The notes below the pieces were generated by a model. It saw only the letters and a list, made by a program, of their open reading frames with translations. It did no database searches and was not told the DNA's origin. Made by a program: the position numbers and the translations under genes. Below are positions 1 through 64,000 of a DNA stretch of 64,000 nucleotides, piece by piece (position 1 is the first letter of the stretch; every line of letters begins with the position of its first letter). Origin of the DNA: Mobula hypostoma (taxonomy: Eukaryota); assembly GCF_963921235.1 (NCBI RefSeq), contig NC_086097.1:22694001-22758000 (forward strand), written 5' to 3'.

Positions 1-13
1 CACTATTAAGTGT

Positions 14-400
14 GTTACTGCCTGTTACCCATTGGCATTTAGGGCATTTAATGAAGGTCCTCCATCTCTGGTGGTGTTCAGGGCTACCTTTGTCATGTCA
101 GTAGCTTCCTCTGGGTGTTCACCACTGTCAGTCATGCAAGTCCAGGGTGGATACCGTCACACTCAGACGTGGAAGGATCCTTCTTGATGTTTCTGTAACA
201 ATTTTGTTTAACCAGTCAGGGCTGTTAGTTCTGAGCTGAACCGCCAACCCTAGAGGACTGGCAGACCACTCTTAGTCTGGCTTCTACCCTTTGGCCTGTT
301 TGGCATGGGTGACCCTACCAAAAGCCAAAGCATAAAGCCCTGACTCCAACCAACACAGCTCTCTGGTCATTAAGGCTCTAAACCACGACAAGGTTGTGGC
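14..400 (-). mobile_element. Non-autonomous bipartite RTE-derived element (RTE 5' UTR fused to RTE 3' end)
   Basis: Minus strand begins CAACCTTGTCGTGG...AATGACCAGAGAGC...GGTAGGGTCACCCATGCCAAACAGG, resembling Rex3/Expander RTE 5' UTRs. It ends TGGAGGACCTTCATT..GCCCTAAATGCC, RTE 3'-end-like. No RT coding sequence lies between. Confidence 0.6.
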
Positions 401-880
401 TTTCCATTTTGTACTGTGATAATAAATTTTACTTTGAACTCTAAATGTGATAGTCCTTTCATGCATCTTGTACTTCTGTAGTTTTTTCTTGCTAAACTTG
501 GGTCAGGGAGGTGGCATGAATTGATTTAGGCAAATTACACTTTAAGGACTGCAGCTACAGAGTTACCGAATTTACTCTGGGGAATATTGGTGAAGCAAAT
601 TGTTTCAGAGTCTAGCTTCTTAATTGTCCTTGGGATTGCAGTCATCCAAGTAAATACTCCATCACAGACATGACTTGAGTCATTAGAGAGGAGAGAGCCT
701 TGGAAAGGCTCGGAATAGAAAGATAGTTGATTTCTTTCAGCCACAATTAAGATGATTGCTGAATTACTAATACAGTAACCAATGGTGAACATCAAAATGC
801 GCTGATTGATGATGTGTACTAATGAGGTAATAATACTAATAATGAGAAAAAAATAATATTAAAAAATGGCACAGTCTGTC

Positions 881-1559
881 CATAAGACCAGAAGACTTAA
901 GAGCAAAATTAGGCCATTTGGCCCATCAAGTCTGCTCCGTCATTTGATCATGTTTGATTTACTGTCCAGCTCAACCCCATACTCCTGCCTTCTCCCATAA
1001 CCTTTGATACACTTACTAATCAAGAAACCTCTGCTTTAAATATGCCCAATGAATTGGCCTCCACAGCCATCTGTAGCAATAATTCCACAGATTCATCACC
1101 TTCCAGCTAAAGATATTCTTTTTCATCTCTATTCTAAAAGGATGTCTTTCTATTCTGATGCTGTGCCTCTGGGCCGAGACGTTCCCATTGTAGGAAACAT
1201 CCTCTCCAGATCCACTGTGTCAAGATCTTCCAATATTCGATAGGTTTCAATGAGATTCCCCCGCTCATTCTTCTAAACTCCAGCAAGTACAGGCCCAGAG
1301 CTATCAAATGCTCCTCATTGGTTAATCTTTTTATTCCTGGAATCATTTTCGTGAATCTTCTCTGGACCATCTCCATTGCCAGCACATCCTTTCTCAGGTA
1401 AGAGACACAAAACTGCTTCCAATACTCCAAATGTAGTCTGACAATTGCTTTATAAAGTCATAGCTTTGCATCCTTACATTTATATTCTAGTCCTCTCAAA
1501 ATTAATGTTAATGTTGCATTTGCTTTCCTTACTACTGACACAACCTGCAGATTAACCTT
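881..1559 (-). mobile_element. CR1 LINE 3' fragment
   Basis: ORF 1134-1430(-) reads VQRRFTKMIPG...LGLYLLEFRRM (CR1 ORF2 C-terminus); CATAAGAC-type tail at 881. Confidence 0.9.
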
Positions 1560-1649
1560 GTCTTGGGCAGATCAATGGTAGGTACAGTGACTAAATGTAG
1601 GAATGCCAATAATACATTTCCTATTGTATATCAATGCAGTACTGTACAA

Positions 1650-1915
1650 CTACTGTGGGCCAAGTGGTTAAGGCATTGGACTAGCAACCTGAAGGTCGTG
1701 AGTTCGAGCCCCAGCCGAGGCAACGTGTTGTGTCCTTGAGCAAGGCACTTAATCACGCATTGCTCTGCGATGACATTGGTGCCAAGCTGTATGGGTCCTA
1801 ATGCACTTCGTGGAGAGGGGAGACTTGCAGCATGGGCAGCTGCTGGTCTTCCATACAACCTTGTCCTGGAGAGGGTCTCGCAAGACTAACGGATGCTTTT
1901 ACTTTACTTTTACCT
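1650..1915 (+). mobile_element. tRNA-derived SINE, internally deleted copy
   Basis: A box GGCCAAGTGG, B box GTTCGAGCC (1702-1710), CORE-like GTGTCCTTGAGCAAGGCACTTAA, (TTTAC)n tail, 10-bp TSD TACTGTACAA (1640-1649 and 1916-1925). Confidence 0.85.
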
Positions 1916-2092
1916 TACTGTACAAAACTTTGATAAAGAACTTTGTGAGTAATTGAGGATAAGTCATAAATCTTTAAGAGTATTAGACTAGATTTATTAA
2001 TCACATGTACATCAGGACATACAGTGAAATGCATCACTTGTGTCAACACTGACACGCCTAAGCATTTGCAAGGGGGCAGCCCACACATGTCG

Positions 2093-2377
2093 TATAGTTC
2101 CATGGTGGTTAACACAGTGCTTATCAGTACCAGTGACCCAGGTTCAATTCCCACCGCTGCCTATCAGGAGTTTGTACATTCTCCCCGTGACTGTTTGGTA
2201 TTTCCTTTGTGTGCTCTGGTTTCCTCCCACAGTCCAAAGACATATCGGTTGGTCAGTTAATGGGTCATTGTAAGTTGTCCTGTGATTTGGTTAGGGTTAA
2301 ATCGACAGTTGCTGGGATGCTCTGCTTGAAGGGCCGAAAGGCCTGTTCCGCACTGTGCTCAATAGATTAAATAATAA
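2093..2377 (+). mobile_element. HE1-like V-SINE; further copies near 7640-7900(+), 8770-8985(+), 16740-16975(+), 18090-18247(+), 21060-21255(-)
   Basis: tRNA-like head (GGTTCAATTCC) and V-domain GGAGTTTGTACATTCTCCCCGTG...GGTTTCCTCCCACAGTCCAAAGA. This copy splits a repeat at about 1985-2092 and 2378-2600. Confidence 0.8.
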
Positions 2378-3659
2378 ATGCTACCGCACATTCCGGCACC
2401 AAGAAAGTGTGGCAGCCTTACTACACACAACCAACATTCAACAAGCAACAACAACGACAAAACAAGTCCCTTTTCCATACTGCCACCCGGCCTCCAATCT
2501 CCAGTCCTCGTCCCAAGCCTCGGACTCGCAGACATTAGGTCTCTGACCTCCAAATTTGCCAGCCCAGGGGCTTCACCAGACTCACTGTCCCCAGAGCTTT
2601 GACCACCGATGGAAAGAATTTCCTTTAAGGAGAAGGGCAGCAGATCATGGGGAATAAAGTGAGGATGACATGATTGAACATTCATGTCAGGCTTTTCTTG
2701 GACATACCAAAAATGGTGGAATAACTCTTGTTCTAAACATTCTTCTTGTTTGTAGCTTACTTCAACTGCATAAGATAAAGCTCTTTTAACAATTAGAATT
2801 GATGTAAGTTATGGTGACAGGTTAGCAGTGACTGGGGATATAGTGGTGTGCTGCTCATGAAGTGCTGATGAAAGCTGTCTAACCATGCCTTTACATCTGG
2901 GAATAAATGAAGAATAATTGGTGAAAAGTGGTTTAAAAATCTATCTCCTCTTTTGTGAAGGTCAAGATCAGGAGAGCTACTAATTGACTTGACACAGATG
3001 GGGAACCTATTGGGAGAACATTGAGGATTTAAGTAGAATATTGCTGAATACTGTCTAGCGTCTGGTGAGTCTGGTGTGACTATACATAACACGGTCAGAG
3101 AACTGTACTTTAAAATTGATTTGACAACTCACATTGTGTATCATTTCTGAAGGATTTTGTTTTCCTCATTTGAATTTGCCTTGGAATTAGTTAGTGGTTG
3201 GGGAATGAGGATGTAATGTGAATTTTATTTTTCTTGTGGGTTTCAAGATTCAAGGTTTGAGATTATTTAATGTCATTTACTGTACGCAGGTGTAGTGAAG
3301 AACAAAGTAATTGTTTCTCTGGATTTTATGCGGCACAAAAATCCACAATAAGACAAGCAACACATTAATAATAATAAATAACACAATATTTAAAAATACA
3401 TAAGATACATAGATTGATTGTATATCCATAACGTGACGCTAGGTATAGCAGGGTCTGCACAGAAGGTGACTCAGATGGGAAATGATAAAATAATCATCGT
3501 TTGGGGTGTGGGAGGTTGAGTTAGTGTGTGGAGGTGTTGATCAGCCTTGCTGCTTGGGGTAAGTAACTGTTTTTGAGTCCAGTCATCCTGGCATGGATGC
3601 TATGTAGCCTCCTCACTGATGTAATAATAATTTTGCTCTTATCCAGGGTCTGAAATAGA

Positions 3660-3975
3660 TAAAGGTTATCTTTAGTTGTCACGTGTACATCGAAACATGC
3701 AGGGATATGTGATGTTTGTGTTTACAACCCATCAAAGGCTGCTTGGTGTAGCTTGCAAGTGTCGCCACACACTCTGGCACCAACATAATGTGCCCATAAT
3801 GCTTGGCAAAACAATGCAGAGCACAAAAAGCAACAAAACAACAGCAAAACTAGCCCCTTTCTTCCCTCCCACCCACCCTCACACATACACAGTCCTTTAA
3901 TCCCAGGACCGGCCTCCAGCATCCAGCCTGCAGCAGATTTGGGCCTGCAGAAACAGGATTTCAACCACCCCAATG
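3660..3975 (-). repeat. Abundant non-coding repeat family with a Rex1-like 3' tail; other copies near 1985-2600, 20085-20500, 29060-29480, 38075-38245, 41700-41890
   Basis: Shared motif ACATCGAAACA.ACAGTGAAATGC...GGGGGCAGCCC.CAAGTGTCGCCAC recurs across the window; no ORF. Confidence 0.65.
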
Positions 3976-4616
3976 GACCAAAATGTTTTATGTTTCCAAG
4001 ATCTTTCTTTCCCTGAGCATTTTCAATGTGTTGGCTAAATGTTAAATTGTGAACTATATCTTACTCAGAGTGGTACAATTGAAAATTCTGCTATTTGAAC
4101 TTTACTGTAGAGCTCTGAAGAACACGGGCTTAAACAAACAGTGTTACAAGTTTGTTAAATTTTGGAATGTTTGACTTGAGAAATGTGTGGGAACTAGGTC
4201 TCCTGCTTCCAAGCTGTGCTGGCTTGATCCTCACTCGGACCTCACCAGCAAGTTCAGGGAGTGAACATGTTTACAAATAAAAGGTAATTGATGGTCTGCA
4301 TATCGGATTTCACACATTTCTGGGATGTTAAATGTCTTGTATTTAAGCTATGCTGGAGTAACTTCAAAATCATCATGAAGTACTTCGAACAGCTGGTAAT
4401 GACACACATCAAAAACTCCATTCCTGCCACATTGGGCATTCACTAGTCGTACGCTTACCGACAGAACTGCTCTATGGAAGATGCCAGAGCATCTGGCCCT
4501 GGCACACCTAAAAACAAGGACACACTTATGTCAGAATATTGTTTCTGAATTTCAGTTTGGCGTTCAACGCTATTGTCCCAGTCAAAACTGTGCAATGGAT
4601 CACTGGACAAACCTAT

Positions 4617-4851
4617 TGATGCACCATCAATAACTCCAAAAGACTGGAAGTAGAGTAAATGCTGAAAGGCTTTTATTCGCAGTAAAATGTGACCTCCATC
4701 ATGCTGAGTGTCTGCCCCTGGACTGAGGAGGAGGAGCAATGGCGCAATCGCCTTTATTCAGGGCTCTGTGTGAGGAGCCACAGGAGCAGTCAGCAGAGGG
4801 GCGCGTCCAGACAGGTAACCCAGTTACAACATACATATATGGTTTACCACA
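4617..4851 (-). mobile_element. Solo LTR (235 bp), family A
   Basis: TG...CA termini, 5-bp TSD CCTAT/CCTAC, AATAAA on the minus strand; homologous to 33873-34100. Confidence 0.85.
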
Positions 4852-5379
4852 CCTACCCACCATCGAGGGCATATATACAGAAAGGTACTGAAAAAGGGCC
4901 AATAACATCATGAAGGATCCCACTCACCCTGCTCGTGGACTATTTGTCCCACTCCCATCAGGGAGGAGGCTATGTAGTTTCTACTCCAGGGCCACTGGAA
5001 TAAAAAAAAATTACTTTCCACAATCAGTAAGACTGATCAACACCTCCACCCACTAACCCACCCCTCCACACCCCCAATCACCACTACTTTATCATTTCCA
5101 TCAGTCACCTTATGTACAGGTAATCCTGTGCCTACGGTTTTTTTTTATGCTCATAGATAGCCCATCACCCAGGACGTGCCCTCTTCTCTTTGCTACCATC
5201 AAGGAGAAGGTTTAAGAGCCCTAAGGCACACACGCAACGTTTCAGCAACAACTTCTTCCCTTCTGCCATCAGATTTCTGAATGGATATTGAACCCATGAA
5301 CACCATCCCAGTAATTTATTATCCTCTCTTTTGCATTCTTATTTCATTTAATTCTCTTTTTTATCTTGTCTTCTTATTG

Positions 5380-5686
5380 GGCATGTGGCCAAGTGGTTAA
5401 GGGATTGGTCTAGCGACCTGAGGGTTGTGAGTTCGAGCCCCAGCCGAGGCAAAGTGTTGTGTCCTTCAGCAAGGCACTTAACCACACATCGCTCTGTGAC
5501 GACACTGGTGCCAAGCTGTATGGGTCCTAATGCCCTTCCCTTGGACAACATTGGTGTCGAGGAGAGGGGAGACTTGCAGCATGGGCAACTGCCGGTCTTC
5601 CATACAACCTTGCCCAGGCCTGCGCCCTGGAGAGGACTGAAGACTTTCCAGGCGCGGATCCATGGTCTCGCAAGACTAACGGATGC
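5380..5686 (+). mobile_element. tRNA-derived SINE, fuller copy (tRNA head, CORE-like segment, RTE-derived body and tail)
   Basis: A box TGGCCAAGTGG, B box GTTCGAGCC, 7-bp TSD CTTATTG (5373-5379 and 5687-5693); same family as 1650-1915. Confidence 0.85.
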
Positions 5687-6547
5687 CTTATTGTAATTTA
5701 TAGTTTTTATTACTATGTGTTGCAATGTACTGCTGCCGCAAACCAAGAAATTTCACGACATATGCCAATGGTATTAAACCTGATTCCAATTCTGACCAGT
5801 CTACGTATTACAAACTGTCTAATGTATTTTTAACGATTGTGATTTTTTATTATTGTGTTCTTTTTCTAGTTTTGTTTTTTTTTGTGCTGCATCGGATCCG
5901 AAGTAACAATTACTTCATTCCGATTTACACTTGAGTACTGGAAATGACATTAAGCAATCTTGAATCTTGAACCTTATTTAAAAAAAAAGACCGTCCTGGA
6001 GAGAAAGGAAAATACAGGGCAGGGGTAATTCTTGCTTCACTCCACCCAATTCCAGCAAAATTGTTAAAGAAGGTATATGTCACCATATACTACCTTGAGA
6101 TTCATTTGCTTGCAGGCATTTACTAGAAAAAAATTGCACTATAGAATTTATGGAAAGCTATACATAAAGATTAACAAACAAATAACAAACAATGTTTAAA
6201 AGGAGACAAATTGTCTTCACAGGTCAAAGTACATTTATTATCAAAGTATGTATACATTATACAACCTTGAGATTCAGCTCCTTACAGACAGCAAAAAAAA
6301 AACTTTAAAAAAGTCAAACACCCAATGTGCAGAGATAAGTAAAAACACAAATCATGCAAACAAATAATGCTCTGAACTGAAGAGAGTCCGTCCCCAGACC
6401 CTTAGTTCAGTGCAGAGCCGAGTAAGCGTAATGGAGCAGCAAGCTTAACTGGCCCATCCCTCACCTCAGGCCTTGACACCCTGACCTTTTCAATCTGGCC
6501 AAGCACCTAAATCATCATCCAAATATCGGGGTCTGTTGCTTCTGTGC

Positions 6548-7170
6548 AAATTGGCCTTCATCAATCGTGGGATTGAGTTTAGGAGCCAAGAGGTAATGTT
6601 ACAGTTATATAGGACCCTGGTCAGATGCCACTTGGAGTACTGTGCTCAGTTCTGGTCGCCTCACTACAAGAAGGGTGTGGAAACCATAGAAAGGGTGCAG
6701 AGGAGATTTACAAGGATGTTACCTGAATTGGGAGCATGCCTTATGAGAATAGTTTGAGCAAACTTGGCCTTTTCTCCTTGGAGCGACAGAGGATGAGAGG
6801 TGACCTGATAGAGGTGTATTAGATGATGAGAGGCATTGATCATGTGGATAGTCAGAGTCTTTTTCCCAGGGCTGAAACGGCTAGCACGAGAGGGCACAGT
6901 TTTAAGGTGCTTGAAAGTAGGTACAGAGGAGATGACTGGTAAGTTTTTTACGCCGAGAGTGGTGAGTGCATGGAATGGGCTGCTGGTGATGGTGGTGGAG
7001 GCGGATACGATAGGGCATTTTAAGAGACTCCTGGACAGGTACATGGAGCTTAGAGAAATAGAGGGCTATGGGTAACCCTAGGTAATTTCTAAAGTAAGTA
7101 CATGTTCGGCATAGCTTTGTGGGCTGAAGGGCTTGTATTGTGCTGTAGGTTTTCTATTCTATTCTATTCT
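6548..7170 (+). mobile_element. CR1 LINE 3' fragment
   Basis: ORF 6536-6757 reads LAFINRGIEFRSQEVMLQLYRTLVRCHLEYCAQFWSP; (TTCTA)n tail. Confidence 0.92.
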
Positions 7171-8080
7171 AAATATAATAGAAACAAACAAATATCTAAA
7201 AATAGACAATCAATAGATAGATGAATGAATAAGCTTGAAGAGCCACTCAATGTTTTAGGAACAGCTTCTTCCTCTCCGGCATCAGATTTCTGAACGATCC
7301 ATGAGCTCTACCTTGGTATTCCTTTCTTTGCACTATTTATATATTTTTGTAATTTATAAAAATGTGTATGTCCTAGTGCTATACTGCTGCTACAAAACAA
7401 CAAATTTCACTTCAGATAAGCCAAGTTCTGATTCTGAAATGAGTGTCAGACACACTGATTACATCTTTGTGTGAATAAATGAGTCATGCATAGAATTGCA
7501 TAGTCCACTTTGTGGAGGGCAGGACTTTAATCAGGAACAGTTGGAATTTTTGTTGAAACGCAGCTCTTTTTTGAGTCAATAGCTATTTTTACAGAATTAA
7601 ATCTCATCGCCGCTTGCAAAAATTCATCTGTCGTTAGCTTGATGTTGCCACCTCAGTTAATCCCGGGTCACTTCCTCCCGCTGTCTGTAAGGAATTTGTA
7701 CGTTCTGCCTGTGAAGGTGTGGCTTTCCTCCAGGCGCTGCAGTTTCCTCCCACATTCCAAAGACGTAGCTGCTGGTTGGTATGTTAATTGATCATTGTGA
7801 ATTGTCCCTTGATTAGGTTCAGATTGAATTGGGGATTGCTGGGCGGTGTGAGTTGAAGGGCAGAAGGGCCTGTTCTGTACTATACCTCAAGAAACAAACA
7901 AACAAATAATAAATAGTAGAGTGAGAGTATTGCCTGTGAGTGAAAGACTGTATTGCCTTTCAAAGCCAATGCCTCAATCCCTCATAATTAATATCTATTA
8001 ATTTTTACCCGTTCAATGTTTTTTACAGTCACAACACACTGGAGGAACTCAGCAGGTTGGGCAGCGTCCATGGAAACGAT

Positions 8081-8118
8081 CAGTCAACGTTTCGGGCCGG
8101 AACCCTTCGTCAGGACTG
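8081..8118 (-). ncRNA. Minimal type-I hammerhead ribozyme motif
   Basis: Minus strand CAGUC-CUGACGA-A-GGGUUCCGGCCC-GAAA-CG-UU-GACUG: stem I CAGUC/GACUG, intact core, palindromic ACGU in place of helix III. Confidence 0.8.
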
Positions 8119-8130
8119 AAGAGGGAAGGG

Positions 8131-8168
8131 CAGTCCTGACGAAGGGTTCCGGCTCGAAACGTTGACTG
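8131..8168 (+). ncRNA. Minimal type-I hammerhead ribozyme motif
   Basis: CAGUC-CUGACGA-A-GGGUUCCGGCUC-GAAA-CG-UU-GACUG; intact core and stem I. Confidence 0.8.
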
Positions 8169-8316
8169 ATCGTTTCCACGGATACTGCCCGACCTGCTGA
8201 GTTCCTCCAGCGTGTTGTGAGTGTTGCTTTGACCCCAGCATCTGCAGAGTATTTTGTGTTTACAATATTTTTACAGCACTCATCTTGGCTGTATCAGGTA
8301 ATGCAAACACAAAGTA

Positions 8317-9123
8317 ACACACACAAAATTCTAGAAAAACCCAGCAGGTCAGGCAAGATCTATAGAGAGGAATTATGAGTTGATGTTCTGGGCTGACACC
8401 CTTCATCAGGATTGGGAAAGAAGTGGGGGGGGGCAGTGGAAGAAGCAAGAATAAGAAGGTGGGGGAAGGGAGAAGCAGTACAAGCTGGCAGGTGATTGGT
8501 GAAAACAGGTGGGGGGATGGTAGGTGGGTGGGGGAGGGAGGATGAAGTGCAAAACAGAGGTGATAGGTGGAAGTCGTAAGGGCTGAGGAAGAAGGAATCT
8601 GAGAGGAGAAAAGAGTGGATGAAGGGAGAAAGGGAAGAAGGAGGGCACTAGAGGGATGTGATAGGCAGGCGAAGAGAGCAGAAGGGGAGGGATGGCAGAG
8701 TGGGGAATAGAAAAGGAGGAGTGGGGAGAAGTTACTAGAAATTGGGTGGAATGGTAGCATATCCATACAGTGGCAACAATCTGGGTACAATTCCCACCAT
8801 TGTCTGTGAAGAGTTTGTGTGTTCTTCCCCTGACTATGTGGGTTTCCTCCAGGTGCTCCAATTTCCTCCTATATTCTAAAAATGTGTGGGTTAGTAGATT
8901 AATTAGTCTCACGGGTGTAATCCGGTGGCATGGGCTCATTGGACCATGAGGGCCTTGTCATTGTGCTGTATCTCTAAATAAAAAGGAAAGGAATAAATCC
9001 ACTACCTGGACTGAATATGAGATGTTGATCTTCAAACGTGAGGACTCACCATGGCAGTGGAGGAGGCTATGAGCCAAGATGTCATAATGGGAATGGGGAG
9101 CAGAATTAAAATAGTTGGCCACC
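8317..9123 (-). mobile_element. Penelope-like element 3' fragment (Neptune-like), interrupted by a V-SINE
   Basis: 9000-9123(-) encodes VANYFNSAPHSH...LLHCH (PLE endonuclease C-terminus remnant); pyrimidine-rich 3' region; decayed hammerhead near 8378-8413. Confidence 0.7.
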
Positions 9124-9914
9124 ATTAATATTAATGGTAACCCAAGTTAGTCACAAGGCATCCCCGAGGAGCCCCTGGCACTTACTGTCCACCTAATATT
9201 TGGACCCAGGTTTGTTAAATAACATTATCATCGTTAAGGGTGGTGTGTCTTCCAATAGCATGAAGTTTATAACTAAATTAGTTCTTTGTTTCAGTCTTGG
9301 TAATCCAGTGACCTGAGCCAAGCTAGTATATAATACCCCGGGGCACAATGCATAATTAATCAGTCAAACTCACTGATGGCCAAGGGGGTCTTAATTTATT
9401 AGCACTCGTGTTGTAGATTACTCTTTGAAACAAATGCATAATGAAGAGAATGGTTCTGATCAAACAAGCTACAAGAATTTCATTTGTCTTTGTATTCTAT
9501 TCTGAAGCTTACTAAATTAATTAGCATTTGATTTAATGAGTGCAAATATTAAAACAAAACTTTGCAGGTGCTTAAACTGTGAAATAAAAACCCAATTATA
9601 AGGACAAGAGAGTCTGCAGACACTGGAAATCAGAGAAACACGCACAATGGTTTTTTTGTCTGAATTTCACAGCAAATCACAAGGGGAGCAAAGCAGAGTT
9701 AATGTTTCAGATGAGTGCCTTTTCATTGGAATTGGGACAGGTTAGTGAAAAGCAAGCATTTTCCATGGAGAGTGGGAAGAGTTGCAGACAATCTTTATGA
9801 ACGTCCTTAATAGGAGAAATTAAATGACTGAAGCTGCTGTCTGTGGCTGCCCATGTTGAATGGTTACCTGTGTACGTCTGCATGACAAAGTCAGTATTTA
9901 GATGGTCCTGAATA

Positions 9915-10648
9915 TTGGTAGCTCAGTCTGAAGCGTTTGATGTTGTGGTATTCACTGAGCTTGGCAATTAGCTTGCAGACGTTTCATCACCCATCGAGGT
10001 GACATCCTCAGTGCACAGTTGTTGGTGTTTCTCTCTGGGAGTGTTCACATTTACATAGGCCTCTGTTTGCATGCCTCGCCTCTGACTGGCCACCCCTTCA
10101 GTTGACCTTTGAATTCTACTGGCTTGTGTTTCTTTGGCACTTGGGGGTTCATAGGTGACAACTATTTTGATATATTTGCTTACGGAGTTATCAAAAGAGA
10201 ACCACACTTCTAGAAGTTCTGGTGCCTGCTTCATGTTTACCTGTGCCAGACCCTCCGTGGTGCCTCAGTTAAAGTGGTGTCCTTTTCGGTCTTCATGTAC
10301 GGAGCTCAGCGACAGTAGATCATGTCTCCGTACCGACAGTTTGTGTTTCTGTAAACAAGTTGAGAGTTTACGGCCTGTCTGGCCAGTGCAGTTCTTGTTG
10401 CAGTCTCCATAGCTGAACCTGTACACCACATTGATCTTGTCGGTTGTGTTTACTGGACAGCCGACAAAAAGGAGAGAAAGTTGTGCAGAGCTTACTCGGT
10501 GTGCATTGAAACGCATGTCCTTCATCAAGGATATCTCAGGAATGGCAGCTTGGCTGTTCAAATCTCACCATATCGCAATCGCTCACAAGCCAACCGCAAC
10601 AGTAGGAAGCTTGAACAAGAACCATGGTACCAGCAAAGACAAAATTAC
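9915..10648 (-). mobile_element. Penelope/Poseidon-like element 3' fragment with GIY-YIG endonuclease remnant and inverted 5' segment
   Basis: ORF 10265-10561(-) reads NVVYRFSYGDCNKNCTGQTGRKLSTCLQKHK (GIY-YIG). Plus-strand 10460-10648 encodes the upstream linker FIKDISGMAAWLFKSHHIAIAHKPTAT...KDKI. Confidence 0.85.
9974..10015 (-). ncRNA. Minimal type-I hammerhead ribozyme motif in the PLE terminal repeat
   Basis: Minus strand UGCA-CUGAGGA-U-GUCACC-UCGAUG-GGUGAU-GAAA-CG-UC-UGCA; 6-bp stem II and GUC cleavage triplet. Confidence 0.82.
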
Positions 10649-10650
10649 TA

Positions 10651-10713
10651 CAGTACTGTGCAAAAGTCTTAGGCACATATAACTTGGGTGCCTAAGACTT
10701 TTGCACAGTTCTG
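10651..10713. mobile_element. Tc1/mariner-type MITE (63 bp)
   Basis: 26-bp TIR CAGTACTGTGCAAAAGTCTTAGGCAC (1 mismatch) with TA on both flanks; degraded relative near 11093-11175. Confidence 0.85.
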
Positions 10714-11937
10714 TAGTAATTTTATGTATTGGGCTGTATTGCTGCTGCAAAGAAAACAAATTTCATGATGATAAACCTGATAAACCTGATTTTGGTATGT
10801 GTCTCTGTTATGGACTGAGAGTAGGAAGGGGGCAAGGAGAAGGGAATTATGGTTGGGATAAAAGGAAGGGAGAGGGGAGGGAGTATGAAGACATTATGTG
10901 GAATTTAGTGACCTTGCCTGGTGTCTCAGGGCTGGGTGTGTCTGTACCTACACCACCCCCTTCCCCCGCCCCTGGCATTCCTTCTCTGCCGTCTGTCCCA
11001 TACCCTTCCCGCAGCGCGCCATCCTCGCCTTCTCAATGTCCTTTGGTCCTGCCAGATTTACAGACTCACTCTGTGCTCCACGTTGACAAATACAATACTG
11101 TGAGAAATTCTTAAGCACCCTAGCTATATACAGTATATATATATATACACACCTAAAACAATTGCATGGAGCTGCACACGCAGTATGTGTGTGTGTGCGT
11201 GTGTTTTAGTACAAACGTATGCATCAATTAACTGAGCAGTCAAACTAGGCAAATGCTGAAGCAGTTGTTTGTTTTAGAGCTTCTGAATCGAACTGTCAAT
11301 CAAGTTGAGCTTCAGATATTACTTCCTAGTCCGATTCAACTATTTTCATCGCTTCCAGACAACAAGGAGGAAAAGTACTGCTGTTATAGCTGAGAGACAA
11401 GCTAGCAGGACCCCAGTGGGAACAGGCATTACTGTTAACAGCACTAACTCTTAGTCAATAGTGGTAAACCAGCCTTTATCGCCTGGGGACACAGTGAAAT
11501 AGTTTTGTCCTGATGGGTTTGTCTCAGAGCAATCTAGTTAACTCTTTTTTGATGTGGGCACCTATACTGCAGGTAGAGTTTTGTGCTGATTTCCAATTAA
11601 ACCTCAGAGAAATGGTGTTCAGGCTGTGTAATCCCCACAGGACTTCCAGTGGGATTTAGCACTGGTTTTGCATTGCTGACACATATCAAGTAAATACACA
11701 CATACCTCCCAACATGGGGAAATCTTCTAAGTTACAAGCAAAATAATGTGAGACTGAACTTGGATAAAAGTATTGGTATATATTTTCAACAAGAAGAAAG
11801 AGATTGTTTCACCTAGGTGTTTCAAGTCTTCTGAAAAATAGAAGTGGAAGCATTCTGATCCAGCAACTAATTTGTAAATGGCAGCCTCCCACATGAACGT
11901 GTTGATCCAGATAGCTACGTCAGTGATACTAATTGAA

Positions 11938-12335
11938 GAGACAAAGCAACACACACAAAATGCTGGAGGAACTCAGTAGGTCGGGCAGCGTCTGGGGAAA
12001 TAAATAAAGTCGACTTTTGGGGCCGAAACCCTTCACCGGGACTGGAAAGGAGGGTGGAAGAAGAAGGTGGGAGGTGAGGAAAGAGTACAGGCCTAGCAGG
12101 TGGTAGATGAGAGCAGGCGGGTGTGGGGAGTACATGAAGTAAGAATGGAAGTGGAAGGAGGAAAAGGCTGAAGAAGAAGAAATCAGACAGGAGAGGAGAG
12201 TGACCATGGGGGAAAGACACCAGCGGGAGGTATTGGACAGGTGAGGTAAGAGGGGCGCCAGAATGGGAAATGGGAAAAGAAAGAAAGGGGAAGAGGAAGG
12301 AATTAATAGAATTCGGAGAAGTTGATATTCATGCA
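11938..12335 (-). mobile_element. Neptune-like PLE 3' fragment
   Basis: Same terminal motif CACACAAAATGCTGGAGGAACTCAG; decayed hammerhead near 12008-12045; purine-rich tract on the plus strand. Confidence 0.75.
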
Positions 12336-12565
12336 GTCTTCTTTATTCTGCTAGCATACTGCAAGCCTTTCTGACCCCCCTATCTCCTTATGTTGCCACT
12401 TTTAGGGATCTTTAGATTTGTACTTCAAGGTCTCCCTATTCCTAAATACTGTTAGGGCCCTTCGTTCAATGTGTATATCCTCTGTTGTGTCATTCAAATG
12501 GCAACTACTGTTTGTGTGGCCGCAAGAAACTGCAGAGAGATTTGGACACAGTGCAGTACATCATA

Positions 12566-13920
12566 TTGGTGTTAAGGATACTATCAGAATGAGCTATTCA
12601 AGTGCAAAAAGATGTGTTTGTTTGTTTTATCGACTACACAAAAGCATTTGATAAAGTTGAAGCACAATAAGTTGTTTGAAATATGACAGAAGACTCTAGA
12701 TCTAGATTCGAAAGACCTCCGCCTAATCAGAAATCTGTACTGGGAACAAACTGCTGCTGTAAGAATAGATGGAGAAATGATTCTGTTTACGAAAATCAAG
12801 AGAGGCATTAGACAAGAGTGTGTTTTGTCCCCTGATTTATTTAACGTGTACAGTGAAATAATATTACAAAAAATAAGAGACATCTTGGGAATCAAAGTTG
12901 GCGGTGAAAACATCACTAATTTCAGATATGCAGATAACACTGTGTTAATTGCAAGTACGGAGGAAGAACTACAAAACTTAATTGATATAGTTGCTGAAGA
13001 AAGTGCAAAAATGGGTCTATCAGTTGCAAAAAGACAATGTATGGTGATGTCCAAAAAGAAGGAGAATCCTATCTGCAGGTGAGAATAAACGGGGAAGACA
13101 TAAAACAAGAACAGAACTTTTGTTACTTAGGAAGCTGGGTGACATCAGATGGCAGGTGCAACTTGGACATCAAAAGAAGAAAAGGGATGGCAAAAGACAC
13201 CTTCATGAGAATGAAGAGTATACTGACCAATACTAAACTAGGCATGACAACCTGTCTCAGAGTACTGAAATGTTACGTTTATCCAGTTATGTTATATGGC
13301 TCAGAATATTGGACAATATCTTGTAACATGAGGAAACAAATTGAAGCAGCAGAGATGTGGTTTTTGAGGAGGATGCAAAGAATGAAATGAATACCTAACG
13401 AGGACGTCATGAACAGAGCAGACACAAAAAGAGAAATAATGTATGAGATCATGAAAAGGCAACGTAACTTCATTGGACATGTGATTAGGAAAGAGAAGTT
13501 AGAATGTACGGTAATTCATAGTTATAGTCATACCTTATTGATCCCGGGGGAAATTGGTTTTCGTTACAGTTGCACCATAAATAATTAAATAGTAATAAAA
13601 CCATAAATAGTTAAATAGTAATATGTAAATTACGCCAGGAAATAAGTCCAGGACCAGCCTATTGGCTCAGGGTGTCTGACCCTCCAAGGGAGTAGTTGTA
13701 AAGTTTGATGGCCACAGGCAGGAATGACCTGTGTTGCAATTATGGGAAAGGTTGAAGGGAAGAAAGCAAGAGGAAGTCAAAGACAAATGATGATGGAGAC
13801 AGCAGCCAGAGAACTGGAAATGAATACCAATGAACTAATCCACTTGACCTGAAACATTAGTGTGTGGGCCATGGCAGTCAAAGCTCAAACTGGGCACGGC
13901 ACCTGATGATGATGATGATG
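12566..13920 (+). mobile_element. 5'-truncated RTE-clade LINE, family 1
   Basis: ORFs 12777-13082 (GIRQECVLSPDLFN...RYADNTVL) and 13037-13390; (GAT)n tail; TSD CAGTACATCATA (12554-12565 and 13921-13932). Confidence 0.92.
13517..13737 (-). mobile_element. Rex1 3' tail inserted in the RTE
   Basis: Nearly identical to 15225-15460; AATT repeated on both flanks; the RTE sequence resumes after it. Confidence 0.88.
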
Positions 13921-14317
13921 CAGTACATCATAAGAACCAGCCATCCCTCTATGGACTCTGCCAATAATTCTTGCTGCCTCAGTAAATCAGTCAGCATAAT
14001 CCCTAATGATTCTGGCCAGACATTCTTTCTTCTCCCCTCTCCTGTTGGGCAGAAAGTGAATAAGCCTGAAAGCTTGTACTACCAGGTACAGTGGTCTATC
14101 CTGTTGTTAACACTAAGTGGGCCTTTTGTATGATACGGTGAACTCTTGGCCTCACAATCATTATGAGTTTGCACTTTGTTGTTTACCTATACTGCACTGT
14201 TTTTAGTAGCTTTTACACTTATGTTTACATTATTATGATTTTACCTTATTCTAGTTCAATACACTGTGTAATAATTTGATCTGTGTGAACAGTATGCAAG
14301 ATAAGGTTTCCACAGTA

Positions 14318-15222
14318 TCATAAGACCATAAGATATAGGAGCAGAATTAGGCCTATCGAGTCTGTTCTACCATTTCATCATGGCGGATCTGTTTTTCCTC
14401 TCAGCCCCACTCTTCCGCCTTCTCCTCATATCCCTTCATGCCCTGACCAATCAAGAATCTATCAATCTCTGCCTTAAATATATTTAAAGACTTGGCCTCC
14501 ACAGCTGCCTGTGGCAAAGAATTCCCCAGGTTCACTACCCTCTGGCTAAAGAAATTCCTCTTCGTCTCTATTCTAAAAGGATGTCCCTATATTCTGAGGC
14601 TGTGTCCTCTGGTCTTAGATTCTCTCACCATAGGAAACATCCTCTCCATATCCACTCTATCAAGGCCTTCCACCATTTGATAGGTTTCAATGAGGTCACC
14701 CCTCATTCTTCTGAATTCCAGTGAATACAAGCCCGGAGCAATCAGATGCTCTTCATATGACAAGCCATTCAATCCTGGAGTCATGTTCATGAACCTCTCT
14801 GAACCCTGTCCAGTTTTAGCTCATCCTTTCTAAAATAAGGTGCCCAGACCTGCTCACAATACTCCAAGTGAGGCCTCACCAGTGCTTTATAAAAATTCAA
14901 CGTTACATCCTTGCTTTTATATTCTAGTCCTCTTGAAATGAATGCTAACATTGCATTTGCCTTCCTCACCACAGAATCAGCCTGCAAATTTAACTTCTAG
15001 GGAATCGTGTACAAGTACTCCCAAGTTCCTTTGCACCTCAGTTTTTGTATTTTCTCTCCATTTAGAAACTAGTAAACCCTTTCATTTCTTCTACCAAAGT
15101 GCATGACCATACACTTCCTGACACTGTATTCCATCTGCCATTTCTATGCCCATTCTCCTAATCTGTCTAAGTCCTTCTGTAGCTTCTACTTCCTCAAAAC
15201 TAACTGCCCCTCCACCTATCTT
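14318..15222 (-). mobile_element. CR1 LINE 3' fragment
   Basis: ORFs 14787-14987 and 14587-14790(-) (ANAMLAFISRGLEYKSKDV; EFRRMRGDLIETY); CATAAGAC tail. Confidence 0.92.
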
Positions 15223-16474
15223 ATAATCATAGTCATACTTTATTGATCCCGGGGGGAAATTGGTTTTTGTTACAGTTGCACCATAAATAATTAAATAGTA
15301 ATAAAACCATAAATAGTTAAATAGTAATATGTAAATTATGCCAGGAAATAAGTCCAGGACCAGCCTATTGGCTCAGGGTGTCTGACCCTCCAAGGGAGGA
15401 GTTGTAAAGTTTGATGGCCACAGGCAGGAATGACTTCCTATGACGCTCTGTGTTGCATCTCGGTGGAATGAGTCTCTGGCTGAATGTACTCCTGTGCCCA
15501 ACCAGTACATTATGTAGTGGATGGGAGACATTGTCCAAGATGGCATGCAACTTGGACAGCATCCTCTTTTCATTCAGACACCACCGTCAGAGAGTCCAGT
15601 TCCATCCCCACAACATCACTGGCTTTACAAATGAGTTTGTTGATTTTGTTGGTGTCTGCTTCCCCAGCGCACAACACCAAACATGATTGCACTGGCCACC
15701 ACAGACTTGTAGAACATCCTCAGCATCGTCTGGCAGATGTTAAAGGACCTCAGTCTCCTCAGGAAATAGAGACGGCTCTGACCCTTCTTGTAGACAGCCT
15801 CAGTGTTCTTTGACCAGTCCAGTTTATTGTCAATTCGTATCCCCAGGTATTTGTAATCCTCCACCATGTCCACACTGACCCCCCGGATGGAAACAGGGGT
15901 CACCAGTACCTTAGCTCTCCTCAGGTCTACCACCAGCTTCTCAGTCTTTTTCACATTAAGTTGCAGGTAATTTTGCTCACACCATGTGACAAAGTTTCCT
16001 ACCGTAGCCCTGTACTCATCCTCATCTCCCTTGCTGATGCATCCAACTATGGCAGAGTCATCCAAAAACTTCTGAAGATGACAGGACTCTGTGCAGTAGT
16101 TGAAGTCCGAGGTGTAAATGGTGAAGAGAAAGAGAGACAAGACAGTCCCCTGTGGAGCCCCAGTGCTGCTGATCACTCTGTTGGACACACAGTGTCGCAA
16201 GTACACGTACTGTGGTCTGCCAGTCAGGTAATCAAGAATCCATGATATCAGGAAAGCATCCACCTGCATCGCTGTCAGCTTCTCCCCCAGCAGAGCAGGG
16301 TGGATGGTGTTGAACACACTGGAGAAGTCAAAAAACATGACCCTCACAGTGCTCGCTGGCTTGCCCAGGTGGGCGTAGACACGGTTCAGCAGGTAGATGA
16401 TGGCATCCTCAACTCCTAGTCGGGGCTGGTAGGCGAACTGGAGGGGGTCTAAGTGTGGCCTGACCATAGGCCGC
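15223..16474 (-). mobile_element. Young Rex1/Babar LINE, 5'-truncated, RT largely open
   Basis: ORF 15625-16506(-), 293 aa: LDPLQFAYQP...FFDFSSVFNTI...GAPQGTVLS...QKFLDDSAIVG; (GACTAT)n tail. Confidence 0.95.
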
Positions 16475-16517
16475 CATCTTCTCCTCTTAAATAGTTTGTA
16501 CGACAATATAACATAGA

Positions 16518-16640
16518 AGTACGGTGACCCTGACAGGGATTAAGCACCAGATGGCTAAGCTCCAAGCAGCATCACTCTCGAGGTCTCAGGAACTCACCAG
16601 CCTCTCCACCACAACAGGGTGATGATCCTCGTAGAAGGGT
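16518..16640 (-). mobile_element. RTE 5'-UTR-like fragment
   Basis: Minus strand CACCCTGTTGTGGTGGAGAGGCT...CTCGAGAGTGATGC...CAGGGTCACC parallels the head of the 14-400 element. Confidence 0.45.
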
Positions 16641-18674
16641 ACTTCTGAGTATACCAGGTGAAGTTTCATGATTGAGAATCAAATCTCTTTGAAAGCCAAA
16701 TTGTGCCATGGAAGTGTATTACAGTTCAAGGAGTAGAGTTTGGAATTCAATTCCGGTGCCACCTGTAAGGAGTTTGTATGTGCTCCCTGTCACTGCGTGG
16801 GTTTCCTCTGGTGTTCTGGTTTGTTTTTACAGACCAAAGTCTTACCGGTTAGAAGGATAATTGGTCATTTGTAAGTTATCCTGTAATTAGGTCACCATTA
16901 AATAGGTGGGTTACTGGGTTACTGGGTGACATGGCTCATTGGGCTGGAAGAGTCTGTTCTATGCTCTATCTCTAAATTTAAAAAAAGCTTCATGGTGCAG
17001 TAATGTAATTCTCAGCAGACACCGTAGTACATTTGGCTTTCATTTTAATTATTTCAATACTTGTATTGAGCTTAAATTCATTAAATTATACAAATTCAAA
17101 AAAAAATTACATTGGTACCTTTCACAAACAATATGTATCAAAACATAGGGTGTGATGAACCAGCACTGATGTGCGTGTGCAGTTGTTTCCCAAGTGAAGA
17201 CACTTCTAATATATTTGACTTGAAAAGGGAAAAATTGTGCAACTAACATTCATATACTGCCTTTAAAATGGTAATGCATCCAAAATACTTCCCAGCAGTG
17301 TTGTCAGACAAAATAAACAGTAAAAGAATGGAGAGTTTTGGATAGAAGAGATAAAAAGCTGGTCAAAGAGAACTTGTAGTTGTTCCATCACAGTTTAGTC
17401 ATATCCTTGAGAATGTGTCAACAAATTACTTTGGTTCTCTGCATAACATCATAGAAAGTGACAAATTTTCATCTTGTGCAGATAATTGGTAGTCTTTTGC
17501 ACTCTTTAGAAGTAGATTTTGCTTTGTGGTGCCTTAGTAATGCTGCCAAAGTAATCACAATGGGAAAAAGCTCCAGTTATAGTTTCTGCTCTGTCAGAAC
17601 ATCATACACTGTTCGCCAGGATTGCTGAGAAATGCCACCAGAGAATGGCGGACATTTTTGAATTATGAGAATACTTTGACCTCTCTGTCTTTGGCCTCTT
17701 ACGCTCTTCCATCAAAGCCCAGTGTATGATGAAGGATCAGGATCCCGTCTATACCTAGGCAAGTTACAGCTTTTGGGACAAAATATTGAATAACATTGTC
17801 TTGTCTGATCAGTTATAATTTAGGGTCATCCAGGTCTGTTGGGTACTTCAAGCATTTTTTTTGTTTCCAGGAATGGCTGTGTTCCACATCGAACAAATTC
17901 CAGCATGGACTTTCACTGATATACTCTTACTAATGTTATTCATCAAGTAAATTACTGAAAATTCTTTGTGTCACCTCTCTGATCTTAGTCTCTACTCTGT
18001 CACAGACATTCTCTTGAATCTTTTCATCCTTCTCCCTCTCTGCAATTTGAAACACACTTTGTTGCCTCCTACTTTCCCAATATTAAACAGGCTGGCTTGT
18101 TAACATAGCTGTTAGTGCGACGCTTTACTGCGCTAATGATCACCGATCGGGATTTAATTCCTGCCGCGGTCCGTAAGGAGTTTGTACGTTCACCCTGTGA
18201 CCATGTGGATTTCCTCTCTGTGCCCTGGCTTCCACCCACGTTCCAAAATAACCCACACAAAATGCTGGAGGAGCTCAGCAGCGCAGCCAGCTTCTATGGG
18301 AACGAATAAACAGTCGACGTTTCAGACTGAGACCCTACCTTTCCAGTTCGGAAACCTTGGCTGTTCGTTCATTTCCACAGATGCTGCCATGTGTGTTTCT
18401 TTGGATTTCCAGCACATCGGGCCGGAGGTCGAAAGGCCATGGGTCGGCAGCTGAATGCTGCAGGTTGGCAGTTGCTCCTCACGGAAGGACTGTGTTCGAA
18501 ATGTCACTCTCCTTGATGCTGACAGAGAATGTTTTCAGAGTTCCGAGACGTATGTGATTAGTGGCGTGGACTGTAGTTTATGCTGGTCTCCTTCAGTTTT
18601 TCTGTGTTTTCGATTGGCAGGCGGGCGATAACAGTCCAAAGGCATATTTCAACAGCTGAGTTGATAGGTCGTGT

Positions 18675-19080
18675 TCAGTGTTGTAGTGAGTGAAGTTGTC
18701 TATGCTGAATCAGAAGGCTGATGGTTAAGGGGTAATCGCTGTTCCTGAACCCGGTGATGTGAACCCAAGGCTGCTGTACCTCCTTCCTGATGCCAGCAGT
18801 GAAAAGAGAACATGGCCTGGCTGCTGGAGGTCCTTGATGATGGATGCTGCTTTCTTGTGGCACTGCTCCTCATAGACATGCTTAATGGTGGGTAAGGTTT
18901 TTCCTGTGATAGACTGAGCTGTGTCCACTTTTTGCAGGCTCTTCCATTCTTGGGCATTGGTGTTTCCATACCAGGCCATGATGCAACCTGTCAGGATATG
19001 CTCCACTGCACAACTAGAGAAGTTTGTCAAAGTTCTTGATGACATGCTGAATCAGCACAAATTCCTAAGAATGTAGAAAT
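18675..19080 (-). mobile_element. Rex1-like 3' fragment, one of many (others near 3245-3620, 19480-19890, 23480-23725, 23950-24450, 31890-32850, 35260-35545, 42130-42290, 49150-49440, 63225-63520)
   Basis: ORF 18725-19045(-) reads LTNFSSCAVEHILTGCIMAWYGN...KAASIIKD...LLASGRRY, a Rex1 ORF C-terminus. Confidence 0.8.
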
Positions 19081-20137
19081 CAGTCTTTGCTGTTTTATGT
19101 AGCAGTACACATGGCATTTTTGGGGAAAAGTTAGAATATGATGAATTTTTGTATAAATATTGATCACTTCATTTTAAAGCTAGGATCTTAAATTTAAGTT
19201 AAGCAAGCTACCGAGGCAAGAGGCATGAGTTGGCTACAGTATTTAGGAAATTACATGAAAGTTGGTCCGTATCTCAGCCCTCATATGTCCTCAGTGAGCA
19301 GAGGACAAAGTAATAAAATTGTCAATGACACAGTAATAGGTAGAAGATCATATGGTAAGGAGGATATTTGGACCCTGCACTTGAGGAAATCTGTATTCAG
19401 AGCATTGCCCTGTTTTTTTAAAGGAAGGTACTCTCAAAAAGAGAATTCATGGAAGTATACTGTATGTTAAGATACGGAATCAACATCAGATTTATTATCA
19501 CTGGTGTGTTGTGAAATTTATTGTTTTGCAGCAGCAGTACAACGTAGTACATATAATTTGTTATAAAATACAATTATATATAGTGCAAAAGGACAACAAA
19601 AATAGTGAGATAACATTCAGAAATGTAATGGTAGACGAGAAGCAGTCATTTCTAAAACATTGAGTGTGAGCCTTCAGGCTCCTGTACCTCCTCCTGATGG
19701 TAGTAGTGAGAAGAGGACATCCAGGGTGGTGCGGGTTCTTAATGATGAATGTTGTCTTCTTGAGACATCTCCTGTTGGAGTTGTTCTTGATGCTGGGTGG
19801 CGGAAGGGGTGGGTGAAGGGGGGATACTGCCCATGGTGGAGCTGGCTGAGCTTACAAACCTCTGCAACTTTTTCCAATTGTGCACATTGGCCCTGAGCCG
19901 TAGCTCTGTTACTGATTTGTAAAGTCTTACTTTTCCTACCAGTTACAAGTAGTGCAAGATTATTGGCTACTTGCCAAGATGTGAATTGGCTGCATTTGAA
20001 TTAAATTATATTTCTTAAGTGAATAGGGTGGAAAGTGTGTGAAATCATTTAAAAAATAATCTGCTTTAAAGCGGGGTATGAATTCCTTCAGATTCATTTA
20101 TTCATCACGTGTATCGAAACATACAATGAAATGTGTT

Positions 20138-20348
20138 GCAACGCACACAAAATGCAGGAGGAACTCAGCAGGCCAGGCAGCATCGATGGAAAAGAGCAGT
20201 GTCAACATTTCAGGCAGAGACCCTTCAGCTGGACTCAGCCTGAAACGTCGACTGTACTCTCTTCCATAGATGCTGCCTGGCCTGCTGAGTTCCTCCAGCA
20301 TTTTGTGTGCGTTGCTTAGATTTCCAGCATCGCAGATTTTCTCTTGTT
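20138..20348. mobile_element. Second palindromic PLE-derived insertion
   Basis: Inverted arms at about 20138-20220 and 20235-20315 plus tail; approximate 13-bp TSD AATGAAATGTGTT / AGTGAAATGCATT; the hammerhead is broken at the centre. Confidence 0.8.
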
Positions 20349-21879
20349 AGTGAAATGCATTGTTCGTATAACAATGAAAGCAATCCAAGGATATACTGGG
20401 GGCAGCCCACAAGTATTGCCTCACATTCTGGCACCAATATAGCACGCTCACAATGTTCAGCAGAATAACACAAGCAGCAGCAACAACGGCAATGATGGAC
20501 CATGTACGCAGAGTTTTTCTTCTTGAAACTCAAATAGTAGGGAGATCATAACATCATAAGACATAGGAGCAGAATTAGGGCATTCGACTCACGGACATTG
20601 GGCCTCCGACTTCCCCAGCGGACCCGCAGAGTCACAGACCCAGAGCTGTGGCCATCTGCGCTCCGATCTTTCTGATCTGCTCATCCTTCGGTGCTTGGAA
20701 CAAACGAAAAGCATCAAACATACATGCATATCTCCTGCTTGACTTGGGATATAGAATGACAGATCACAGAAGGTATCCATTAAGAGCATCGTGTCTGTGT
20801 TAATCCTTTGAAAGAGCAACCAATTGCTCTCACTCCGCTTCTCTTTTTCCGATTGCCCTGTCTGTTTTCACTTTTCAGTATTTATCTGATTCACTTGTTT
20901 GATGTTTGACCTATTCCCACTGCCAATTTTCTGCAGCACATATGACACAACATGAGAAAACAAATAAAATCCTTATCTCACCCCCTGGCTCATTGTCTGC
21001 TTTCTCTAGAAGGAATCACGTTTAATTGTTTGTGGGCAGTTTTAGTTTTCTTTATTTATTTAGAGATATAACTTGGTACAGGACCAATTACATCCACGTG
21101 ACCCATTAACCCGTATGTCTTTGGAATGTGGGAGGAAACTGAAGCACCCGGAGGAAATCTACATGGTAACGGGAGAATGTACAAACTCCTTACAGACACT
21201 GGCAGTATTGAACCCAGATCACTAGTGTGGAAATAGCATTACACAAAATACTGCACTACGATGCGGTTTCTAATGGTTTGAAATCTTCCTTTATTGTATC
21301 TAACAATTGGTGAGGTTGGTCTTTCCACAAGAAAGAATGCTTTATAAACAGAAGAGATTCTGCAGATGCTGAAAATCGAAAGCAACGCAGGCAGATTCCG
21401 GAAGAACTCAGCAGGTCAGGCAAAATCTACGCAGTCGACATTTTGGGCCGAGACCCTTTATCAGGATTGTCCCGATGAAGAGAAAGTATACTTTGTTATT
21501 CAAGCTTGAGGTGTGGGAGTTAAGAGATTGATGGCTAGTAGATTTTATTTTCTGTCTTCATATTAAAGCTATGAATGTTGAAAAAGTCCTTTTATTTTAG
21601 AATACCTTGAGCTCAATAATAAATCGCTGTTTCTTTCAGCAGATCCAATTTTTCTTAATGTGTGCAGTGAAGGGAGAATTCCTTTGCAGGTGCAATAATG
21701 CTTATAACTATACCCTTAACTACATTTTGTCACTTTGCAATAAGTTACTATTATACTACAGCATACAGCAATTTAGTGCCATGGTAAAAATTATTTTTTT
21801 CTGTGCTGTTATGCTTAGAATAGAACATAGGAACTTGCACAGGGCCTTCGGCCCACAATGTTAAGCCGACCATGTAACC

Positions 21880-21975
21880 CAGACATCCCTCCTCTCCCGG
21901 AAGTTCCGGGAGTCTCCCGCATATTGATAGTGGCACCCTGATGCCTGCAAATTATATACAATATCCTGGAAATCG

Positions 21976-22049
<74 letters not shown>

Positions 22050-22652
22050 AAGAAAGAAAAGGAGCATCCTGATTGGTCTCTCTTTGTGCTAAGTAGACCT
22101 ATCAGTTTTCTCTGTGGGTGGGCATTACAGTCAATCTCTCTCTCTCTTGCATTGTCCATCAGTTCAGTTTAGTGTCCTGCAGCACCGTGGCAGAGTGTTC
22201 CAAAAAAAGAAAATATAAAACATACTTCACCCCAGGCTACACTAAAGTGTACCTCTGCCTAATAGGGGTCAAAATATTGACAGTGTTGCTCGCTACACTG
22301 TTTGCAACAGTGACTTTTCTATTGCCCATGGTGGGTTAAATGACTGTAAAAGACATGTTGAGGTGAGTCCTGGATTATGTCTCAACTAACCTTGAAGGAC
22401 TGGTGCCAAACTACAAAAGTTTGCCAGTTGATGAAGCTGCTTTTGGTGCTGCCAAATTCTAATTGTGATGTAGAAAGGGCATTCAGCATGGTGCATCACA
22501 TTAAGACAGAATTCAGAAGTCATCTGTCTCAGAAAACACTTGTGAATCTGATGTCTTGCAAAATTAACAAATTCATTGACACAGACTGCTATGAGGTTGA
22601 GACTTCTGGTTGAGACCTCCCTGAAATAAGTTTTTGCAGGGTGTGATGTCTG
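21880..22652 (+). mobile_element. Internally deleted hAT DNA transposon with 6-bp TSD
   Basis: TIR CAGACATCCC / GTGATGTCTG; TSD GTAACC. BED-finger remnant TVCNSDFSIAHGGLNDCKRH followed by GTGAGT; ORF 22377-22613 reads LLLVLPNSNCDVERAFS...KTEFRSHLS (hAT dimerisation domain). Inserted in a CR1 tail. Confidence 0.88.
21981..22060. repeat. Compound microsatellite (TG)n(AG)n(AAAG)n
   Basis: Read directly; lies inside the hAT element. Confidence 0.97.
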
Positions 22653-23725
22653 GTAACCTACTCTAGAAACTGCCTAGAATTACCCTCCAACATATTTTGC
22701 TAGGCTCCATGTTCCTATCTAAGAGTCCCTTAAAAGACCCTATTTTATCCACCTCCACCACCGTTGCTGGCAGTGCATTCCATGCATCCACCACTCTCTG
22801 TGTGAAAAACTTGCCCCTGACATCCACTCTGTACCTACTTCCAAGCACCTTAAGTCTACACCCCTTCGTGCTAGCCATTTCAGCCCCGGGAAAAAGCCTC
22901 TGACGCTCCACACGGTCAATACCTTTCATCATCCTATACACCGCTATCAGATCACCCCTCATCCTTAGTTGTGTTTTGAGAAGGATTTAAAATTAATAAT
23001 TGCAGTCATTTATAATATTCTCTGTATTACTAGAACATACTGAAAATGATTTTAATCCAATAGTCCTGACTAAAGAGTTTAAAAAGAGAAGTGAAGGTCC
23101 AAAGAGAAGCCCGTCTGGTACATGGAGCTTAGAAAACTAAGAGGGCTGTGCGCTAGGGAAACTCTCAGCAGCTTCTCGAGTGGGCTACATGGTCAGCACA
23201 ACATCGTGGGCTGTAGGTTTCTACGTTCTACGTTCTATATTCTTGGCAAAAGTTGTCTAGAGCTCAAGGAACCAAACCAATATAAGGGAATAAAATTGCC
23301 AGCATTCATTATTATATCAACTTTGTAACAATATAGTTTATACTGTCAAATTGGCTCAGTTGTAACCCTTTCAACTCTCATTGAGTTTAGGACATGGTGA
23401 GAAAGTACTGAGTTGTCACATATTCTAATTCCGGGTGAGACATTACATAAAACAACAATGGGGAGGCTGGTATAAAAGACCCATTATCACCACTTCGAAC
23501 CTGAAGGAATCATGTCCCAGACAGCGAGGCCCTTAATGGTGGATGCCAACTGCTTTAGGCACCCCCGCCTCGTGAAGATGTCCTTGATGGTGTGGAGGGT
23601 GGTGTGTGGGACGCAGCTGGCTGAGTCTGTAACACTCTGTAGACTCTTGTTATCCTATGCATTGAAGACTCTATATCAGGCTGCGATTTCAACCAGACAG
23701 AATGTTCTCCATTATACATATATAG

Positions 23726-23800
23726 CAGGGTTTCTCAACTTGAGGTCAATACCTTGCTTAAAGGTATTGTCCATGGCATAAAAAAAGGTTGTGAACCCTA
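23726..23800. mobile_element. hAT (Charlie-type) MITE
   Basis: CAGGGTTTCTCAAC...GTTGTGAACCCTA, 8-bp TSD ATATATAG/ATGTATAG; same family as 52499-52578. Confidence 0.7.
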
Positions 23801-24569
23801 ATGTATAGAAAATTGAAAGTCCCCTCTCTTTTTCCATGGGCTTCCAAGTGTGTAAGTTACCCAGCGTGTATCACAGCTGACATGACTCAATAAAAATGTT
23901 TAATCCTATTGCACCATTGTTGTTCTTGCTCCATGTAGACTTCTGGGTAAAGCCCTTCCCACCACTGAGCACATCTACATGAAGTGTTGTCGCAGGAAAG
24001 CAGCATCTATTATCAAGGACCCCCACCATCCAAGTCAGGCTCTCTACTTGCTGCTGTCATCAGCAGGAAGGTACAGGAGCCTCCGGGCCCGAACAGTTAT
24101 TACCCTTCAACCATCAGGCTCTTAAACCAAAGGGGATAATTTCACTCAACTTCATTTGCCCCATCCTTGAAACAACCTATGGACTCACTATCAAGGACTC
24201 TTCATCTCATGTTATTGATATGTATTTATTTATTTATCTATCTATTTATTATTTATTTATTTATTTATTTTTTGTTACTTCTTTCATTTTGTATTTGCAC
24301 AGTTTGTTGTCTTTTGCACACCGGTTGAACACCCAAGTTGATGCTGCCTTTCATTGATTCTATTATGGTTATTATTCTATTATGGGTTTATTATGCCTGC
24401 AAGAAAATGAATCTCAGGGTTGTATATAGTTAAATATATTTACTTTGAACTATATCTGTATATTTTTCTCTTTTCGCCCCTTATGGGTGATGTGTCTGTG
24501 TATTTTTTTCCTCAATCTCGGGTTCTCTACAAGAGGCCTTGAGCTTGAAGGTTCAGTTCAGTATCCTTG

Positions 24570-24573
<4 letters not shown>

Positions 24574-24613
<40 letters not shown>

Positions 24614-24680
24614 CCTCCCTCCCTCTCTCTCTCTCTCTCCCTCCCTCCCTCCCTCCCTCCCTCTCTCTCTCTCTCTCTAT
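24574..24680. repeat. (CT)n/(CCCT)n pyrimidine microsatellite
   Basis: Read directly from the sequence. Confidence 0.97.
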
Positions 24681-24784
24681 ATATAAAAAATCTGATGGCA
24701 GAGGGGAAGAAAATATTCCTAAAACATTGAGTGAGTGTGTGTCTTCAGGCTTCTGTACATCCTCTCTGATAGTAGCAATAAGAC

Positions 24785-25578
24785 CGTCACGTACCCTGTG
24801 ACGGGTTAAAGATCCAGCAGAAATGGAAAACACTTTGGAGTCCAGTATTGCTATTAACAAATGGTATTTATTAGTAACTACACAATACAGTAATATAAAA
24901 TCAGATATATAAAACAGGTTAGCAATGATTAGATATGTATAAGTGTGGAAATATATGAAAACCAAGCTTCTTCAAGTCTAGAGGTAAATGGATAGCCTTA
25001 CGGTGATGAGTAAAGTTCAGTTCCGTTCGTGGTATTGAGTTGAGTAGTGATGGAGAGACAGAGAGAGAGATTTGAGTCTTCAGGTGAGCTGATGCCATTG
25101 ATCTTCCCATTGTCCTCCGAAATCCTTCAGAAGTCACCAACTCTGACCACAACAAAGGGGGCCGTTCTTCTGTGGTGGAATTATCAACCCAGGCGAGGGT
25201 TGGACACATGAATAACTCCCCACCAGTCACACCCTTTTCACACTGCGAGAGCCACTGATCAATCCGCCTGATCGATCCTCCAAATCCCACCTTTTCTGTG
25301 GGCACAACAAAGCTCATTCAGTGTCCAAACCATGTGTCTGTGGGTCTAACGGCTGACTTCTATTTATCTCACCATGCTGAACACCAGCTGTCCATCAAGC
25401 AGCTCCTCCCTTCTCTCTCTGTAAGAACTTGGAAGCTGCCAGTGTCCTTGCAGAAAGTATAAACAAACTGCAGAGAAACCATAACACCATCTCAAAGCAG
25501 TTTTTGCCTCTCTCTCTCTCTTTTTTCTCTCTCTTTTTAAAAACACAGTTCATAGGGGTAATTCAGGACCCCGTCACA
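24785..25578 (-). mobile_element. Solo LTR-like element (about 790 bp), family B
   Basis: Minus strand starts TGTGACGGGG and ends CCCGTCACAGGGTACGTGAC; AATAAA near its 3' end; interrupts a Rex1 fragment. TSD not resolved. Confidence 0.6.
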
Positions 25579-27542
25579 GAGTATTATGTCCTGGATGATA
25601 GGAGTCTTTTTTGGGGCATTGACTTTGAAGGTGTTCTCGAAGCTGGTGAGGCTAGTGCCCATGACGGAACTGGCTGCGTGTTTGTAACCCACTGCAGCTT
25701 CTCCTGATCCTGTGCAGTTATATTATGGAAATACATTTTTCAGCAGTTTAAATAAAGTTTGAGGTCATCAGTCAAGGGCTAAAACCATTATCCAGTGGGG
25801 CAAGGGTCCACCTGGTCATGAGGTGCCAATTCAATTTGTCTCCTCATCTTTTAATGTTTCAAATAATGATTGAATTTGAAATTTGGTTGGTTAAAACAAA
25901 AACCTTTGGCCCCTTGAGGACTGGATTGCCATCCAGCCAAGGCTAAATGAATTCTCTCTTCCTTTGATTTTTGAGAGTTCTGAGTATTACCAGATTAGAT
26001 TGTCCAAATGCATTTCTCAGCAGTGCATATACCTTCTGGAATATTTGCTTTATGATTCATTGACATGAAATGGCCAATTATTTGGAATGGATTCCGAAGA
26101 TGCTTTTTGTTAGCATCTGTACACAGTTGCCATGTAAGAATACCAGAAATAGAAACTGAAGAAATAGTGGAGTTAACTATAAGATTACTTGTTATTTGTG
26201 GCTGAGCCTGCACATCGTATTCACTGTCTGCCTCATCCCAGATCCCTGATGCTCTTTGTCTCCAAAAATCTGATATTTCAAGGATTTGTATCCCTCCTCA
26301 TTTTAATAAAGTTCAAAGTACATTTTTTTTAATCAAAGTTCGTATACATTATACAACCTCGAGATTCATTTCCTTACAGGCAGCCACAAAACAAGAAATC
26401 CAATAAAACTCATAATTTTAAAAAGTCTGACAAATACCCAATGTACAGAGAGAGAAAAAGAACATATCGTGCAAACAATAAAAGTAAGCAAATAACATTG
26501 GACCCAAAGCCTGGAACAGCCAGAGCAGTGCCACAGCCTCAGACTCAGTTCAGCACATAGCAAATGGCCCTGTATCTTGATACTGTAGTCTAGAATATAA
26601 ATGGAGTTTTTAAACTTATCTTAAATAGGAGTTATAAGTCAAGACAAAAGTAACATTGGTACCTGCCCTATTTCTTTCCAAAAAAGACTGGATTTGGAAA
26701 CAACAAAGTTGTGAAGATGGATCTCAGGATCTTAGTAAATGACTTTGATAATAATTTTACTTTGTGCTTTGAAGCTGTCCACTAAGTGAACATTGCAACA
26801 AAAGTGGATTCTGGTCTTTTGTGAGACATCCAGAATAGGGCCTTTGAAGGTGCACATTAGTTGTGCCCAGTGCCTTTATTTTTTGCAGTTGTCTGCACTG
26901 CGTACAATGCCGGTGTAAACTTTTCAACACACAATACTTGGAGCCCATCTCACATGACCAGCCTTGTCAGGTGTTTGGTTACATTTGATGAACATTTGCA
27001 CTGCTCTGATGAGAGTTCTGATTAAGCTATGTCCTGTGCCCTTCCCTTGAACAAGCAAGTTACAGGAGGCAAAGTTCAACATTACATTATTATCAAATTG
27101 ATTAGGTTTTGATACACTAGAATAGCACTACAGATAATCCAACACCATTTTGATTCCCAGGCAAAGATTTGTGAAGTCAGCCAGAAAAAATGTTTGCAAA
27201 AACATGAGTGAGGTTTTGCTCAGGAACAGTTTAAATGAGAGCCTGCACATTTCTGATTTCAATTTAAAACTCTTCCAGGTTTTCTGTGTTCTAATCAGAG
27301 AACAATGATAGTCTTTCAAGGCAGATCCTTTTGTACCAGTGATACATGTGTAATGCCTTAGTTAAAATTGTATTTCTACTGCTATGCTGTTAGGCATTTT
27401 ATTTTAGCAGTTCTCTGCAAACGCAGTGTGTTCTCTTAGTTAACCTTCATAGACTAGTGTTTTGGCTTCAGCTGAGAAATGGAGCCATTTGTTTAACTTA
27501 GGAATGATGTGTCAGCCAATTGGGTTTGTCTTGGGAACATGT

Positions 27543-28999
27543 TGTAACATTCTGCCCAGTGGGATGCTGTGGAGTATTCAAGAGAGCTGGGTGAGGTCAG
27601 GTTTTGGAGGGACCCTGATCTAGTTTTAGATCTTCTGGTTGGGAGGTGTCAGAAGAGAAGGAGGTGCAGAGAAGAGCACCAGGGAAGACCCTGTCACTAA
27701 AAGCGATTTGTGCAGATGAATAGTTCCAAGGAGGAAGTGCCAGAATTTCTGAGTTAGCCAGTTTGTTTGTGATGCTCTTTACAGGAAGTTCAACCTGGGC
27801 TGGTGATGTAGGGGCAGAAACGAGCTCCAATGTTCATGTGTACATTTAGACTGGTTTAACTGTGTGGGCCCTTTTTCTTTCTTTTCCCATTAACTGTTCG
27901 TTACAGTTGAAATATTGGTAAATATACTTCCACTATAATTTTATGCCAGTGTACTACTATTACGTCAACTCAGGCCTAGGGGGCCAGCGTCGGGCACAAT
28001 GACGGACTCTCCACTTCTCCCTCTCCCTCATCAGTGTGTTCAGTTCATCTACATTAGCCGCACCGCTGTCTTCTAGAAGCACGTTGACCATTGTCTTGGG
28101 AGGGTGCCCAAGGTTCATCCTCCCGTGCTTGGGCTCCCATATGATGACTACGCTGGCAGGTAGCTCGGGGTGGCGTAGACAGTGCCCCGCTAGTTGCAGT
28201 CTTCTCGCCTCGATTTTAGTGGTGGGCATCGGTAGGTTGTCGTAGAGCTCGATGTTCGTCATGTGCTGTTGCCAACTCACGTCAAGAGCCATCCGGAGCA
28301 TTTGTGTATAGCAACCATCCAGAGACTTTCGCATCGTCTTGGTGAGTGTCCACATCTCGCATCCGTACGTGAGAATGGACTCTATGACTGCTATGAAAAT
28401 CCTCTTTTTAAGCCCTTTGGTCAGGTTCGACTTCCAGATTTCCTTCATGTCATTCATAGCCCCCCACGCCAGCGCCTTCCGTATCTTTATGTCCTTCTCC
28501 GAACTCATCATTCTTGACCTGAGGTACTTGTAGTTAAAGACTTTCTTAATGGTATCATTCTTTACAGTCTTGAGAGTACCTTCGTCACAGTTAAACGCCA
28601 TGTGCTCTTCTTTTTAGTGTTTAGGTGAAGTCCAGTTTTATTGCACTCAATTTCCACTATTGTCAGTAGCTGCTGTGCTTCCTCCATCTGGTCAGAGAGC
28701 AGGACTATGTCATCTGCAAAATCGAGATCTGTGAGCGTAACTGGTCTGACCTTTTTGGCCAGTGTACGATCTATGATTTCCTGGCAAATGGTAACTTGGT
28801 ATGAATCAGCATTTCCATTCTGTCATCGAAACATTCCAATTTTCCTGTTTGCTTGCACCCGAATGATACCGACCCTAGACGTGTGTTCCTATGGAAGGTG
28901 ACCTTCTCACTGTCACCCATGCAATGTTGAGTCACGTGGCCATGAGCCAGAGTTAGCTAACGAGCCAAGTTTGCTTCGAGTCCAAGTGAGAGGGTTACA
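27543..28999. mobile_element. Solo LTR (about 640 bp net), family C, split by an RTE insertion
   Basis: TGTAAC...GTTACA termini with 5-bp TSD CATGT (27538-27542 and 29000-29004). Confidence 0.8.
27955..28757 (-). mobile_element. 5'-truncated RTE-clade LINE, family 2
   Basis: LTDLDFADDIVLLS, then ORF 27960-28601 (ESILTYGCEMWTL...RRLQLAGHCLRH); 10-bp TSD GCCAGTGTAC (27945-27954 and 28758-28767); (TAG)n tail. Confidence 0.92.
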
Positions 29000-30431
29000 C
29001 ATGTGTGATTACCACTGAGGGGAGAGATAAAAAGCCCTTGAGAATGAGGTAGACAGTAGCAGACTAAGATGTATATTAAAACATATGGTAGAATGCGTGG
29101 CTTGCGTCAACAACCCACACAACCTAAGTTTCCACAGGGGGCAGTCTGTAAGTGTTGCTACATATCCTGATGCTAACATAACATACCCACAATGTTTTGC
29201 AGAACAAAGCAAAAACTGAACACAACAGGCAGTAAAACAGCAAAACAAGCCCCTTTCTTCTTTCCCACCTGCACTTACAGATAGTTTCCTAGCTTCAGTC
29301 CGCAGGCTCCAGGCTTCAGCCATCAGACTACCAATTAGCTTTCAGGCTCCAATCTTTGGTATCAACCTGTAGACTGGCTGCTGACAAGACCCCAAACTCC
29401 AGGCTTGAACTGAGGCAAGCTAATTTACTGACCATGTGCCTCCTCATGCCTCCTGCTCACACAATCTCCTGGTCACCAGCTTTTGAGCACAGAACTAAGG
29501 CCAGGACTGGTGATGCCCTAAGTCAGCTAAGGTACATCACTTGAATTTGAACGTGGAGTGAAGAACGTAGGCTTGACCTCTAACTTCTCCACATCCCTGT
29601 CTCTAATCCCTAATCTGACCTCTAACTTCCACTTTTGCCTGTTTGCATATCTCTATGACTCTGTAAGTGCTGTGAGAAACACTTGCCTGTGCTTATTCAT
29701 GGGAGCTTATAACTTGAACTCAAAATCTCCTTTTTATGCAGCAAAATGTTGTATTTTGCATTAAAATGCTGCATCAAAAGTTGCGTTAAAATTTGAAAGA
29801 TGCTGAAAATCTGAAATATAGATACCTAAAATGCTGAAGTGTAGAGAGAAATAAACAGCATTGACATATCAGTGACCTACTGAGTATTTCTTGCATTTTC
29901 TGTTATTTTGTTTAATAATCGGTCTCTTCACTTTTTGCCAATTCTTCCCTTGGAAAGTTAAATGTCTATTTTGATATCTCCTGGGAAATCTTTAAAACTT
30001 GGAATATTTTTCAGTTTCTTTGTTTTTATTTTAAATTAGAAGTCAATATTATAGCTATCTTGTAACATCATCAGAACGATAGAAAAGGTAGCAGCTGTTT
30101 CTATTCTACTCTAATTGTTAAGGCTCTAAAGTAGGACATAGAGCAAAATTGTTGTCAAAGAAAAAACACAGCAAGTACTGGAGAGCTAAAGTATAGATAT
30201 CTAAATTGCTGAACTGTAGAGAGAGGTAAATAAATGACATTTCAGTGTATTTTTTTTTTGTATTAGAAAGTGGTCCTTAACCTGAACTCTGCTGTGCACT
30301 TTTCAAACGCTGCCTGACCTGCTGAGTATTTCTTGAAACCTCTGTTACTGTTGCATAATAAATGTATTGCACAAGATGCATTCATCATTCTTATGAGATT
30401 TTTCTTCACAGAGAGCCTCACTGCAATTTTG

Positions 30432-30785
30432 AGTAACCTATCAATTATTAAAAGGCCTTGATAGAGTGGACGTGGAAAGATGCTTCCTGGAGTGGGGGCT
30501 CTATGACCAGAGGACACAGCCTCAGAATAGAAGGACATCCGTTTAGAATAAAGATAAGGGGAATTTCCTTAGCTAGGGAGAGGTGAATCTGTGGAATTTA
30601 TTGCCACAGATGGCTGTGACGACCAAGTCATTGGGTATTTTAAAGTGGAGGTTGATAGGTTCTTAATTAGTAAGGGCATCCAAGGTTATTGGGCGAAGGC
30701 CAGAAAATGGGGTTGAGAAGGATAATAAATCAGCCATGATGGAATGGTGGAGCAGACTGAATAGCCTAATTTTGCTTCTATGCCC
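30432..30785 (+). mobile_element. CR1 3' fragment
   Basis: KGLDRVD...RTRGHSLRIEG remnant and CR1 3' UTR. Confidence 0.82.
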
Positions 30786-33700
30786 TCTTTTTATATATCA
30801 GGGTCAGTGATCTTACATCTGGAATTGGGTGGATAGCTTTTTACTTGTTCCTCTCTCTCCTTCCTTAAATTGTAACTTTATGTTAACCTTTATAATCTGC
30901 TCATGGATCTGTGAAATTTGGGAAGATTTTCACAAATATATCCACCATTTCTTCACCTGTCAGACCATTGATGATGGGTTGTGAGTTCTGCTTTTAGTCC
31001 CACTAACATCCCAGTGTTCTTTGTTAAGCCTTATGAATGACTTTTATGTTCTCCACTATCACTAGACCCTTGCTTTCTCCTAATTACTGCTACTTTTATT
31101 GTATCATCCGCAGTGAAATATACAAAGCATTTATTAACACCAGAGATTCTGTAGATGCTGGAAATCCAGAGTACCACACAAAATGCTGGAGGAACTCAGC
31201 AGGAAAGCAATAAACAGTCTTTTTTATTAAATGGTCGTCAAAGTCATGGTTCAAAGTTCAAATTAAATTTGTTATCGAAGTAGGTACAGTATATGTTACC
31301 ATATACCACCTTAAGATTCATTTTCTTGTAGGCAGTTATAGAAAAGTATAGACGTACAATGGAATTTGCTAAAAAAAACTATATATAAAGACTGACAAAC
31401 AACCAACGTGCAATAGGAGCACCAGGTTCAGGAACAGTTATTACCCTATAACCATCAGGCTCCTAAACCAGCGAGAATAACTTCACTCACCACAACTCTG
31501 AACTGATTCTACAACCTAGGGACTTACTCTCAAGGACCCTTTACAACTTTTGTTTTCAGTCTATTTTATTCGCACTGAGTTTTCTATCCCTACTGCCTGA
31601 TGGTAGTCGCGAGCAGAGATCATGGCCTGAATGAGATACTGTTTTCTGGTGGCAATGCACCAGGTAAATTTACTCAATGGTGGGGAGGGCTTTTCCTCTG
31701 CTGGAAAGATCTGTATCTAACATTTTCTGTAGATCTTTAATTCCTGGGCAATGGTGTTTCCATATCAGGCTGCGATACAGTTGGGATATTCTCCACTGTG
31801 CATTGGAGTTTGTCAAGGTTTTCTTACTTATTGGTTGCAGTGTAAACCTTTTGCACTTATTCATCAAATTGGCCGGATATCTGAGTCCCAGAATGAGAAT
31901 CAGGTTTAATATTGTGTCGTGAAGTTTGTTATTTTGTGTCGCCTGCACATTGCAATACACAATAATAAAAAAACTATAGATTAGAATAAGAGGTGTATAT
32001 AAAAATTAAATAAGTAATGCAGAAAGAGAGGGAATAAATACTGAGGAAGTGGTCATTGATTCATTGCCCGTTCAGAATTCTGATGATGGAGAGGAAGAAG
32101 CTGTTCCTGAAATGTTGAGTGTGTGCCGTCAGGATCCTGTGCCACCTCCTAGATTGTGGCAACAAGAACAGCACATGTTCTGGGTGATGGGGGCCCTTAA
32201 CGATGGATGCTGCCTTTTTGAGGCATTACCTTTTGAAGGTGTCCTGGATGCTGGGGAGGTGGATGCCCATGATGGAACTGGCTGAGTTTACATCTTTCTG
32301 TAGCTTTTTCTGATCTTGTGCAATGCCACCCGCCCCCTGCCCCATACCAGACAGTGGCACATCTGTAGAAATTTTCAAATGTCTTTGATGACAAACCAAA
32401 TCTCCTCAAGCCCCTAATGAAATATAGCCACTGTCGTGGCTTCTTTGTAATTGCATCAATATGTTGGGCATATTATTGATCTTCAGAGATGTTGACATGC
32501 AGGAAGTTGAAACTGCTCACCATTTCCACTTCTGATCATTCAATGAGAATTGGTGTGTGTTCCCTCGATGTACCCTTCCTGAAGTTCACAATCATTTCCT
32601 TGGTCATACTGACGTTGAGTGCAAGGTTGTTGCTGTGATACCACTCAACCAGCTGACTTATCTCACTCTTGTATGCCTCTTCAATTTCATCTGAAGTTCT
32701 GCCAGCAGTAGTTATGTTGTTGGCAAATTTACAGATGGCATTTGAGCTATGTCTAACCACATAATCATGGGTGTAGAGAAGGTTGAGTGGTAGGCTAAGC
32801 ACACAACCTTGAGATGCACCGGTGTTGATTGTTAGCGAGGAGGAGATGTCATTACTCTCGTAATTTATCAACTGTTCCTCTTTATCGAAGTTTGTCTTCG
32901 TTTATTGCTTCTTCCTAGAAGTCTCCCCATCATCAAGCTGGCTACTCCTCTTAAAACCATTAAAAGTTTTGTTTTTTAATTTAATATCCTTACCATTGCC
33001 AACTTTTCTAAGGATATTATATATTTTTCAGCCAATGTACAATTTCTTGCTGGGATTATCAGTTTGAGGAGAAATATAGTACAGGACACCAGGAAGCAAA
33101 TCTCTTCATCTGAGAAATAATACTACAAATCTTTTACATCCACACAAGGGCACAAATAGGAAATTGCTTGGACTCTTAACAGAAAGGAAATTAAATTAAA
33201 TTTATGTCAAACTTCTGAGATAGGATTTAACGCACACTAATGAGTTACTGACTTTAAAAAGAGGCATGCTTCTCAAATCAAATGGTTTAGTTTAATATCA
33301 GAGAATGTATATAATATACATACTGAAATTCTTACTCTTCACTGGCATCCATGAAACTAGAAACCCTACGGGATGAATGATAGAAACATCAGGACCCCGA
33401 AGCCCCCTATCTCCCGTCCCACGCACAGTCAGCAGCAAAAACATCGACCCTCCCCTCCCCCTCCCTCCACTTACACCAGCAGAAGTAGCAATCCTCACAC
33501 ACTCACCATCCAAACAGTTGCAAAAGCCCCCAAAGGGACCTTGATCCAGAGTTCATCAAACACTACAGCCCAGAACACAGCACTTCGATATCTCAGACAG
33601 ACTCGCTCTCTCTCTGTTGAGGGAGAGGGAGGTTGCCTTTTTGGCAACAAGAAGTGTGGAGACCAAATTAAGGCTGACAATAAAATCTATTCAGGTCCAC

Positions 33701-33872
33701 CTTGGTTAGGATCACATCCCTTAAGCAAGTGGTGCATTCTGTTCCTGCCAGCTATGTAAATAGTTATGAATTTATTTTAGTTTTCTTTGCTATTAATTAA
33801 CCAACTATCTCTTAATTCAAATATTTGTCCGATAGCTTATCATTCCTTTATGTGACAGGTTCTTTATGCATT

Positions 33873-34100
33873 TGTGGTAAACCATGTATATATGTTGTAA
33901 CTCGGTTACCTGTCTGGACACACCCCTCTGCTGACTGCCCCTGTGGCTCCTCCCACAGAATCCTGTATAAAGGTGTTCGCCTTGCCCCTCCCCCTCAGTC
34001 TGGGGGCAGACACTCACTGTGGAGGTCGTATTGTACAGCGAATAAAAGCCTTTCGTATTTTACCAAACCTCAGTCTTTTGGAGTAATTGAAGGTGCTTCA
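33873..34100 (+). mobile_element. Solo LTR (228 bp), family A
   Basis: TGTGGTAAACC...GGTGCTTCA, perfect 5-bp TSD GCATT, TATAAA (33966) and AATAAA (34041). Confidence 0.9.
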
Positions 34101-35546
34101 GCATTAATGTTAGACAGTCAGATTCTACAAATGTTATGTAAGCACTTAATATTTATGCACTTTTACATTTGCAGTTTAGCTCATTTTTATTCAATACGTT
34201 GAACTTATGCAGATAAACAAAAATAATCAGGGATGCATAAGTGACCGCGCTGTTCTCTAGAAATTTCTTACAAATTAGAAGTGTTCCAGGGGTGCATTGG
34301 AAAAATATGATTACAGAATTATTTAGTATGCATTAACTAATTAAATTTCTAAGAGGCTGATTGGATTTGACTTGCAGATTTGTACTACATCATCTACTCT
34401 TTCCCCTGCCTGTGCGGATTTTTTTTTTTTGCAGTTGATGAGAAAATGGAAATGCAATTTTTCAACATTCTGTTTGAAATGGATTTTTAAGTATGTGGAA
34501 GAATATTATCGAACAGTGCTATTTTCATTTACATCTGGCATGCGAGAAGCCACCTGAAGATGTCTAATATTTTCCAGTCTTCGCTTAAGCAGAGAAAATG
34601 CTCTGTTCAACCCTTGCATGTGTTTCTTTAGAGAATTATTTTACTTTAAAAAGTGCAGTAATAATGTGATAAATGAGCCATTTAATTAATTGGTTTCCTG
34701 CCTCCTTACTCTCTTCTATTATCAGCTTGCATCGTTCCCTTTTGGGTATCGTGGATTTCCAAACACTAATAGCATGGAAAGAGGCCATTTTGTCTATTGG
34801 AGTTGTCCTGCCCGGACTGTAACCTCATAAGTCTTATTCCACAGCCCTTGCTCTCCTGCCTTGCAGATTATTCTTTCTAATGTGCCAATCCAGTTGAAAG
34901 ATTGGAATTGGTTTATTATGGTCGCATGTAGTGAGATACAGTGAAAAGCTTGTCTTGCATACTGCTCATACAGATCAAATCGTGACATAGTATACTGAGG
35001 TAGAATGAAAAACATGCAGAATAAAGTGTAACAGCTGCAGAGAAATTGCGGTGCAGGTAGACAATAAGATGCAAGATCATAATGAGGTAGCTTGTGAGGT
35101 CAAGAGTACATTTTACCACTGATAAATTCTGTTTTCATTATCTCAATAGGCACTGAATTTCAGATCATGACTATCTCCTGCATGCAAATCTTTGTTCATA
35201 TACCTCCTTAAAAGCTTTTGTCCAAAAATTTACCTGTTTGCAATAGACCATGAATCAACTGCTAACTCGACAGCCCAGTCCATGATAGACAAAGCCCTTC
35301 CCACCACTGACAACATTACATGACACGGAAGCAGTAACCATCGTCAGGGACTCCCACCATCCAGGCAATGCTCCCACCACACTGCTGCTATTGGGAAGGA
35401 GGTAAGGCAGCCTTAGCACCAACACCACAAGACTCAGGAACAACAATAGTTTTATTTACAGAATTTGTCTTCATTTGCACATTGTTGTTTGTCAGTCTTT
35501 ATGTATAGTTTTTCATGAATTCTATTGCACTTCTTTATTTTCTAAT

Positions 35547-36420
35547 AAATGATGACGCAAAGGTTGGGGGTGTTGTGGATAGTGTGGAGGACTGTCAGAG
35601 GTTACAACAGGACATTGATAGGATGCAAAGTTGGGCTGAGAAGTGGCAGTGGGCAGATAAATGTGAGGTGATTCATTTTGGTAGGTCAAATATGATAGCA
35701 GAATATAGTATTAATGGTAAGACTCTTGGCAGTGTGGAGAATCAGGGGGATCTTGAGGTCCAAGTCCATAGGACACTCAAAGCTGCTGTGCAGGTTGATT
35801 CTGTGGTTAAGATGGCATATGGTGCATTGGCCTTCATCCACCATGGGATTGAGTTTAAGTGCCGAGAAGTAATGTTGCAGCTATATAGGACCCTGGTCAG
35901 ACCCCACTTGGAGTATTGTGCTCAATTCTGGTCGACTTACTACAGGAAGGACGTGGAAATCATAGAAAGGGTGCAGTGGAGATTTACAAGGATGTTGCCT
36001 GGATTGGGGAGCATGCCTTATGGGAATAGGTTGAGTGAACACTGCCTTTTCTCCTTGGAGCGATGGAGGATGAGAGGTGTCCTGATAGAGGTGTACAAGA
36101 TAATGAGAGGCATTGATTGTGTGAATAATCAGAGGCTTTTTCCCAGGGCTCAAATGGCTAGAATGAGAGGGCATAGTTTTAAGGTGCTTGGAAGTAGGTA
36201 CAGAGGAGAAGTCGGGTAAGTTTTTTACGCAGAGAGTGGTGAGTGCATGGAATGGGCTACCGGCGGTGGCGGTGGAGGTGGAAACGATAGGGTCTTTTAA
36301 GAGACTCCTGGATAGGTACATGGAGCTTAGAAAAATAGAGGGCTATGGGTAACCCTAGGTAGTTCTAAGGTAGGGACATGTTCGGCACAGCTTTGTGGGC
36401 TGAAGGGCCTGTATTGTGCT
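35547..36420 (+). mobile_element. CR1 LINE 3' fragment
   Basis: ORF 35515-36219 reads DDAKVGG...LQQDIDRMQSWAEKWQ...LVRPHLEYCAQFW. Confidence 0.95.
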
Positions 36421-36488
36421 GGAAATTGGGACTAGCTGTGTGGATACAATGGTTAACATTGACTGGTTGGAACGAAGAGCCAGTATCC

Positions 36489-37908
36489 TGTTAATGTTTT
36501 GTGACACTAAAACGTAAAACTAATTGCAAGAAAAAGTCAGGAGTCCAGGAATAAATAAGCGAGGCACATATATAAGATGTGGTGGTGTGATGATGTATGT
36601 CATTCATGTGCTTTTACATTGAACCTGTAATGAAGTTTTGAAATAAACGAGAATGCATAATCTAGCAATAAATCTAGAATATTGCTTAAATATTACTGAA
36701 ATATTAAATACACACCTCCCTACTTTGCTATAAAATTCAACTCAATAAAGGATGCACCTCAACTTATATATGTATAATTGTATCTTTGTATACCTTACGC
36801 ATTTTCTGCAAGCTTTACCTTTAAATCTGTATTAGTCTGATGTATGTGAGTTCCTGCCACAACGGTAACACAATTTGTTTGGCCAGGCCGGTTTCTGTTT
36901 AGATGTTACAACTTTGTTCACCCTCACTTTCATTCCTGATAGCAACTTAATCATGTCTTTGTCTGTTGTTTCCACCGATACAGATATTTCAACTGCTCTT
37001 TTAAATGTAAGTTGTGCTTCAGTTTAGAGCTATTTTTGAATGCTTTCTTGAAAGATTCCACAAATTAAAAGATCCCTTAGTGCATTATTAAGCCCATTAC
37101 TGAACTGATAATGCTCAGACAACTTCAATTTAACAACATGCTGAAATGAACTACCCTTCCTTTAGATTCTGCTTGAAACCTAAATTGTTCTGCACTTAAC
37201 AATGGTTTGATTCTAAATATTGTAACATTACTTTCACAATATCAGCAAAGCTCATTTTGTCTGGATTGGTTGGAGCACTCAAACTTCTAAACAAACTGTA
37301 TCCCTTTAAACCTAATGTACTCATCAAAATTGGTACTCGCTTCTCATTGGCTATTTCATTTGATTCAAAATCCTGCTTAATTCGCTGTATGCAAAATCCA
37401 GTAATCTGTTGTGCATACAAGCACATCAATCTTTCCAATATAGCCAGCCATTTCTGCTGTTTTCATATTTCTGATTATTATCACCCAGTACTCACATTCC
37501 TGAACCTGTGAATTTCATCTGTTTCTTGTCTTTTTAAAAAAAATTCTCTTTTTACCTCGTGAAGAAAGCGTGCTGCACTTTTATTTCAATTAGAACATCA
37601 CATTGCACTTCACATATCCTGAAATGGATTGTTGTCTCGGGTTCATTTACTCATTGCCACTGTTGTGTTTTGTAACTCCAAAACATAAAACTATCTGCAG
37701 GAAAAAGACTCGAGCCCAGGATTAAATGCATGCATTTCATTTTTTACTTTAAGCATGGCACACACATGTGATGTGGTGTGATGACGTATGCGATTAACGT
37801 ACTTTTACATATAATCCATAATGAATATTGTAAACATCAAAGAAAGCTTAATCAAACAGTACATTTACAATGTTACTCAAATATTACTGGAATATTAAAT
37901 ACACAACA
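36489..37908 (-). mobile_element. Internally deleted Gypsy/Ty3 LTR retrotransposon (two LTRs and a gag remnant, no pol)
   Basis: Diverged LTRs 37661-37908 and 36489-36714, TSD TATCC, PBS-like TGGCAATGAG (37650-37659), PPT-like TAGGGAGG, gag remnant ORF 37196-37438 (KRVPILMSTLGLKGYSLFRSLSAPTNP). Confidence 0.88.
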
Positions 37909-38379
37909 TATCCAAGCTCTATTGCTCTATGACTCTGTAAGGAAGAGGTTCTGAGGAATGTGTAGGAAGAGTTGGTCATCAAATTCATTGTCTGCACCAT
38001 GGCAAATTGCATCAGACAACTCATATTAGAGAAATGAATGCATGTCCCAAACAGTATTGCTTTAGAAATGTGTTCTAGTTTCAGATTTAGATTCAGATAT
38101 ATTTATCACATTTACATCGAAACACACAGTGAAATGCATTATTTGCACAACCGAAATGCTGGGGGCAGCCCACAACTGTGCCATACATTCCTGTGCCAAC
38201 AATGTTCAGCAGAACAACACAAGAGCTGTAACAACAACGAAGTTGAAAGCTCAAAGTAAAATTTATCATATATGTAACCACATACAACCCTGAGATTCTT
38301 TTTCTGCAGGGATACTTAGCAAATCTATAGAACAGTAAATGTAAACTATAAACAAACTGTGCAAGTGCAGATATAAATA

Positions 38380-38935
38380 CAGACATCCCACCCTGCAAAA
38401 ACTCATTTCAGGGAGGTAGCACCGTCAACTTGTGGGAGACTCCCGGAACTTCTAGGAGAGGTGGGATGTCTGCTATAGAGTAGCTCCTTAGCAGCTAGCC
38501 AGCTAGTTTAAATAACGTTAGCTATGCTAATGAACGAATAACACCTGCTAAACTCACCTCAACATGTCTTTTACAGCCTTAACCCACCATGGGCAATAGA
38601 AAAGTCACTGTTGCAAACAATGCAGTGAGCAACACTGTCATTATTTTTGACCCCTATTAGGCAGGGGTACACTTTAGTGTAGTCGGGGGTGACGTATTTT
38701 TTATATTTTTTCTTTTTTTGGAACACTCTGCCATGGCGCATTCTCTCTCTCGTGGTTGCTCGCGCGCTCTTGCTTGCTCTCGCTCTTGCTCGTGGTCGCT
38801 CTCGCGCTCTCTCTTGCTTTCTCTTGCTCTCAAAAAAATTGATTTCCGTGATATTGTATATAATTTGCGGGCATCAGGGAGCCACTATTAATATGCGGGA
38901 GACTCTTGGAACTTCCGGGAGAGGTGGGATGTCTG
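38380..38935 (-). mobile_element. Second hAT copy with 6-bp TSD and an internal third TIR
   Basis: TIR CAGACATCCCACC / GGTGGGATGTCTG, TSD TAAATA, BED remnant HCIVCNSDFSIAHGG, extra terminus ending at 38472. Confidence 0.88.
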
Positions 38936-39367
38936 TAAATATATAGCAACAATTAATGAGCATGAAGTAACAAAATAACATCCATCAATATAACAATATA
39001 ACAGTGTCCTGAAATGAGTTCTCAAATGAGTGTAGTTATCCCCTTTAGTTCAAGAGCCTGATGGTTGAGGGATAGTAACTGTTCTTGAACGTGGTGGTGC
39101 AAGTCCTGAGACTCCTGTACCTTCTAATTGATGGCAACAGTGAGAAAAGAGCATGTCCTGGGTGGTGAAGATCTTTGATGATTAATGCTGCTTTTCTACA
39201 GCAGTGTTTCATGTAAATGCGCTCAATAGTTGGGAGGGTTTTACCTGTGATGTACTGGGCTGAATTCATTACCTTTTGTAGCATTTTCCGCTCAAAGGCA
39301 TTGGTGTTCCCATACTAGGTTGTAATGCAGCCAATCAGCACATTTTTCACCACACATCTACAGAAGT

Positions 39368-40177
39368 TGTTTTTCGTTAGTCAATGGAACTAGGTTGGGA
39401 AATTCACTACACAACTCATAATTAATCGAAGCTCACACCTTATTGTCTCTATACTAACAACAACAAAGCTATGTTGATCCTGGGCCAGCAGCTTAGAACA
39501 TGAATTCTCTGTACCAATACTCTGTCAGACCACTTTTCCAATTTATAACACTGAAATAGGAGATCTCCATTGGCCAGATGATCGATCTTTTCTTCGCCCA
39601 GCCCCTGGCACGTGGGTTCTTCCTTGTGATGGTGGGTCTCCTGAGAGAGTTATCGCTGATAGCACACTTGAAGTGTCCGCTTTTATACTTGTTCCTTACC
39701 AATTCAAATATTGCGTTCCAGTGTCATTGGTTGTAGGCCATCTAATTGACCTTTAACACCTCTTTATTGGCTCTGCTCCAGGCCAGCATCCATTTATTGC
39801 CCTCTTCCCAGCAAGTGACAATCAGTCATTTATTGCACTTTGTTCTCTTCAGTAACCAACTTGAATCACTCCAGGCAGACACCAATCCCAACATTCACAA
39901 ACCTGCATGTTATATTATATCAAAATAACATCTCACAAATAACTTCTTATTCGGAAATGATCTCCAGTTCAGCAGATTACCTGAGACATCATTGTGTCTA
40001 CTTTAAAACACAGTAAGCAAAGCAACTTCATCTCACAAAATGGAGGATGTAAGACAGTTCCACAAAATGGTAGCCTCCATCTCCAAACGCATGGCAGGGT
40101 CAAAGACAATTGATCTGTCTGCTTCCATTATCCTTCACCCATTCGAGTTCAATGTTTTAAATCCACCATGGCCAACA
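39368..40177 (-). mobile_element. Solo LTR (810 bp), family D
   Basis: TGTT...AACA termini, 4-bp TSD AAGT, minus-strand CCAAT boxes and TATAAAA near 39681-39687; Rex1 resumes on both sides. Confidence 0.75.
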
Positions 40178-42294
40178 AAGTTGACCAAGGTTTTTCATGA
40201 CATGCCAAACCTCAGCAGACTCCTGAGGAAGTAGTGGCACCACTGTGCTATCTTTGCAATAATATTTATATGATGGGTCCAGGACAGGTCCTCTGAGATA
40301 GGGACCCCCAGGAATTTAAAGATAGTTACTGGCTCATGGACCTCTGGTTTCTCTCTCCTGAAGTCTACAATCAGCTCCTTGATCTTATTCACACTGAGTG
40401 AGAGGCTGTTGTTATTGCACCACTCAACCGAGTTTTCAAACTCCCTCCTGTATGCTGATTCATCACCTCCTTTGATACAGGGCACAACAGTTTCATCAGC
40501 AACTCATATATGTTGTACTCAGCCACATAGTCATGGTTGAAAAGCGAGTAGAGCAGGGGACTGAGTACACATCCCTGTGGTGCTCCTGTGCTAATGGAGA
40601 TTGTGGAGATGTTTTTGCCATTCCAAACTGACTGGGGTCTACAAGTGAGGAAATCCAGGACCCAATTACACATGGAGTTATTGAGTCCCAGGTCTTGGAG
40701 TTTACTGATTAGTTTTGAGGGGATGATGGTATTAACTGCTGAGCTGTACTCGTTAAAGAGCATCCTGATGTATGCATCTTTGCTGTCCAGATGTTCCAGG
40801 GCTGTATGAAGAGCCACCAAGATGGCATCTGCTGTAGACCTGTTGCTTCAGTAGGTGAATTGGAGCGGATCCAAGCCACCATTCAGACAGAAGCTGATAT
40901 GCTTCAACACCAGCCTCTCAAAACACTTCATTACTGTGGATGTAAATGGCACTGGGTGACAGTCATTTAAACAGGTTACCACACTCTTCCAGTACGACTG
41001 AAACCTGCTTGAAGCAGGTGGGTCTCACACACTGCCGGAGCGAGAGGCTGAAGATGTCTGTGAATACACCAGCCAGTTCATTAGCATACGTCTTCAATAC
41101 TTGGCTAGGTACTCTGACCAGACTGGATGCTTTCCTTGGATTCATTCTCTTGAAGACAGCCCGCACATCATCTTCAGATATAGTAGGATCATCAGGAGAC
41201 ATTGGGTTTCGTGATGATTCTTTCCTGACTGGTGGTCAAAGTGAGCATGGAAGGCCTTGAGCGCATCCAAAAGCGAAGTTCTGCTGTTCCCTATATCACA
41301 AGCTTCAGCTTTGTAGGAGGTTATGGCATTCAAACCCTGCCACAGGCTGTCGAGCATCCCTCATTGATTCCAGTCCAGTCAGGAATCTCTGCTTTGCCCA
41401 AGCAATGGCTTTCCAGAGACCATACCTGCTCCTCTTGTAGCATTCTTGACTTGAATGCCTCCGAACTCGCTCTCAGCAAGTTCCAGGTTTCCTTGTTCCT
41501 CCAGGGCTTCTGATAGTGGTAAACCCTGAATGATTTTGTGGGGTCAGACTCATCCACAGCTGTTTGAATAAAGTCTGTAAACTCCCTGGTGTAGTCACTC
41601 AGGTCCTCAGATGAGTTCTTGAATATGTCCCAGTGCAGTGACTCAGGGCAATTCCTCAGCCTCATATGACCACTTCTCAGTTGTCTTGATCTCTGGAGCC
41701 TTGAACAAAACAAGAGCAGAACAAAAGAAGGCAACAACAATAAAAACAAGCCCCTTTCCCACCCACTCACACACACAGACAGGAGAGGCTGCCTCCGGGC
41801 CTCCAGTTCTAGGCCCAGACTCTCAGAGACTGGGCCTCCAACCTCCAGTCCCTGGCCTGGACTCACAGACTTGACCCTCAGGCCTCAGGCTGTTCCAGTA
41901 TAGATGAAAAATGTCATTTGTAGTTATTGTAAAAACTAGAAAGCAAGATACTGTGGTGGCTCAAAATGTAGGAGAAAACAGAAAAAGCAGGTGTGAATAA
42001 TTAAAGCATGAATAAAAGAGAAAAATTATTATTCCATATGAGATAAAACTAGCCAGAAATATAAAACTCAATGGTAAGAGTTTCTGTAGATATTGAAAAA
42101 TAAATAAATAATAATAAGTTATATATCTCAGGTCTCACACCACCATGTTCAGGAGCAGTTATCATCCTTCACCATCAGGCTCCTGAACCAACATGGATAA
42201 CTTCACTCACAACAACTCTGAATTGATTCCACTACCTCTTTCAGGGACACTACAACTCATCTTCTCAGTATTTTTTTATTTACTTAATTTTTTA

Positions 42295-42915
42295 AGACTA
42301 TAAGATCATAAAATATCAGAACGGCTTTAGGCCATTCTGCCGATTGAATATACTCTGCTAGTCCATCGCACTGATTCATTATCCATCTCCACCCATTCTC
42401 CTGCCTTCTTCCCATAAGCATTGACTTTCTTACTAATCAATAAACCACTTTAAATATACCCAATGACTTTACCTCCACAGCTGTCTGTGATAATAAATTC
42501 CCCATATTCTCCACTCTCTTGCTAAAGAAATTCCTCCTCATCTCTCTCCTAAAGGGACATCCTTCTATTCTGAGGATGTGCCCTCTAGTCCTAGTCTTCC
42601 CCAATGATGCTCTCCACAAACATGAGAAAATCTGCAGATGCTGGAAAGCCGTATCAACATGCACAGAAAATGCTGGTGGAACTCAGCAGGCCAGGCAGCA
42701 TCTATAGAAAAGAATAAACAGTCAGCGTTCCGGGATAAACCTTTCATCAGGATTTGATGAAGGGTCTCAGCTTGAAACGTCAACTTTTCCATAGATGCTG
42801 CCTGGCCTGTTAAGATCCTCTCTGCATCCTCTTCACCTGTGTCTTTCACTGTTTGATAGGTTTTAATGAGATTCCACCCCCCATTCTTCAAAACTCCGGC
42901 GAATTCAGGCCCAAA
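42295..42915 (-). mobile_element. CR1 3' fragment containing a third palindromic PLE insertion (about 42618-42810)
   Basis: KTRTRGHILRIEGCPFR remnant; the insert folds back at CATCAGGAT-TTGATGAAGGG. Confidence 0.8.
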
Positions 42916-43142
42916 TAATAAAAATAATAATAAACAATAATTCATTATTATTAATTGTTTTTGTATTTGCACAATTTGTCTTCTTTAGCACATTGGTTGT
43001 TTGTCAGTCTTTGTGTGTAGTTTTTCATTGATTCTATTGTGTTTCTTTGTTCTACTGTGAATGCCTACAATAAAATGAATCTCCCTGTAGTATATGATGG
43101 CATATACATACCTTGATAATATCGACTGTACTCTTTTCCATG

Positions 43143-44215
43143 ATAATAGACAGTAGGTGCAGAATTTGTCCATTCAGCCCTTCGAGCCAGCACTGCCATT
43201 CATTGTGATCATGGCTGATCATCCACAATCAGAACCCTTTTCCTGCCTTCTCCCCATATCCATTGACTCCACTATCTTTAAGAGCTCTATCTAACTCTTT
43301 CTTGAAAGAATTCAGAGAATTGGCCTCCACAGTCTTCTGAGGCAGAGCATTCCACAGAACCACAACCCTTTGTGTGAAAAAGTTTTTCCTCAACTGCGTT
43401 CTAAATCGTCTACCCCTTTATTCTTAAACTGTGGCCTCTGGTTCTGGACTCCCCCAACATCGGGAACATGTTTCCTGCCTCTAGCGTGTCCAATCCCTTA
43501 ATAATCTTATATGTTTCAATCAGATCCCCTCTCATCCTTCTAAATTCGAGTGTATACAAGCCCAGTCGCTCCAATCTTTCAACATATGACAGTCCCGCCA
43601 TCCCGGGAATTAACCTTGTGAACCTACACTGCACTCCCTCAATAGCTAGAATGTCCTTCCTCAAATTTGGAGACCAAATCTGTACACAATACTTAAGGTG
43701 TGGTCTCACCAGGGCCCTGTACAACTGCAGAAGGACCTCTTTGCTCCTATACTCGATATAGGAATATAGATACCCTAGCAGGGATGACAGTGGAACAACA
43801 ATGGCAGGTATTTCTGGGAATAATACAGAGGGTGCAGGATCAGTTCATTCCAAAGAGGAAGAAAGAGTCTAAGGGGAGTAGGGGGCAAGTAAGAAGACTA
43901 AGTCACGCTGCAAAATGTCTCTCCTCTTCTTCCTGACGTCGTTTGTGTCGACATGCACCACCACCTCCGGCTGATCACCTTCTCCCTTGAGGATGCCCTG
44001 CAATTGGTCCCGGATCCTGGCACCAGGGAGGCAATGCACCATCCTTATATCCCGCCTGTTGCCGCAGAAACCCCTATCTGTACCTCTCAGTATGGAATCC
44101 CCTACTACCATGGCTCTGCCTGACTTCTGTCTCCTCAGCTTTGTTTCAACGCCAGTTTTTGACTCGCAGACCCATCCGCCTCTCAGACTGGCACTGTCTT
44201 CTGTCCCAACATAGA
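43143..44215 (-). mobile_element. Rearranged CR1: ORF1 esterase fragment, inverted ORF2 piece and 3' end
   Basis: 43890-44210(-) AMVVGDSILRG...CLPGARIRD...VVHVDTND (SGNH esterase of CR1 ORF1); 43757-43890(+) VEQQWQVFLGIIQRVQDQFIPK; 43410-43724(-) RT C-terminus. Confidence 0.88.
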
Positions 44216-44329
44216 TATACATCCTATGATGCTGTCTAGCCTCCAGCATTCTGAGTGTGGTACTTTGATAATGTGTTTACTTTGAACTTTGAAAACAAAA
44301 TGTATTAATTTAAAAGAAGACTACTGGTC

Positions 44330-45005
44330 CATTATAAAATGGTTCATCAAAGAAATCAAGGAGATGGCATATGAAGTAAGTCTTCACTGATAAAATATCC
44401 CTGTATCGGGAATAGGAAAGGAGTCAAGAAAATTACCATCATCAGGGATGTTGTACAGGACAGTTGCTGGGTCTAGCGGCTTGTGCTCCATTCTCATAAA
44501 TGATTTCATGCCCCTTTTATTCCTCATTTCCACCCAAACTTTGATGTCCCTGTGAATTTTCTACTAATGTGCTCAAAGAAGTGGCTTAATGATATAGTGC
44601 ATGTGTTATTTTTAACTTTCTTAAAAAAGGGGGAAGATTCCATTAGAGCACAACCCTTGTCAAGGTAATCAGGCAAAATCAACATGGCTGTGTGAAAGGG
44701 AAGTCATGTTTGACTAATTTATTGCAGTTCTTTGAAGATGTGACACGCTATGGGTAAAGAGGAACCAGTGAATGTATTAAGATTTCCAGAAGGCATTTGA
44801 TGAGATGTTACATCAAATAATATTCTGAAAAATGACCTACACAGTATGTGTAGGTAACCTGTCAGTGAGTTTAAAAAATTGGCTGGTTAATAGGAAACGC
44901 AACGAGCTTGGATGATTCCTTTTCTGGTCAGAAAATGTAACGAGAAATGTAACAAGTATTGGCACTTCACTTCAGTTCAGAAGTGTCAATATTCTTACAT
45001 TTTAT
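44330..45005 (+). mobile_element. Old degraded CR1 ORF2 fragment
   Basis: QNQHGCVKGKSCLTNLLQFFE and DFQKAFD remnants near 44670-44800. Confidence 0.7.
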
Positions 45006-45008
45006 ATA

Positions 45009-45340
45009 CAGTGAATTTTGGTTAACTGGTTCACATTGAGATGAGTACATTTTAGCCCAATCAGCTGAAGTTTCATGGAAATGGTTAAAAATGTATAAAA
45101 AGACTTAAACTGAGCAATAAATTATGTATTTAGATGAAATATAGAACAAATTAGAACACTACCAGTAGTAATACAGCACGATAAAACTGTGTTTTAGTTC
45201 TTAATAGTTATTGACAGAAGAATTCATCCGGTGTACCCAATGAACAAAATCAGTGCAGACACCTAGTGCAGATAATGGATGCCTTCATACAGTGCTGTTG
45301 ATGATTGCATTCTCCAAGTATTCATTTTTATTGCAAAGAT
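45009..45340. mobile_element. Tigger/pogo-like DNA transposon fragment
   Basis: TA followed by a CAGTGAATTTTGGTTAACTGG terminus; second TIR not found. Confidence 0.4.
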
Positions 45341-45457
45341 ATTGGGACGGCGAAGGGGTGGGTTTATTTAGCCATTTGATTACTAATTGGTTCAGCACAG
45401 CATTGTGGGCTGAAGGGCCTGTTCCTTTGCTGTACTATTCTATGTTCTATATTAATA

Positions 45458-45930
45458 GCATCTCATATTTCATTTGGGTAGTCCAAACCCAATGGCATGA
45501 AAATTGAATCCTCCAATTTCTGGTATTCTGCACCCCCTTTGTCCCGTTTCTCTTTCCTCTTGATTTACCTCTTCCCATTCTTTGACACTCATCCAAGCCC
45601 CTCCCCATCACCCTATTTCTTTCACCTCCTCCACCTACTCTGTCTGCCCATCCTTCCACTAATTCCCTTCCCCACACTGTTCCCAGCTGCCCTCCTCAAT
45701 CCTGACACTTGAAACCACGCTGTGCTCTCTCCCTGGCCTGGTCTTGCTCCATTCTTCCCTTCAGTTCTTTATACTCTTTATCGCCCTGCTACCATTCAGT
45801 CCAGCTGAAGGGTCTCGACCTGAAAAAGACTAGCGTCCATTTCTCTCCACAGATACTGCCTGACCCACGGAATTCCTCCAGCATCTTGCTTGTTCCTCAA
45901 GAATCCAACGTCTACAGTTTCCTATGTCTC
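45458..45930 (+). mobile_element. Neptune-like PLE 3' fragment
   Basis: HLIFHLGS..PNGMKIESSNF C-terminal remnant, pyrimidine-rich UTR, decayed hammerhead near 45797-45835. Confidence 0.72.
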
Positions 45931-47357
45931 TAAAAACAAGAGGTTGCCATTTAAAGCATAATTGAGGTGAAATTCTTTCTCGTAGCGATTTTAGAAACTA
46001 TCTCCCTTAAAGGCAGTGGAGCCAGAGGCTTCGAATAAGGGAGAGCGCATGAGGTTCAGCAGGAATCCGTAGTTACAATCAGATCATCTAGGATCTAATT
46101 AAATAGTGGAGAAGGCTTGAGGGGTAGTGTGACCCGTTTCTGCTCCTAATCTGTATATTTGAATAATCGTCAGGTCTGTGCTCCATTACCTATCCACAAT
46201 TCTATTCCTTATGTTAATCATTCCTTTACAATATTTGACATTAGTTTTAAATTCTCCTATTCTCCATTTTTAGTATATTACATATATTGTGTTTTGTCAC
46301 ACAGATTTATTTTTGCTTTACCATTTTATTACCAGTAAAAGTAAAACATTACCTCGTTTGAGGACTGGAAAGTTTCACCACGTCAGTGCTTAGAATTCAT
46401 AAAGTCATGGGCACTACAGCACAGAAACAGGCCCTTCAGCTCATCTAGTCCATGTCAAACTATTATTCTGCCTTGCCCCATCGACCTGCGCCTGGACCAA
46501 AGCACCCCATATCCCTCCCATCCATGTACCTAACTTCTCTTAGAAATTGAAATCGAACCCACGTCTACCACTTCTGCTGGCAGTTCGTCCCACGCTCTCA
46601 CCACTGCCAGAGTGAACCATGGTGCTCTTCATCAGTGGTTTATTCCTCTCCATAGGTGCTGCCTGAACTGCTGAGTTCCTCCAGCTCTCATCAATCTACT
46701 GAAGCAAGAGGTTGGATGCTCTTTATACCTGGCTTTCAGCTTTACACCTGCCATAGCTGGTACACCCGAGTGCTGCCTCATTGATAAGAACGTTAACAGA
46801 AGAAGCAGGAGTAGGCCTTTCGGCCTTTGTACCTGTGCTGCCCCTCAAGAAGATCATCACTGATCTTTTAATTCAGTTCCATTATTTATATCATTTTACC
46901 TATATATATATATATATATAGGTGTAAACAGGATTCTGTAATGAAAAGCTACAAGATCTGATGCATTTTCCTTTCACATTCCTGACCTGTTGCCATGGGA
47001 TTTGATTTCAGCGCAACTCATCCTGCATCGTCTGAATGCTCCTATTTTTGTCTCAGAGTGGATATAATTCCTCCTGAATCACACTGATTTACTAACTGAT
47101 GATGTAGTAATTGATTTTAAAGCTCTTTGCCTGTGATAACTTGTTGGGAAAAATCACATTGCGTTCTGCATTTAATTAAACTGGTTGACAAATAAAGTCG
47201 CTGTTTATGTGAAAACTCCCATTGCTAAAAACATTCTGTCAGAGGCGTATGGTAGCTTTTTAGAATAATTATCTGTTACATAATAATTTGATAAAATTGA
47301 GTGATTGATTTATGAATGTTGTCGTTAGTTTGGATTGCTTTCTGTATTGATAATAGA

Positions 47358-48009
47358 AGAAGAAGAAGGAGATTCCTATTTGCAGGCTGAGAATAAATGG
47401 GGAAGACATAAAACAAGTACAGAATTTTTGCTACTTAGGAAGCTGGGTGACATTAGATGACAGGTGTGACTTGGACTTCAAAAGAAGAATAGGGATGGCA
47501 AAAGACACCTTTACGAGAAGGAAGAATATACTGACCAACACTAAACTAAGCATGACAACATGCCTCAGAGTACTGAAATGTGACATTTTTCCAGTTATGT
47601 TATATGGTTCAGAATGTTGGACAATATCTAGTAACATGAGGAAACGAATTGAAGCAGCAGAGATGTGGTTTTTGAGGAGGATGCAAAGAATATCATGGAC
47701 GAAACGAATATCTAACGAGGATGTCATGAACAGAGTAAGCACAAAAAGAGAAATAATGTATAAGATCATGAAAAGGCAATGTAACTTCATTGGACATGTG
47801 GTTAGAAAAGAGGAGTTAGAATGCACGGTAATTATGGGAAAGATTGAAGGGAAGAGAGCAAGAGGAAGACAAAGACAAATGATGATGGAGATGGCAGCCA
47901 GAGAACTGGAGATGAATACCAATGAATTGATCCACTTGACCCGAAAGAGGAGTGTGTGGGCCATGGCAGCCAAAGCTCAAACTGGGCATGGCACCTGATG
48001 ATGATAATG
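47358..48009 (+). mobile_element. RTE LINE family 1, 3' fragment
   Basis: ORF 47447-47998 (MLYGSECWT...FIGHVVRK...GKIEGKRARGRQR), (GAT)n tail, flanking repeat ATTGATAAT.GA. Confidence 0.92.
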
Positions 48010-48297
48010 ATTGATAATCGATTTTAGGAAGACCATAAGGCATAGGAGCAGAATTAAGTTATTTGGCCCATCAAGTCACCTTCTCCATTCCATCATGGCT
48101 GATTTATCACGCCTCTCAACCCTATTCTCCTGCCTTTTCCCCATAACATGTAAAAAGGTCAAGGCTTCCAATTAACTTGCACAATTAACTCTGAAAATTA
48201 CACCTGGTGCATTCCATTTAGGGCTTAGAAGCCCCAAGTTCGTCAGATTTCTGTGTCCTTGATTTAACTTGGCGTGTGTCTCAAAAGTTTAGAAGAT

Positions 48298-48847
48298 TTT
48301 GAGGCCGAATCTGAAGTATTGTGTTCAGTTTTGGTCACCAAATTACAGGAAGGATATAAATAAGGTTGAAAGGGTGCAGAGAAGGTTTACAAGGATGTTG
48401 CCAGGACTTGAGAAACTCAGTTACAGAGAAAGGTTGAATAGGTTAGGACTTTATTCCCTGGAGCGTAGAAGAATGAGGGGAGATTTGATAGAGGTATATA
48501 AAATTATGATGGGTATAGATAGAGTGAATGCAAGCAGGCTTTTTCCACTGAGGCAAGGGGAGAAAAAAAACATGGGTTAAGGGTGAGGGGGGAAAAGTTT
48601 AAAGGGAACATTAGGGAGGGCTTCTTCACACAGAGAGTGGTGGGAGTATGGAATGAGCTGCCAGACGAGGTGGTAAATGCGGGTTCTTTTTTAACATTTA
48701 AGAATAAATTGGACAGATACATGAATGGGAGGTGTGTGGAGGGATATGGTCCTTGTGCAGGTCAGTGGGACTAGGCAGAAAATGGTTCGGCACAGCCAAG
48801 AAGGGCCAAAAGGCCTGTTTCTGTGCTGTAGTTTCTATGGTTTCTAT
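48298..48847 (+). mobile_element. CR1 3' fragment (others near 46395-46615(-), 49460-49800(-), 51175-51640(+), 56840-57375(-))
   Basis: ORFs 48299-48580 and 48583-48774 match the CR1 ORF2 C-terminus. Confidence 0.92.
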
Positions 48848-49048
48848 ATTATCCCATATTTGGTGGTAGTGTTGCTGAAAAACTTAAGGTAGTGCTCAGC
48901 ATCCCCACATCTCCTGCAGCAGTGCTGGGTTCACAGTTTATGATCACTGTCTTATATGACGTGAATTCTATTATCTGAAGCTGAAGTGCAAAGATAAAAT
49001 AAAACACTATAAAAGTTAATATTTTTAGTATTTTTATTTTCTCTTAAG

Positions 49049-49095
49049 CTCATCGTTGTCTGATGCAGAAAGCTGTAACAGAAATGAAGAAGACT
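49049..49095 (+). CDS. Candidate 47-nt internal exon of an unidentified host gene
   Basis: Apparently unique sequence with a TTTTTATTTTCTCTTAAG acceptor and ACT|GTAAGC donor; two open frames (HRCLMQKAVTEMKKT or SSLSDAESCNRNEED). Protein not recognised. Confidence 0.35.
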
Positions 49096-50090
49096 GTAAG
49101 CTGACCTTTCAGTGGGAGAATAAGAACAGATTGTGTATGGAAAAATTAAACTTCTATAGATGCACAGTGGAGAGTATCCTAACTGATTGCATCAATGCCT
49201 GGAATGGTGTGAAAACACCAATATCCAGAAATAGAAAAGTCTACAGAAAGTTAATATCATTATGTAGGAGGTACAGGAGCCTTAAGTCCCACACTACTAA
49301 ATTCAGGATCAGTTATTACTTTGCAATCATTAAGCTCCTGAACCAGGGTCAATAACGTCACTCACCTCAGCTCCAAACTGATTCCATAATCTACGGACTC
49401 ACTTACAATTACTCATTTACTCAGTACTATTTAATCTGCGTGTATGAATATATATTCCTCTAGTCTGTGCCAAACTATTAATCTGCCCAGTCCTACCAAC
49501 CTGCATCCGGACCATAGCCCTCCATACCTCTCCAAGCAATGTACGTAACCAAATTGAACCTGCATTCCACCATTTCTGCTGGCAGCTTGTTCCACACTTT
49601 CACAACCCTCTGAGTGAAGAAGTTGGCCCTCAATTTCCCCTTAAACATTTCACCTTTCACCCTGAACCCACTCTAGTTCTAGTCTCACCCAACCCCTGGA
49701 AGAAGCTTGCTTGCGTTTACCCTGTCTGTACCCCTCATAATTTTGAATACCTCTATCAAATCTCCCCTTATTCTTCTGTGCTCTAAGGAATAAAGTCTGA
49801 AAATTACAAATTGGTGATGCTGTGAGCACAAGTCCTGTAATTTCTAGGCATAGATTTAGTTATACACCATTAAACAAATAGATTTATTTATATACCACTG
49901 AGCTCATTGCAGTACTTGCGTCAGTTCGTATTGCTTTCTGCACCCGTACAGTTCAACGTGGAAGCCCTAATTTATTCAACCTTCCCTGATAACTGGGTCC
50001 TCAAGTTCCACCTGCATCCTTGTAGATATTCTTTGTATTCTTACGATCTTATTGAAATCTTTCCTTTAGTTAGGAGATCAGAACTTTCTA

Positions 50091-50141
<51 letters not shown>

Positions 50142-50177
50142 TACACACACACTCACAGATATTACATATGTAATATT

Positions 50178-50930
50178 GTGAGGAACAACAGACAGCTGAC
50201 AAAGAAGACCAAGTCTCATGTGTACCTGGCGTGTGTACACACTCCTCTATGCCAGCAAGGCTTGGACACCATACATCAGCGGAGAGAAAAGGCTAAACTC
50301 ATTCCACCTCTGTTGCCTCAGATGCATCTTGCACATCTCCTGGCAGGACAGAATTCCAAACAGAGGTTGTGCTGCGGGCTGACACCTCCAACATCCACGC
50401 CCTACTCAGCCAAAGATGTTTCGGATGGTTGGGCCATGTCAGACGGATGGACCAGGGATGCATTCCCAAGGACACACTGCACGGCGAGCTGAGTGAGGGT
50501 CGCTGCCCACGAGAAAGACCATGCCTGTGCTGCATGAGGTCATGGTCGCTGCCCACGAGAAAGACCATGCCTCTGCTGCGAGGATGTCTGCAAATGCGAC
50601 ATGAAGCTGGCAGTTTCGACCTCACCACATGGGAGGGAACAGTTGAAGACTGGACAGCATGGACCGCCACAGTCAAGAGCGGTGTACAACGTGCTGAGGT
50701 AGCAAGGACCAACATGCTCACCAACAAGAGAGCCAAAAGAAAAACCAGAGCTGCATCACCCGGACCATCTTCTTCCTTCGCCTGCAGCCGCTGTGAGAGA
50801 GACTGTCACTCTAGAGTGGGGCTGTACAGCCACTCCAGAAAGTGCAAATGGCCCCAAATCTACAACCCCAAGAACCATCAGAAAGCTGTCACAACATCGT
50901 CTCTGGAGATGTGCAGATGCCACCGCCGAC
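50178..50930 (+). mobile_element. RTE-clade LINE family 3, 3' fragment with C-terminal C2H2-like finger
   Basis: ORF 50369-50938 reads WLGHVRRMDQGCIPKDTLHGEL...FACSRCERDCHSRVGLYSHSRKC. Confidence 0.88.
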
Positions 50931-52498
50931 ATACATAAATATATTTAATTAATATTTTTGTAAATATATTTTTATTTGCAGAGTGTGTATTTCGCACATT
51001 GGATGTCCAACTTTATTTTGGTCTTTATTTAGTCTTTCATAGATTCCATTGTTTTATTTTTTATTTCCTGAAAATGTCAGCAAAGGAATGAATCTCAAGG
51101 TGACATATTTGTATGTACTGTACTTTGATAATTTTACTTACATTTTGACTTTGTGGAAGAGCAGATGGTAAATGTGTGTATAAGATGATGAGAGGCATTG
51201 ATTATGTAGTTAGCCAGAGGCTTTTTCCCAGGGCTGAAATGGCTAACACAAGGGGGCATAGAACATAGAATAGTACAGCACAGTACAGGCCCTTCGGCCC
51301 ACATTGTTGTGCTGACCCTCAAACCCTGCCTCCATTATAACCCACCACCTTAAATTCCTCCATATACCTGTTTTAAGGTGCTTGGAAACAGGTACAAAGG
51401 GGAGGTCAGGGGTAAGTTTTTCACACAGAGAGTGATGGGTGCGTGGAATGCACTGCCAGCGACAGCAGAGGCGGATCCAATAGGGTCATTTAAGAGACTC
51501 TTAGATAGGTACATGGAGCTTAGAAAAGTAGTGGGCTCTGCGGTAGGGAAATTCTAGGCAGTTTCTAGAGTAGGTTACATGGTTGGCATAACATTGTGGG
51601 CCAAAGGGCCTGTAATGTGCTGTAGATTTCTATGTTCTATATTCTGCGTTCTAATATCAATTGTTTATCACACTTTAGAACCAAACCTCAGCACAAAACT
51701 GGTGGAGCTATGTATCCAGCTATTTTTCCATTGTGTACCCAGGGCTCTAGCACTCAGATAAGTTCTTGAATAGTTAACAATGTATGTTTTACAATCCATT
51801 TGCCCCTTCACTCTGTGGGAAATGGGGCCATTGGACATGTATAACCGCACAAATTTTATTTTCCAATCTGTGCAGAGTTATGGGAAATTTATGCTGAGGT
51901 AATTTCTTTGTAAAAGGCTTGAAATTACAGCGGGCTGATGAGATGAATTTATTTATTTATAACAGACAAATACTGATATTCCCGTTCCCATTACTCAATT
52001 GAAAGTAAAACACAGATTATGTAGGACAGCGTAATTTCTTTTTCAAATCCCCATGCATGCATATATCATGGGAGACATGAATGTGTAAGAAGATTAATTC
52101 AGTTGATCTATGAGCACTAAATAAGAGATAAATCTTGGATTTTATACTGTGGCTCCTCTGTTATTTACCTCGACACTGTCAGCGCAGTTGCACAGTTAGT
52201 ACAGCTCCAGTGGCTGGGAATTTGCATACGCTGCTTGAGACTGGGTGACCTAGAGTCATAGAACTTCCCCCAACAAAGATGTGCAGGTTGCTGGTTTAAT
52301 TGGCAGTGTAAATTGCCTTTGATGTTTACATTAATGTGAGAATCTGGGGGATTGGGAGGCATGGAGAGGAGCCGTCCAGTGTTGATTGAAAGGGGACCCT
52401 CACCGGGATGGTGTTGGAGCAGCAATGGCTGGAGTTTCTGGGAGTAATTCGGATGACACTGGATCAGTTTATCCTAAAGAAGAAGAAGTGTTCTAAAG

Positions 52499-52578
52499 CA
52501 GGGGTTCCCAACCTGGAGTCCAAGGATCTCTTGGTTAATGGTAGGGGTCCATGTCATAAAAAAGGTAAGGAACCCTTG
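52499..52578. mobile_element. hAT (Charlie-type) MITE, 80 bp
   Basis: CAGGGGTTCCC...GGAACCCTTG with perfect 8-bp TSD TTCTAAAG (NTCTARAN-type target). Confidence 0.9.
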
Positions 52579-53687
52579 TTCTAAAGAGGGAATGATGCAA
52601 CAGTGGCTGACAAGGGAAGTCAAAGGCAGCATAAAAACCAAAGATATTGCAGAAATTAGGGGAACACTACAGGATTAAAAAGCTTTAATAAAGACAACAG
52701 AAGGCTGCTGAAAAGAAATATGGGGAGAAAAGATGAAATATGAAGGTAAGCTCATCAGTAATATAAAAGAAGATCCAGGAAGTCTTTCCAAGCCGCTGGA
52801 AAATGACAATGGAGAAGTAATAATGGAGATCAAAGAAATAGTCGATGAACGGATTCAAGTACTTTGTATCAGTCTTCACTGTGGAAGATATCAGCATTAT
52901 GTAAGGAATACAAGAGAGTCATTTGGCAGAGTTGAATGTAGTCACTAGGACTAGGGAGAAACTGAAATATTTGAATGTGATTAAATCACCTGGACCAGGT
53001 GGATTTCACTCCAGGTTTCTGAAAGGCATAGCTGAAGAGATTGTGCAGGCATTATTAGTGATCTTTCAAGAATCACTAGAGTCAGGAATGGTTCCAGAGG
53101 ACTGGAAAATTGCAAATATCACTCCACTATTTATTAAAAGAGGGAGGCAAAAGACAAGATAGGCAAGTTGACCTGATTTCAGTGTTTGAGAAGATGTTGG
53201 AATCCTTTATTAAAGATGATATTTTGGGGTCGTTGGAAGCACATGGTAAAATATGCCATTGTAGGCATAGTTTCCTTAAGGGAAAATCTTGCCTGACAAA
53301 TTTGTTGGAATTCTTTGAGAAAGTGACAAGTAGGATAGACAAAAGAAAGTCAGGGAATCTTGTTTTCTTGGATTTTCAGAAAGCCTGTGACAAGATGCCA
53401 CATATAAGGCTGCTAAACAAGACAGGAACCTACACGGGTTCCTAGACTCGCATGGACAGTAGATTGGCTGACCGACAGAGTCCCAAAGAGTGGGAATAAA
53501 GGAAACGTTTTTCTGGTTGACTGTCTGTGACTAGCAGTGTTCCACAGACGTTGGTATTGGGTTGTTATATGTTAATATTCTGGATAATGGAATTGATGGT
53601 GATGTGGCTATGTCTGCAAATGACAACAAAGATAGATAGAGGGGTAGGCATTGTTGAGGAATCATTGAGTAGCAGAAGGTCCTACAC

Positions 53688-53800
53688 CAGGTGTTCCCAA
53701 CCTTTTTCATGCCGTGGCCCAATGCCATTAAGCAAGGGGTCCATTAACCATTAATATCAATAAAGTATGACTATGACTAACCTCAGGTTGGGAACCCCTA
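53688..53800. mobile_element. hAT MITE containing an approximately 30-bp Rex1 tail
   Basis: CAGGTGTTCCCAACC...GGTTGGGAACCCCTA; internal ATCAATAAAGTATGACTATGAC flanked by TAACC. Confidence 0.8.
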
Positions 53801-55603
53801 ATCTAGACAGATTAGGAGAATGGGCAAAGAATTGGCAGATGGAATAGACCGTGGGGAAGTGTTTGGTCATGCACTTTGGTAGAAGGAATAAAAATGAAGA
53901 CTGCTTTCTAAATGGGAAGAAATTTTAGAAATAGGAGGTGTAAAGGGACTCGGGAGTCCTTGTGCAGTATTCCATAAAGCTTAACTTGCAGGTTGAGTTG
54001 GTATTGATCTGCAGATTCCAGCATCTGCCGTCTCTTGTGTGTAGAGGGAAAATTAGTGGAGGAATGTAGTAAGTCTTTGAGCTAGTTTAGACTTGATGGG
54101 CTGACTGCCTTCCATTACTCTTATAGGGAACTGGACATGAGAAGGAACTCTGCTATTCTTTGTCAAGCCTAATAAGTGCTCCCAAGAACCTTGGAGCACT
54201 CAATACCACCATCTCCACCTATACCTTCACTTTGTACTTGAAACACCAATAGCATTAGAAGCAAACTGAGTACAAATTGCAAACAAAGGAAATGGTGAAT
54301 AACCTAAGTGCAGGTATTGGGTGTTACTGTCTACAGAATATGCCTGAACAGAATCCAAGGGAATAATAAATTTATTAGTTTAGATGATATTGATCAACTG
54401 CTTGTGATATACTCATGCTGCTTTTGACATTTTGTCAACCCACCTCTGGTTGCATATTTTGATACTTATGACTCATTTTACCAATATTCACCCACTGAGA
54501 TTGTCTTGAGTCATCAAGTCTGAGGTAGTTACTTGGAGGTCCATAAAGCTGGAACAAGTTAATGAAGCATGAGATGGTGCATCATATTTAATCGTGGACA
54601 TATTTGGAAGTGATTGCTTAGTTATACTCATACTCGAGCTCAGGGACAAAAAGGGAATGAAACATGAGTGTCAGAGGAAGATGGAGCATATGAGGTAGCT
54701 CATGAGGAACAAAAAAACCCCCGGAAATGAATCAAATGTATTGAATGACCTGTTTCCATGTTTTATTTTCTGTGTAATATGCATGGTGGGTGCGTGGGAC
54801 TCCCTGCCAGGGGCAGTGGTGGAGGCAGATGCATTAGTAACTTAACAGATAATAGAAAAATGGATGGCCCTGTAGGAGAGCAGGGTTAGATTGATTTTAG
54901 AGTAAGTTAAAAGGTTGTCACAACATTGGGGCTGAAGGGCCTGTACTGTGCTGATATGTTCCACCGTATGTTCAAATAAACCATCTATGGTGTTATATGT
55001 TCAAATAAAATTAGACAATGGCCTTCATAGTTGGTTTCATACCTCCTTGTCACTATTTGTAGTGTCTTGGTATTTATCAATAGTATACCATCTCAATTTT
55101 TGGAGATATGAGTGAGTTAATATCTGGAAAAAAAATAATGTACAATATATTGACAAAGGCAGTGGTGAACAAATGCAAAATCCTTTAAACCATCTTTAAC
55201 AATCAGAGGCCTGATAGAAATCAAAGTGATAGATCTTTTATTGTAATGTGAAAGGATACTTGGAAGGTAGCTCAAACCTTCCATTACATTGTACTTTTTA
55301 ACTTTCCTATTCTGCTGCCCCTGAAAGCTGCATTTTTAAGATTATTATGGGATAAGGAAAAGAGGCGTGTGCCCATATAACTAGAATTGGATGAAGCCTC
55401 ACTTCCTCTTTCAATAGCAATAAATACGATACCTGCATTAGGGTATCATACTCTGGCTCCAAAATCTATTCCATGACTTCAATGACTCTAAGCAGAAATT
55501 TAGCTCTGCTAGATGAGGTAGAACTTCTAAGCATTATTTTATTCCTGTTTTAGAGAGGCAAATATGAAGTGAGTTGATTTCAGTCCAGATAAGTGTGAGG
55601 TGA

Positions 55604-55731
55604 CAACACACATCAAAGTTGCTGGTGAACGCAGCAGGCCAGGCAGCATCTGTAGGAAGAGGTGCAGTCGACGTTTCAGGCCGAGACCCTTCGTCAGGAC
55701 TAACTGAAGGAAGAGTGAGTAAGGGATTTGA
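55604..55731 (-). mobile_element. 128-bp PLE terminal-repeat insertion
   Basis: Perfect 13-bp TSD AAGTGTGAGGTGA (55591-55603 and 55732-55744). Confidence 0.9.
55666..55701 (-). ncRNA. Minimal type-I hammerhead ribozyme motif
   Basis: Minus strand AGUC-CUGACGA-AGGGUCUCGGCCU-GAAA-CG-UC-GACU; intact core and GUC site. Confidence 0.82.
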
Positions 55732-58627
55732 AAGTGTGAGGTGATGCATTTTTGAAGGGCAAACCAGAAGGCTGAGTACAGGGTTAATGGTTGGTTACTT
55801 AAGAGTGCAGATGAACAGAGGGATCTTGGGGTTCAAATCCATACATCCCCTCAAGGTCGCTGCACAGGTTGATAGGATAGTTAAGAAGGCATATGGGATG
55901 CTAGGCTTCATTAATGGGGGATCAAGTTCAAAAGTAGAGAGGTTATGTTCTCTGGTGAGACTACACTTAGAGTATTGTGTTCAGTTCTGGTCACCTCATT
56001 ATAGGAAGGATGTGGAAGCTATGGAGAGGGTGCAGAGGAGATTTACCAGGATGTTGCCTGGATTGGAAAACAAGTTTTATGAGGCAAGGTTAGCAGAGCT
56101 GGGACTTTTCTCTTTGGAGCATAGAAGGATGAGAGGGGACTTGATAGAGGTCTACAAGATTATGAGAGGCATAGATAGGGTGGATAGCCAGTACCTGTTT
56201 CCCAGGGCACGAATAGCAAACATCAGAGGGCATATGTACAAAGTTAAGGGAAGGAAGTTTAGGGTAGACATCAGGAGTAAGTTTTTTACACAGAGGGTTG
56301 TGGGTGCCTGGAATGACTTGCCAGGGATGGTGGTGGAGGCTAAAACATTAGGGGTATTTAAGAGCCTCTTGGACAGGCACATGGATGAAAGAAAAATAGA
56401 GGGTTACGGGGTAGTGTGGGTTTATTACTTTTTTTTAGGAATATATGGGTCGGCACAACATCGAGGGCCAAAGGGCCTGTACTGTGCTGTAGTATTCTAG
56501 TGTCTAGTGTCCAGTCTAGATATTTTCCCCCTGTGGTTGAACTTTCAAGGACTTGTGAAATGGAACTTCTCTACTTAGTTCTCAGGAGAAGCATGATTCC
56601 TTTCATGAAAGGGCATCCTCCTGCCACCTCTCTGCAGTTCCCAGTCATTTTCTCAAATGCAGCTTCAATACACTGGCTCAAGCTATTGTATTTAGTGCCT
56701 TCAATTTCCACTTCAGAGATGGAAGCACAAAATCTAGACCGTGAACCCACTGAAGGAGTGTTGCAACCTGCGACACTTTGAACCTAGCTATTCAGGTATA
56801 TATAAGTCATCCCCAAACACACTCAAAGAGGACAATTTAGAACATATAACAGAACAGTACAGTACAGGTCTTTTGGCGCACAGTTGTATCAACCTTTTAA
56901 TCTACTCTACAATCAATCTCACCCTTTCCTCCCACATAAGTCCCCATTTTTCTTTCATCACGTGCCTGTCTAGGAATCTCTTAAATGTTCTCAAAGTAAC
57001 TGTCTCTACTGCCAGCCCTGACAGTGTGTTCCACACTCCTACTGATCTCAGTTTAAAAAGGTACCTCTGACATTCCCACCACGCTTTCTTCCAAAAACCG
57101 TAAAATTAGGCCCATTTGTATTAGTCATTTCTGCACCGGGAGAAGGTCCCTAGCTGTTCACTTGCTCTATGCCTCTTATCTTCTTGTAGACCTTGATCTG
57201 GTCATTTCTCATCCTTCTCTCCCAAGAAAGAAAAGCCCGAGCTCACTTAACTTATCCTCATAAAACATGCTCTCTAATCCAGGCAGCATCCCGGTAAATC
57301 TCCTCTGTACCCTCTCTAAAGCTTCCACGTCCTCCCTATAATTAGGCAGCGAGAACAGAGCACAATATTCCAAGTTAGAAGGAGAGTTCTGTGTGCACTC
57401 TGGCCATTATTTATTATGCTATTAATAAAACTAAGCAAAATTAAACATTATCAGATGATGTAATATTTTTGGAAATATTCTGTAGGCAAATTGGCTGCAG
57501 TATTTCCAACACTGGAGAATAGTCTCTTCAAATGCACTTAAATGGTTTCAAGCTCCTGATGTGAGAAATGTTTTTCTTCCCCTCTAAGGATTTGTTCTGA
57601 TCTGATGTTTTTAATAACTTTCTGTAGCACAATTTGTGATTTTTTTTTGCATTTTGCCTGATTATATTCAGCTACAAATCCACAATATACTCTATTAAGA
57701 GCTGGTCAGCAGCTAACATACAGAAGGGATGTTAATATTTCAGCAGGAATGTATCATCAAACCTTTTTCAATACTTGTTCTATTTTTAACCTCATTCCAT
57801 TCTAAGCTGGAAATAAATGGTTTTCATTCATACACATAATTGAGCCTCACTGCCATTTGAATGCAAGGTGACAGGATTTCCTTGTGCTTTGGTTGTTTAA
57901 CTTTGAAAATGAAATGACATTTAAAAATCTAGTTGCTATTTTTTTTATCCAAAAGATAGCTTGAGTTCATTTTGATGGATCCAGGCACCTTAAATGCCAT
58001 TTGGCTTCTGCTGAGCCTTTTCACTAGATCCAGCTGAACGCCTAATCCTTCTTAGCCGCAGTCATTAAGGAATTAACTATTCATGAGATAGCAAAGTTGG
58101 TTGTCCGTATAATATCACATTTCCATTTTGGTTGACAGACCTGGAAATGGCAAGTACAGAGAGACAAAGTATTTAAATTATAAAACCATTAAAAAAAACA
58201 TGTGACACTTACCTGTCTTTTAAATAAAATGAAAATAAGCTCTTTGCAAATTGGTAAATTGGGTTTAATATTATCACATGTATCAAAGTATAGTGAAAAA
58301 ACTTGTCTTTATCCATACAGTGCATTGAGGTAGTACAAGGCAAACTATAACAGAGTGCGGATTGATGTGTTATGAAATAGAGAAAGTGCAATGCAGGTAG
58401 GAAGTAAGGTGTAATGATGTAGATTGTAAGGGGAAGACCTATCATTATCATACTAGGGAACCATTTAATGGTCTTTTAATACAGTGGGATAGAATTTGGG
58501 CCTGGTTGTACGTTCATTCAGGTTGTTATACATTATTGTCTGCCCAATGGGAAAGGAGAAAAAAAAATGCCCAGGGTGGATGGGATCTTTCATTATGCAG
58601 GCCATTTTACTGAGGCAGTGAGGAGTA

Positions 58628-61600
58628 AAATTTACTGATGACACTAAACTGAGTGAAAAAGTAAATTGTACAGAGGATGTGGAGAGTCTGCAGAGGGATA
58701 TAGATAGGTTAAGTGAGTGGGCCAAGGTCTGGCAGATGGAATACGATGTTGGTAAATGCGAGATTATCCACTTTGGAAGGAATAATAGAAGAGCAGATTA
58801 TCATTTAAATGGTAAAAGATTGAAGCATGCTGTTGAGCAGAGGGACTTGGGAGTGCTTGTTCATGAATCGCGAAAAGTTGGCTTGCAGGTACAACAGGTT
58901 ATTAAGAAGGCAAACGGAATGTTGGCCTTCATTGCTAGAGGGATTGAATTCAAGAGCAGGGAGGTCATGCTGCAACTATACAGGGTACTGGTGAGGCCGC
59001 ACCTGGAGTACTGTGTGCAGTTCTGGTCTCCATACTTGAGGAAGGATATACTGGCTTTGGAGGCAGTGCAGAGGAGGTTCACCAGGTTGATTCCAGACAT
59101 GAAGGAGTTAACCTATGAGGAGAGATTGAGACGCCCGGGACTATACTGGCTTTGGGTATTGTGTAATGAATTGGAGGTGATTGGAGAGATTGAGGTGAAG
59201 GAACCCTTAGGAGACAGTGATCATAACATGATTGAGTTCACTGTGAAATTAGAAAAAGAGAGACCGAAATCCGATGTGTCGGTGTTTCAGTGGAGTAAAG
59301 AAAATTACAGTGGCATGAGAGAGGAACTGGCCAAAGTTGACTGGAAAGAGACACTGGCGGGAAAGACGGCAGAGCAGCAGTGGCTGGAGTTTATGCGAGA
59401 AATGAGGAATGTGCAAGACAGGTATATTCCAAAAAAGAGGAAATTTTCGAGTGGAAAAAGGATGCAACCGTGGTTGACAAGAGAAGTCAAAGCCAGGAGA
59501 GGGCATACAAGGAAGCAAAAATTAGTGGGAAGACAGAGGATTGGGAAGTTTTTAAAACCTTACAAAAGGAAACCAAGAAGGTCATTAAGAGAGAAAAGAT
59601 TAACTATGAAAGGAAACTAGCAAGTAATATCAAAGAGGATACTAAAAGCTTTTTCAAGTATCTAAAGAGTAAAAGACAGGTGAGAGTAGATATAGGACCG
59701 ATAGAAAATGATACTGGAGAAATTGTAATGGGAGATGAGGAGATGGCAGAGGAACTGAACAAGTATTTTGCATCAGTCTTCACTGAGGAAGACAGCAGGA
59801 TACCGGACACTCAAGGGTGGCAGGGAAGAGAAGTGTGCGCAGTCACAATTACGACAGAGAAAGTACTCAGGAAGCTGAATAGGCTAAAGGTTGATAAATC
59901 TCCTGGACCAGATGGAATGCACCCTCGTGTTTTGAAGGAAGTAGCTGTGGAGATTGCGGAGGCATTACCGATGATCTTTCAAAAGTCGATAGATTCTGGC
60001 ATGGTTCCGGAAGACTGGAAGATTGCAAATGTCATTCCGCTATTTAAGAAGGGGGCAAGGAAGCAAAAAGGAAATTATAGACCTGTTAGCTTAACATCGG
60101 TGGTTGGGAAGTTGTTGGAGTCGATTGTCAAGGATGAGGTTACAGAGTACCTGGAGGCATATGACAAGATAGGCAGAACTCAGCATGGATTCCTTAAAGA
60201 AAAATCCTGCCTGACAAACCTATTACAATTTTTTGAGGAAATTACCAGTAGGCTAGACAAGGGAGATGTAGTGGATGTTGTATATTTGGATTTTCAGAAG
60301 GCCTTTGACAAGGTGCCACACATGAGGCTACTTAACAAGATAAGAGCCCATGGAATTACAGGAAAGTTACATTCGTGGATAGAGCGTTGGCTGATTGGCA
60401 GGAAACAGAGAGTGGGAATAAAGGGATCCTATTCTGGTTGGCTGCCGGTTACCAGTGGTGTTCCACAGGGATCAGTGTTGGGGCTGCTTCTTTTTACATT
60501 GTACATCAACGATTTGGATTATGGAATAGATGGCTTTGTGGCTAAGTTTGCTGACGATACGAAGATAGGTGGAGGGGCCGGTAGTGCTGAGGAAACGGAG
60601 AGTCTGCAGAGAGACTTGGATAGATTGGAAGAATGGGCAGAAAAGTGGCAAATGAAGTACAATGTTGGAAAGCGTATGGTTATGCACTTTGGCAGAAAAA
60701 ATAAACGGGCAGACTATTATTTAAATAGGGAAAGAATTCAAAGTTCTGAGATGCAACGGGACTTGGGAGTCCTCGTACAGGATTCCCTTAAAGTTAACCT
60801 CCAGGTTGAGTCAGTAGTGAAGAAGGCGAATGCAATGTTGGCATTCATTTCTAGAGGAATAGAGTATAGGAGCAGGGATGTGATGTTGAGGCTCTATAAG
60901 GCGCTGGTGAGACCTCACTTGGAGTACTGTGGGCAGTTTTGGTCTCCTTATTTAAGAAAGGATATGCTGATGTTGGAGAGGGTACAGGGAAGATTCACTA
61001 GAATGATTCCGGGAATGAGATGGTTAACATATGAGGAACGTTTGTCTGCTCTTGGACTGTATTCCTTGGAGTTTAGAAGAATGAGGGGAGACCTCATAGA
61101 AACATTTCGAATGTTAAAAGGCATGGACAGAGTGGATGTGACAAAGTTGTTTCCCATGATGGGGGAGTCTAGTACGAGAGGGCATGACTTCAGGATTGAA
61201 GGGCACCCTTTCAGAACAGAAATGCGAAGAAATTTTTTAGTCAGAGGGTGGTGAATCTATGGAATTTGTTGCCACGGGCAGCAGTGGAGGCCAAGTCATT
61301 GGGTGTATTTAAGGCAGAGATTGATTGGTATCTGAGTAGCCAGGGCATCAAAGGTTATGGTGAGAAGGCGGGGCAGTGGGACTAAATAGGATAAAATGGA
61401 TCAGCTCATGATAAAATGGAGCAGACTCGATGGGCCGAATGGCCTACTTCTGCTCCTTTGTCTTATGGTCTTACGGTCTTATGGTCTATACTCTCAGGAA
61501 TTCAGAAGAATGAGAGGGGATCTTATAGAAACATACAAAATTTTGAAAGAGATAGATAAGATAGAAGTAGGAAAGTTGTTTGCATTGGTAGGTGAGACTA

Positions 61601-61907
61601 GAACTAGGGGACATTGCCTCAAGATTCAGGGGAGAACATTTAGGACGGAGATGAGGAGTAACTGTTTTTCTCAGAGAGTGTAAATCTGTGGAATTCTCTG
61701 CCCAGGGAAGCAGTTGAGGCTTCTTCACTAAATATACTTAAGATACAGTTAGATAGATTTTTACATAGTAGGGAATTAAGGGTTATGGGGAAAAGGCAGA
61801 TAGATGGAGCTGAGTTTACGGACAGATCAGCCATGATCTTACTAAATGGTGGGGCAGGCTCGATGGGCTGAATGGGCTACTCCTGCTCCTATTTCTTGTG
61901 TTCTTAT
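58628..61907 (+). mobile_element. Host CR1 (58628-59147 and 61493-61907) split by a younger CR1
   Basis: Joining the halves restores RRPGLYSQEFRRMRGDLIETY; flanked by GAGTA inside a Rex1-like element (58250-58627 and 61908-62290). Confidence 0.9.
59148..61485 (+). mobile_element. Young 2.3-kb 5'-truncated CR1 LINE with near-intact RT
   Basis: Endonuclease end GDSDH; one frameshift near 59490; ORF 59380-61254 with YLDFQKAFDKVPH, GVPQGSVLG and KFADDTK; (TCTTATGG)n tail; 7-bp TSD CTATACT. Confidence 0.97.
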
Positions 61908-62065
61908 GAGTATAGATAGAGTCCACAGAAGGGAGACTGCATTGTGCCCACAAGTTTCTGCAGTTTCTTGCAGTCACCTGCAAAGCAGTTGCCACACCAA
62001 GTTGCGTTGCGTCAAGATAGGATGCTTTCTAGGATGCAGTGATAAAAATTGGTGAGGATTTAAGG

Positions 62066-62127
62066 CAGGAGTTCCCAGCCTGGAGTCCATGGACCTATTG
62101 CTTAAGAAAAAAGATTGTGAACCGTTG
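62066..62127. mobile_element. hAT MITE, degraded (partial second copy near 62769-62825)
   Basis: CAGGAGTTCCCAGCC terminus; TSD ATTTAAGG/GTCTAAGG. Confidence 0.65.
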
Positions 62128-63909
62128 GTCTAAGGGCTCAAGCCAAATTTCTTTATCCTCCTGAGGAACTAGATGCACGTGTGAGCTTTCTTGGCTACGG
62201 GATCAATGTAGTTAGACCAGAACAGTCTATTGGTGATGTTCAGTCTTAGGAACTTAAAACTCTCAGCACCAGGAACATGTGCACTGCCACCCGCCCTGAA
62301 GTTGTGCTGTATAAATCTATGAAGTTCAGTTTAACTCTATCAAGTAATGAGCTTCTGCACAGAGAATAAATCTATATGGCCAAATTCATGTCAATGAACT
62401 TCCACCGAACTTGCAACGAACTAGAGATTCAAGAAGCTTTACGCAAGTCCAGATGCTGGGAAAGTGGGGAAGGCAAGAACAAAGAGGATACTGCGTGATA
62501 ACGTGGAAAGCAAAAGGCGATGGCAGTAGAACAAATGATGCAAAAGCGTGTGGGCCTGCCAGTAGCTATAGGCAGGTACAGCAGCGTCATTTGTGAAATT
62601 GTGGAATAGTGTATTGAGTCTGCATTATTTGATCTTTATGTTAAGATTATTAAGCTGTGTCCACAACTTGCCGCAGTCTCCTGCAGTCACGTGCAGAACT
62701 GCTGCCACACCAAGCCATAATGCATCAAGATAGGATGCTCTCTATGATGCATCGATAAAAATTGGTGAGAGTTCCCAACCTGGGGTCCATGGATCTCTTA
62801 CTTATTGGCCCATGGCATTGGTAGGCCTGGAAACATGATAGAGAATATAGGTAACAGGCTTCTGGAGGTTCAGGGCCACACTTGGGGATTGAATCAATGT
62901 GTTCTGCTGAGTTCGCTTTACTTGTTTCCCCAATTTAGGGAAAACTGTTGCAAAAGAGAATTAAAAGTGGTACGAGTTAAACCATTGTTTCATTTGGAAA
63001 GAGTGAGGGAGAATAAACAACGAGGTCCTGTGTGAAGAGAGATGTTTTCTTACAGTTAATGAGTAAAAGATGGTGACACATGATATAGGTGGGGATAAGA
63101 GTAAGGTAAGTTTTAGTGTTGACTATATACTAGTGGGGTAATAGTTGAGAATAAGCAGCCTGTCTTTCCACAAGGCACGTTATCCCTTATTATTTCAATT
63201 TGATGTTCAGCAGTTTAGGTGAGAATCAGAATCAGGTTTATTATCGCTGACACATGTTGTAAAATTTGTTGTTTTCTGGCAACAGTACTGTTCAATACAT
63301 AAAAATATACGACAAGTTATAATAAAAGATAAATAGGGCAAAAGAGGTAGTATTCATGGGTTAACGGACGATTCAGAATCCAATGGCAGATGGGAAGGAG
63401 GCATTCCTAAAACATTGGGAGTGCATGTTCAGGCTCCTTTCCTTCTCCCTGATGATAGGAATGAGAAGGGAGCATGTCCTGGATGCTGAGAAGCCTTCAA
63501 GATGGATGCCGCCTTCATGGTTCTGCAGTAGCCATGACATCTCCTACAGACCTATCACTTGTTATACATCTCGTTTTTCTCTTTTTTGGTTCTTTTACAT
63601 CGTTTGCATCTTCATGGTTGCTTCATCTTTCTGATTTCATTAGAAATATCATTAACCCAAAATGTAAAATCTCTCTCCCCCACAGATGCGGCCTGATCCG
63701 CTGAATATCTCAAATATTTTCTGTTTTATTTCGGACTTCTAGTATCTGTAATATTTTGCTTTTGCCCTTCTGTGAGCTGGGTTAATTAAAATAAACAGAG
63801 CAAAGTGAATTAATTAACATCATTAAATGAGGCATGCAGCTTAACTGCTGTCAGTTAAATACTTTGTGATCTGAGGAATAAACGATGCAAAAAAAAATCA
63901 TTTCTCTCC

Positions 63910-64000
63910 TGTTCCTTTGACCTACAGTAAATACTGGTGTGACAGGAATCTTGTAATTCCGAAATGTTGTTCCTTTGACCTAAATACTGGTGTAACAGGA
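63910..64000. repeat. Short tandem duplication, period 58 bp, running off the window end
   Basis: TGTTCCTTTGACCTA(CAGT)AAATACTGGTGT.ACAGGA at 63910-63947 and 63968-64000. Confidence 0.85.

Follow-up and report, generated by a model that had tools for sequence, protein, structure and literature searches.

A hammerhead-bearing palindrome in Mobula hypostoma is in all probability a one-off insertion product of a Penelope-like retroelement

Introduction

The window analysed here (64,000 nt of a Mobula hypostoma contig, the whole stretch of DNA that was studied) contains a compact palindrome whose two arms each begin with a minimal hammerhead motif, and the question that it raises is whether such a palindrome is a small mobile unit in its own right or what a longer retroelement left behind on inserting. 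The first-pass annotation had proposed a non-autonomous unit, MITE-like or retrozyme-like, and had named a one-off truncated Penelope-like retroelement (PLE) as the fallback. We are highly confident that the unit at 8029-8262 is a one-off PLE insertion product without a switch between RNA folds.

Results

Structure of the palindromic unit

The unit is 234 bp long and non-coding, and the coordinates assigned to it at first pass are exact. It consists of two 5'-truncated copies of a repeat end, arranged head to head inside one target-site duplication (TSD), with the following features in and next to it.

8014..8028, plus strand: left TSD, 15 nt, AT-rich, which aligns with 8263-8276
8029..8130, minus strand: left copy of the repeat's terminal part, tail-less, 5'-truncated 12 nt upstream of hammerhead stem I
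8081..8118, minus strand: minimal type-I hammerhead motif of the left copy, with a GUU triplet and a predicted cut between 8086 and 8085
8119..8130, minus strand: 12-nt "spacer", the left copy's upstream element sequence and the loop of the predicted hairpin
8131..8133, no strand: junction with the 3-nt microhomology CAG, which either copy could supply (window sequence compared with the loose-end majority)
8131..8262, plus strand: right copy of the repeat's terminal part, tailed, 5'-truncated at the first base of stem I
8131..8168, plus strand: minimal type-I hammerhead motif of the right copy, with GUU and a predicted cut between 8163 and 8164; its stem II has one G-U wobble
8221..8262, plus strand: one-sided 42-nt tail, on the right copy only (two 3'-end classes among window copies)
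8263..8276, plus strand: right TSD, 14 nt (alignment with the left TSD)
8310..8746, minus strand: neighbour outside the unit, an older, decayed and longer family copy with a pyrimidine-rich body of about 300 nt and a broken motif

The inverted arms (8025-8118 and 8131-8224, 94 nt each, 93% complementary) are separated by a gap of 12 nt, and their parts within the TSD (8029-8118 and 8131-8220) differ at 6 of 90 nt, in agreement with the 234-bp insertion with 90-bp inverted arms described at first pass. The hairpin predicted for 8020-8270 has an energy of -187.8 kcal/mol (z = -23), and none of 200 shuffled sequences folds as stably. The unit is nevertheless asymmetric, as the right copy extends 42 nt past its arm and the left copy has nothing corresponding; family sequence matching this tail was found in contig loose ends behind 8228 and 8231. 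The flanking TSD, put at about 15 bp in the first-pass annotation, is 14-15 bp long, aligns with one mismatch and one indel, and abuts both ends of the unit exactly; among random 20-mer pairs 18 of up to 20,000 scored as high, as did 77 of 20,000 AT-rich pairs (pairs less than 50 nt apart were skipped in the random-pair control).

All six arm differences are transitions and five of them lie at CpG, leaving a divergence of 1 in 90 outside CpG sites. This pattern is as expected of neutral decay and suggests that the arms diverged mostly through CpG decay since insertion. Both arms also share departures from the family majority.

These differences bear on whether the palindrome could be an assembly artefact made from fold-back reads. 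Complex PLE insertions do trouble short-read assembly (PMC8557442; this paper, like PMC3846280, PMC4209133, PMC7229834, PMC11167929 and the bioRxiv preprint cited below, was accessible as excerpts, to which our statements about it are limited), and no contig bridging the junction was present among the 32 contig pieces listed, beyond which there are 122,546 more. We give an artefact practically no credence all the same, given the six transitions with their CpG bias, the TSD at both ends, and the right boundary, which recurs letter for letter in sequencing run X1 (one record is identical over 8242-8467).

Two minimal hammerhead motifs

Each arm begins with a 5-bp stem I, followed by CUGACGA, one extra A, a 4-bp stem II, GAAA and the palindrome ACGU, and the C3-A9 core is intact in both motifs. 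Our own structure descriptor recovered four motifs in the 64-kb window (the two arm motifs, one at 55.7 kb and one at 10.0 kb) and none in 200 dinucleotide shuffles, which bears out the claim that a minimal type-I hammerhead stands at the end of each arm; their activity is a prediction. GUU cleaves more slowly than GUC; both arm motifs have GUU as the cleavage triplet, and the copy at 55.7 kb has GUC. The motifs thus combine the conserved core, helices I and II, the extra base before position 10.1, a palindromic remnant of helix III and an NUH triplet, as minimal hammerheads do, and GUU is listed as a cleavable NUH site (PMC3138052).

The Rfam check proposed at first pass gave no hammerhead: the models do not score these motifs, and there were 0 matches in the window at the gathering score. 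A search at E<=10 over 7900-8800 gave 11 matches, none of them a hammerhead and all below the gathering score; nine are microRNA-hairpin models, and we rejected the matches as generic hairpin scores. Covariation, computed from the 10 window copies only, had 89% of cells paired, a value as high in 31 of 500 shuffles, and a score that was reached by 40 of 500. Changed CpG arm-sites numbered 0 of 8 in the hammerhead part and 4 of 10 elsewhere (Fisher p = 0.09; p = 0.39 for all arm differences, hammerhead part against the rest), a difference that is not significant and at most faintly suggests that this part is young, converted or constrained.

The only other window copy of the family that passes the descriptor, at 55662-55702 (minus strand, GUC triplet), has no inverted partner. 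Two further copies, 20197-20236 (minus strand) and 45796-45836 (plus strand), share an altered core with CCAGCUGA replacing CCUGAUGA, which suggests a subfamily that may have spread with a broken hammerhead. Compared with the window arm, nine contigs of run X5 have 4 nt inserted directly behind the hammerhead, at window position 8167; this insertion is not listed for the other three runs and possibly marks a lineage-specific subfamily.

We also note a second minimal hammerhead, unrelated to the first, at 9973-10016 (minus strand), with a GUC triplet and a longer stem II. It lies downstream of a decayed frame (10268-10564, minus strand) which we take to resemble the end of a GIY-YIG endonuclease; Pfam, homologue and PDB searches with this frame gave no confirming match. 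Together the two likely represent a second PLE family.

The repeat family and its parent element

The arm represents the terminal part of a repeat that is present in very many copies. BLAST found 12 family loci in the window, and contigs placed on 7750-8750 at 85% likeness numbered 45,898, 43,543 and 27,312 in the DNA runs of three organism labels. Contig depth is concentrated on the arms, falls to about 7-15 on the unique flank 7988-8021, and is zero over 7886-7987 in every run (summed contig depths are not copy numbers). The 3,482 contigs placed from run X17, possibly an RNA run, match the family as a whole and give no measure of expression. Scans for the junction and arm patterns returned 0 matches in metagenome contigs, viral contigs and prokaryote genome contigs, which is uninformative, as expected of an animal repeat. 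No title describing this family in cartilaginous fishes was among those listed in the literature search; the supplements of PMC4209133 and PMC8557442 may list it.

Aligned window copies fall into two 3'-end classes, short and long, about 36-42 nt apart. The longer copies at 8310-8746 and 11940-12337 (both minus strand) measure about 400-440 nt, share a nearly common 5' start in the manner of solo pseudo-LTRs, and have in common the pyrimidine-rich body of about 300 nt; the former is 65% identical to the copy at 12057-12316, and the palindrome lies within about 50 bp of its 3' end.

The parent repeat is likely a PLE. The link drawn at first pass to PLE terminal repeats with minimal hammerheads was right, and the structure of the unit matches published PLE insertions. 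A Pfam scan of 295 stop-free frames of at least 62 aa in the 64-kb window gave RVT_1 in five frames, one ALKBH8_N match and one sub-cutoff hAT match; the ALKBH8_N match sits in one of the RT frames, and no other host-gene family was seen among the 295. GIY-YIG was found in 0 of the 295 frames, protein homologue searches from the family frames gave no match, and by these two routes no RT or GIY-YIG frame could be tied to the repeat family. About 10 codons and a stop at 12306-12335, at the start of the 12k copy, bear a resemblance to the end of a PLE ORF.

The remainder of the window consists of decayed retroelements. The five RVT_1 relics are of non-LTR type (59341-61254, plus; 15628-16539, minus; 12687-13079, plus; 28565-28822, minus; 40392-40847, minus), and a 637-aa frame among them is the longest in the window. 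An unrelated 83-nt palindrome at 10641-10723 has a single window copy, and we take its ends to resemble those of a Tc1/mariner-type miniature element.

The junction and other head-to-head loci

Records that match the window up to 8130 and then enter a purine-rich element body numbered 145 in run X1, 218 in X5 and 66 in X9. These records show that the 12 nt at 8119-8130 are upstream sequence of the left copy itself, which places the true junction at 8130/8131. The first-pass annotation was right that the two motifs are 12 nt apart; the spacer between them is element sequence of the left copy and not foreign. Beyond 8130 the majority sequence of the family has a G run followed by CAG, and the right copy opens with CAG; the resulting microhomology is 3 nt only and requires one G fewer in the G run than the family majority has.

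Five of the 12 family loci in the window are head to head (the 30k locus, which gave no alignment above the script cut-off, is included in the 12 as not head-to-head). Their junctions, counted with stem I as +1, are as follows.

8k locus (8029-8262): -12/+1
20k locus (20139-20348): +2/+18, with a 2-nt overlap
42k locus (42618-42812): about +2/+7, decayed
21k locus (21345-21480): +1/+3, decayed; only 12 nt of the second arm are left, as judged by eye
18k locus (18244-18400): about +13, other side unclear, decayed

Relative to stem I, all five lie between about -12 and +20, on the upstream side of the predicted cut site, and the junction of the 8k unit is shared with 0 of the 4 others. Five loci with five different junctions mean that no fixed unit is being copied in the window. 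This result, together with the copies that continue past 8130, makes the one-off truncated PLE named as a fallback the best fit, and leaves a MITE-like or retrozyme-like unit with fixed boundaries unsupported. According to self-BLAST (E<=1e-5), only the 8k and 20k loci are recovered as near-arm inversions of the family. The 20k unit has a TSD-like pair (20125-20138 and 20349-20362, identical at 11 of 14 letters) and, on one arm only, a tail of about 36 nt; in a TSD search at 6 other loci it alone gave a recognisable pair (score 8), the remaining five scoring 4-6.

How the palindrome may have formed

The unit is likely the dead-end product of one insertion event. For the route we lean, by a modest degree, towards priming from both target nicks. 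The element protein would nick the two target strands 14-15 nt apart, and the 3' end at each nick would serve as primer for reverse transcription from one of the element's two internal start sites, giving a tailed cDNA in one case and a tail-less cDNA in the other. Both cDNAs would halt close to the hammerhead's 5' edge, and their 3' ends would anneal at CAG/CTG, so that fill-in leaves a palindrome with its TSD. The TSD, the tail on one arm only, the microhomology, the departures from the family majority that both arms have in common and the variable junctions would all follow from such a route. Sequence lying 5' of the predicted cut is present in both arms, which makes uncut RNA the likely template.

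An alternative that leaves the identity of the PLE stump unchanged is fold-back self-priming, in which the nascent strand loops back at CAG/CTG around the 12-nt loop. The junction does form a small stem closing that loop, junction palindromes of rotifer Penelope elements are read as self-priming on an antisense template in PMC3846280, and the tail-bearing arm extends further 5' at the 42k and 21k loci, as simple fold-back would have it. At the 8k and 20k loci, however, the loop lies on the tail-less arm, so that a fold-back copy of the first cDNA would have offered no template for the 36-42 nt of the second arm; in addition, the PLE protein of the anole extends both target strands in vitro (PMC11167929). 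We regard fold-back as unlikely, though worth keeping in view.

The palindrome could also be what remains of a longer head-to-head insertion whose middle was later lost by microhomology-mediated deletion between two CAG triplets. The 3-nt microhomology at the junction would suit this history, deletions of this kind are known in Penelope copies (PMC3846280), and internal deletions are present in the window copies at 18k, 21k and 42k. Random later deletions would not favour five junctions so close to stem I, however, and the low divergence of the arms outside CpG leaves less time for a second event; we consider this history decidedly improbable.

RNA folding

A read-through transcript of either strand carries one motif and its own antisense, exactly as the first-pass annotation had it. 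The switch between a self-cleaving fold and a 90-bp hairpin that was built on this arrangement finds no support at any transcript length tested. Imposing the hammerhead fold on the full transcript is predicted to raise the ensemble energy by 63.0 kcal/mol on the plus strand and by 59.7 kcal/mol on the minus strand. At the moment when the motif is complete the penalty already stands at 53.0 kcal/mol (plus) and 41.9 kcal/mol (minus), as compared to only 2.6-3.4 kcal/mol for an isolated arm. The fold is costly even at the earlier point because the antisense arm is transcribed first on either strand, and a cost of about 60 kcal/mol relative to the hairpin speaks against a switch. The RNA of the palindrome is thus predicted to be a hairpin lock, with both hammerheads off.

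Because each strand carries just one of the motifs, they cannot pair up as the cis dimer that has been proposed for minimal hammerheads. Cleavage was not seen for a single minimal motif in PMC4209133 and was low for dimers, and the hammerhead of the anole PLE cut only in the presence of the protein and was dispensable for insertion (PMC11167929).

These results weigh most on the reading of the palindrome as a self-propagating non-autonomous unit, MITE-like or retrozyme-like, with RNA that alternates between cleavage and hairpin. The unit is compact and TSD-flanked, the catalytic cores of both arms are intact on paper while those of most other window copies are mutated, and the tail lies outside the predicted hairpin, where an RT start site could stay accessible. 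Against it stand a junction peculiar to this one of the five head-to-head loci, a hammerhead fold disfavoured by 42-63 kcal/mol, the want of a cis dimer where a single motif does not cleave (PMC4209133), the failure to find a head-to-tail tandem array at 8029-8262, and a one-sided tail, which means that the ends are not terminal inverted repeats. We think it very improbable that the unit propagates itself.

Comparison with known systems

PLE insertions frequently carry a 5'-truncated copy in inverted orientation at their 5' end, and a tail of 30-40 bp at one of their ends (PMC8557442), rotifer PLEs have inverted pLTRs, 8-10-bp TSDs and junction palindromes (PMC3846280), and in the anole the PLE protein cuts both target strands and extends them, its two internal RT start sites defining the tail (PMC11167929). 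The unit shares several features with EN+ PLE insertions: a minimal hammerhead in the terminal repeat, a truncated copy inverted head to head, a tail on one arm, an AT-rich TSD and microhomology at the junction. It differs from the EN+ insertions described in these excerpts in that both arms are trimmed to the edge of the hammerhead, leaving no coding body, and from published PLE values in its tail (42 nt as compared to 30-40) and its TSD (14-15 bp as compared to 8-10 in rotifers). Cervera and De la Pena (2014, PMC4209133) report pairs of motifs in Schistosoma mansoni, one on each strand, at distances of about 100-700 bp; in the palindrome the motifs are 12 nt apart, helix II has 4 bp as compared to 7-8, and the triplet is GUU.

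The animal non-LTR retrozymes (PMC7229834; bioRxiv 10.64898/2026.07.22.740005) are likewise short, non-coding and PLE-related, with a type-I hammerhead and a TSD of more than 4 bp. Those described in the accessible text are same-strand head-to-tail tandem repeats that release a monomer or circle, whereas the opposite-strand motifs of the unit cannot flank a monomer, and same-strand tandem units are lacking at 8029-8262.

With MITEs the unit shares its small size, lack of coding sequence, palindromic form and flanking TSD; unlike in MITEs, its arms come from a retroelement end and the junctions differ between loci. A MITE by definition has terminal inverted repeats, and the right 42 nt of the unit have no left partner. 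The TSDs of DNA transposons are typically far shorter than that of the unit. No title describing a palindromic hammerhead MITE was among those listed in the literature search.

Discussion

We consider the palindrome one more PLE insertion stump in a stump-rich genome, of an architecture that is already in print. Counting against this reading are the failure to tie a PLE protein frame to the family, the want of a junction-bridging contig among the pieces listed and of an empty-site joint among the 15 joints listed (580 more lie beyond these), a tail slightly above the published length, and a microhomology of 3 nt that needs an indel. A re-mobilised palindrome, giving rise to a sub-lineage of fixed-junction mini-elements whose hairpin RNA, with its hammerheads off, offers a single-stranded tail to the PLE protein in trans, strikes us as a long shot; if true, such a sub-lineage would add a new type to the non-autonomous derivatives of PLEs, MITE-shaped and distinct from tandem retrozymes.

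As an insertion stump, the unit is a clean mechanistic specimen, in which TSD, one-sided tail, loop and microhomology can be read within 234 bp. No paper applying twin priming to PLEs was among those listed in the literature search. Counts of such minimal palindromes could settle whether it is priming from both nicks or fold-back that generates the inverted arms of PLEs, and the same counts could show whether RT stops at the hammerhead fold rather than at the cut.
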